Source: Octopus vulgaris
Taxonomy: Eukaryota
Reading direction: 5' to 3'
DNA: 64,000 nucleotides
Assembly: GCA_951406725.2 (NCBI GenBank)
Contig: OX597815.1
Span: forward strand, 45,694,001-45,758,000
The notes under the pieces: generated by a model
The model's input: only the letters and a program-made list of their open reading frames with translations
Told to the model about the DNA's origin: nothing
Database searches by the model: none
Shown here: positions 1 to 64,000 of the stretch, piece by piece
How positions within the stretch are numbered: the first letter of the stretch is position 1
Layout of the letters: each line of letters starts with the position of its first letter
Program-made: the position numbers and the translations under genes

Positions 1-50
1 GATTCACTGGGGGTCTATTAACCACAGTTTTTTTTTTATCATCTTATAAA

Positions 51-560
51 GGCACAGGCATGGCTGGGTGGTAAGAAGCTTGCTTTACAACCGTATGGTT
101 CCAGGCTCAGTCCCACTGCATGGCACCTTGGGTGAGTGTCTTCTACTGTAGCCTAGGGCCAACCAAAGCCTTGTGAGTAGATTTGCTTGATGGAAACTGA
201 AAGAAGTCCGTTGTGTGTATTTATATATATTTTATTTCTGTATTTGGTTTGCAAGATTCTTTATGTGAATTCATGTGTTGAAGTATATTTTATTGTCTGG
301 AGAGAGTTATTCTCTATTAGTACCTTATTAAATTAATAAGGCACTAACAGAGAATAATTTTCCCCAGACACAATAATATATGTGTGTGTGTATATATGTA
401 TGTGTGTGTGTGTGTGTGAGTGTTTGTCTCCCACTACTGCTTGGCAACTGGTGTTGGTGTTGTTAAGTCCTTGTAACATAGTGGCTCAGCTAAATACCCC
501 AACAAAATAATTTCAAGGCTTAAAACAATAAAAAACCAGTACTGGGGTCGATTCATATAG
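51..560 (+). mobile_element. tRNA-derived SINE, family A (dominant SINE of the window), interrupted in its microsatellite by a palindromic insert
   Basis: Head ggcacaggcatggctgggtggtaagaagc...ggttccaggctcagtccc (A/B-box like), body ggcaccttgggtgagtgtcttctact, (TG)n middle, tail taaaaaaccagtactggggtcgattc; the same sequence recurs more than 20 times in the window. Confidence 0.85.
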
Positions 561-812
561 TCAAAGATCATATAGTCAAAATTGTAAATCATTTCACTGA
601 CAAAAATTAAAAACTTCAATACATCATTTCATAAATTTCATAAGAGACCATATCACTTCATCAAATATATTTCTATCTAATTTGATTGTTATTATGACAT
701 GTTGATAATTGCTGTCAGCTTAGTAATCTCCATCTCAATTGTTTTGACAGGTTTTTCTAATGTACTGGTATTGTTTCTCATTAACTTTTATACTAAAAGG
801 GAATTCTGTTAT

Positions 813-1305
813 TGTAAATTGTAATGTAGTGTGTGTTCTGACTCCCTTTGGTCATGAATGACCATGGGATTGCACCTAGAAATTTACCCTCCGAGGCACA
901 AGTCTGGGCAAGGTTGTTTATGGAAGACCAGCAGTCGCCCATGCATACCAGCCTCCCCTCCCCACTGGCACCAGTGACGTCACAGCTCATTTATTAACGT
1001 GCAAGTGGCTGAGCACTCCACAGACACGTGTACCCTAAATGTAGTTCGCGGGGAGATTCAGCGTGACACAGAGTGTGACAAGGCTGGCCCTTTGAAATAC
1101 AGGTATGACAGAAACAGGAAGAAAGAGTGAAGGAAAGTCGTGGTGAAAGAGTACAGCAGGGTTCACCACCACCCCCTGCCAGAGCCTTGTGGAACTTTAG
1201 GTGTTTTTGCTCAATAAACACTCACAATGCCTGATCTGGGAATCAAAACCACGATTCTATGACCGCGAGTTCGCTGCCATAACCACCAGGCCATTGTGCC
1301 TCCAC
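813..1305 (-). mobile_element. tRNA-derived SINE, family C
   Basis: Minus strand begins gtggaggcacaatggcctggtggttatggcagcg...ggttttgattccc (tRNA-like A and B boxes), followed by a GC-richer body; ORFs 793..990 and 994..1221 are incidental. Confidence 0.65.
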
Positions 1306-1436
1306 TGTAATGTATTATTTATTTATCTATCTATTCATTAATCCATTATAATTTTTTTACCTGTACGAAGAAGAATATTGGAGTCTGTTGCGATTTGTGG
1401 TAATCAAAATTTTTTATTCTTTTCATACACAAAATA

Positions 1437-1620
1437 GGTACAGGTGTGGTTGTGTGGTAAGAAGCTTGCTTCTCAGCCACATTGTTCTGCGTTCAGTCCC
1501 ACTGTGTGGCACATTGGGCAAGTGTCTTCTACTATAGTCTTAGGTAGATCAAAGCCTTGTGAATGGATTCAGTGATGGAAACTGAAAGAAGCCTATCATA
1601 TATATATATATATATATATA
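1437..1620 (+). mobile_element. SINE family A, 5' half (its tail resumes at about 3745-3880)
   Basis: Family A head and body followed by (TA)n; the tail is separated by inverted inserts and the PLE. Confidence 0.75.
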
Positions 1621-1979
1621 TATTGGACTTCTTTGCCAAACTGCTAAGTTACAGGGATGTAAACACACCAACACAGATTGTCATGGTTATTCCAGTAACG
1701 ATATTAAATATCTACAAAAAAACTGAGTTGTTATTTTCTGCAAATTGCATTTCTTACAAAAACTTGACTATCTCAACAGGAAATAGTTCTAAAAAGACAT
1801 GAGCATGGTTGTGTGGTAGGAAGTTTGCTTTCCAACCACATGGCTCTGAATTCAGTCTCACCACATGGCACTTTGGGCAAGTGTCTTTTCTATAGCTTCA
1901 GGCCAATGAAAGCCTTGTGAATAGCTTTGGCTGACAGAAACTGAAGGAACAGACATAGATACACACACACACACATATG

Positions 1980-2025
<46 letters not shown>

Positions 2026-2150
2026 AAGAATTCCAACCTTGTCTGATTTTCACGTTTTATTTACAATCTTATAATGATATATTATAAGATAATATATTAT
2101 AATTGAATAAAATAAAATGAAATAGTAGAATGTTAAATATTCATTCTGAT

Positions 2151-2195
2151 TGAACTAGTACTTTCATGCATTGAATTCTGCAATCTTCGGGTTCA
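2151..2195 (-). ncRNA. Minimal type I hammerhead ribozyme motif in the PLE 3' region (core variant CCGAAGA)
   Basis: Minus strand: TGAAC-CCGAAGA-TTGCA gaattcaa TGCAT-GAAAG-TA-CTA-GTTCA; stem I TGAAC/GTTCA, stem II TGCA/TGCA, palindromic AGTACT stem III. Confidence 0.7.
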
Positions 2196-2690
2196 TGTAG
2201 TAGTGTTGACAGTCATGCTTCACAATTTTTGACTGTAGCAAGATGATTGATTCTGTGCTATAAATACAGCTGGGAGAGGCTCCAGAGTGCTAGGTTTTGC
2301 AAACTGTATTCTGACCAATCAGTGTGTAGTATCACTCAATTACTTAAGCTGATTGGTTGGTTGAGCTGATTGGTTTAGGCATCACGCTTTGTTGGACATG
2401 TCAAGAGTCCTGTATCTTGACCCTGGCCAAAGCAGCAATTGTTGAGTTATTTTTAGAAATGTTGTAAATATCCTTTGTCAGAGATTTTTATATTTTTATA
2501 TTTCAATTGTCATCATCATCATTGTCAGCACCTTAATTATTGTTGCTAGTGGTGATGGTGGTGGCAATAGAATTTTTAACCCTAAATAAGATAATTTTCC
2601 TGCTATCTTCATCTTGATCACCTTTAGTATTGTTGTTGTTGTTAGTGGTCATGGTCGTAGCAGTGGAAGTAATACCTCTAAGTATTATTA

Positions 2691-3714
2691 TTATTGCTTA
2701 TTTAGCTTGGGTTCGAATTTATCAATAAAATTCTTTTCTCTGATTTTCCTCTCGATTTCACTTGGGCTGTGTAATTTGTAGAATGGAAATATTATATATA
2801 TTTTCCGACCACATGTTGCTAGGTGGTTACTCAAAGGTATCTGACGGACCTCTGGGTCTCTAATCTGTTGCCGGTATACACGTGAGCGTTCTAATAGTGC
2901 GTTTCCCGTCTGACCTACATATATTTCTTCACAATTTGGGCATTTGATGCAGTAAATTAAATTTCTGCTTTTGCAGTTCATATTCGCGTTTGTGAATATT
3001 TTCCCGGTTTTTGTGTTTATATATTGACCGGTATGTATGAATTGGCATGTGCCACATCGGCTATCATTGCATTTAGATACCGTGAATGTTTGGTCTTTGT
3101 TGCTGAGGTCAAATTTTGCCTTTGTTAGTAATGTTTTCAAGTTTTTAGGCTGTCTTTTACTAAGCACCATAGCTCGATCCGTGATTATGTCTTTTAATTC
3201 ATTACTTTGGGCAATGATTGGTAGGTTTGCTTTGGCAATGTTGAAGATATTCTGGTGACATGGGTTGTGTGTCACTATGAATGGTATGACTTGTTCTTGT
3301 TTTCCTCTTCCTTGGGTTGTCCTAAGTTGTTGTATGGGTATTTTTATAGCCCGCTGTATGCCATTTTCTATAAGTAGAGATGGGTATTTTTGTTTGAGCA
3401 AAAATTCTCTTAGTTCTATTAGGCGTTTGTTCCTGATATTTGCATCTTCTACAATAGTACAAATTCTTCTGGCTAGGCAGTATGGGATGTTACGTTTTGT
3501 ATGTGGTGGATGGCACGACTTAAAATTTAGGTATTGATGTGTATCTGTGTGTTTATAGTATATATCTGTGGTGATGGTGGTGTCTTTTTTAATTACCATT
3601 ATATCCAGGAATGGTAATTTGGTACTACTCATCTCCTTTGTAAATTGGAGAGATGGGTGTAGGTTGTTCAGGAGGATATTGAACTCTTCCAGAGTATTTA
3701 GAGATTCTGTCCAG
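2691..3714 (-). CDS. PLE reverse transcriptase C-terminus/thumb plus GIY-YIG endonuclease (5'-truncated; frame open upstream of the Met at 3632)
   Basis: LHPSLQFT...LPFLDI...TDIYYKHTDTHQYLNFKSCHPPHTKRNIPY (PLE RT/thumb); CNDSRCGTC...NC linker; NLIYCIKCPNCEEIYVGQTG...R...E...LN (GIY-YIG with CxxC). Confidence 0.9.
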
Positions 3715-3756
<42 letters not shown>

Positions 3757-4329
3757 ATCTGTTACATCCCTGTAACTTAGCAGTTTGGCAAAGAAGACCA
3801 GAATATGTACTAGGCTTTGAAAAATAAGTCTTCAAGGCGGTGCCCCAGCATGGGTGTAGTCAAATGACTGAAACAAGTAAGAGTTTGGAGATAATTGTTC
3901 TTGAGTTGATATGGTTGAAGCAGCAGTCAAAAGGTTGGCTGCTGGTCATTGTGTTGTAGCTACTCAGTGTTCAATGGTTTGATGTTGTCATCTGCTGTTC
4001 TGCTACTGTCTCCTATGTCCAGTATGGTGTCTCCTCTTAGCTGTCTCACATATAAATGCTAAGATGGGTGTCAATGCTTTCCATGCTGTATCCCATAGCG
4101 TTCTGTCTAGTAGTTACAGTGTGTTAAATTTATGCAGAAGGAAGCCAAAAAAGACGCTGGAGCTTATTCCATGCAAAGTTGTGATGTGGAGAATCATGAC
4201 TTTGAGTGATTACTGAATACTCTTCTTGCAAACCCTTATACTCTAGATAGCATATATATCCACTCAAAATTAACAGCGGGAAGCAGCTTTATATACCCGT
4301 CTACCTTTTCTAGAGGTATGTCATATTTT

Positions 4330-4737
4330 ATCCTTTTTATCTTTCACCTGTTTTGGGTATTCGACTGCGGCCATGCTGGAGCACAGCCCTGAAGAATGTT
4401 AGTTGAATGAATTGATCCCAGTACTTATTGTTTTTTTTTTTACCAGGTACTTATTCTGTCATTCTCCTTTTGCTGAATCACTAAGTTACAAGGATGTAAA
4501 CATGTCAACACCAGTTGTCATCACCTGGTGGGGGACAAACACAGGCATGAATGCACCCCCCACACACACACACACATACAAGAAGGGCTTCCTTCAGTTT
4601 CTGTCAACCAAAGCTATTCACAAGGCTTTCATTGGCCTGAAGCTATAGAAAAGACACTTGCCCAAGGTGCCATATGGTGAGACTGAATTCAGAGCCATGT
4701 GGTTGGAAAGCAAACTTCCTACCACACAGACATGCTC
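4330..4737 (-). mobile_element. SINE family A, full-length
   Basis: Reverse complement of family A from tail (ttttatctttcacctgtttt) to head (cctaccacacagacatgc). Confidence 0.8.
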
Positions 4738-5449
4738 ATGTCTTTTTAGAACTATTTCCTATTGAGATAGTCAAGTTTTTATAAGAAATGCAATTTGCAG
4801 AAAATAACAACTCGGGTTTTTTGTAGATATTTAATATCGTTACTGGAATAACCATGAAATTTAATTTTTCAGTTAAAGGGATAATATATTGTTTATGTAC
4901 ATTAGGCAATGGATAACTCTAGTATTAAAGGTTTTATTCAAATGGGTAGAAAGCTTTAGTGATTGGAAGAAATAAGCCTTTACTGACTGTTGCTTAGATA
5001 AAAAAATCTATAACAACCAAAAAAATAACAATCGTTTTTATATTTGCCTGAAGTCAGAAGATATAATGTTGGAAGTGTTACAATGAAAGAGAAATACTTT
5101 TCAAAAGAAATCGGATTATATTAAATTATAAGTCCGTCCGTCCGTCTGTCTATCCATCCATCCATCCATCCATCCATCCATCTATCCATCCTTCCATCCA
5201 TCCATCCATCCGTCTGTCCGTCCATTCATCCATCCATCTTTTCTGCTCACAATTCCTAGGAGGATTGCGGGGGAAGCATCCTCAGGCACCTCCTCTGTAG
5301 AATCCTATCAGATGCAGCTGCCATTAAACTTTCTGGTTGTATTCCCAAGTGAAACCAACTGAAACTATGAATATTATCCAATCCTCTCGTTCTTGGTTTA
5401 ACCCTAGGTCTCTTGCCAGTTGTTCTGCAGGAATTAGAAGTAATTTCAA

Positions 5450-5655
5450 ATTTTGGTACGAGGCCAGAAATTTTGCATGAGAGGTTAAATTGATAACATT
5501 CACTCCAGTAAACTGGTACTTGTGTTTTTGGCTCTGCAAAGATGAAAGGCAAAGTCCACTTTGGCGGGATTTGAACTCAGGACATAAAGAGGTGGAAGAA
5601 ATGCTGTAAGGCATTTTGTCTGAATGCGCTAATCATTCAACTAGTTTGCTACCAT
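5450..5655 (-). mobile_element. SINE family B (tRNA head; central ctttgcctttcatcctttc...aagtaccag block resembling Nin-type domains)
   Basis: aaggatgaaaggcaaagt...ggatttgaactcag; recurs at about 11300, 13680-14580, 16335-16720, 26800, 41290-41800, 45090, 57010-57550 and 60240. Confidence 0.7.
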
Positions 5656-7084
5656 GATAATATGAATAATACGATGAAAATAACTCCAAAACAGAAAATT
5701 GCTAAACCGGGCAAATCAGGACAACCCACAAACTCCAGCTACTCTTAACACAAAGGCAAGTGCTTTTATTCTTGCAGTTAATCTACACAGCTGAATCATC
5801 TAGTCACTGTTGAATTTTGTATTAATATCATTGTCCTAAAATTTAGTGGGAGTCCAGACATTTTTCTTCTCTACTCATAAAAGGATATCATAAGAAGACA
5901 ATGAGTGCTTCTTACTCAATGGCAAGACCTGACCACAAAACATTGTGTCTCATGTAGGCATTACTTCTTTTACTAGGTACTCTGTTAGAGTTGATGCAAT
6001 CGACTTATTCTCTCCACGAACTTGCTGGCCATGAGCCAAAATTTGAAACCAATAATTATCAGGTAGAAAAACACTGCCTGACGTTTGTCAAAAAGAAATA
6101 TCTGTACAAATATTACAGTGACCCAGTAGATAACTTGATCTGTATCACACCAAGCAGGAAACAAATTGGTCCGGTTATGATGGACTGTGCACCAGCGAAT
6201 ACTAAATTAAAACTGTTTATCTAAAGACCAATAACTGATGTGGAATGTATCAGGATCTGGAGTCCTGGGTTCAATCCCACTGCATGGTGTCTTGGACAGG
6301 TGTTTTTTCTACTATAGTCCCTGGCTAACTAAGACCCTGAGAGTGAATTTGGTGGATGGAAGCTGAAAGAAGCCTGTTGTATGTGGTGTGTATGTGCATG
6401 CACTGCTGTCTCCTTGTCTAGACATCATGTGATAGTTGGAAATTAATGTCTCTGTCATTCAGGTGGTGTCCCCTGTACAAACCCATGGTTCTTGGATTTG
6501 AAATCCAGCACACTATCCCCTGCGTTAAGGGACATACATATGTATAGCCTGTCATCTCATATCATTTTGTTGTTTCATATTAGAAGTTTCATTTTGGCCT
6601 GTGAACAGAGAAATTACTTCCTCCCCATTTCTATGTCTCTTCCACAATGTAGCCATGTGGCTTGGTTGCTTGAGGTGTGTCCTCCCATCCCACCCCTCTT
6701 CAACTATGCTGGAAGTTTTTCTTCTGGAAACCTTTCTTATATACAGGAAACCTGTATGAAAACCTCTCTTCCTCCTCTCCCATTCCCTCCCACTGACATC
6801 TCACTATCATCAACAGTACTACAATATAAAAAAAGGCACAGCTAGCATACATGTATCAGACATTTGGACAGGTGTATTTGTCAGTGGGTTAATTATTGAT
6901 GCTATTTTATCTTTGTATAAGCAATAGTTTATACCAGAAGAATCTGGTGGATATGGCAAGCATGAAGCAAATGAATGATGGTGAATGAATTATAGATGAT
7001 GAAACTTATATGAAACTTATGTGAACTTATATGATATGCCTGTTGTTAAACAATCATGCAAACTTACTTTTCAGATGTAGAATG

Positions 7085-8640
7085 CTGTCCCCTATTCCCT
7101 TGTTCCCTCTTGTCACCCTTTTCTCATCCTTAGGGTTGGCGCACTCAACAAGGGCACATTGAAAGGTAGGCCTAGTGAGATTGTTGAGATGCAGGAATGA
7201 AGGTGTATAGATGTGTGTTGCATTCATGAAGTAAGGTGGAGGGGAATTTTGGTCAGGTTCCTCACTAGCAAAGAATACAGGTATAAAATCTTCTGGGTGA
7301 TCAATAGTGATGCATTGGTGATGTGGAAATACTTCTTACTGAGAAATGGGTTGATAAGGTGATTGAGGTAGTCAGATTGTGTGATAGGATACTTATGCTG
7401 AGACTAGTTTCGCAAAATAGAATGGCAACTATTATTTCTTCCTACATTCTTCAACTGGGGCTGCCAAATGATCAGAAAGATCGATTTTATGAAACCCTTT
7501 TGCAGACTACCTTGTTGACAAATGACAGTGACCTTCTCTTCATGTTTAGTGACTTTAATAGCCATGTTTGGCAGCATCTGGGTGGGTTCCACAGTGTGCG
7601 TGGAGGATATAGAATTGGTTCCTGCAATGAGGAGGGAATTAGGCTATTGGAGTTCTGTGATGCAAATGACCTTATGATCTGCAACACTAACTTCAGGAAA
7701 CCAGTCAGTTACCTGCTCATTTATCAATCTAGTGACTACACAAGCCAGATTGACTACATTCACACGAGAAAGCAGGAAAGATAGTTGCTTACAAATGCAA
7801 AGACCTTCCCAGGTGAAGAGTCTACACCTCAATATAGATTAGCCATTAGTGACTTCAGACTTTAGACTAGAAGGATATCAAGAAGCAAACCAACCTCAAT
7901 ATAGATTAGCCATTAGTGACTTCAGACTTTAGACTAGAAGGATATCAAGAAGCAAACCAAACTAGAAAAGGAATATCTGGAAGCTTAAGGATTCTCTGAA
8001 TAGTCAGAGATTTAGAGACATTCTAATCGAAACATTTGATGTGGAGGAGGAAATAGTGACATAGAACATAGAGGACCACTAGAAGTTCCTATGGAACAGC
8101 CTAATGAGAGCCACTGACCAAATTTGTGGCTGGTGAAAAGATTCATCCAGATCTAAGGTGACATGGTGGTGGAAAAGTGTAGTTGACCAGGCTATTAGAA
8201 CAAAGAAGAAGGACTGGAAGAGGTGAAGCATAGAATTATATAAGGTAGCTAAAAAGGAAGCTAAGAGACAGGTATATTTAGCTAGGGAAGAAGCAAGAGG
8301 GAAGTAGTTTACCAATGTTCTACAGTGGGAGGATCAGAGACTTGAGGTTTGTCGAATTGTAAGACAGTGTGTGAGAGGAAATTGTAATGTAGGAGAGAAG
8401 TGTATATGCATGGATGATGGTTCACTTGTAGCTAGTGATTTTGCAAAGAAAGAGACTTGGAAGTGCCACTATGAAAGGCTGTTAAATATAGAGAATGCAT
8501 GTGAGAAGGAGAATCTGCCTATGTGAACTCAAGAGAGGGTCCAACTATCCAAATCAACAGTAGCTTGATAGATAAAGCAGTTGAGGATATGAAGACAACC
8601 AGCCTGCCACCATCACTAATCACCACTGAAGTGCTTAAAT
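7085..8640 (+). pseudogene. Decayed RTE-clade LINE (APE endonuclease region into the RT-proximal region)
   Basis: ORF 7323..7784 has APE motifs (DRILMLRL, FSDFNSHV, NEEGIRLLEFC, ICNTNFRK, SQIDYI); continues with stops and frameshifts (WWWK..V..AI). Confidence 0.85.
7826..7960 (+). repeat. Perfect 67-bp tandem duplication inside the RTE fragment
   Basis: acctcaatatagattagccattagtgacttcagactttagactagaaggatatcaagaagcaaacca x2 (starts 7826 and 7893). Confidence 0.9.
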
Positions 8641-9146
8641 AATCCTTCATTTCACCTTAATCCTTCATCTACATTTTCTCTTTTTTTTCTGTCTTCTTCT
8701 AGTCTTCTGTTATCTCCATAGTATCCTTTAAAGACATGAATAGGTTGTCATAGAGTTCTTTGAAACTTTATTGTCTCTGACCTCTGTTCCATGTGGATGC
8801 ATTGGAGTCCATTGAATTTCAACTGTTCTTCATATCTCTCACTCGCTTGGGTGATGCATAACAAAGTGGGTCACTCAGAATCTTCTCTTACCTGAGTTTA
8901 AACTCATCTAATGAAAGCAGGTTATTTTTATGATGAAATGGACCAATTCACCAGCAAAAAAAGCTGCTGAAACAACTGCTGTGTACCTTAAAAATCCATT
9001 TGTGTTCTATAGTAATAAAAGTGAATTTCTGTCTGTCAGTCTGGGACTCTGTATCTCAGTCTACATAAACATATTATACTTTTTTGGAATCAGAATGATC
9101 CCAGGATTGAAAATCGTGCCCTTCATCTGGTTCTTGAACATGCAGC

Positions 9147-9511
9147 ATTGGGATCTGATTTAAAAACATTTGGGTTGCTATTTCTTGCAGGTAAAGCTTG
9201 ACTGATTCATGCCATCTTGGTTGGCGTTTGTCAGATGATGTCAGAGATCAAAGGGGAGATAAATGACATTTGCTTCATTAATTTTATGTTGAGATGAGAA
9301 CTTTGGGACAAATTGGCCAACAGATGGAATTGGGATCTGATTTAAAAGCATTTGGTTTGCTATTTCTTGCAGGTAACACTTGACTGATTCATGCATTTGG
9401 TTGGCATTTGTCAGATGATGCCAGAGATCAAGGGGGAGATAAATGACATTTGCCTCATTAATTTTATGTTGAGATAAGAACTTTGGGACAAATTGGCTAA
9501 CAGATGGAATT
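9147..9511 (+). repeat. About 182-bp diverged tandem duplication
   Basis: attgggatctgatttaaaa...ctttgggacaaattggc(c/t)aacagatggaat at 9147 and 9329. Confidence 0.9.
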
Positions 9512-10286
9512 CAATTTGGGACTGAAACAATAGAATGATTGCATTACAGAATTAATTCTCATCCATCCTTAACCTCTGATCAAACACCACTGGGGCAAAT
9601 AGTCATTATAGATATATTTTGTCATGTTATCTAGCTCTAGTTTTGGGCTACAGGCCCAATTAGACCTCTGCAGGTGCTAGCTTAAAAGTCCTCTTGGAGT
9701 GCAGGTTTTAAGCTAGTATCTTATAAATCTTTTATCTTTTACTTGTTTGGTCATTAGACTGCTTCACAGCTGTTGTTCAGTGTTTTATATTTTCACTTGT
9801 TTCAGTCCTTAGACTGCAGCCATGCTGGGGCACCATGTTGAAGAATTTTTAATTGAATGTATTGATCTCAGTACTTACTTTTTAAAAGCCTGGTACTTAT
9901 TCTATTAGTCTCTTTTGCTAAACCGCCAAGTTATGGGAATGTAAACAAACCAACACCAGCTGTTGAATGGTGGGGACATCACATACACAAAGAAATACAT
10001 ACACACACATACATATATATGACAGGCTTCTTTCAGTTTCCATCTACCGAATCCATTCACAAGGCTTTGGTCTGCCCAAGGTTATAGTAGAAGACACTTG
10101 CCCAAGGTGCAATACAGTGGGACAGAAACCCACATCCATGTAGCCTAGCAGTTTGACATAAGTGTCTGATAAAATAAGTGTTAGGTTTAAAAACAAAAAG
10201 TACTGGGGTTGTTTCATTTGACTAAATTTCTTGAAGGTGGTACCCTTGCATGGCTGCAGTCTAATGACTGAAACGAGTAAAAGACA

Positions 10287-10333
<47 letters not shown>

Positions 10334-10839
10334 CACACACATATATATTCATAACCTTATATATATATGCATGCACATGTAGATACATTTGCACAGATAT
10401 GCATATACAAATATGCATACAATTGCATATACACATGTAAATATATATATACATACAAACACACTCATATATATGTCTATATACACAAACATATATATAC
10501 ACATACATATATGATCTAATCTATATATATATGTTTTGACATAATACATATGCTCGGGCTGACTTACATATCTATATATTGTCAATAAAGAATCAAGTTA
10601 TTGGGAGTAGTTATCTGTTTTTTGTTCTGTCTATATATGTTACGATAAGATGCTGGTTATTTGTGTTTACTTTTTTTTGTGAATACAGATATTGTTTTTT
10701 TTCCCCTTGTGTGAATGAAAATCTCTTTACTAGGTCAGCAGAGCAAACAGCTTGATTCCTGTTATTTATGTATTGCCAATAAACTTCAGATAAACTTAAG
10801 CCATTGTTTACTTAAACTAGTAATCCGGAGAATATAATA

Positions 10840-11177
10840 CAGTAATACCTCACTTTAGGAGGATCCACTTTACGAGACCCCAAGTTTACGAGTTTTATTT
10901 TTCAAGAACAAAAACCAAATTTTGATTCAGAAAATGATAATAATAATAATATTTTTTATTATAAACGATTTTGACATTCTTTTTACTTTACATAAAATAT
11001 TCTTTACATTCTACTGTTGTTTTATTGCTATTTATTGACGAGTATTATAAATGTTATAAGTAAAATATTTTTCTGGGAATGAATTATGATTTATAATATT
11101 GCTACTATGGGAAATTATTGCTCTGCTTTATGAGCAGTCTCCAGGAACAAATTAACTTGTATATCAAGGCATTAGTG
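10840..11177. mobile_element. Pogo/Tigger-like MITE
   Basis: ta|cagtaatacctc ... caaggcattagtg|ta; degenerate TIRs and TA target duplication. Confidence 0.55.
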
Positions 11178-11969
11178 TATGTTTGCCTTATGAAATTTAA
11201 TTTGGCGAAAGAGAAAGAAAAATATTAGTAAGAGTATATTTATTTCTTTATTGTCCACAGGGAGCTAAACATAGAGGGGACAAACAAAGGGTTTTAGTCA
11301 ATTACACTGATCCAGTGCGTAACTGGTAATTATTTAATCGACCCTGAAAGGATGAAAGGCAAAGTTGACTTTGGCAGAGCTTGAGCTCAGAACATAATGG
11401 CAGACGAAATACCGCTAAGCATTTTGCCTGGCGTGCTAATGATTCTGCCAGCTTGCATATAAGTATATTATAGTTTTTATAAAGGTACAGGCACAGTTGT
11501 GTAGCAGGAAATTTGCATCCCACCCACATGGTTCTGAATTTAATTCCACTGCATGTCGGGAAGGATCTTCTACTAGTCTCATGCTGATCAAAGCCTTGTG
11601 AATGGATTTCATTGACAACTGAAAATAAGTCTGTCATATGTGTGTGTGTGTTTGTGTATTTGTGCACACACACACATACATACACACACAAGTATTATTA
11701 ATGGGAGGTGTCTTACATGTTTTTCTTTCCTATATTTTGGCTATGGGGAAATTTCTTGCTTGGAAACAGGTGAAGATTGGTAGCAGAAAGGACATCTGGC
11801 TGTAGAAAAAAAATCTGCCTCAAATGAAACTCTCTCCAACCCACACAAGCATGGAAAAATAGACATTGAATGATGATGGTGATCAAGAGGAAGAAGAGGA
11901 TGATGATGAGGAGGATGAGTAGGAGTAGGATGAGAAGGGGTAGGATGAGGAGGATGAGGAAGTAGAGGG

Positions 11970-12242
11970 ACCCTGAGACATAGAATTTATTTCAAGGGTT
12001 CCCTGAAGCAAAATTTTTGAGGAAATGTTCCTTACACTAACACTCTTTGCACCCTTCTCATTTTATCAAATAATAACCCAACTCCACTTATAGATTTTTA
12101 TCGAAATCCAATTAGCCTTATAATTGAACTGGGTGTTAGTTTAACATGTATGCAAAATTTCATCAAGATTGGTTCACTGGTGTACACAGCAAGATGGTAA
12201 CAGACAAAGTGACAGACAGAAATTGCCATTTATGTATAAGAT
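11970..12242 (-). mobile_element. Non-autonomous Helitron/HINE-like fragment
   Basis: Minus 5' end a|tcttatacataaatggcaatttctgtctgtc; internal atgtatgcaaaatttcatcaagattgg block typical of such elements. Confidence 0.5.
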
Positions 12243-12614
12243 TACTATCAGGAATTGTGTTTAAAAAATTGCTAAAATATTTTGTGTGTTGTAGAAGCAT
12301 AAGCAATTTATTGCACATAAATTTTAACAACCACATCCTTTATGGACCCTGCAAGGGCCATATGGACTCCAGTTGAGAACTACTGGTTTAAACAATACCT
12401 AGCAGACAGTCAGACACTTCTAACTCTTTGTATCCCTATCATAGCATATTTTGTAGAAATAGTTCATTTCTGATTTCGTTTTGCAAACCAATTCACTTAT
12501 GTCAAGAAAGGGCATGAATATCACAAATTTCCCTTCCTTTATAAAATGAGGATCCATGTGAGTGTCAAACTTATTATTACAATTTCATGTGAAATATGGT
12601 TGGTTATGGATTAA

Positions 12615-13668
12615 CCCTACGTGGGCCAGTGGGGTTGGAATTACACAAAATCCACTAGGGTCCCAGGGGACCACCTTATATTTTTATGTATTTCTGCACT
12701 AACCATAAAGTAATAATTATTTAATCTTGTATAAATGTGTGTGTGCTTGATACAGAACAAGAAATTTAGCATCTTATAGGCATATATTTATAATTATTAG
12801 CATTTAATGGAGGGGAATTAAAATATAATTTATTGACTGAAAAAACTCTTTATTGACTGAAGTCAACATTTTTTTTTATAGTTTTATAAACTATATATAT
12901 AGTACTATATATAAAATGAAGCAAAATTATTTAGTATATCAATTCATACCAGTACAATTATGAAGAAAATTGACTTATAGTTCAGAATATCTGAGAAAAG
13001 AACAGAAGAAAATAATTTCTCAGAAGGCCAATGGGAACCAGTTGGACCCCAGTGACCATATTTTATGCTATAACATCCATATGACTGGAAATTCTTAACT
13101 CAAAATTTGTATGTACATAATCTTTTACTTGTTTCAGTCATTTGACTGCAGCCATGCTGGAGCACTGCCTTTAGTCAAGCAAATCGCCCCTGGGACATAT
13201 TCTTTGTAAACCTAGTACTTATTCTGTTGGTCTGTTTTGCCAAACCGCTAAGTGACGGGGACATAAACACACCTATCGGTTGTCAAGCAATGCTAGGGGG
13301 ACAAACATAGACACACAATTAAACACACATACATATATATATATATACATATATACGACGGGCTTCTTTCAGTTTTCATCTACCAAATCCACTCACAAGG
13401 CTTTGGTCTGCCTGAGGCTATAGTAGAAGACATTTGCCCAAGATATTATGCAATGGGACTGAACCCAGAACCATGTAGTTTGTAAGCAATCTACTTACCG
13501 CACAGCCACTCCTGCGCCTATAAAACGTAAAGACAGACGAAATACAGTTAAGCATTTCACCTGGGGCGCTGACATTTCTGCCAGCTCACTGACTTAAACT
13601 ATTGACAATAAAAGTAATGAGATATAAAATCATTTAAATAAAATATGTAAACGTTGGCCCATGAAAGG
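12615..13668. mobile_element. piggyBac-type non-autonomous element (TTAA TSD), interrupted by SINEs at about 13121-13600
   Basis: ttaa|ccctacgtgggcca ... tggcccatgaaagg|ttaa; 11/14 TIR match. Confidence 0.7.
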
Positions 13669-13675
13669 TTAATAT

Positions 13676-14610
13676 TGGTTTCAAATTTTGGCACAAGGTC
13701 AGCAATTTCGTGGGAAGAGGAAAGTTGATTACATCAACCAAGAAAGGATAAAAGGCAAACTTGACCTCAATGGAATTTGAACTCAGAATGTGAAGACCAG
13801 AAAAATGTTGCTGAGCAATTTTGTTCAGGGTGCTAATGATTCTGCCAGCTTGCTGCCTTTGTTATGGATTAATATTAACTTGCTTTGAAAAAAGTGAGAG
13901 TTGGTGGCAGGAAGTGAATCTGTCACAGTAAATTCCATCTGACTCATGCAAGCACAGGGAAGTGGATGTTAAAATAGTAATGATATTATATTAGTTTAAA
14001 ATTTTGGCACAAGGTCAACAGTTTTGTGGGAAGGGGATAAGTCAATTAAATTGACCCCAGTGTTCAGATGGTGCTTATTATTTTATTGACCTTGAAATGA
14101 TGAAAATCAAAATTAATCTAGGAAAAATTTGAACTCAGAACATAAAGACAGATGAAATTTTGCCAAATTTTATCACAAGGCCTGCAATTTCTGGGGAGGG
14201 ATTAAGTCAATCACATTGATTCCAGTGTTCAACGGTTACTTATTTTATTGACCCTGAAAGGAATAAAGGCAAAGTCGACCTTGACAGAATTTGAACTTAA
14301 AGTCAGACGAAATGTTGCTAAGCATTTTACCTGGCATGCTAACAATTCTGCCAGCTCACTGCCTCAATAATAATTATATTTTCAAATTTTGGCACAAGGC
14401 CAACAATTTTGGGGGAGGGGATAAGCCGATTACATCAACTCCAGTGCTTAACTGGTACTTATTTTATTGACCTTGAAAGGATGAAAGGCAAAGTTGACCT
14501 TGGCAGAATTTGAACTCAGAACATAAAGATGGATGAAATGATGCCAAGCATTTTTCCCAGTGTGCTGACGATTCTGTCAGCTCTGACTGTGTGCTAATGA
14601 TTCTGACACC
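13676..14610 (-). mobile_element. Cluster of four co-oriented family B SINE copies
   Basis: Repeated aaattttggcacaagg...aaaggcaaagt...gaatttgaactcagaa units at about 13680, 13995, 14165 and 14380. Confidence 0.75.
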
Positions 14611-14807
14611 TTTAGAAGAAGGAAAAAAACAAAACAATAATGATATTAACAATGATTTCTACAAATTCTAGCTTAGAAGATTTCAGTTCATTCTGTTTCT
14701 TCTCAGTTCACTTAGCAGTTATCTCTTGTTACTGTATAGGAATGAGATATTCCTAAAAGAATAGTCTTTTGTTCAAGACAGATTAATCTCTTTACTTATT
14801 TGGCGTT

Positions 14808-15200
14808 ACTCTTTTACGCTTTTACTTGTTTCAGTCATTTGACTGTGGCCATGCTGGAGCACCACCTTTAGTTGAGCAAATCAACCCCAGGACTTATTAT
14901 TCTTTGTAAGCCTAGTACTTATTCTATCTGTCTGTTTTGCTGAACTGCTAAGTTACAGGGATGTAAACACGCCAGCATCGGTTGTCAAGCCATGTTGGGG
15001 GGACAAACACAGACACACAAACATATACTCACACACATACATATATATATGACAGGCTTCTTTCAGTTTCCGTCTACCAAATCCACTCTCAAGGCTTTGG
15101 TCGGCCTGAGGCTATAGTAGAAGACACTTGCCCAAGGTGCTATGCAGTGGGACTGAACCTAGAACCATGTGGTTTGTAAGCAAGCTACTTACCACACAGA
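14808..15200 (-). mobile_element. SINE family A, full-length
   Basis: Complete reverse-complement copy. Confidence 0.85.
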
Positions 15201-15799
15201 CACATTATTTAAATTATTAAAAAAAAACAGATAATTTTTCTGTTGACATATGTAATCCATCTCCATTAACAATCTCTAAGTTTACATGAAATGCCACAAA
15301 ACTCTGAATATTTCATTTTAGTATTCACTCCCCTTATAAATTAATATATGTTATATATTATAACCATTTCTGCTGTTTACCTTCATCAGCTGCTATCTGA
15401 TGTATTTCTCAAAATCTGTCTGAACTAAACTCAGCACAACGCAATACTTACCACTACCACTGCCACTACCAGTCCCAGTAGCAACAGCAACCACCACCAT
15501 GACCACCACTGCCACTACTGCAACTACCATCACTGCCACCGCTGCTGCCACCACCACCACCACCACCACCACCACTCTCACTGTCACCACATCTCCAACA
15601 ACCCCAACTTCTCTTATCTTTTAACATAAGTCTTTATCTTTTACCTTTTTTTAGTCATTAGACTGTGGCCATGCTGGGGCACCGCCTTAAAGAATTTTTA
15701 CTCAAATGTATCAACACAAGTACTTAATTTGTATAAACTTGATACTTATTCTATCAGCCTCTTTTACTGAACTGCTAAGTTAGGGAGAAGTAAAACACT

Positions 15800-16279
15800 A
15801 GCTGACATGGCTGATGACAGTACCACCTGATTGGCACTCGTGCCAGTGGAACGTTAAAAGTACCATCTGAGCGTGATTGTTGTCAGGGCCGCTGATTGGC
15901 TCCTGTGCCAGTGGCACGTAAAAAGCACCATTCGAGCATGATTGTTGCCAGCATCGCCCTACTGGCACATGTGCCAGTGGCATGTGAAAAACAACATTCG
16001 AGTGTGGTCATTGCCAGTGCTGTGGTCATTGCCATGCACTTAGCACGTAAAAAACACCTTATGAGCATGGTCGTTGCCAGAACCGCCTGACTGGCCCTCG
16101 TGCTGGTGGCATGTAAAAACACACACTACACTGTCGGAGTGGTTGGCGTTAGGAAGGGTATCCATCTGTAGAAACTTTGCCAGATCAGACTGGAGCTGGT
16201 GCAGCCTTCTGGCTCGCCAGACTTGTCAAACCGTCCAACCCATGCCAACATGGAAAGCGAACGTTAAATGACGACGACG

Positions 16280-16280
<1 letters not shown>
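15800..16280 (+). mobile_element. Repeat family D: internal about 60-bp tandem units, 3' end ...ccatgccagcatggaaagcggacgttaaa(tga)n
   Basis: Units gtggcacgtaaaaagcaccattcgagc.tgat.gttgccag; related copies at 19190-19690(+), 21316-21780(-), 28480-29060(-), 32390-32655(+), 45870-46165(+), 58575-59130(-). Confidence 0.75.
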
Positions 16281-16332
<52 letters not shown>

Positions 16333-17075
16333 GAAGGCGGTGAGCTGGCAGAATTGTTAGTATGCTGGGTAAAATGCTTAGTGACATTTCATCTGTCTTT
16401 ATGTTCTGAGTTCAAATCCCACTGAAGTCGACTTTGCCTTTCATCTTTTCAGGGTTGATAAAATAAACACCAATTAAGTACTGGGGGCGATGTAATTGAC
16501 TTAGCTCCTCCCCGAAATCTCAGGCTTTGAGCCTACAGTAGAAAGGATCATTATTATTATTAAGGTGGTGAGCTGGCAGAGGCATTAACACGCCGGGCAA
16601 AATGCTCTACGGCATTTCGTTCGTCAGCATGATCTGAGTTCAAATTCTACCAAGGTCGACTTTGCTTTTTATCCTTTCTAGATCGATAAAATATGTACCA
16701 GTTGAACACTGATGTAAAGTAATCAAATTACTCTCCGAAAATCTTAAATTTTAGTTATTTTTACTTATTTTGGCATCCCCACAAATGAGGATAAAAAAGC
16801 GAAGTCTAAAATACAACACAGAAAATGAAAAATTTATCCGAAGTTTAGACTTATTGGACAAATTTTACCGTTTTACTTCGAACAATTAGCTGAACTCAAT
16901 AGTCAAACGGAGTTAGTTCCCTTTATATATATATTTTTTTATCACAAAGCTTTGAATTTTCTTTACTGTTTGATACTCATTTCCCCTTGCTTGGGAAAGT
17001 GTCTTCTACTATAGCCTCGAGCCGACCAAAGCCTTGTGAGTAAATTTGGTAGACAGAACCTGAAAGAAGCCCGTT

Positions 17076-17109
<34 letters not shown>

Positions 17110-17399
17110 CTGTCTGTGTTTGTCTTCGCCACCACGGCTTGACAATCGATGTTAGTGTGTTTACGTCCCCATAACTTAGCGGCTTGGCAAAAGAAACCTA
17201 TAAAATAAGAACTAGGCTTACAAAGAATAAGTCCTGGGGTCGATTTGTTCGACTAAAGGTGGTTGGTGCTCCAGCATGGCTGCAGTCAAATGACTGAAAC
17301 AATTAAAAGAAAAGAAAAACATGTGGACTTGTAAAATATTATGAACCCCCAACCTCTAAAAAAACAAACAAACAAAAAACAAACAAGATAATTCTAGAT

Positions 17400-17633
17400 C
17401 AGTGGTTCTCAACCATTTTATGTCTGCGAACTGCTTTGATTCCTATTTTACTCAGGTGGACCCCATAGCTATTTGATGTTTAAAAAAAAAATCCTCTTAT
17501 ATTTTTATAACCGAATATAATTAGAAACTGTATACAAAGTTAAAATATTTTGTGTATTGTACAAGTATAATCAATTTATTGCACATAAATTTTAACAACA
17601 AATTCTTATATGGACCCTGGTTGAGAACCTCTG
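17400..17633. mobile_element. hAT (Charlie-like) MITE
   Basis: cagtggttctcaacc ... ggttgagaacctctg TIRs, degenerate 8-bp TSD ttctagat/gattagat; relatives at about 12245-12385, 56085-56315 and 63903-64000. Confidence 0.7.
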
Positions 17634-18023
17634 GATTAGATAATAAAGCCTTGAATTCTTGGTTGATTAATTTTCACATTGAGTGTGTCTAGCATCTGAT
17701 GAAATTACTGTACACATGTCTAAAATTGACTTAATATTAAATCGGTGGAGGTGTGGATGTGCCTTGTCATGACGTTGCATGATGTTTATCACTATCATAT
17801 ATAATATTCTGTGAGAACATGTCATGGGGAAATATTATTTTACTTGTAACAGGAGAGGGCATCCAACTGCAGAAAATCTGCTTTAACAAATGCTGTTTGA
17901 CTGATGCTGACATGGAAAAGTAGACGTTAAAATGATGATAAACACAATGATGAAGATGATAGTGATGATGATAATGATGATGATAATAAAAGGTTATAAA
18001 CATTTATTATAATCATATATATG

Positions 18024-18101
<78 letters not shown>

Positions 18102-18104
18102 GAG

Positions 18105-18795
18105 CCCACTTCAGATGTACCCGCATTGATGGTGAGTGTGGGGCTCCTAGCCGCATGTCGACAAGACAGATTGAGAGATCTCAGCTGGTAGCAAATTGTC
18201 TCTGCACAAATAGGTCTGTGGTGACTCCCTATGGTCTGCTTAGCTGATTCTGTTGCCCTCCAGAATCAGTCCTGGAAGTGCCTTTGGTGCAGGTGGTGAT
18301 CTTGACATGCTGTTGTAACCCTCGGTTGGCCACTGCATGGATGATCATCCATGCTGTTGTGGCATTGTATTGTTCTCTCAGCCTGTCTGAATACTGCAGT
18401 CCAAGTAATTAGCAATGACCAACGGACGTTGGCCAGCATGGAGATGTCTGATGGCTTGCTCCCTCTGAATTCGTATCAGTCTTGGTATGCTTGCTGCTTT
18501 CGGGAAACAAATGACAGGCTGGTAAATTTGGGTACCTTTTATACCCAATGTGTCAACGTTTTGACTCTGGATCATGCTTTTTATAAAGATGCATTTGCGA
18601 GCGTTACCATGTTCACCAAAAACGAGCAAGTTTGAATCCTACATGCAATCCCTGTGTTTTCAAAAGAGAGTGGTGTTGTAGGTCAGTGATATCTTCCTGA
18701 TGTCAAACTACCTAAAAATATGATAAAACCATATAATCTCAATATTGAGGGTAACAAATAATCTTTTACAGTGCGATGTTTCTTTCGTGGTTCAG
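18105..18795 (-). mobile_element. Tc1-like transposon 5' fragment (left end plus decayed paired-like HTH)
   Basis: Minus strand starts ta|ctgaaccacgaaagaaac; translation IPRLIRIQREQAIRHLHAGQRP..IANYLDCS then, frameshifted, DHPCSGQPRVTTACQD matches the Tc1 N-terminal HTH and SGRPR motif. Confidence 0.7.
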
Positions 18796-19705
18796 TATAT
18801 ATGTATGCATGCATGCATGCATGTATGTATGTATGTATGTATGTATGTATGTATGTATGTATGTATGTATGTATGTATGTATGTATGTATGTATGTATGT
18901 ATGTATGTATGTATGCATGAATGCATGCATGCATGTATGTATATATATATATGTATGTCTGTCTATGTGTGTGTGTGTCTTTCTGTCTGTGTTTTCCCCC
19001 ACTGCCATTTGACAACTTGTGTTGGTGTGTTTGCATCCCTGTAATTTAGTGGTTTGGCTTAAAAAATAAGTATTGGGTCGATTCATTTGACTAAAAATTC
19101 AAGGTAGTACTCCAGTATGGTTGCAGTCTAATGATTGAAACAAGTAAAAAATAAAAGATATGTATATATATATATATATATATGCTTGAAATTGAAATTG
19201 AAATCAAATTCGATGAATGGCATCCATGCTTGTGGAGTGCTAAGAGCACCATCCGCGCATGATCGTTGCCAGAGCAGCTAATTGGCTTCCATGCCGGTGG
19301 CATGTAAAAAGCACCATTCGAGTGTGATCATTACCAGAGTCGCCTTATTGGCACTTGTGCTGGTGCTACGTGAAAAAAACTTTCGAGCGAGGTCATTGCC
19401 AGTGTCACTGGACTGGCTCCTGAGTAGGTGGCACGTAAAAAACACCATTTGAGTGTGGCTGTTGCCAGTACCACCTGACTGGCCCTTGTGCTGGTGGCAT
19501 GTAAAAGCACCCACTACACTCTTGGAGTGGTTGGCGTTAGGAAGGGCAACCAGCTGTAGAAACTCTGCCAGATCAGATTGGGGCCTGGTGCAGCCATCTG
19601 GTTCGCCAGACCTCAGTCAAATCGTCCAACCCATGCTAGCATGGAAAGCAGACGTTAAACGATGATGATGATGATGATGATGATGATGATATATATATAT
19701 ATATA

Positions 19706-20090
19706 CTAGCAGTATCGCCCGTCGTTGCTCGGGTTTGTAAGGGAAATAACTATATAAGCATTTTTAGAGATGTAAAGTATAATAGCCATCTCAATATGGC
19801 TAACCACAAAGGGGGGTAGCTTTTTACGTTCTGAGATTTAATAATACATTTTTCGAGAGTTACTTCCCTTATATAATAGCAAAAAAATGGATTAAAAATG
19901 GGAAAAAATTATGGTAAATTTTTTTTTAAATCGTAGACTCATCGTAGATGCGCGCTAATCCCCAGAAGGGCTCGATATGAATCACGACTATAAGATACCC
20001 GCTTATGGTTACACTGCACCGCAAAATATGGGAGTAGTTAGGAATCTAAATCGTAGGAGAGACATACAACCTCTCTTTTATATATAAAGA
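19706..20090 (-). mobile_element. Non-autonomous Helitron in (TA)n
   Basis: Minus: a|TCtttatatataaaa ... cccgagcaacgacggg (hairpin) cgatactgCTAG|t; canonical 5'-TC, 3'-CTAG, A|T site, no TSD. Confidence 0.85.
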
Positions 20091-20601
20091 TATATATATA
20101 TATATGCTTGTAAGAATTTATCATAATTATGATGTAAGCATCTGGCAAGCCAAGGCTGTGATCTGATTTTGATTTCTAGATAAAAACTATTTTATTCACT
20201 TTCATTCTTAATGATCTTAGGCAAGGCATGTATATTACAATATCCCATTTCTTCTCTCCCATAAATCTTTAACAACAAATCTAGTTACAAGAAATTAATA
20301 TTCAGTTTGTAATGAATGTCATGAAGTTCTTGAGAGATATGACCATGTTTAAATCTCTTACTGGAGCTATTTCCTTCACAGTGGAAATTCCCTTGAATTC
20401 CCTGAATCTCATTTAAACATTCTTTCACTATTAATATGAAGCTTTGCACGGGTGAAAAGACTCTATATTAACCTTTTGTTACAATATTTCTGTTGAAATA
20501 CACTGTCAGTGTTTCAATTAATTTAAAAAATGATAAAGAACTTAGAAACAAAATAACCTTGTTATTATTAAGCTAGTGTTTGGAACATAAATTAATATGA
20601 A

Positions 20602-21030
20602 AGGCACAGGAGTGGCTGTGAGGTAAGTAGCTATAGGCGCAGAAGTGGCTGTGTGGTAAGTAGCTTGTTTACCAACCACATGGTTCCGGGTTCAGTCCCA
20701 CTGCGTGGCACCTTGGGCAAGTGTCTTCTACTATAGCCTTGGGCTGACCAAAGCCTTGTGAGTGGATTTGGTAGATGGAAACTGAAAGAAGTCCATCGTA
20801 TATATGTATGTATGTGTGTGTTTATGTTTGTGTGTCTGTGTTTGTTCCCCAACATTGCTTGACAACCGATGGTGGTGTGTTTACGTCCCCGTAACTTAGC
20901 AGTTCGGGAAAAGAGACTGATAAAATAAGTACTGGGCTTACAAAGAATAAGTCCTGGGGTCGATTTGCTTGACTAAAGGCGGTGCTCCAGCATGGCCACA
21001 GTCAAATGACTGAATCAAGTAAAAGAGTAT
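20602..21030 (+). mobile_element. SINE family A, full-length, with duplicated first about 30 nt of the head
   Basis: aggcacaggagtggctgtgaggtaagtagct followed by ataggcgcagaagtggctgtgtggtaagtagct. Confidence 0.85.
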
Positions 21031-21312
21031 GAAATTTCGATGAAAGGCTTTAGTTTAGATCCCTTTAAAACAGGCAGTTTTGGGGGATAGTCGGTTATAC
21101 TGACTCCAGTGCTTGACTGGTAATTAGCTTATTGACCTTGAAAGCATGAGCGACAAAGTCAACCTTGGTGGAATTGGAACTTAGAATGTAAAGGCAGATG
21201 AAATACTGCTATGCATTTTATCTGGTGCTGTAACGATTCTACCAGCTTGTCCCTTTATGTCTATTTCTAACTTTATTAGAACATTCGAACACAAAGAAAC
21301 AGGAAAGAAAGG

Positions 21313-21346
<34 letters not shown>

Positions 21347-21780
21347 AATTTAACATCCGTTTTCCATGCTGGCATGTGTTTGACTGAATACTTGTATTGT
21401 AAGCTGGGGAGCTGCACTGGGTTCTACAACAGGATGTCCTTCCTAATGCCAACCAGTCCAAGAGTGTAGTGGGTGCTTTTTATGTGCCATCGGCATAGGT
21501 GCCTGTTATGTAACACCAACATCGGCCACAACTACGATCTCACTAGGTTTGACATGTCTTCTCAAGTATGGTATATTGTCAAAGGTCTTGGTCACTTGTC
21601 ACTACCTCCGTGCCACCCAAAGTTCGAAGCATGCTTTTTACATGTCACTGACATGGGTGCCAGGTATGTAATACTAGCATCGGTTACGACTACGATTTCA
21701 ATTGACTTGATGGATCTTCTTACGCACAGCATATCGCCCAACGTTCGAAAGGCGCTTTTTACATGCCAGTTACACGACAC

Positions 21781-22243
21781 GAAAAGAAAGAAAAGAAAAA
21801 AAAAAAGGTGTGAGTGGGTAAGATGAAGCGGGAGGAAACGATGGGTCACGTACCCTAGAACAAATGGTGTGCTCAGACACACCCCGCAGTAATGATCGCG
21901 ATAGCGTTGCTGTGGAGAATGGCCAGCGGCATCCGCTGCAGTAGCCACCCCACCTCGCGAGGAGGTTACCGTTTTACCTACTTCTTTGACAGGCTACCGT
22001 TTTACCTACTTTGCCAAGAATATCGGTAGTAAGGGGGTCCAAGAATACCTTACCCGATGCCTGGACGGCGACCGGCACAAACAGATAGCGGCTGGCCAAG
22101 CCCCTATATTCATTGATTTTTCTCTCCTACGCATTATGGAAATTTGCTGTTAACTGTTATTATTATAAAGGTAAACTACTCCTTCCTGAAGATTAACACA
22201 ATATTAAAACGAGTCTGGTAATGTAAGGGAGACAACTGCCACA
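21781..22243. mobile_element. CpG-rich young insertion, possibly a solo or partial LTR
   Basis: Abruptly GC/CpG-rich; tgtgag (21809) ... gccaca (22243) ends; internal direct repeat taccgttttacctactt x2; no TSD found. Confidence 0.4.
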
Positions 22244-22252
22244 GTCTTAATT

Positions 22253-22461
22253 TCTCTTTTACTTGTTTCAGTCATTTGACTGTGGCAATGCTGGAGCACC
22301 GCCTTTTAGTCGAGCAAATCGACCCCAGGACTTATTCTTTGTAAGCCTAGTACTTATTCTATCGGTCTCTTTTGCCGAACCCCTAAGTTACGGGGTCGTA
22401 AACACACCACCATCGGTTGTCAAGCGATGTTGGGGGACAAACACAGACACAAACATATACA

Positions 22462-22524
<63 letters not shown>

Positions 22525-22687
22525 TACGATGGGCTTCTTTCAGTTTCCGTCTACCAAATCCACTCACAAGGCTTTGGTCGGCCTGAGGCTACAGTAGAAG
22601 ACACTTGCCCAAGGTGCCATGCAGTGGGACTGAACCCGGAACCATGTGGTTTGTAAGCAAGCTACTTACCACACAGTCACTCCTACA
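22253..22687 (-). mobile_element. SINE family A, young full-length copy
   Basis: Complete copy retaining CpGs. Confidence 0.85.
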
Positions 22688-22709
22688 CCTCAGATCAATC
22701 TAAATACTT

Positions 22710-22940
22710 ACTGGTAACCATCGAACATTATATGACATACACAGGTGTCATATAATCTGCCTTTCGCTCTGAGAGCAAAGCCCTTAGTTACCAATAAAGG
22801 TAGAAGCTCTCTGAACTTTGCCCAGCCCATTCTTATTCTAGTAACTACCCTTTCAGAACTTCCTCCTCCACTGCTAAATTGGTCACCTAGGTAACATAAG
22901 CTATCTACAACTTCTAATAATCCCCCGAGCATTTGAGGAT
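22710..22940 (-). pseudogene. RTE-clade LINE RT C-terminal fragment
   Basis: LEVVDSLCYLGDQFSSGGGSSERVVTRIRMGWAKFRELLPLL...KGRLYDTCV. Confidence 0.85.
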
Positions 22941-23608
22941 GTCTAATGTTTGTATCAAAACATTCCAGCTATGACAAACCCATTCTGTCTATTTAGTGTA
23001 TTTAAGTTACATCAAATCAATGTCCCCTTTTCAAAACAAAAAAAAAGTAAATTGTGTTTTGAAGGAGATTTGGTTGATATTTCTAGCAGATCAAGTAACC
23101 TCTTAGTGCTTCACTACAATATCTCAGTTTGAAGATTGGAGAACTGAAGTAACAGACAATTTTTGTTTTTTTTCCCCTAGAATAAACATCTAGTTAGAAA
23201 AATAACTGCTCATACAAAATGCAAATGTAAAATTCAACAAAAACCATTTAATCCATGCTGCTAGAAATCCAACCAACAACATACATTCCTACTTCAGAAC
23301 AATGAGGTAGAAATGTATTTTTTTTCACAATTTACTTGGCATTTCCTTTTCACCCTATAACTGTAAAATTAAAATTCATGGTTATTCCAGTACTAATGTT
23401 AATTAACTGAAACCCCCGCCCCACACACAAAAAAGAAACATGGTATTTTCTGCAAGTGACATTACTTCAATAAACTTGACATATCCCAACAGAAAAGAAT
23501 TTCAAACATGATATTCCTTCACAAAACTAAACTGGTGTATAAAACTGCTTTCCACAGCTAATGATATTGAAATTTGGAATGGATACCTCTAAACACTGAA
23601 CTTTATTA

Positions 23609-23648
<40 letters not shown>

Positions 23649-24579
23649 CATTATTATTATTATTTTTAAGGTGGTGAACAGGCAGAATTGTTAGCACACC
23701 AAACAAAGCGCTTAGTGATATTGGGCTTATAGTAGAAAGGATTATTATGTCTGGAAACCTCGTGATATACTTAGATTGTTGAAAAAAAAAACGATGATAC
23801 ACCCCCTGGAAGGGACCTTTATATCTACCTCATATAAGTAATTTTTTTAAATGCCCAAGGGAAATAACCCATACTACCTGCACAATATTTTTTAAACACT
23901 CAAGGGAAATAACCCATTTCATTATTTATGTTTGATTACTTTGAATATTGATTTTTTGTGTGTCTTATTTCGAATTTTTGCAGACAATATCACTTTTTTA
24001 CTTTATTTGACACGTGAGTAGAACTCATGTCTGGAAACCTCGTGACATACTTAGATTGTTGAAAAATCTACAATAGGGCCCATCCAATGGATCCTCCTAT
24101 CTACTACATATTACTAATATTTTATTTAAACAACCCAAGGGAAATAACCCATACTACCTGCAGTTTTTAACGAAGCGATCAATATTTGATTCTCATGATC
24201 AGCCGACCTAATTCTGCATTTCACTACTCACAGTTTTGAACTGCTAAACATCATTATTGCATTTCCTTAATTCGAATCTCTTCATTCATGCATTTCTATA
24301 TATACATACTTTTTTGAATACCCATACTCCGATAATTCTGCAGTTTAATACTTATACTTTCTCCATGACAGTAGATAAATATTTTCTTCTACAACGTATT
24401 TGTAGTGGCTTCATGTAGGCATAGCATGGATTTGATCCTCGATTGCCAAATTTCACTTAACATTTCAACAGTGCTTTTTTCACAGTAAAACAATAGTTTT
24501 TCTGTGAACGACAACCTCTCTTGCCAACCTCCAACAACTCTCGCCAACCTCCGACAGTCTCTCCTTCCTCCAGCTCTTT

Positions 24580-25998
24580 CATATGATGATGCACCATCAT
24601 ATGATGTAGTCAAGCACTGGCATCACCAGTTCAAATGCTCCTATTCCTGGACAACCACATTCCGCCATTGATACTCTTTTACTTACTCTACTCTTTTACT
24701 TGTTTCAGTCATTTGATTGCGGCCATGCTGGAGCACCGCCTTTAGTCGAGGAAATCGACCCTGGGACTTATTCTTTGTAAGCCCAGTACTTATTCTATCG
24801 GTCTCTTTTGCCGAACTGCTAAGTGACGGGGACGTAAACACACCAGCATCGGTTGTCAAGCAATGCTAGGGAGACAAACACAGGCTCACAAACACACACA
24901 CACATACATATATATATATACATATATACGACAGGCTTCTTTCAGTTTCGGTCTACCAAATCCACTCACAAGGCATTGGTCAGCCCGGGGCTATAGCAGA
25001 AGACACTTGCCCAAGGTGCCACGCAGTGGGACTGAACCCGGAACCATGTGGTTGGTTAGCAAGCTACTTACCACATCCATATGACAACATCCATAAAATA
25101 AAAGCTGCCATTTTGGATGTTGCCTATGACAACATCCATAAAATAAAAGCTGCCATTTTGGAGAATCACCACATAACTATTCAGTGACTAGTCCAAGAAG
25201 TGAAGATAAGTGTAGGGTCTGTGGAAAAAATCATTCATTAGATGCTCACATCTTTTGAGAAGCAGGAACGAGTCAGTTGCTCCCAGGCTCTTTTGGCAAT
25301 GTACCAAGAAAATGAGAAGGATTTTTTCAGCAGACTTATCACACAAGATGAAAGATGGGTCCATCACTATGGTCCTGAGACTAAAGTCCAGTCAAAGCAA
25401 TGGAAGCATGATGACTCACCACCTCCAAAGAAAACTTGTGTCCAGCCCTCATCAGGCAAGGTAATGCGCACAGTTTTTTGGGACCTGTGTGGAGTAGTGA
25501 TGATGGATTTTCTGGCAAAAGGCACCATAATTATGCTTCTATTATTATGGTTCTCTGCTGCAGAAAATGTGGGATGCCATCAAAACAGAGAGGCAGGGCA
25601 TGCTGATCAAAAGAGTGCTCCTCCTCCAAGACAACACCCCAGTTCACAATGCACATTTTGCCCAGATGAAAGCATACTCCTGCAGCTATGAAATCCTTCC
25701 TCATCCCCCTTTTTCTCCTGACCTTGCACCATTTGACTTTCATCTCTTTCCAACATGAAGTCTTTTTTGAAAGGGAACCACTTTTCAGATGATGATGAGC
25801 TTATTTCTGAAGTAAAGTCTTGGCTCCAATCACAACCTACTGATTTCTACAGATGAGGCCTTCACAGCTGCATAAAGCAATGGGAAAAGTTGTCACATTG
25901 GTGGTGGCTATGTAGAGAAGGGTTAATAATTATGCCAAGTTTAGTTTATCCCAGTCCTTGAGAAGTGAGTCAGGGGAATCTTTAATGAACAATCCTTG
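24580..25998 (+). mobile_element. Decayed mariner (DD34D-type) transposon interrupted by a family A SINE (24672-25073)
   Basis: YDDAPSYDVVKHWHHQFK (HTH); LITQDERWVHHY, KVMRTVFWD, LLQDNTPVH, HPPFSPDLAPFDFHLF motifs; right end ttaatgaacaatccttg|ta. Confidence 0.9.
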
Positions 25999-27228
25999 TA
26001 TGTCAGTAACCATGATAAAACTTTATCAGAAATTCTTCAGTATTAAAATATTAATGAACAATAAAATAAATAAATAAATGAAAATAGATGAAATATTGGA
26101 AGTTTACTTCTCAAATACATGGTTTTGGGTTCAATCCCTCTTCAACTATTGTCCCAGGTTGACCAAAGCCTTGTGAGTGGATTTGGTAGATTGAAACTGC
26201 ATAGAAGCTTGTTGTGCTTGTGTGTGTGTGTGCGCACGCATGCATGTGTGTGTGTGTGTGTGTGTGTATGTGTGTGTGTCTGTGTGTGTGTGTGTGTACA
26301 TGTGTGCATCTTTGTGTCTCCTTGTTTTGGTATTGTACGATTGTTGTAAATGAGTACCACTGTCATAGAAGCGGTGTCATTAATTTTCAATATTCTGCAA
26401 AAACATGTCTGGCTTTGGGGAACCATTACTTTGCTTGGAAACAGATGTAGGTTGATGATAGGAAGGGCATAAGGGCATGGAAAATTTGCCTCAACAAGCA
26501 TGTAAAAGAGTATGATAAAATGATGATGATGATGATGATGATGACCATCATCATCATCATCATCATCATCTTCATCATCATCATCATCATTATCATTTTA
26601 CATCCGTCTTTCATACTGTCATGGGTTGGACAGTTTGACAGGAAATGGCAAGCTAGAGAGCTGCACCAGGTTCCATTATCTGATTTGGCATGCTTTATAT
26701 ACCTGCCCTTTCTAATGCCAACCATTTTACAGAGTGTACTGTGTGCTTTTTATGTGGCACCAGCACATAATAATGATGATGATGATATTATTTCGATTTA
26801 GCACACCGGGCAAAAAGTTTTGCAGTATTTCATTCATTTTCATGTTCTGAGTTTGAATTCCACCAAGGTCCACTTTACCTTTCATCCTTTCAGGGTAGAT
26901 AAAATGAGTGCCAGTTGAGCCCTGGGGTCAATGTAATAAACTTACCTCTTCCCTCAAAATTGCTGGCCTTGTGCCAAAATTTGAAACAGATATTTTAATA
27001 TTTACTGTAGAATTTGGATTATTAAACTGTAATTGAAAAAGTAATCTATACTAAAAATGTTTTTGTTTAAAGAAGACATTTCAAAAGCATTTGGCATTTA
27101 AAAAATGCAAACAAAGCAAAATAAAAAAAAACCATTTTATCAGAAAATTCTTTTCTACTAAAGGCATTTAAAATTTATTTTCTTTAAAAATTACTGATTA
27201 TAAATGAATTTTTCATTTATCGGTTAAC

Positions 27229-27460
27229 CCTTTAGTATTCAGGTTACTCTGTCAAATGTTATGCTTATTCATTCACATTGTTTTGAATTAATCATGCATT
27301 ATTTCATAGCTGTGAGATTCCAATGATGTGATTGTATATTTTTAGAATGACATTGTAGAGAGGCCAGATCTGGTTGGTTTGAGAGGCCAGATCTGGTTGG
27401 TTTGAGCATAAAAACAGGTAGAATATTTGGCTGGGTATGGCCAGTTTAAATGCTAAAGGT
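27229..27460. mobile_element. piggyBac-type MITE
   Basis: ttaa|ccctttagtatt ... aatgctaaaggt|ttaa; opposite-orientation relative at about 31670-31890; internal 23-bp duplication gagaggccagatctggttggttt. Confidence 0.7.
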
Positions 27461-29062
27461 TTAATAAACCAAATTCTCATTTGGAATATTTATACAGTTT
27501 TACAAAATTAAATTAAAAAATGAAATAATTTTAAGACATAGGTGCGGCTATGTGGTAAGAAGTTTGCTTCCCAATGACATGGGTTTAGGTTCAATCCCAC
27601 AGCATGGCACCATGGGTAAGTGTCTTCTACTGTAGCCCTGGGCCACCCAAAGCCTTGTGTATGGATTTGCTACACAGAAACTAAAAGAAGTCTGTCATAT
27701 TCATTGGAGTAATCATAGATTAAGCATTCATTGGAGTAATCATGATGTTCTAGTGATCTGATGAGCTAGCTTTCTCTATTTGCATTGCTTTGTGTATATA
27801 CAATTGTATATACTTCACTACTTCAGGGAGTGATGACCCTGCCTGACATGAGTCCCGAGCTCAGCTGGCACCGGTTGACAGTATCTGGTATGGGCCACTA
27901 TCCAGGGTTACGGAAAGGAGACAACCTTTAAAGAAATTTGGAGTGGAGCCCCATAGTTGGTTTAGTGTTTGACTCGACAGTCTTCTGGAAGCTCCTGCAA
28001 CCAAGCTGGTGCCAAATGTAATGCTCTACACTCCTTTGGACTGCATTAGCAAGGTCAAGAGAGGAATCCTGATGATTGGGCTACCTAGGATTTTGTTACA
28101 CCTAGCAAAACTGGAGAGGACATGAAATGTAAAAACCAGACTGAATTAGTTTATGCAGAATTCCATTGTCTCCTGAGACAAAAGGATGCCAACAACAATA
28201 CAATTGTATTTTATAATGTGCAGTATGCACATTAATGCAGACATGTAAATATAATTTATTATACACTGAAATTATTAGTACATGAAGAAGGCTGCAAAAT
28301 GGGTGTAATCCTAAGGATATTAAATAGGTAAATAAATATATTCACCTCATATCTCCTAACTTTTATGGTTTATACACACACACGCACTTCATCATCATCA
28401 ACCCTGTTGTCATTGTCATCATCGTCGTCGTCGTTGTCATCATCATCATCATCATCATCATCATCACCATCATCATCATTGTCATCATTTAATATCTGTT
28501 GTCCATGCTGGCATGGATTGGACAGTTTGACCAGGGCTGGTAAGCTGAGGGGCTGCACTAGACTCCAGTCTGATTTGGCATGGTTTCTATGGCCTTCCTA
28601 ACGCCAACCATTCCAAGTGTGTAATTGGTGCTTTTATGTGCTACTGGCATGGGTACCAGTTGCATGACACCAGTATCTGCCACACTATGATTTCACTTGG
28701 TTTGATGGGGCTTCTACTCAAGCACACATATAGCCAAAGGTCTCAGTCATTTGTCATTGCCTCCATGAGGCCCAACGCTCAAAAGGTGCTGCATGTGTGC
28801 CACCAGCACAGGTGCTAGTTATGCAACACTAACATCAGCCACATTGTCTTTGTGAGGCCCAATGCTCAAAAGGTGCTTTTAAGTGCTACCGGCATGAGGG
28901 CCAGTTGTGTGATGCTAGCTTCGGCCACAACTACGATTTCACTTGGTTTGATGGGTCTTCTCAAGCACAGCATATCGCCAAAGGTCTTGGTCACCAGTCA
29001 TTGCCTCCATGAGGCCCAACATTCAAAGACCATGCTTCATCACTTCATCCCATGTCTTCCTC

Positions 29063-29097
<35 letters not shown>

Positions 29098-30518
29098 ATG
29101 TGCATGCAAGTGCACGCATGTGTGTGTATGTCTTTGTCTTTAGGTTTGTCCCCCACCACTGCCTGACAACTGGTGTTTGTTTCTTCATGTCCTTATAGCT
29201 TAGCAGTTAGGCAAAAGATATTGACAGAATAAGTGTCAGGCTTAAAAATAAGTCAATTTTTTTTTACTGAATCCTTCAAGGTAGTGTCCCAGTAAGGCTG
29301 TAGTCCAATGACTGAAATAAGTGAAAGATAAAAGAAAAAAAGACAAAAGTCAAATGGATATTCTGAAGAAACTAATTTATTTTTCAATTTTTCAAATTTG
29401 TTTAAGATAATGAGTAGAATGGTTTTAATCTGTTGGATCAGATACATGAAACAACTTTTTGAAAAGACAGTGGAATGACTATATAAAACACAGAGTATTT
29501 CTGACAACAAGACACAACATAGAGACATATCTTTAGGGGTAAACAAGGCAGGTAAATGAGTTAAAAGGAATCTATTTTGAGATGACATTACTGTGCAGCC
29601 ATTAACAGATGAAAAATGAGAAGGTCAAAGAACTCTGTAATTGGGTAACAGAAATGCTAAAAATAACATTCCAGGTAGAGGTAGCATTGGTTATATTTCT
29701 AACTAATTAGGTTGCATGAACTGACTGATGGCAGCTATGTTCACAACTTCAAATGAATCAGCATATTATCAAACTAATGATTCATTGCGAGTTTTCCACA
29801 CAGTTGCTTAATTTTCATTAGGCATAACTGTGTGATAATAAGCTTGCTTCCCAACTATATGGTTCTGGGTTCAGTCCCACTGCATGGCACCTAAGGCAAG
29901 TGTCTCCTACTATAGCCTCAGGCCAACCAAAGCCTTGTGAGTGGATTTGGTCGATGGAAACTGAAAGAAGCCCGTCATATGTGTGTGTGTGTGTCTTTGT
30001 GTCTGTGTTTATTCCCAACCACTGCATGACAATCAGTGTTGGTGTGTTTACATCCCCATAGATTAATGATTTGGCAAAAATACATCAATAAAATAAGTAC
30101 CAGGCTTAAAAATAAATAGTCCTTGGGTCAATTCATTCAACTAAAAATTCTTCAAGGTGATGCTGGGACAAGTGGATGCGGGGACTGAGACAAGTAAAAG
30201 ATAAAAGATGAAAGATAACCATCAAATTCCCTATCCCCTTCTAACCCCCTACATCAACATCATCATTATCATCACCATTTTAACATTAATGTTTCCATGC
30301 TTGCATGAGTCAGATGGAATTTGTTGAAGCAGATTTTCTACATTTAGATGCAATTCCTGTTGCTAACCCTCACATATTTTCCTAGCAAGGTAATCTTTCC
30401 TTGTGGCCAGACATGTTTTTAGGGAAGATTGGAAATGAAGGACATCGTTTGTATGACAGTGATGCTCGTTTTACAACTAACAAGCATTGTCAAGAAAGGA
30501 CATGCACACACACATGCA

Positions 30519-30588
<70 letters not shown>

Positions 30589-30934
30589 ATGCACGCACAC
30601 ACACACACACACACATACACATGTATATAGATATATAGCTACAGCATTAATTTTCCAGAACCTTTGGTTAAAAAGCCTTTCCAGATGACTGACTTTTTCA
30701 AATCAAGATTTGTCATCTTGATTAACACACTCTAAATTAAACAAATATAAAATTCACTTAAATAATTAAATGAAATACAGGTAGCAAATACATTAGTGTA
30801 AATAACTCTTTCTACTATAGACACAAGGCCCAATATTTGTGAGTTGGGACTATCTGATTACATTGATCCCAGTGCTCAACTTGCACTTATCAACCCTCAA
30901 AAGGATAAAAACGGTAAGCTGGTAGAACACTATA

Positions 30935-31300
30935 CTGTGGAATTTACTATGAGAAAAACTTTCATATGGGTTTTTGGTGCGAAAACCAAACCAATATGCG
31001 AGACCCCAGTGCCTGTTTTGGCACTGTTATTCTATATATCTTTGGTGGTGAGATAAATTGCTGCTATCTCTTGTGGTTGAGTGTCCAGCATTGACAAGAC
31101 CAAGGGAGGTCGAAATTATGTGATCTGGTGGTCTGGGCACTGGAGGTCGTGTAGATTTATCTCCCCACTAGCCATATAAACAAGAATGCATTTTGCACCA
31201 GAAGCTAATATGAGAGTTTTTCGCATGTTTTTTTTTTTCACTACCGTAGTGTAGTTTGTTCTAACAGAATATCCACATTTAAGTGGGAATAAAAAATTTG
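30935..31300. mobile_element. Unclassified interspersed repeat; inverted relative at about 40210-40490
   Basis: tagtttgttctaacagaatatccacatttaagtgggaataaa is the reverse complement of tttatccccacttaaatgcggatgttctattagaacaaacta at about 40215; similarity extends about 280 bp. Confidence 0.65.
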
Positions 31301-33401
31301 TTACTTAATCAAAAGAATTGCCTATAAGCAACTATTAAATCAGGGATGATGCCATGAAAAAAAAAAGAAGATTGAAGAGAAGGTGACTCAAGTGCACATA
31401 GCCAATGAGCTGCAAGTACAGTAAAATATTGATACCCATCATTCTCATTCACCTATGGAGTGAGTTGTTTCACTTGGTTTGAAGTATTCAATGTTTTTTA
31501 ACACTCAGCATCTTAAAGGGACTTTTCCCTCCGATGCTATCTTGCAGTAAATGAGCGCATAAACAAAACTCATACAGTAAGAATGTGACATTGATGTTTA
31601 CAGTATTAGAATTGCTTAAAATATGACCTCGATAATGTTTATATTATTAGAGTTGCTTTAAATAATTTTAACTCTTTAGCATATCTGGCCATATCCTGCC
31701 AAAATATCCAACTTATTTTATGTTCAAACTGGTCAGATCTGGTTTCTCACACTCCTACAATATCATTCTAAAAAATTAATAGTTACCTCATCAAAATCTA
31801 AAAGCTACAAGATAATGCTTGATTAATTCAAAACAATGTGAATAAATAAACATTACTTTTGACAGAATAATGTGATTTGTAAAGAATAAAAAGGAAAGTA
31901 ATTTTGTAGGTTATGTAATGAGAGGTTACAGCTCTGGTACAGTGGATATGTGGTTAGAATGTCAGAGGAAAGGATTTAAAGCAAATTCTTCAAGCTGAGA
32001 CAATTGGCAAGAGACCAAAGAGTAGACCATGAGCAAGATGGTTGGATAATACTCATAGACTCGGTTAATCAGAACTATAACCAAAAGTTTTCCAATCAAA
32101 TGTATCCTCTGTTTTCATATGTATAGAGCATTGACACCTGTTCCTGCCCTCTTTCTTGTTAACTGTCTCTCCCTCTCTCTTTCTTTCTTTCCCTCTCTAT
32201 CTCTTTCTTTCTCTCTCTCACTCTGGCTGAGTAATCATGTAACTCCTCTACAGCAAGACACCTGTTTCTGTCGCTCTGTCTCTCTGTCACACTCTAACTG
32301 TTCACCATCTGAGACAAGATCACCTCCTCCAATGTCCCCTCCCCTCTCAAAGATTCCTTGTTTGCAAAGTTACTTGGTGACCCTGCCAGTGCTGGTGCTG
32401 CTTAAAAAGCATCCGGTCCACACTGTAAAGTGGTTGGCATTTGGAAGGGCATCCAGCTGTAAAAACCCATGTCAAAACACACCTTGCCCGTGCTGGTGCC
32501 ATGTAGAAAGCATTCAGTCCACTCTGCAGGGTGGTTGGTGTTAATGCCAAAACAGACACAGAAGTATGGTACAGGCTTCTGCCCTGCCAGCTCCTGTCAA
32601 ACCACCCAACCCATGCCAGCATGGAAGGAAGATGTTAAATGATGATGATGATGATGCTAATGCCTTTATTTTCTGGGACATTATTGTGTGATTTGAAGGA
32701 GATTTGTCTACTAATTCTGGTAAATTGAATGACTACATAGACTTGAATATTTTGTTGGTTCAAATTGCAGCAGTTTATTTGACTGATGTGTAATTGTTTT
32801 TTGTTGCATTAAACAGATGGGATATAAGTCTCTCAGAAGACCTGTTATCTGTTCTTCATGTGTAGGTTAACTGAAGCAAATAGAATTAGTAGATATCCTG
32901 TTGAGAGATATTAAAAGAAGCAACACCTGTTACCAATATGAATTCATGACCTGTATCTTATTCCTTCAGATATTTCCACTCTACAATTTAAAAGATATGT
33001 CCTACCGATATTCTCAGAAGAATATCAGTTGAATATCAATAGGTGCAGGTGTGGATGTGTGTTTAAGAAGGTTGCTTCTCAACCATGTGGTCTTCAGTCC
33101 AGTCCCTCTGTACAGCACCTTGGGCAAATGTCTTCTATAGTCCTAGACCAACCAAAGCCTTGTAGATAGATTTGGTAGAAGGTAGCTGAAAGACACGTAT
33201 TGTGTGTGTGTGCATGTGTGTGCACATGTCTGTGTGCGTGTGTGTGCACGCACGCATGTGTGTGTGCACGCACGCATGTGTGTGTATGCATATATATATA
33301 TAATTCTTTAACAAGAATAGTATTGATAGTGACTTTGAAGCTGGCTGAAACTTTGAAGTTTTAGCCTGCTTTGAAGTCACAGTATGTACATATATAAATG
33401 T

Positions 33402-33434
<33 letters not shown>

Positions 33435-33675
33435 TAAGGTGATTTCCTTAATTTTATTCAAACACATAAGACAGCTATTATGCTTACTCCCCACAAAACA
33501 CCACCACATGGATTCTGTTGAGACCAGTAAGAAACAATTATGAACTTTTTTTATTACACTTAACTTTTAAAAATATTTTTGATAAGGTTCGTTTTTTCAA
33601 GAAGAACCGAAACATGTAAAATTTCTATGAAAATTAAAATTTATCTTATATAGTGGCGTTTTCAAACTTCTTTTT

Positions 33676-33712
<37 letters not shown>

Positions 33713-33788
33713 TCCGAAATATACAGTATTATATATCCAACACGGCTGATCAGTGTTAGCCGATATGGAAGAGAATATGGTGACTCTG

Positions 33789-34052
<264 letters not shown>

Positions 34053-34990
34053 TGACCTAGTGTTCAGGATGTTACATGCACAATTGCAAGAGCATGGTTT
34101 CATTTCCTAGACCAGGTGGTGTGTTGTGTTCTTGAGCAAAACACTTCATTTAACATTTTTCTGTGATCACTTCAGCACCTGTTTGAGCAACGTTGCTTCG
34201 ATGGGTGGGGGTGAGCTAACGTACAGAATAAACATTCGATCACTATAAATGAATTATTTGTGTAAATCATTTGGCAAACGCTGAACACTCATATGTCTTC
34301 CTTCAATGGGAGAGTCCATCATGTGTGTGTGTGTGTGTGTATACACCTCTAAACTCCACCTACCAATTTTATCAGTGGTGGAGGAATTCTAAGCTACAAA
34401 GGCAAGAGCAATGACCACATTGCTTCTGTCTGATGATGATGATGATGATGATGAGAAAGTCAGACACACCAGCCAGACCATAAAATGTGGCAAAAAATAG
34501 AAACCCCAGGAAGTTGTAAAAGAAGCAGAGACATTCTGAAAATGTCAAGAGATTGTTAGGGTAGTCTGTCAAGGATGGTAAGGACTTGGCAATTACAGAT
34601 CCAAGAAGTGGAAAAACATAAATATCAGAAGTGAGAGCTTATAGTGCTAAAAATATGTGATTCAACAGAGGAGGATTGCAGTAGGGCTTGCCCACCAAGG
34701 TCGATGGATTTAGAGGGACCAAGCACTCAAGCATCCAATGTCCTGGAAGGACCTGTGGAGCGCTGACCAGGGAAGATTGCCCTTCCTCCTTTGCAGTATC
34801 ACTAACCTCTTGTCAACCCCTGTCTAGTTATGAGAAAATTTTACCATGCTTGGAAACAAGTGAGGATTGGAAGCAAGAAGGGTATCCAGTTGCAGAAAAT
34901 CTGTTTCAATAAATTCCATCTGACTCATGCAAGCATGGAAAAGTGGACATTAAATGATGAGGATGATTGCGATGACGATGACAATGATGA

Positions 34991-35021
<31 letters not shown>

Positions 35022-35189
35022 GGTATTTCACATCTGACTTATAATATTCAATTACAATAAACAAATAATTTATCATATTTACAGTATTGCACATAGCAGC
35101 TAATTAGTGTTGGAGAGAACATCACGTAGTATTTACTCTTACTATGTTTAAATCTTGCCAATATCAACTTTGATTTTTGTTGTATTTAG

Positions 35190-35695
35190 GAGATGTATTA
35201 CATATCCCAGGGCTCCAATAATTACAGGTATAAACCTGACTTAAAATTTGGATAGAGTAACTGCAGATTTCTCAATAGTTCAGCACAGGTATCCTCTTTT
35301 TCACTGATCTTCAGCTTTGTTAACATCTTCTAGGCAGCTAATTTCCATAATTTTGCACAGTTTCTCTTCTCTATCTACATTTTATGGAGGTCTTCACTGG
35401 AACATTCCATCCACATTCCTTTTATTATGAGTGGTTATGGCTTCTACTATATTGTGGGTTTTTATTTCTTTGTCCTTGGGGTTATCTTTCTGGCAGATTT
35501 CATTATAGAGTGTCCTAGTTACAACATCATGTCTCATCGACAGATAATACCATGATGACATTTTTGGACAACTGCTTATGATGATGGTGATATCTTTGGT
35601 GGTAACTCCACAAAGTTTGCATTGGCTCTCACATTTTATTGCTTTTCCTGCATCTCTGTCCCTTTTGTGCATCAGGTATTTGGTTGATATTTTAT
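35190..35695 (-). pseudogene. Decayed R4/Dong-type (restriction-like endonuclease) non-LTR retrotransposon, C-terminal part
   Basis: CKLCGVTTKDITIIISSC (decayed CCHC knuckle), YYLSMRHDVV (RHD motif), then DREEKLCKIMEISC and FIPVIIGALG. Confidence 0.75.
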
Positions 35696-35742
35696 GTGTG
35701 TATGTATGTATGTATGTATGTATGTATGTATGTATGTATGTA

Positions 35743-35796
<54 letters not shown>

Positions 35797-37305
35797 TTTG
35801 TGTTTATGTTATGTTTCTCTTCCACCAATGCTTAACCACCAGTGTTGATGTCTTCATGTCCTTTTAACTTAGTGGTTCATCAAAAGAGACCAACAGAATA
35901 AGCACCAAGGTTAAAAAATAAGTTTTTCTGTGATCATGTAACTTTCAAACTTTTTCAGGCTGATGCCCCCTTGGCACTCAGGCCACATTCCTAGCTCCCC
36001 ACCACTCACCACCACAAACATAGACCACTTTCTGCAGCAAATTCAAAACAACTGTATTTCACAAATAAAACTTAACCTAATTAACCCATTAAAAAAAAAA
36101 AAAATTTTAATCTGAACTGAATTTGTGTCTCTTCTGTTGACCAGGAGCGTATATTCTGGGTGTGCTAGGTATGCACTGCACACCCATCGAAAATGACAAA
36201 TTCATTGTAAATATTAACCTTACTCATTAATTTAATCACAAATAATAATCGAAAACTTTTGTTATACCTCTGTTTGAAATTTGGTGGCAGGTATCCTGAA
36301 ATAACACTGCATACCTCACCATAATATGATACTGGACGTATCGGAAGAGAATGGCAAAAAATTGATGGTGAAGGGTGTGCGCTAGCTTTGACAGTATAGT
36401 TGCATGTTCGTTTTTGTGGGGAGAAGTTGTACATTTAAATCAATTTAAAATTCTTAAACTAAAACTAATTTTTTTACAAAATTTTTTCTTACAATATCAT
36501 ATAACTTTGATTTTATTTGTTTTCAAAACTAATAATAAAGTGGTTCATTGTACAATGAGGTTATCGAACATTGTATGTCTCCAAGAAGAATAGAACTTAC
36601 ATATAAATAATTTAAGTAAGTAAAATTGTGTCGTTTCTTATTTTTCAGTATGTGCACATAAGAAAATTACAGCTTATTTTAGAATGCTTACAATTTATAG
36701 GGTATTATTAATTCAGTTTACTTTAGTGCCATATATCTGTATCCCAATTGAATTAAGTTTATATTATTTACATTTTGGATAGAAATACACAGTTTGTATG
36801 CCTAATTTGTGTAATACTAATGTTAGTCATAGTATGGTCAGTCTGGCAGCACACCCAATGACAACAACCACCATATACCACTGCTATTGACATCAACTCA
36901 ACCAAATCCATATATTGGTGATACATGTACAGAAATATTCTTATTATTACACATGTATTAAGTGCACGAAAAACAATACTTGGATTAACCACCAGTTTAT
37001 CACATGGTTATCCTTTGGGAGATTTTGAATCCTATTCTCCCATAGTCTGATTTTAGTTCACTACATCTTCACATGATAACTATTTTTCAGTTAGATTAAC
37101 TGAACCATGAAGAGTTCAGTAACTTTTTCAAGATGCACCACAGTTCTACTGATAAATACAAGCCATTGCATATTTGGCATCTTGGCAAATATCCTAATAA
37201 CTTTGTCTACAAGAAATTCTATAAATATGATTGAGAAAAGGCCTAATTACAGGACGTTTCATTGAGAAGCATTGCTAATATTACTGTAATGGATGAATGA
37301 TTTAC

Positions 37306-37397
37306 CTTGCATAAGTATGCAAGAGCATTTTCAAGAGTTTTTTCCTTCAATTTGCGTAAGTATGCATGAGTATTTTCTTCAATTGGGTGGAGAGTTG
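37306..37397 (-). other. Candidate internal exon of a minus-strand transcript (xTLHPIEENTHAYLRKLKEKTLENALAYLCK)
   Basis: ctgattttaag| ... CAAG|gtaaat; 92 nt, one open frame, non-repeat context. Confidence 0.3.
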
Positions 37398-37899
37398 CTT
37401 AAAATCAGCCACAAAATATAAGATTGTGCTATAGATAAACACTCTTGATGATAAATTATATTTGAAGAGTAACCAATTATAAGTGTGTGTAAAGAATGGA
37501 AAAGCTTATGAAAGCGTTACTGAACAGAGTATGTATATCCACACCTGTTCCTTAATTATGGAACAATCACAACCTTTTATGAGAGAATGGATGTATATTT
37601 CCTATAAATTATCTGAAGATACTTAATGTTATATATAGAGACATTTGGCATTAAATATCATCAAAATTTATTATCATGGTATCTAATCAATAGATTTCTC
37701 TTGTAAACTTAATTGAGTAGATTACTTGGTTGTTAAGTAGAAATTGTTGTTTACAACTGAAGAACTATAAAAACCATTGAGTTGAGTGTTACTTTTGTCA
37801 ACTGATCAAACTATATTTAAGCCTGATAACTGATAAACAAATGAAATACAAATAAAATAAAATAAAATGTGTGTGTATGTGTGCATGTGTGCATGTGCA

Positions 37900-37981
<82 letters not shown>

Positions 37982-38498
37982 AGCGAGAGGCCAAAATGTA
38001 TGAAGATAAACACAAAACAAAAAGAAACAGCATAGAAGTAGGAAGTCAATCACTTGATAGAAAGTCAAGTGAACTATAGAGAAAAATCAAAGTGAAGTAA
38101 AACTGAAGAAGTGGGCCTATTTAGAAGAATTGGTTATATACAACAGAAATGGAAGGAGATTAAAGAGAATGGGCTAGTGAGAGAAGTTATAGGGAAAAGG
38201 TCACTTGAGAGAAACAGTGTAAAGTAAGACTAAGAGACATCTGATATACAAAAATCTGTCTATCTGTCTGTCTCCCTTCCCCTGTTTCTACATATTATTT
38301 AAAGCAATTATAAAGAATACAGAGACTGGTACATCATAAAAAAAAAATACACTCACTCTATAGATATATATACTGTAACAAAGTTTATTTGCATACATAA
38401 CATGGCAGTCCTGCATAGGATTATGTTACTACTTTTTAACCCCAGGAAAACATCTTTTCCAGCTGGTTATTGACACTTGATCTGAGTCTGAGACATAC

Positions 38499-38629
38499 TG
38501 TAAGTAAGGAGGCTTACTACACCCTTCTAATTGTTAGCAGTACCAGCAGACCAATAGTTTCTGGGTAATTTCCCCGTCTTCAGTACTGGACAGCCACCTG
38601 GCTAGAGACAGCAGCCACCTGACCTTACA
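38499..38629 (-). mobile_element. 131-bp element with TGTAAG...CTTACA ends carrying a hammerhead ribozyme
   Basis: Inverted ends atactgtaag (38495-38504) / cttacagtat (38624-38633); internal direct repeat cagccacctg x2. Confidence 0.6.
38543..38589 (-). ncRNA. Type I hammerhead ribozyme, canonical core
   Basis: Minus: CCAGTA-CTGAAGA-cGGG gaaatta CCCa-GAAAC-tattg-GTC-TGCTGG; 6-bp stem I, GUC cleavage triplet. Confidence 0.8.
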
Positions 38630-39184
38630 GTATATATTTATCAAAGTGTACATGTATATATAATTCAGTTACAGAAAACAGGCTAAAATGAAATTTGTGG
38701 GTTACCTGTTTAGAAAGGCAGTCTGAATAAGAACTGATTCAGGGTAGAGGGGATCCTTTAGGTCAACTAACATAGTGCAACTTCTCAAGTATTGGTGGCA
38801 TAATAAAATGCATTGAGTTCACACTGTAAGACATAATCTATACTAGGGTGTATTTTTTGTCTTATGTTTAAGATGACATGGACTGGGACAGCTTATGTTG
38901 GCAGTGATACATGGACCTAAGAATGATGATGATGATGATGAAATACATGTATGTATCTAGGTACAAATATTGTTGACCATGGTCAGCCCCAACCAAAATG
39001 GATTTGATACTTATATCAGCAGCTATGGCTTAATCCCCTTATTTCATGATAAGAGCTACATGCCCAAAATGGCAAAAGACTAAAATAAATTCCAGTTGTT
39101 TTATAAACCACCCCATAAACTTTTTACAGTGTTATGGCTTCTTTTATCCAAATTTCAAATTTACAATACTTTATGCATTTTCTC

Positions 39185-40190
39185 AAGGGGCCTACAAGAC
39201 GATTTGAAGAACCACTTTTATGATACCTTTCTACAGGCCACCTCAAAGACAAGTAGCAATGACCTCATTTTTGCAGCTGGAGATTTTAATGGGCATGTCG
39301 GATGGCATTTTGGTATCTTATATGGTGTTCATTGGGGCCATAGAATTGGTTCCTGAAGCGAAGAGGGAACTAAGGTACTGGAGTTCTGTGATGCATGCAA
39401 CCTATTAATCTGCAACACTAACTTCAGGAAGCCAGACAGCCACCTGATAACTTATCAATCAGGCAACTCTACTAGCCAGATTGATTTCACCCTCACCAGA
39501 CAGCAGGATGCAGGGTTGCTCTTAAATACAAAAACCTTCCCTGGTGAAGAATGTACTCCCCTGCATAGACTAGTTATTAGTGACTTTAGACTTGAGGCCA
39601 GAAGGATGCCAAGAAGCAGACCAATCCAGAAAAGAAGGCTTTGGAAGCTAAAGAATCCTTCACATGGTCAGAGATTTAGGGAGATCCTCACTGAGAAATT
39701 TGATGAGAAGGAGCTACAGACTTCGGACATAGAGGGTAACTGGAAATTTCTACAGGATAGCTTACTGAGCGCTACAGACCAAATCTGTTGCTAGTGCAAA
39801 GTCCCTTCAAGACCTAGAGTAATATGGTGATGGAATAATACAGTTGACAAGGCCATTAGAGCAAAGAAACAGGCCTGGAAAGCATGGAAGAGTTGGGGTA
39901 GCAGGGAACTGTACCAGATAGCCATAAGGGAGGCTGGGCAACAGGTATACTTGGCCAAGGGAGAAGTAGAAAAGAAGTTTGCCAATGTTCAGCGACGTGA
40001 GGACCAACGAACTGAAGTATTTTGGATTGCAAGACAGTGTGTGAGAGAAAATTGTGATGTCACAGGAGAGAAATGTGTTTGCATGGATGATGATGCACTT
40101 GCTTTTAATGATTCTGAAAAGAAAGAAGCCATTATAAAAGGCTGCTGAATGTAGAGAATGAATGGGAGGATATAAAGCAATTAAGATATG
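39185..40190 (+). pseudogene. Decayed RTE-clade LINE fragment (APE C-terminus onward), same family as 7085-8640
   Basis: AAGDFNGHVG, VLEFCDA..LLICNTNFRK, SQIDF, KTFPGEECTPLHRLVISDF. Confidence 0.85.
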
Positions 40191-40570
40191 TAATATATAA
40201 AAGAGATGTAATATTTATCCCCACTTAAATGCGGATGTTCTATTAGAACAAACTATACTGTGGTAGATACCATGAGAGAAACTCTCATATTGGTTTTTGG
40301 TGCAAGATGCACTCTTGTTTATATCGCTAGTGGGGAAATGATTCCCTTCACCTCCAGTGCTGAGACAACCAGATCACATAATTTCAACCTTGTTTGGTCT
40401 TGTTAATGATGGACATTTGATCACTAGAGACAGCAATGATTCATCTCTCTGCCAGCAATATATAGATTGACATTGCCAGAACAGGCATTAAAAAAAGTGA
40501 AATTATTGTGTATAGCACTCAGGTGCATTACAACTCATCAAAGTACATAGAATTATATACATTATTTACA

Positions 40571-40839
40571 GGCATATGGCATAGTGGTTAAGAGCGCAGG
40601 CTACTAACCCCAAGATTCCGAGTTCGATTCCAAGCAGTGACCTGAACAATAATAATAACAATGAAAAATACCTTAGGAATGAGAACCCAGGTTTGAAATT
40701 TCCCCAAGACACCTGAAGAATGCTGGAGGATATATCAGCAGAGACGTTGTGTTAACAACAAACAAGATGAGGGCAAATATCTGTCGAATGTAAATAATGT
40801 AAATAATGTACATAATTCCTCATCTCTGAAATATAGAAC
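40571..40839 (+). mobile_element. tRNA-derived SINE with hammerhead-containing 3' tail
   Basis: A box tggcatagtgg (40577-40587), B box gagttcgattcc (40620-40631), (AAT)n linker, hammerhead 40708-40753; 17-bp TSD tacatagaattat(a/g)tac at 40544-40560 and 40840-40856. Confidence 0.8.
40708..40753 (+). ncRNA. Minimal type I hammerhead motif (GAAA reads GAGA in this copy)
   Basis: GACAC-CTGAAGA-a TGCTG gaggatatat CAGCA-GAGACGTT-GTGTT; palindromic ACGT stem III. Confidence 0.65.
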
Positions 40840-41286
40840 TACATAGAATTATGTACCAAAGCCAAGAACATGAACAGTGTATGAGTCATGATATACATGG
40901 GTACATGTGTATGGAGAGGGTGTTATCAGGTGTAGTGTTGACGAATTTCAGGAAGCATGGAGGTTTTAAAGGATGCAATGTCTTGGTAACTAACAACTGA
41001 TGCAGGTAGGTTGTTCCATGCTTCAGCAACTCTGAGTATGAAAAAATGTTTCCGAAAGTCATGGGATTAGCCAGTTAGCTTGTAAAACACTGGGATAAAT
41101 ATTATCTCTCAGTATTAATAATACCTCTGTTGCTAATATATATTTTTAAAAAAGAGATGATCTATGAAGATATTTACAAGGACTCAATTAATGAATATGA
41201 TTTATTAATGCTATTACCATTGCATGTACTCATTAAGCAACAGTAAAACTCACAAGAGTTCAATACCAGAATATATCAAATGCTTC

Positions 41287-41800
41287 TTATTTCTTTATTG
41301 CCCACAAGGGGCTAAACACAGAGGGGACAAGCAAGGACAGACAAACGGATTAAGTTGATTACATCGACCCCAGTGCATAACTGGTACTTAATTTATCAAC
41401 CCCGAAAGGATGAAAGGCAAAGTCAACCTCGGCAGAATTCGAACTCAGAACGTAAAGGCAGACAAAATACCTATTTCTTTATTACCCACAAGGGGCTAAA
41501 CATAGATGGGACAAACAAGGACAGACATAGGTATTAAGTCGATTCCATCGACCCCAGTGCGTAACTGGTACTTAATTTATCGACCCTGAAAGGATGAAAG
41601 GCAAAGTCGACCTCGGCGGAATTTTAACTCACAGCGTAACGACAGACGAAATACGGCTACGCATTTCGCCCGGCGTGCAAACGTTTCTGCCAGCTTGCCG
41701 CCTTTCATAGGCAGACAAAATACCGCTAAACATTCATAGGCAGACAAAATACCGCTAAACATTTCACCCGGCGTGCTAACGTTTCTGCCAGCTCGCCGTC
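41287..41800 (-). mobile_element. Two tandem young family B SINE copies
   Basis: tatttctttatt.cccacaaggggctaaaca at about 41288 and 41472; 30-bp internal duplication near 41704-41764. Confidence 0.85.
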
Positions 41801-42691
41801 TTAATACTGCTTGTTGAAAGATAATATTTGTTACATTCAAAACATTTCAATCAGCTATTTATAAATTTAAAATGATGATGATGATGGCAGTTTCTCCATA
41901 CTTGAAGATCATGAGGAAGAGTGGCATGCATTCAAGTAGCTAACTAAACTGATCATTGACACTGCAGGGCTTTCCTTCTTGCCTGTGCTTAGTAGTTTTA
42001 AAGTGAGAGTCAGTCTGTGCAACCTGGTGCCACTCTGTAAACTTAGAGGTCTGACCACGGGGACTCAGAGGGCTAAGATGGCTGCAGTGACCAACAAACT
42101 GTAGATTTTACATTGGAGTGGCCTTCCTCTAGGTAAATTTCCTTACAGGGCTGGACAGCACCACCAATAACACTATGTAACAAAATTTTTATTTCTTCCT
42201 GTCTTTGGTCAGTAAGTGTTATTTCCTATTTGTTTCTACCTAAAAATCAAAAGAAATGACTACTATTCCCTTCAGACATTGTTTTTTTGACCTGTTCATT
42301 ACTGTTTTGAGGCTGACCTATTTTCCATTACATTTCATACAGATTCAGTGCTGAGCTACTGAAGCAAAAATATCGATATAACAAATATTCTGCTCAATAC
42401 CAAGGATTTGCTTGCTAGCTGCTTGACCTTAATCACTCAAGCATGTCCCTTAGTGGCTGATGATATATGCATCTCTGATCATGAACAGGAGTAGTGGGGG
42501 AGCATAAAAGCCATGTGCTGAGAGGGATTCTTTGACATTTGAATAAATGCAACAAAAGCAAATGTTGAAGGAAATATTAGGAAATTTTTTGCAGTTTCTA
42601 GGAGTAAGCAAATAGGAAATAACAGTTGCTGCCCAAGGATAAAAATCACATTACACAGTGTAACATAGAGTGTAATGTTTGCAGATGTATA

Positions 42692-43946
42692 CAGGGGTTG
42701 GGCAAAATAATGGAAACATCTTAAAATTTCAAACAAATTTATTTCAATATGGGGTAGGACTGTCTTTGGCAGTAATTATAGCTTGAATTCTATGAGGTAT
42801 GGACTCGTACAAAGTTTGAATTGTTCTCAAAGGAACTTTTGTCCATTCTTCAGCTAAAACAGTCTCCAGTTCTTGTAGTGATGATGGTGGAAGATATCGA
42901 CCCCTTACATGTTTTTCAAAAATGCACCATAAATGTTCAATAAAATTGAGATCTGGGGATTGTGGTGGCCAGATAAGATGTTCGCCTTCACTAGAATGTT
43001 CCTCATGCCATTCAGTAGCAACTTTAGCTGTGTGGATTGGTGTATTATCATCCTGAAAGATTGCGTTTCCCTCCGGAAACAGTCCCGCAACCATAGGATG
43101 AATTTGTTCAGATAAAACGCTTAAATACTCTTGGCTATTAATTCTGCGATGGAGGGAAACCATTGGGCCAGTGGATTTCCAAGATATAGCCTCCTAGATG
43201 ATTACGAATCTTCCTCCATGTTTAACAGTTGGAAGGAGGCAGTCTGGGTCAAATGCTTCTTTTGGCTGTCTCCACATGTATACTTGGCCAGCGGTTGAAA
43301 ATAAGGCAAAGGATAACTTGCCCAAGAAAATAACATCATTCCACTGCTCTAGGGACCAATTCTGTAGGTTTTTACTCCACTCTAAATGCTTTGCAACGTA
43401 TATTTTTGAAAGTAGTGACTTTCTGATTGCAGCCCTCCCACGAAATCTGGTTTTGTGCAGCTCCTAGTGAACAGTTTTTGTGGAAACTGGGTTCTCAAGT
43501 AATTTTGGGAGCTGTACTTTTGTGATCCTTTCTAACAATTCATGTAAGAGTCCAACAGTCCCTATCTGAAAGTTTTCGTTTTTTTCCGGAGTTTTGTTTC
43601 GCTGAGGAGGTTTTTTTCCTCTTTCTCAAAGGTTATCATTACTTTTGAGACAGTACTTCTTGAGACACCAAACATTTCAGCTGTTTTCATTACGCTAGCA
43701 CCTGCCACATGAGCACCAACAATTTGACTTCAGTGAAAGTCCAATAGATCTGTCATATTAATGAATTTTATTTACCTTTTTCTGATGATATCTGAAAAGA
43801 AACAGCAATTTTAGAAAAAATATATAAAGCAACACTAATAATAAATCAAAATACATAAAAATAAACAAGCTTTTGATGGTTTTATAGATATTTCAAAATT
43901 ATGATGCTATGATGCTAGGTGTTTCCATTATTTTGTCCAACCCCTG
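42692..43946 (-). mobile_element. Full-length decayed Tc1-family transposon, DD36E spacing
   Basis: ta|caggggttgggcaaaataatggaaaca ... tgtttccattattttgtccaacccctg|ta; IFQDDNTPIH...WPPQSPDLNFIEHLW with 36 residues between D and E. Confidence 0.9.
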
Positions 43947-44527
43947 TACATATAATATGGGAGTTATAGCTTAACATATGCTGTAACTAATATTCATCAC
44001 CATCATTATCATTATCATCATTTTAAAGTTCACTTTTCCACACTTGCATGGATCAAATAGAATTCACAGGAGACAGATTTTCTACTGCTGGACTAAGTAT
44101 TCTTGTTGTTAACTCTCATCTGTTTCTAAGCAAGATAATATTTCACCATGGATAGACGTATGTTCATGGAAGATTGGAAATGAGGGGCACTGCTTGTATG
44201 ATGGTGGTGTTCATTTACAACAATTACACAATGTTTAACAAGGACACACACACACACACACAGAGAGTCACACACACACGTATGTGAGTATACATGTCTC
44301 TAAAGGAAGACAGGACGCACAGCAAATAAAATGTACTGAACGACTAGAAGATTGTTGTGCACTGCATCTCAACACTACTGACCAATGCATGGTAGAATAT
44401 GCAGCATGAGTTCAGACAAGCCTGGAGCATTGCATCAAATGTCTAAGGATCATGATTTACAAACTGCTGCTATCTGAATATTCCACGAGTTACTTCTCCT
44501 ACATAGATCTGTTCAAACAGATATACA

Positions 44528-44750
44528 GGCCTCCTCCTCCTCCCTCCTCCTCCCCCTCCCCTCCTCCCCCTCCCCTCCTCCCCTCCTCCTCCATCCCCCT
44601 CCTCTCCGCCTCCTCCTCTCCGCCCCATCCTCCTCCTCTCCTCTGCCTCCTCATCTCACCCTCCTCTGCATTTCACCCTCCTCCTCCCCCCTCCGCCTCC
44701 TCATCTCCCCCCTCCCCTCTCCCACCCCCTCCCATCCTCCCTCCTCCTCC
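44528..44750. repeat. C-rich (CCT)n-derived polypyrimidine tract
   Basis: Direct reading; the poly-Pro and poly-Gly ORFs are artefacts. Confidence 0.9.
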
Positions 44751-45369
44751 AACAAAACCACCAACACCATCACCACCACTTCCAGCAGCAGCAGCACCGG
44801 CATCGCCACCATCACACACACACATCATCATCATCAGTAATGAGAAACAATAACACCAACAAATGTATTCTTCAAGCATACCAAGTAGAATGGACAAACT
44901 ACTTGTAAGTTGCACTGCAATAACATACTGCCAAAAAAACAGGTTTATATTCAAGGATCACATTTCAGGAGTGTTAAAGTACAACAGTTTTGATGTATGA
45001 TGGTTTCAGCTAAGTGATATTTCCAAGACGTATGTCATTATTCTGTATTTAAAATATGGTCTTTAAATTTCAGTTCTAACACATGTTGGATATTGGTTTC
45101 AAATTGTGGCACAAGGCCAGTATTTCAGGGAGGGGGAGTAAGTTGGTTACGGTGACCCCAGTGCTCAACTGGTAATTATTTTATCGACTCTGAAAGGATA
45201 AGAGGCAAAGTCGACCTCAGTGGAATTTGAACTCTGAACGCAAATATGAATGAAATGCTACTAAGCATTTTGCTCAGCGTGCTAACAATTCTGCCAGCTT
45301 TCTACCTTAAACACATGTAGGATATTAACACATCTAAAATACAAAGATATTCAGGAAGGGATTGTAGGT

Positions 45370-45762
45370 AATACGAGCAAAACGCCCCCCCCCCCCCCCG
45401 TCCAATAGATGGTGCTGAGTTGTCAAACATTTAAATTAAATTTTCTCAAAACAACTTGTCTGACTGTCCCATAGGCTTCCCCTTTGAGAAACACTGATTT
45501 AACCTAAATTTGAGACACCAGCAAAATAAAAAATAAAATTACCAATTGCAACAGCTGATGTACTTGTGTGTACAAATGCATGTTCCCACGACTTTATTGA
45601 TCACATTCTCACCTAGAATCGATTTTTGTAATTTTTTCAAGACTTATACACGCCCTGATACTGTCGGTATCTATATATCAAATTTGAGCGCAATCAGATG
45701 GAGGATGCCCGAGATCCTAGAAGACACACACGCAGACAGACAGAACGGATTTTATATACTAC
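45370..45762. mobile_element. Helentron-associated (HINE/DINE-like) non-autonomous element; related type at about 56612-56945
   Basis: tatatcaaatttgagcgcaatcag ... cagacagacagaacggattttatatact end structure. Confidence 0.45.
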
Positions 45763-46288
45763 TAACATGCAAAACATCTTATCTCTTTTATATTTTACTT
45801 GTTTCAGTCATTGGATTGTGGCCATGCAAGGGAACAGCCTTGAAGAATTTAGTTGAGTTGAAACCTGCCCACCACAACAGAAGTAAGATGCTAAAATCAA
45901 GGTACCACATAAAAAACATTGGTATGGGTGCTGGTGCCATATAAAAAGCATTGGTGATGGTGTCATGTGAAATCACTGGTACTAGTGCCACGTAAAAAGC
46001 ACCTTGTACACTCTGCAAAGTGGTTGGCATTAGGAAGGGCACCTAGCTGTAGAAACCAAGGCAAAACAGGCTATGGAACCTGATGTGTCCCCTGACCTTG
46101 CCAGTTCTTGTTAAGCTGTCCACCCATGCCAGCATGGAAAATGGACATTAATGTTGATGATGATAATAATGGAACCCAGTACTTATTTTAAAGTCTGGTA
46201 CTCATTCTAATGGTCTCTTTTGCCAAATTGCTAAGTTATTAAACGTACAGAAACCAACACTATTTGCTGAGTGGTGGTGGTGAGGACA

Positions 46289-46388
<100 letters not shown>

Positions 46389-47029
46389 AAGCTTCTTTTG
46401 ATTTCCATCTATCAAATGGCCTGGAGGCTATAAAAAAAGACACTTACCCAAGGTGCCACATAGTGGGACAGAACCAAGAACCATGTGGTTGGGAAGCAAA
46501 TTTCTTACTACACAGCCATGCTGTAGACTGTTAACTCATCGAAAGTACAAAAATATTCAGGAAGAAGCAGTAATATGCCTAAACAGGTGATAAAAATAGC
46601 TTCTATACAACACATACGTAAATCACAAATATATAAATAAAATTTAATTAATTATTTAGACATTTATTTATTTGTGTAATTGCTTTATAATTCTTCCTGT
46701 CTACACTTTCATTTTGTGAAAATGTAGAGTAAAGACTTTAAAAAAAATGTAAGATTGCCTTGCTAATGTGATATCAGGTAAACTTGAAAGGAATGTCATA
46801 GAATAATGAAAGCAGGAAGACCATTATATATACCGTAGAATATACAGATTCTGAAGATAAAGTGATATCTTTGAAGAATCTTGAATTTACTGGTAGCATC
46901 TTACCACATATGAGAATAGCATTCTTTAACGTGACTGAGAAAATGAGTAGGTTCTTTTCATTTGTTTTTTTAATTACAAAAACAAATTTTATATGTATCT
47001 GTGTGATTATATATATATGTATGTATGCT

Positions 47030-47061
<32 letters not shown>

Positions 47062-47309
47062 TGTATGTATGTATGTTTGTATGTATGTATGTATGTATGT
47101 ATGTATACACACACACACATACATACATAAATATATACATACATATACATACACATATATACACACAAACACAGACACACACACACTTAAATGTGTGTAC
47201 ACATATGTTTGTATCATATATATATATATATACACACACATACATATACACATACATACATATATGATACAAACATATATGTATACACACATTTAAGTAT
47301 GTGTGTGTG

Positions 47310-47348
<39 letters not shown>

Positions 47349-48415
47349 ATTCTCAGAGTATAAGCTGCATCTGTTTCATCCAGATTTTTCAGAGTATAAA
47401 ACGAAGAATCAGGAGAAAGTACGCAACACTCACTTACACACTCACCCCACCACTACCACCACCACCACACAATATTATATATATATATATGTTATAGTAC
47501 ATTTGCAACTAATATTCTGAACTAATTAAAGAGACTGCAATACTTTAAGTAGGATGAGTATATTAGATCATAGTTAAGTTGAAAGCTTTTCCATTACTTC
47601 AAGATTCATTCTAAAACAAGTAGAAATCTTCAGGTGGATAAATCAACAACCAATGCAAACAATGTCTTCATTAGAGCCCAGCGTTACAAGACAGTATACT
47701 GCAAACTTCTGATAGCTCAATCCAGCTTTATTGATCAGTTATTCTATTTCGGATAGGACATCCATTGTCTTGTTTAAAATGTGCTTGTTTTTTAAATATA
47801 TGTGGTATTTCTGAGCTATACATAGATGATAGTATTTTTGGGCAAATTTTGATAAGTACATCCACACGTGTTTCACTAAGAAAAAAAAAGACCCCATCAT
47901 CATCCCAGAATCAGTGGAAATTCTTTCTTCATTGAATGAATTATGGTGACATCCTAATATGCAACAAAACACTTCTTTGTCCGGATAACAGGGGTTGGGG
48001 TGGGGTGGAACCCTCAGAAATTTCACCTTTGCCCCCAATATTTTACAGAAATACGTTTTTGAGATTGTGGATTACATGGTTTGTTATTAAATAAATATTT
48101 ACTAGTTATTACTATATGAATTAATGTTAAATATATTTTTTCTTAAGTCATAGTGTACGAAATGTGTGTATGTATGCATATATATATATATATATATATG
48201 AGTGTGTATATATATATATATATATGTAGACACACACACAAGGGTTAGTACCAAATTGTTTCAGAAAAGTACTTATTACATACCTTGCCTGTCAGATCAT
48301 TGGATTAATCCCAACAAAATACAAACTTTAGAAGAAAAAAATCACTTTTGCTTTGCATATTTACCACTGAAACTTGAATTGGATTTCATTTTTGTGTGTG
48401 TGTGTGTGTGTGTGT

Positions 48416-48700
<285 letters not shown>

Positions 48701-49185
48701 TAAAAGTTGCATATTTCCTGCTGAATGTTTTCAAAATTTTAAATTCCCTGACAAATTTTTAATTCTTAACTTTTTTCGAATTTTTTTTCAATCTACATGG
48801 AAAAATATGGAGATCAAGAATATGGAAAAAACCCAAAAGAACTGCATGCACACACGCATCAGTCGCAGCCTCCCACCTCATAGTCACATGTGTTGATAAT
48901 GACATGCCCTACGTCTTCCACCAGATCATCCTACCATGGCTTTGCTCTCATTTGATGCAGCAGCTATGACATGGAAGTGACCTCATGTCAGGCCCCACAC
49001 CAGATGACTGGACATGATTAAGGAAGATCTTCAGAGGCTCGATGTCACCTTGGAGAATGCAGAGGGGCTGGCATGGGACTGTCAGTGATGGAGAGTACTG
49101 GTGGACCTGGTTGGCTCTATGCATAATGGCATCTCTGGAACCGCTAACCTGGGATGACCCCAACCCCATAAAGCAAGCAAGTAAG

Positions 49186-49471
49186 TATACTTTACTTATG
49201 GGTTAAGCAAGCTACCATTGGTTTCATATTGAGAGAGGTATATCTCTTAGCAATTATCAAAACTTTTTGCATGGGATATTGGTGTTCATCTCTATTTGGA
49301 TGAAAACGTGTTGGCGTTCATCATCATCTTGGATGAACACACCTTGCTGTTTTCATCTAAGATGAAGATGAACACCAATGTCCCATGCAAAAAGGTTTGA
49401 TAATTGCTAAGAGATATACCTCTCTTGACATGAAACCAATGGTAGCTTGGCTAACCCATAAGTAAAGAATA
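49186..49471. repeat. Foldback inverted repeat, about 120-bp arms, about 40-bp spacer
   Basis: ctttacttatgggtta.caagctaccattggtttcat...gatgaaaac / gttttcatc...atgaaaccaatggtagcttggctaacccataagtaaag. Confidence 0.9.
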
Positions 49472-51329
49472 TTTATCCACTAATGTGGTGTTGAGTACTG
49501 ATTCTCACTGTTTGATATTAACATACCCTGCACCCTACACACAAACACACACACTATTGGTAGATACCGTTCTACACGAATATGTTTATACACACACATA
49601 TACACACACTACATACATATTTATCCCTGTCTTTTGATATCTGTGTATGCTTCTGATATTAAATGCATGTGTGTACTTCATTTATTCATTTTTTTAAATT
49701 AAGGGTTTTTCACATTACCAATCAGTCTTTTACCTCTGTTTAGAATATTACACTTCCCGGATTCAATTGTATTTCACAACCTTTCTGAGTATTATCTTTC
49801 AGATACAAGGGCTTCAATTCTGGTTATTCTTGTAGTTTTTATTGCATACAAGAATGATAAGAATCAAAATTATGATGTAGATTTTGTTTCCACATTTGTT
49901 TATCCCTGAACTTTAAATTTTCTGGCTGTTGTATTTCATATCACCTGGTTTCTTTCAGAAACCAGCTTATATTTCAGCGGTGAAGTCTGCTGTATGTTAC
50001 TTGGATGGGTTAACCAGTTCTTTGAGTTTTGCATTACATTTGGTGTAGTGTAGCTTTCATGGATAATTTTCTAGTCCTTTTGCAAAAATTCTCTGTTTCT
50101 TGTAGTGCCATCACCTCTGTTACACCACAGCCACTACCACTACCACCACTGCCACTGCTACCAACATTATGACTGCTGCTGCTGCCGCCACAACCACCAC
50201 CGCTGCCGCAACCACCACCGCTGCCGCCACCACCACCGCTGCCGCCACCACCACCGCTGCCACCACCGTCACCGCCACCACAACCACCATTGCTGTTAAC
50301 AGCTAGTACGTTTGATGATTAGCCACTTAAGCAATTCTCTTATTCTTAACCTTTCTTTCAAGTGAATATTCAACTGATCATAATATTTAACTTAATTCCT
50401 TCTGTAATGCAAAAAATATACATGAATTTTTATTGACTGACAAGGCCAGTACAGTTGATAATCTTTGATCCAAATTTCCAAAATCAGAATTAAAAAAAAA
50501 ACTTTAAAAAATTGAATTCATTTTGAGTGAGAGAGACACCACAAATAGAAAATTCTAAAAGTGCTCTGGAAGTTTTTTTCTAGAATTGTGCAGCTGCTGC
50601 CAGTCATGCACTAAACTCTTTAGCTGCTGAGAGCAATGTCACCCTCTCTGGGTTGTGTAAAAGTGTAATAACTAGATTTATTTTTGGTGAAATGTGAAAT
50701 ACTGTCTTCAAAGTGAAACTATTATATGTTGTATGAAACTGGTCTAGAGTTAAGATTGTATAAAACTAGCATCACTATTTATGCATAAGCTATATCATCA
50801 ACCTCATCCTCATCATCATCATCATAATCATTTAATGTCCACTTTTCTGAGCATTCATGAGTCTGATGAAATTTGTTGAGACAGATATTCTAAGGTCAGT
50901 TGTCCATCTTGACACCTGTTTCCAAGCAGTGTAATATATCCATGGTCAGGCACATCTTTCATGGAAGACAGGAAACAAGCAATTTACAATCACCATGTGA
51001 TGTTAAGGCATAGGTACATACACACACACTCATATGATGGCTTTTCTCAACCTCTGTCTTGCAGATCTACTCTCAAGGCTTTGGTTGGCTTGCGGCTGTA
51101 GTAGGGGTCACTTGTCCAAAGCGTTGCACAGTAGGACTGAGCCCTAGACCACATGGTTAGGGAGCAAGCTTCTTAACCAGTTTACAGTAGTGGTTCATTT
51201 GGTTGCCTGCGCGTGGCAATGGTAATTGCACTGATTGAGGTCAGCACTCAGTGTGAGATAATATTTGGCGTATATTTATGTCAACCACTTGTCAACCGGT
51301 GCAAGTACTGTTTATTTACCTAAACTATA

Positions 51330-53072
51330 TCCCTTGCAGGACACTCATGCAATATTATTCCTGAATAAGATCACTTGTCAGATCAACTTCATGTATTTAC
51401 AATAACATGAATTCAAAAACTGAATTTAGTGTGGTAGAATTCAAAACAGGGAACCACACACAGTAGTATATCACATTGTAAACAATGGCGTCCAGTTTCC
51501 TTACATTTCCCTTTTGCTTTACATACTGTGCATCTCTTTGAAGCATCTGTCTTCTTGGTGATGGGGGGAAACCGTCATGGAAAATATCCACATTCCTTCA
51601 CCATGCAGTGAGGCAAGAGTTTGCCATGGGGATGTCCACATGTTCTGAACTTTGGCAGGTCTGATGCTTCTATCCTATCTTGGAACAATAGATTCCTAAA
51701 TATCAATCCATACCCCACGCCACCAAGTATCTGCCAAATCAAATGTGAGTTCACGACATACAAATCAACAATATACAAGAAAATTTTTTGTACCATTTCA
51801 CAAATTTTCTCACCAATTTGTGTGTCATGACCAGCTGATCAGAGTGATTGACCCCATCTATCACTTCATTGTATGAAGCAACTACACTTGGTTTCATTAT
51901 GGCATTACCATCTGCATCTTGTTTCCTAGTATCCTTCATGTTTGTTGAATGCATTGTGGATAACATGCAGATGTTTTTCTTGTCATACCACACTAGAGTG
52001 AGAATTCCACTATCGGTGCATCGGTATGCTGTTTCCCCCTTTCAAAGTTTTATCTTGTGAAGATTGGAGACATGTTTTTCCTGTGTATCCTCACAGTCCC
52101 ACAGGCATTAGTCCTGCTCACCTGTAGCTGTAGGAAGAGGTATGGACTGGAAAATCAGTTGTCCATATAAATATTGTAGCCTTTGTCAAACAAGTTTTCA
52201 TTCAGCAACAACATGGCATCAGTTGACGCTAGAGTAGACACTGGAAGATCCAATATTTCTTGATGTGTGTAGATTTTGTAATTCCACATTTCATCCATCA
52301 AAAACTTATGGAAGATTTCCAATGGCAAACTTCCATTTCCATGGTTTGCCTTTATACCAGGTGTACTGTAAACCCATGCTGTCAGACAAAATTGTCTCTC
52401 ACTCACCACACATTTTGTTGTTCAGGGCCATTCACTGCTGCTCGTCTGTACCTCTGAATCACCAGAATATCATCATCACTATTGGAATCATCTGATTCTG
52501 AACTAGGAAAATACTCACTCTCTGAGTAATCATCCGAAACAGAAGAAACAATTGGTGAGGTGGTGGAGTTTGGTGTAGCTTGGTATGATGACCATAAATT
52601 TGACGATGAAGTTGACAGAGTCGGAGTGGCAGGATGCAATGACAATGATGATGGAACTGGAGTAGTAGAATGTGAGGAAGCAGGAGCGGCACGACATGAT
52701 GATGAATGTGACAAAGCTGGTAGTGGGACGTAATGATGAAGTCGATGTGGTGGGATGCAATTGTAAATTATGTGCAGGGCCAGAAGGTTCAGCTACAGCA
52801 GAATTCCTGCGAGCACTGACAGTACAAGATGATGAGCATAGATTGGTTTTGAGTTGATTGGAAGCCATATTGCTAATGTAGTATGATCACCAAAATTACG
52901 GCTTATATAGGAATAAAACCTGCATCTGGGCTGTAAATATTTACATGAAACATCTAACCAGCCTATCAGTTGGGAGGTGGATGAGTACTAACTCAGGCAG
53001 CATATAATTATGTTGACCGATTTAAAGTATGTACATTGCGTGCATAAATTTATATCAACCATTTTAAAAGAG
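51330..53072 (-). mobile_element. Decayed piggyBac (PGBD4-like) transposon; left boundary approximate
   Basis: GYNIYMDN*FSSP, VWYDKKNICMLSTMH, KPSVVASYNEVIDGVNHSDQ, KWYKKF motifs; Ser/Asp-rich N-terminus; end aaaagag|ttaa. Confidence 0.85.
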
Positions 53073-54380
53073 TTAACCATACAAGACTACACCTATGCAA
53101 TCACAGAATGTTATATATGACTGTATGGTAAGAAGCTTGCTTCCCAACCACATGGTTCTGAGTTCAGTCCCACTGTGTGGCACCTTGGGAAAGTGTCTTC
53201 TACTATAGCCTCGAGCCGACCAAAGTCTTGTGAGTGGACTTGGTAGACGGACACTGAAAGAAGTCTATTGTGTGTGTGTGAGTGTGTGTGTCTTTGTGTC
53301 TGTGTTTGTCCCCCCATCATCCCTTGATGACCAGTGTTGGTGTGTTTGAGTCCCTGTAACTTGGCAGTTTAGCAAAGAGGCCAATAGAATAAGTACTAGG
53401 ACTTAAACAGTAAGTTTGACAAAAGCACTTCAAGGCAGTGCTCTGGCATAGCCACAATAGGGTGGCTGAAACAAATAAAAGAACACACACACTCACACAC
53501 ATACACATGTAGTATATGTTTTAATGATTACTGTTGATTTCTGTAACAGGGAAAAAATTATTTAATTGCTAAGAGCAATGTTAAAAACCATGGAGAATGA
53601 ATTTCCTTTATCAAATGTCATAGACCAAATGTCAAAGAAGCATTTATATTCTATAGCAAAGAATCAGCTTGAATTTAATTTCACATTTTGGTAAGTTTAT
53701 AAGTTACTGTCATGTAAGTGTAGATATATGTGTGCATTAATTTTAGTTGCTGAAATTTCACCATCATAAAAAAAAAAATTGCTCATTAATAAGTATATTT
53801 CTTCATGCTAAATGAACCTTTGAAAAAAAAAAAAGATTCATTCAATAAATATACTTTTTTTAAGAGCATTGTAGTTTGCTTGAAGCATTGTAGCATAGAA
53901 ATAGAAAATGAAGGAAAAGAGATAAGGAAAGCTTCTAACAATGCAAAGACACATCTTCAGAAGAAAGCAGTCCAAGATATGTGTGTTTACATAGATTTCA
54001 CTGTGACTATGACGAACACACGCCACCGCTACTGCTACACCATGGGAAAATATATTAGAATGACCACAACCAACAGTTGGAGAGTTGATGCTGCTGCTAA
54101 TCCAAACACCTAGCAGTTTAAAGTAATGAATTCTATGTAAACATGCATTTCTTTGACTGCTTTCTTCTGAAGCAAAAGAGACCAATAGAATAAGTATCAG
54201 GCTTAAAAAAAGTACTGGGTTTGATTCATTCCACTAAATATTCTTCAAGGCAGTACCACAGCATGGCTGCAGTCTAATGAGTGAAACAAGTAAAAGATAA
54301 AAGGTATGTGTGTGTGTGTGTGCATGTGAGTAACTTTGTCTTTACTTCAAGTGATTGTTATATAAGAGACATCACCATTA

Positions 54381-54795
54381 TAGGCGCAGGAGTGGCTGTG
54401 TGGTAAGTAGCCTGCTTACCAATCACAAAGCTCTGGGTTCAGTCTCACTGTGTGGCATCTTGGGCAAGTGTCTTCTACTATAGCCTCAGGCCAACCAAAA
54501 CCTTGTGAGTGGATTTAGTAGATGGAAACTAAAAGAAGCCCATCGTATATATATGTATATATGTGTGTGTGTGTGTGTTTGTATGTTTGTGTATCTGCGT
54601 TTGTCCCCCTAGCATTGCTTGACAACCGATGCTGGTGTGTTTATGTCCCCGTCACTTAGCGGTTCAGCAAAAGAGACTGATAAAATAAGTACTAGGCTTA
54701 CAAAGAATAAGTCCTGGGGTCGATTTGCTCGACTAAAGGCAGTGCTCCAGCATGGCTGCAGTCAAATGACTGAAACAAGTAAAAGAGTAAAAGAG
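54381..54795 (+). mobile_element. SINE family A, full-length
   Basis: Complete head-to-tail copy; similar one at 53120-53480. Confidence 0.85.
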
Positions 54796-57581
54796 ATGTT
54801 GTTTGTTTCCAGGCTACCATCCAAAAAAAGTTTGGTCATGGAGAAATTTTACCTTGCTTAGAAATAGGTGAGGGTTGACAACAAGAAGGGCGTCAGGTTT
54901 TAGAAAATTTGCCTCATAACATTCCATCTGACCTATGTAAATATGGAAAAGGCTACATTAAATGATGATGTTGATGATAAAAATGGCTTCTCCTTGTCAA
55001 AGTTAGCTTATCTCATATTATTTCCACTCAGGCTTTCCAACTCATTCATCATTCTTTCACTCATCAGTCATATTGTGGCCCAGGTCCTGCATTAACCACT
55101 TTTCTTAGTCCTTGCTGTCTGCATTAACCTTCTAGTATTTCCTCTCTGCCTGTGGTTCTCTAGCTGATGCCAACTTACAAGTATGCTTGAGATCATGTCA
55201 ATTAATAGAATGGCCATTTTTTGGTCATGGTCTAGGATTGCCGCAATGTGTAGCACCATCTTAGGGATGAGAGCAGCACTCAGTAGGGCTCAAATATGAG
55301 CTTTCTGGCTCTGAAGAGTAAAACTAGACTTTGTCACTATAACTGCTCTATAAGTCTGTGGTCTTGCACTTTATTTAGAAATTAGTCCTACTCTCTGTAA
55401 TGAATACTTTATTCTCAATCAAAGCAAAGTTCAAAATCTAAAATTCAATTTATTCTTCAAATGGTTTCTTTTCCATTTTGTTTTCAAATGTCTTTTGATA
55501 TGATCAAACTTCACTTGTCAATTCAAATCTCAAAGGTTTCAAATTCATTTTGAAAACAATAATTTTAATAATATTGTGTGGAGAGGTGGTGGAAAAGTGC
55601 TAAGCTAAATACTTTGTGATATTTCTTTTGTATCTTTTGCTTATGAGTTCAAATTCCTCTGTTTCAACAGCTGGGGTTGACTTAGTCATAAACTGGCTTT
55701 GCTTGTGATTGGAATGCCAAAAGCAGATTGTTTACAACACAAACAAATGATATAGTGTTTTAGGCTCTACAGTTCTACCTAACTTTTAACCCTAATGTTT
55801 CAATGGGAAGTTGAATTAACTAGTGAAAGCTGTATGCATGTGATAAGCAGGCAGAATGCTGAACAGTTTTTTTGTTTCTCAGGATTTACATTTTGTCAGG
55901 GTTAACTTCATCTGAGGTCAGCAAAATATATAGCCAAGCCTAAAACAAGAAATATGAGATTTAGGGAGACTGATACAATTTATACCATTTTTTGAAACAC
56001 ATGTTTCTTGATGTAATTCATTCAGTTGAATACTTTATTTTCATTTTATTTTATAGTTCAAGAGAAGAGAGAGGTTATATAGTCCAGTGGTTCTTAACTG
56101 GAGTCCATATAAGATTTTGTTAAAATTTATGTTCAAGACATTGCTTATATTTCTACTATACACAAAATATTTTAACATTTTTTTATATAATTCTTAATAT
56201 GCAATTATAAAAAACAGTAGTATTCTTTATACAGACCAAATGGCTATAGAGATCCATTTGAATAGAATAGGAATCAAAGGGGTTACATAGGCAAAAAATA
56301 GTTGAAAACTACTGATGTAGCCCTTGCCTTCTTAATATAGTTAATAAAATAGTTGTCCAGAAATTGAAACTGTTCACAGACTTAGTTCCACTAATAACTT
56401 GCTGTCAGAATACAATATCAGCTACAATAGTATTGGATCCTTATATGACAATCACAGGTAGTAAAATGTATTGAGTATCAGCCTAACGAATAAAATGTTA
56501 GCTGTTTGTAACACAACACTATCTCTGCACTATCCCCAAATCATAACACTTAACTTCTAAGGGCTCAACTTAGGGTTATAGCATGATTACTACTACATTA
56601 TTAACTCTGCCTATTTTCAGTCACATTTGTTTGTCCATGGACAAGATATCTGAAGAACCGCTGGATGGATTTGGATGAAACTTTCAGGGATGTTTGACGT
56701 CGGGACTAGCACAAACTGATTTGATTTTGGGATTGATCTGGTACCAGTCAAGGATTCTGGATTATCTTTCCGTTTTTTTTTACTTAACTTCTGAGAGCAG
56801 TTGGGTTCATTTCTTGTATTTTCATTTGTGAGAGCAGTTGAGTTTATTTCAGATATTCTCATTCTAAAAATCATCTCCGATTAATTGTTGAGAGGATGTT
56901 GGTGTTGCCTTGGCAGAGGTTTGCACTTTCTGAGCGCTCTTGTATTCAATTTGTTTTTAAGACACAGTTTTTATTGGGGACAGGATCAATCAATGTGGCA
57001 TATTATTATTAGAGTTGTTAGCACACTGGGCAAAATGCTTAGCGGTATTTCATCTGCTGCTACATTCTGAGTTCAAATTCCACCGAAGTCAACTTTGCCT
57101 TTCATCATTTCGGAGTTGATAAATTAAGTACCAGTTGAGTACAGGGGTCAATGTAATCAACTCTCCCCTCCCCAAATTTCAGGCCTTCTGCCTATGGTAG
57201 AAAGGATTATTATTATTATTATTGTTGGGACTCAGAAGTGAACTCAGGAAGGGAACGATACATAAATAAATATTACAAAGCTTTTAGCTTGGCACCTTCT
57301 GCCCAATATTACAAATAATATTAATTTGCACATCAAGGATCAGTGAGCTGGCAGAATTGTTAGCACACTGGGCAAAATGCTTAGCAGCATTTTGTCCTTC
57401 TTTACGTTCTGAGTTCTAATTCCACTGAGGTTGACTTTATCTTTCATTCTTTTGGGGTTAATGAAATAAGTACCAGTTGAGCACTGGGAGTTGATGTAAT
57501 TGACTTCACCCACTCCTTCAAAATGCTGGCCTTGTGCTGAAATTTGAAATCAATATTAATCTGCACATCTAATTTAACTTG

Positions 57582-57719
57582 GCAACAGGCACCAAGCACT
57601 GAATACCAAATCAAAAGTCCATCAAACTGATTAGACATCACTAACTGTTTAGTCAGTGTTAAACTATATCGATTTGACAGATTTTTTGATCTAGAATTTG
57701 GTGCTTGGGTGCCTGTTGC
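57582..57719. repeat. Imperfect hairpin/MITE-like inverted repeat with an inner stem-loop
   Basis: gcaacaggcaccaagcact...atcaaa / tttgat...ggtgcttgggtgcctgttgc; inner actgattagaca/tgtttagtcagt. Confidence 0.65.
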
Positions 57720-59130
57720 TGATGCTGCGCAATTTACACTGAAATCATGTGATACAACAGTCTCATAAGTTGGTGATGATGAAATTTCATCAAGCAATAT
57801 AATCTATACTTTTTAGCACCTAACGTCTGGACAAGAGGATTTCTCAGGACAATTACTGCAGTCTATGGTGTTCTTAACAACACATTGAAGTTAAGTTGGA
57901 TGTGCTAATCAAATCAATATTCGTTACAAATATAGCGTCTGTCACTAATAGCTAATAAATAATATTGTTTTTTAACATAATTTGAAGCCTTTGAAATTTG
58001 AATTGAGAAGTGAGGTTGATTATATCAAAAGGATATCTGAAAAAATTATATAGAAATCATTTGAAATGTAAATTGAATTTAAATCATAGACTTTGCTATG
58101 GCTATCTGAGTGAGAACTTGCTATACATTTCAGTGAATAGCACTGATTGCTGCAAGAGCTCAGACTATTTGCCTTCTTATACCTCAAGGGACTACCCTAA
58201 TACTTTGTCGTCTTCATCTTTCTTTCTCTCCATCTTTACTACTACCCAGTCAGATATAATGCATGTAGCCATGTATCTTCTGCAACAAGAAACCTGTTCT
58301 GGCCCTTTCTTTCGTACTTTAACTTTTCATTACTTGGTATAAAGCTGTCCCCACCTTTCAACTGTAATTCCATTCATTTGAATGGGATCTTAGTTTTGTG
58401 AGCCACATGGCAACTTCGTTAGTGCTGTTGACATGAGAAAAGCATCCAGTACACTCTGTAAAGTAGTTGGTGTTAGGAAGGGTATCTAGCTGTAGGAACC
58501 ATACCAAATCAGACATTGGAACATAATGCAGTCTTCTGATCCACCAGATCCTGTGATATATATATATATATATATCATCATCATCATCATTTAACGTCCA
58601 CTTTCCATGCTAGCATGGGTTGGACGTATGACTGAGGGCTGGTGAACCAGATGGCTGCACCAGGCTTCAATCTTGATTTGGCAGAGCTTCTACAGCTGGA
58701 TGCCCTTCCTAACACCAATCACTCCGAGAGTGTAGTGGGTACCTTTACGTGCCACCGGCACGGGACCAGTCAGGCGGCACTGGCAACGACCTCGCTTGAA
58801 TCTTTTACACATGCCACCAGCACAGGTGCCAGTAAGGCAATGCTGGCAACGATCACGCTTGAATGGTGTCTTTTATGTGCTACCAGCACGGAGGCCAGAT
58901 AGCTGCTCTGGCAACGATCACACTTGGATGGTGCTCTTAATTCCCTACTAGCACGGGGCTTGAGTGCCAGTAATGCGACGCTGGTAACGATCATGCTCAA
59001 ATGCTGCCTTTTAAGTGCCACTGGCACGGAAGCCGGTAAGCCGCTCTGTCAATGATCATACTCGTATGGTGATCTTTGCACCCTGCTAGCACGGACTCCA
59101 GTCATTGAATTTGATTTTTGATTTCACTTG

Positions 59131-59173
<43 letters not shown>

Positions 59174-59174
<1 letters not shown>

Positions 59175-59467
59175 TAGCAGTATTGCCCGGCATTGCTTGG
59201 GTTTGTAAGGGAAATAATTATATAAGCATTTTTAGAGAGTTACTTCCCTTATATAACCCGAGCAAAAATCATTAAAAATGCGGAAAAATTATGGTAAATT
59301 TTTTTTAAAATCGTAGACACGCACTAATACCCAGAAGGGCTCGATATGAATCATGACTATAAGATACCCGCTTTTGGTTAAACTGCACGGCAAAGTGTGG
59401 GAGTAGTTAGGAATCTAAATCGGAGTAGACAGACGCACACACACAACTTTAGTTTTATATATAAAGA
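59174..59467 (-). mobile_element. Non-autonomous Helitron in (TA)n, same family as 19706-20090
   Basis: 5'-TC, subterminal cccaagcaatgccggg hairpin, 3'-CTAG, A|T insertion. Confidence 0.85.
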
Positions 59468-60560
59468 TATATATATATGCTATCAAATAACAGAGTAGAA
59501 TGTATTTTATTCACTTAATCCCTCTTAATACAGTTTGTCACTAGTATTTAACTATAAAACTGAATATTTACTACCTGTGCATTTCTTGCATGTATGAGAG
59601 ATATAGCCAGGTTCTAAAGTTAGGAATAAGCAAATAATAAAAAAAGGCACAGTGGCACATTGAACAATTTTAAACTCATTTCTCTTATATTACTTGAAAT
59701 ATTTCATTAGTTATAATATATATAACTGTATTCTACATTCATTAATTTCATGTTTTAGTAACAATATCATTATGTATGTGGTGTGAAGAAGATGAAATTC
59801 CATAGTATCATCCAATGTTGAGAGGTTATGATGTTAGGGTTGTTTTGGTTCTTCAGACGTCAGCAGCCCCCAATACATCACAGAAGATTGAGCTGACAGT
59901 TCAGAAATATGGGAAGTTGATCAAGTAAAGTAATGACTTTAGAAAGTTCTTCCAAGTCCATGTGATTAGCAAAAAGAAAGAGATTTGACTTTTATTGCAC
60001 AAAGGAACTAAAGAGTTAAAAAAATTGTTGAAACGCTGCCAATTTTGAAAAATGTGCTTGTGGGGAGCAGTCGCTCACCTTGTTCCTCTGATGAGTACAC
60101 ATTAGTTTATATATAACAGAAGACACAAGTTGTCCATGGCATTCTATTTTTTCTTGTGGGATTTGAAATTGTATTGCAGATTTGGTTTACTGAAAATGTA
60201 CTCTTTCACTGCAGTTCTAGTTATTAATAAAGTATTTTCTGTCTTTTACATTCTGAGTTCATATTCCGCTGAGGTCAACTTTGTCTTTCATCCTTTCAGG
60301 GTTGCTGAAATAAGTACTAGGTGAACACTGGGGTCGATGTACTTGACTATCCCTCTCTCGACATAATTTCAGGGCTTGTGCTTATAATAAGATTCTAGTA
60401 AGTTCTGAGTTCAAATACCTCTGAAATTAACTTTACCCTTCATCTCTCCAAGAAAGAGAAAGTATTAGTCAAATACAGGAATTGACTAGCCTCTGTGCCA
60501 TAAAATGCCTTCATTGTACACAAGGACAGCTTCCTGAGATAGAGAATTTAATTGTTTAAA

Positions 60561-61258
60561 TCGAATCCAGCAATCCTACACAAGTGTACCCACTCCCGAC
60601 TTTGTTTCCTCATAACTTCTAGGAAAATGGATATTTTTTTTAATGAAATTTTTTATATGTTCCAGATTACGATTATATCGGAGTTGAATGTGAAGAATTT
60701 TTTTCCGAGAGTATGGTGAGGAGTTTCAGAAAATTCACACGAGTTGGCTTTGTTTCCTTATAACTTTAAGAAAAATGGATATATTCCAATGAAATTTTCT
60801 AAAAATACCTTTACAGAGAGTGTAGAATATAATCATATCGGAATTTGATATGAAAACGAAATTGGGGGACTCTTATACATACATACAGACACACATCACA
60901 ATTTTTTCCATTTTGTAGATATATATGACGTGTGTCAGTATGCATGTGTACAAGGCCACCAATTTTTTTACATATGAAATTTTGATATAATCATAATCTG
61001 TACATTCTCTAAGATATTTGTAGAACATTTCATAAAAAATTACCCATTTTTCTGAAAGTTATGAGGAAACAAAGCCAACGTATGTGAAACTCCCCACCCC
61101 ACCCTCGGAAAATATTTTTCACCACAAATTCCGATACAACCGGAATCTATATCATCTGAAGCGAATATATAGAAAATTTCTTTAAAAAATATCCAGTTTT
61201 CTGGAAGTTATAAGGTAACACAGTCGGCGGGGGCACTCGTGTAGGTTATGCCTCGAAT
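60561..61258. mobile_element. Foldback-type element with about 300-bp modular inverted arms
   Basis: cctacacaagtgtaccc..ccgactttgtttcctcataacttc / gaagttataaggtaacacagtcgg..gggcactcgtgtagg; each arm has two ctttgtttcc..ataactt..aaatggata modules. Confidence 0.75.
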
Positions 61259-61559
61259 TCCCCTATCAACAAATATATAATTTGAGAAAAGTCGAAGTCG
61301 ACACTGTCAGGGATCGAACTCTGAACCGCGACGCAGCGACTAGCTATTGTATAGTATCAAGTCCAGCGTGGTGTTCGTACGTTATGTTTATAAAATACAC
61401 GTCCATAACAATAATAAAGGATAATATCGTTAGCCTGATCAGCGCATGGTGACCTATTGAAGTTAATAACAACAACCATAATTAAACGACAGCAAAACAA
61501 TAAATAAAATCCAGAAGATGACAGTCAAATATGTAAGAAAAATTAAAGTTCAACTGTCA

Positions 61560-61830
61560 CCGGTCATCCTGAAAACAGCAGCTATTGCAATCGATATCTG
61601 AGAAGAACAAGTGAAGTTGAGTTCTCCTCTTCTCTCTCTTCGCTGCATCGTTTTCCGTCGCTGTGCCAATTTGGTGCTTACAACCAGCCTATTCTAGAAC
61701 AGCAGTTTCTTTCAAGCGAACACCTAGTAGTTCATTCCATCATTCCCACAGTAGGTCTCCCGCAGGCGCTCGCTCTTCAACTTCTACAAACACAAATTTT
61801 TAAAAAACACCCAGGAAAAATGGCGGAAAT
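61560..61830. promoter_or_regulatory. CpG-retaining, probably housekeeping (possibly bidirectional) promoter/5' UTR
   Basis: Repeat-free and CpG-retaining relative to the upstream 60 kb; DRE-like ATCGATA near 61590, CCAAT near 61666, pyrimidine-rich ctcgctcttc, YY1-type AAAATGGCGG over the start codon. Confidence 0.6.
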
Positions 61831-61858
61831 TTGTGAAAATGAGATGCATGAAGAAAAG
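61820..61858 (+). CDS. First coding exon of an unidentified host gene (MAEICENEMHEEK), phase-0 intron follows
   Basis: aaaATGGCG Kozak-like start, 13 open codons, strong donor AAG|gtaaga; no second exon recognised in the window. Confidence 0.65.
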
Positions 61859-63309
61859 GTAAGATATAGGGAACCCGTTGCTTTAAAATTCTTTATTTTG
61901 ATTCTTTAAATTTGATAAGTAATTTAAATATTCAACATTACATATCGATGGTGGTATGATGTTTAGCACACTGGTTGCTTTGAGTTATTTTAAGTTGAAT
62001 TATTCACTACTTAAAGTTTGTGCTTGAGAGAGAGAGAGAGAAGAATGAAGAACTTAGCTGTCTGCTAAAGGCTTGGGAGAGAAAAAAATGTAATAATCCG
62101 CTTGTTGATGCCACTTCGTTTTGTTAACCCCCTCTTTTTTTTAACAACCTGCTTCTTTATTGACTACTGTGTTTTCTCCGACTTATGTTATTATGTTACA
62201 ACTTGACTATTACTTACGGAACATTCGAAGTCTATATACAGAATAACAATTTGAAATCCCTGAATAAAATCATAGATAGTTAATGGATTTACAAAATCAA
62301 ATAATCAAATTGTGTGTATACATATAATACATATACAAGTGTTACCTTTGTGTGTACTTAGAGTCGGAATTCCCTTGCTTGTCAATGTTAAGATTTTTGA
62401 CAATCAAAGAAATGACTTTATATGCTTTACATTCAATCGAGCATTAAACATCGAAACGTTAGAACGTAATGTCTAAGAGAAATAATACAGAACACGAAAT
62501 AAAATTGCCATTAGACAAGAAGTAATGTTTAGAATGTATTTCTATTAATTAAGGAAATGAATTTTAGATTTTAATTAATCATCGGTTAAATGATTTGTTT
62601 ACCTTTTCTCGTCGAAAGACAATAACATCGATAGTTTTTTTTCTTGTTTCCCTCGTAATAACGATATTAATAATTGTTTTTAATAATTCTTTCTATCTGT
62701 CATAGTAAAGAAATACCGTCTGCAATTATTAAAAGACCAAAGTCTTCATTCTTATAATTCTATAATACCTGATTTTTCAGCCTGTGTCAGTTGTCATCAG
62801 TCTTTGTTGCTTAGCTATATTTCTCTTTCTTTGACTGCTGCCACCGATAGATCGTTAGAGATGGCCACAGCATTTGTTGTGGTGATTTCTTCATCATAAC
62901 AGCTGTCTGTTATGAATATCAACAATGATTGATTAACTGGGGGGATGCTTATCGACAGCAAATCAATTCTATAGGAAAATGAAAATAATTTCCTTTAAAT
63001 ATTGAAACTGTATAGCAGCAGGTCACAAGACAGAGATATAATGTTCATAATTTAAAACTTGATGATGACATTTGAAAGTACTATTGTAAACAAATAAATG
63101 TGTGTATATTATGTTCGAAAGGATACGTTCTATTTTTTTCTCTCGCTCTCCTCTCATTCTATAATTAATCGCCTTCTGGATACGTCTAAGCTATTTATTA
63201 ATTTTCCCCTCAGTTTGGTCAGTTACATATATGAACTAAGAATGTTTACCGTAACCTGACATTATTCATTTCCGTTCCTATACACACCAGCGCATAGGTA
63301 TATACGTGC

Positions 63310-63347
<38 letters not shown>

Positions 63348-63477
63348 CACACACACACGTATACACACACACACACATATATATATATACGTTTTTTTTT
63401 TTTGATTTTCTGATATGCGTAACGCTTTATATTAACCTATATATCTATATATACATACACTATATCTACACACACAC

Positions 63478-63537
<60 letters not shown>

Positions 63538-63603
63538 GGTCCCGGGTTGATTCGGGGTTAACCACAGTAAATAAGGTACTCAATACATAGCAGAGTAAAA
63601 TTA

Positions 63604-63729
63604 ATTTATTATATAGAAGGAGCTTCTACAGGACTAGAACTGTTTCATTCAAGAGAAATCTTCAGGAAGCTTCCTGAAGATTTCTCTTGAATGAAACAGT
63701 TCTAGTCCTGTAGAAGCTCCTTCTATATA

Positions 63730-63735
<6 letters not shown>
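63604..63735. repeat. Perfect 132-bp palindrome without spacer, at the end of a short insert in (TA)n
   Basis: Centre aag|ctt at 63669/63670; arms match base for base from 63604 to 63735. Confidence 0.95.
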
Positions 63736-63769
<34 letters not shown>

Positions 63770-64000
63770 CACATACGTATATGTGTGTGAGACAATAATG
63801 TAAAGTATCACTGGAAACCGAGGGGTTAATACAATTGACTACCCCCTGCCTCAAAATTCGAAGCTTTGTTCTTCCTTTGTTGGGTATGACGATGGTTTAA
63901 ATCAGTGGTTCTCAAGCAGCGTCCATATGGCCCCTGATGGTCCATATAAGATTTCTGGGGGTCCACTCAACAAAATAGTAAAATGAGAACCCACAATAGT

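What the first reader, a model, noticed from the sequence alone, without database searches (positions are those of the whole stretch)
38495..38633. 131-bp TG...CA mini-element built around a canonical hammerhead (retrozyme-like)
Seen: a complete core on the minus strand (CTGAAGA, GAAAC, GTC) with a 6-bp stem I, inside a unit bounded by tgtaag...cttaca; the inverted match extends to 10 bp, or reads as TA|CTGTAAG...CTTACAG|TA. Known: plant LTR retrozymes have hammerhead-bearing LTRs with TG...CA ends and give circular RNAs, whereas described animal retrozymes are mostly tandem non-LTR units. Inference: this is either a solo LTR of an animal LTR-type retrozyme, or a TA-targeting MITE or PLE end carrying a ribozyme. 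No clean 4-6 bp TSD is visible (atac/gtat), so the class is unresolved.
Basis: partly seen in the sequence, partly recalled or inferred. Interest (0 to 1): 0.75.

Follow-up and report, generated by a model that had tools for sequence, protein, structure and literature searches.

The report
Old Penelope-borne retrozyme, variant hammerhead
This is a decayed, truncated copy of a 357-base non-coding jumping repeat that carries a hammerhead-shaped (predicted self-cutting) RNA motif and was likely pasted around the genome by Penelope-type retrotransposon enzymes; it is a known kind of element, not the new 131-base LTR or MITE first proposed.

Summary
The hammerhead motif is real; the 131-bp TG...CA unit is not. 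The window holds a 5'-truncated copy (38371/38380-38648, minus strand, about 90% to the family majority) of a dispersed, old repeat with a 357-bp monomer in short tandems. The tgtaag...cttaca ends are the base of an internal RNA hairpin, shortened by a 4-bp deletion. Across 73 insertion sites, 5' ends are scattered, 73 of 94 outer 3' ends fall at two points about 59 bp apart, often before (TA)n/(CA)n, and 21 sites are head-to-head inversions, none tail-to-tail: the published Penelope-like footprint. Stem I co-varies and a collinear sister family keeps it with different letters. The family core is CCGANGA (U4C); the window's 'canonical' CUGA is most likely CpG decay. No parent element, cleavage or circle was shown; no young copies were found. 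Verdict: animal non-LTR retrozyme / non-autonomous Penelope-like element with a variant core. This scan has reported the same kind several times elsewhere in this genome, for younger families.

The parts
38371..38648 (-). Whole insertion: 5'-truncated copy of the 357-bp monomer (majority positions 90 to 357 plus 4-15 of the next unit); 3' end at 38380 by BLAST, 38371 by pairwise alignment with a 2-bp gap
   Evidence: 23 differences in 264 compared columns, 9 of them in CpG columns
38543..38589 (-). Type I hammerhead motif: stem I 38589-38584 with 38548-38543; core 38583-38577; stem II 3 bp; GAAA 38561-38558; stem III 2 bp plus a U-G pair; predicted cut after C 38549
   Evidence: cleavage itself untested
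38582..38582 (-). Core position 4: U here, C in most family copies; likely CpG deamination after insertion
38495..38633 (-).
38628..38629 (-). 4-bp deletion relative to the family majority that creates the tgtaag/cttaca look
38371..38395 (-). 3' end at the main fixed end point E1 (…GGCAAATAAACTTT…), predicted start of reverse transcription, 168 bases downstream of the predicted cut
38358..38370 (.). Short TA-rich alternating tract at the 3' junction (target remnant)
38649..38664 (.). TA-rich alternating tract at the 5' junction; no target-site duplication with the other flank

Best explanation
This is a dead, 5'-truncated copy of an old protein-free 357-bp repeat family with a variant type I hammerhead motif (an animal non-LTR retrozyme), likely inserted by a Penelope-like element's reverse transcriptase/endonuclease acting in trans. 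Shown: period, scattered 5' ends, two fixed 3' ends, TA/CA-microsatellite junctions, head-to-head inversions, covarying stem I, C at core position 4 in all subfamilies. Inferred: a tandem copy was transcribed; the PLE protein nicked an AT-rich site and started reverse transcription inside the RNA at one of two sites (E1, E2, about 59 bases apart = the PLE 'tail'); extension from both nicked strands on the same template gave the head-to-head inversions; the template was continuous across the hammerhead site (uncut multimer or re-ligated circle). The ribozyme would have cut slowly and probably as a dimer; the window copy is predicted not to fold into it well any more.
For: Monomer 357 bp; 37 of 73 sites span more than one monomer, up to 704 bp, and one array of about 4 units. 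73 of 94 outer 3' ends in two windows covering 43 of 357 positions (windows chosen); 5' ends spread over all 12 bins. 41 of 73 fixed 3' ends are followed by an alternating purine-pyrimidine tract, against 12 of 52 outer 5' ends and 8% background. 21 of 73 sites are head-to-head inversions, 0 tail-to-tail; 9 of 21 pair E1 with E2, 0 pair E2 with E2. Craig 2021 (PMC8557442, passages) lists 5' truncation, partial tandems, inverted truncated copy, one-sided tail and microsatellite bias as PLE features; Frangieh 2024 (PMC11167929, abstract and passages) shows two internal RT start sites, both-strand nicking at AT-rich DNA. The genome holds RT+GIY-YIG elements; one (L158) has the same head-to-head insertion in (TA)n and a CCGAAGA hammerhead. 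Arms within one site are more alike than across sites (median 95th percentile; 29 of 36 ordered pairs at or above the 80th). 23 of 28 distinct segments found with the 3' half alone cross the cut site, 1 stops at it. Stem I: A-U 39/U-A 28 and C-G 28/U-A 25/U-G 15 of 73 rows; swap follows the tree (4 changes vs 25.8 shuffled). Nine non-CpG core positions 94% conserved vs 88% elsewhere (161/10000), position 7 only 60% (48 rows not picked by a core pattern). Majority monomer as a circle -125 kcal/mol, z -6.3.
Against: No autonomous parent: none of 32 GIY-YIG loci tested shares sequence with the monomer (the one 43-bp hit was a neighbouring sister repeat); only 25 of 150 scored hits of 6136 candidates were fetched, plus 7 wider stretches. 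Rfam has no match. Stem II is weak (72% of cells paired) and lacks G10.1-C11.1; U4C is reported to lower activity considerably in vitro (PMC3088659, passage). Stem III is not formed in monomer folds (probability 0.01 or less), and stem I of the window copy has probability 0.17. 21 of 94 3' ends lie elsewhere; 3 of 16 multi-arm sites disagree at the stem I marker. The stem I covariation stems from few independent events. Cleavage, transcription and circles are untested.
Confidence: 0.85

Rival explanations
1. The copies are only the clipped terminal repeats (pLTRs) of an extinct autonomous Penelope-like element whose coding part I did not find.
For: Same footprint is expected; Li et al. 2026 (10.64898/2026.07.22.740005, parts 1-3 of 5 read) derive retrozymes from pLTRs; the PLE search was partial.
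Against: Homology among loci drops to zero outside the monomer; upstream of the unit start lies the previous monomer's end in 37 of 73 sites, never a shared unique sequence; two full periods in L022 and about 4 units in L165.
Confidence: 0.09
2. The hammerhead shape was kept as a binding or folding signal for the PLE protein and no longer cut once position 4 became C; the family spread through uncut tandem transcripts. (A variant of the best explanation; it concerns catalysis only.)
For: U4C in all subfamilies; weak stem II; no pile-up of 5' ends at the cut site; in the anole PLE, cleavage is not needed for insertion in vitro (PMC11167929).
Against: Catalytic positions stay more conserved than the rest while position 7 is free, as expected under selection for catalysis; U4C supports viroid infectivity in vivo (PMC3088659); a stem II base mismatch is known in an active axolotl motif (PMC7229834).
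Confidence: 0.3
3. Solo LTR of an animal LTR-type retrozyme.
For: TG...CA letters at 38499 and 38629.
Against: Ends are internal to a 357-bp monomer and arise from a 4-bp deletion; type I not type III motif; no TSD; no direct pair around an internal region in 73 sites.
Confidence: 0.01
4. TA-targeting MITE with 8-10-bp TIRs.
For: 10-bp inverted match; TA-rich surroundings.
Against: No copy begins and ends at these repeats as a unit; 5' ends are random; tandem and inverted arrays.
Confidence: 0.01

Closest known systems
Metazoan non-LTR retrozymes (Cervera and de la Pena 2020, PMC7229834; passages and section 14 seen), e.g. the 350-390-bp mussel repeats and axolotl HHR_Amex2
   Same: No ORF, 357-bp monomer, type I hammerhead once per unit, short stem III with near-palindromic loop, GC under 50%, strongly self-paired predicted fold, no LTR/PBS/PPT, mismatch at the base of stem II as in HHR_Amex2
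   Different: Core position 4 is C; mostly 0.5-2 units per site, with inversions; old and apparently dead; cleavage, expression and circles not shown
Endonuclease-bearing Penelope-like elements (Craig 2021, PMC8557442, passages; Frangieh 2024, PMC11167929, abstract and passages)
   Same: 5' truncation, partial tandems, head-to-head inverted truncated copy, two fixed 3' ends with a one-sided tail, AT-rich/microsatellite targets, hammerhead upstream of the 3' end
   Different: No RT or GIY-YIG coding sequence; tail about 59 bp rather than 30-40; no parent element identified
Vertebrate retrozymes as non-autonomous PLE derivatives (Li, Clavereau, Pollet 2026, 10.64898/2026.07.22.740005; parts 1-3 of 5; supplements closed)
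   Same: Solo monomers and short tandems; PLE co-occurrence
   Different: Their link rests on co-occurrence and pLTR homology; here it rests on insertion footprints, and pLTR homology was not found
[quoted passage not shown]
   Same: Variable base after A9, palindromic stem III loop, core variants, opposite-strand pairs 100-700 bp apart
   Different: No G10.1-C11.1; short stem II and long extended stem I instead of long stem II and short stem I
Plant LTR retrozymes (from PMC7229834 and the Li preprint, passages)
   Same: Non-coding, hammerhead-bearing
   Different: Type III motif in LTRs, PBS, PPT and 4-bp TSD; none present here

Membership tests
Plant-type LTR retrozyme | Two direct LTRs with fixed ends around an internal region | tested here: not met
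   no fixed 131-bp ends, no direct pair around unique sequence in 73 sites
Plant-type LTR retrozyme | Type III hammerhead | tested here: not met
   stem I is the open stem (type I)
Plant-type LTR retrozyme | 4-bp TSD | tested here: not met
   window flanks; other loci not scored one by one
MITE | Terminal inverted repeats at fixed element ends | tested here: not met
   inverted repeat lies at majority positions 106-245 of 357
Animal non-LTR retrozyme | 150-450-bp non-coding monomer in tandem | tested here: met
   357 bp; 37 of 73 sites exceed one unit; up to about 4 units
Animal non-LTR retrozyme | Type I hammerhead in each unit with conserved core | tested here: met
   with the U4C change and no G10.1-C11.1; Rfam negative
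Animal non-LTR retrozyme | Highly self-paired monomer | tested here: met
   majority circle z -6.3, 0 of 100 shuffles; prediction only
Animal non-LTR retrozyme | Self-cleavage | not testable with these tools
   needs in vitro assay
Animal non-LTR retrozyme | Abundant circular RNA | tested here: inconclusive
   no RNA holder on record; contigs cannot tell a circle from a tandem joint
Penelope-like element (autonomous) | RT plus GIY-YIG ORF | tested here: not met
   no shared sequence beyond the monomer; no match to 32 PLE loci
Penelope-like insertion footprint | 5' truncation, partial tandem, head-to-head inverted copy | tested here: met
   21 of 73 head-to-head, 0 tail-to-tail
Penelope-like insertion footprint | Optional one-sided tail from two RT start sites | tested here: met
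   E1 53 and E2 20 of 94 ends; 9 E1+E2, 0 E2+E2 of 21 inversions
Penelope-like insertion footprint | AT-rich or microsatellite target | tested here: met
   41 of 73 vs 8% background
Penelope-like insertion footprint | Sequence shared with the pLTR of a named autonomous partner | tested here: inconclusive
   none among 32 loci; search partial

The most novel reading that the evidence does not exclude
A retrozyme lineage that replaced the conserved U4 of the hammerhead core with C before it radiated, kept stem I by compensatory change through several subfamilies, and was written into the genome by a PLE protein priming from both nicked strands at two fixed internal sites of one RNA circle. With its canonical-core sister family it forms a natural paired test of whether cutting and circularisation are needed for retrozyme mobility.
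Probability: 0.3. Interest if true: 0.55.

Novelty: new variant of a known kind. Interest (0 to 1): 0.33.

Why it matters
It removes the claim of an animal LTR-type retrozyme or ribozyme MITE. What remains is modest: insertion footprints that tie a protein-free retrozyme to Penelope-like machinery, a link that the papers read here support only by co-occurrence and pLTR homology, and a family-wide U4C core next to a canonical-core sister family, which makes 'is cleavage needed for spreading?' testable. It also warns that a canonical-looking CUGA in an old genomic copy can be a CpG decay product. The family is old (best identity between sites 90%), so younger families in this genome are better experimental material.

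Tried and rejected
Rfam scans: no hammerhead family at gathering score over the window or at E<=10 over 38300-38800. LTR and MITE readings rejected. A U4 subfamily rejected: U is scattered on the tree (20 changes for 25 U copies; shuffled mean 21.2; 309 of 1000). A linear cleaved monomer as main template is disfavoured (1 of 28 segments stops at the cut site; best-scoring hits only). Autonomous parent: 32 GIY-YIG loci compared, none homologous; the abundant 781-aa element has an unrelated U3-A8 motif. Expression: no RNA holder listed; four runs guessed to be RNA, laid as contigs on another copy, gave thin cover and a 328+28 'goes back' joint equal to the 356-357-bp tandem junction, which genomic tandems explain as well. 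Whether the window's insertion is present or empty in other runs stays open. Young copies: three DNA searches gave best non-self identities of 82-87% (best 40 candidates scored each). Print: 'retrozyme'+'octopus' 3 papers, none on this; 'hammerhead'+'U4C' 1 paper; 'Penelope-like'+'octopus'+'hammerhead' 1 work; subscription papers, Repbase/Dfam and the preprint's supplements were not searchable, so prior annotation cannot be excluded. Earlier scan notes by sequence: no look-alike for this copy or the 63540-63740 element.

Full report
Observation. The minus strand at 38589-38543 reads CCAGTA CTGAAGA CGGGGAAATTACCCA GAAAC TATTG GTC TGCTGG: a type I hammerhead layout with a 6-bp stem I, a 3-bp stem II and a very short stem III. 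My descriptor found two such places in the window against 0.05 per window in 60 Markov controls. Rfam does not recognise it. The 10-bp inverted match around it is real, and the 151-nt region folds with z -2.7.

It is a repeat, but not a 131-bp one. The 139-bp query gave 43 matches in the 2.8-Gb genome (128 candidates, 40 scored). The window copy covers majority positions 90 to the unit end (38648 to 38380/38371). The inverted repeat is the basal stem of a long hairpin that extends stem I (14 bp in the majority); a 4-bp deletion between 38629 and 38628 gives the tgtaag/cttaca look, seen in 4 of the first 30 loci. LTR and MITE readings therefore fail. Copy number is a lower bound: 76 exact matches to an intact-core pattern, 71 of this family after dropping 5 rows of other families (hand count); 1253-1629 first-look candidates for monomer-length queries. 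The family is old: nearest-neighbour identity between sites has median 85%, maximum 90%.

Insertion anatomy. I mapped 73 distinct sites, all found by similarity or pattern searches and so biased to well-kept copies. 5' ends are spread over the whole monomer. Of 94 outer 3' ends, 53 lie at E1 (positions 345-14) and 20 at E2 (55-70); these windows were drawn after seeing the first data. 41 of those 73 ends run into (TA)n, (CA)n or similar tracts, against 12 of 52 outer 5' ends and 8% background. 37 sites exceed one monomer, up to 704 bp, and one array holds about four units. 21 sites are head-to-head inversions with both 3' ends outward and none is tail-to-tail; 9 of 21 pair E1 with E2, none E2 with E2. 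Craig et al. 2021 (PMC8557442, passages) give this list of features for Penelope-like elements, and Frangieh et al. 2024 (PMC11167929, abstract and passages) show that a PLE protein nicks both strands of AT-rich DNA and starts reverse transcription at two internal sites whose spacing is the tail. Arms at one site resemble each other more than arms at other sites (median 95th percentile; 29 of 36 ordered pairs at or above the 80th; stem I marker agrees in 13 of 16 sites), as expected if one RNA served both. With the 3' half alone as query, 23 of 28 distinct segments cross the predicted cut, 1 stops at it and 4 stop short (30 rows, 2 duplicates dropped), so the template was continuous there: an uncut multimer or a re-ligated circle. 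These data do not choose between the two.

The ribozyme motif. In 73 aligned copies 86.6% of cells pair, with 72 double changes (0 of 500 shuffles; slid controls 19-48% paired). Two stem I pairs are swapped in subfamilies, and one swap maps to 4 changes on the tree against 25.8 shuffled, so few independent events. A more abundant sister family (2547 candidates) is collinear over the monomer (score 306, shuffled maximum 176) and has stem I CACACG/CGTGTG, a canonical CTGATGA core, the same GGG/CCC stem II closed by C-A or U-A, and a palindromic TCGA loop 3 (6 of 12 loci matched the motif pattern). In 48 rows not chosen by a core pattern, nine non-CpG core positions are 94% conserved against 88% elsewhere (161 of 10000 random sets), while position 7 is 60%. 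Position 4 is C in 30 and U in 14 of 47 such rows, and 46 against 25 among the 71 pattern hits. CG/TG/CA counts at this site (26/18/10) resemble three other CpG sites, and U is scattered on the tree. So the active lineage had CCGANGA and the window's CUGA is most likely decay. U4C is said to lower activity considerably in vitro yet allow viroid infectivity (PMC3088659, passage). Stem II is weak (72% paired) and lacks G10.1-C11.1; a mismatch there is known in axolotl HHR_Amex2 (PMC7229834, passages). Stem III does not form in monomer folds, and its ACCA(U)UGGU segment is near-palindromic, which fits the dimeric mode described for metazoan type I motifs (PMC4209133, parts 1-2). In the window copy stem I has probability 0.17 against 0.95-1.0 for five of six pairs in the majority.

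Partner. The genome is rich in GIY-YIG elements (150 scored of 6136 candidates; 16 with a 781-aa frame), RT plus C-terminal GIY-YIG by Pfam. None of 32 loci shares sequence with the monomer. One, L158, sits head-to-head in (TA)n with a CCGAAGA hammerhead about 135 bases from its end: the same footprint and the same core variant, but no homology. The partner is unnamed.

Expression. No RNA holder is on record and contigs were uninformative; nothing is concluded.

Comparison and novelty. It works like, and on every testable feature belongs to, the animal non-LTR retrozymes (PMC7229834, passages and section 14), whose PLE link is argued in Li et al. 2026 (parts 1-3 of 5; supplements closed). The variant features are the family-wide U4C core and the clear PLE footprint. 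Searches found no paper on this family, but repeat libraries and subscription papers were not searchable. Earlier notes of this scan describe the same kind, including a young 359-nt CCGAUGA family, elsewhere in this genome; they call the host octopus-like, which I did not test. I reached my reading before opening them.

Verdict. Real motif, wrong boundaries; dead copy of an old PLE-mobilised retrozyme with a variant core. Confidence 0.85; interest 0.33.

Noticed in passing
window 63540-63735: Perfect 132-bp palindrome (63604-63735) plus a tail of about 65 bp on one side, in (TA)n; at least 40 genomic sites are 100% identical over 101 bp with the same centre (444 candidates), and 8 of 8 inspected show palindrome plus one-sided tail. 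It carries a hammerhead-like core on both strands (CTGAAGA, GAAAC, GTA; 6-bp stem I). A very young PLE-footprint mini-element that seems to move as a fixed foldback unit; better material than the finding itself.
   Followed up: partly
L158:7078-7312; L179-L190: Sister retrozyme family, collinear with this one, 89-92% identity among copies, canonical CTGATGA core, fully different stem I, ends in (TA)n at the E2-equivalent point.
   Followed up: partly
L152-L156 (e.g. L152:2405-6086): Young two-frame RT+GIY-YIG element with a 781-aa frame (16 of 150 scored hits), with a U3-A8 hammerhead variant downstream.
   Followed up: partly
L158:3300-6480: Penelope-like element inserted head-to-head in (TA)n with a CCGAAGA (U4C) hammerhead near each 3' end.
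   Followed up: partly
L131:160-340: Small element in (TA)n with a CCGACGA hammerhead core closed by a stem I of about 40 bp.
   Followed up: no
L013/L014 and L016 (G000 C8, 6 kb apart): Two 338-bp arms at L013 are 100% identical in inverted orientation although 14% from the majority, and nearly match an arm 6 kb away: recent local duplication, gene conversion or an assembly effect.
   Followed up: no
G000 C9:64074772, C12:41104797, C18:31627568, C18:49814142, C27:15987282: Five canonical-core motifs of other families share the GAAACCATTGGTC half.
   Followed up: no
window 13118-13523, 14806-15203, 20632-21029, 22254-22690, 24689-25075, 54379-54789: Dispersed repeat of about 400 bp with many copies in the window.
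   Followed up: no
window 49182-49475 and 60575-61245: Imperfect palindromes (83% and 72%), possibly older foldback insertions.
   Followed up: no
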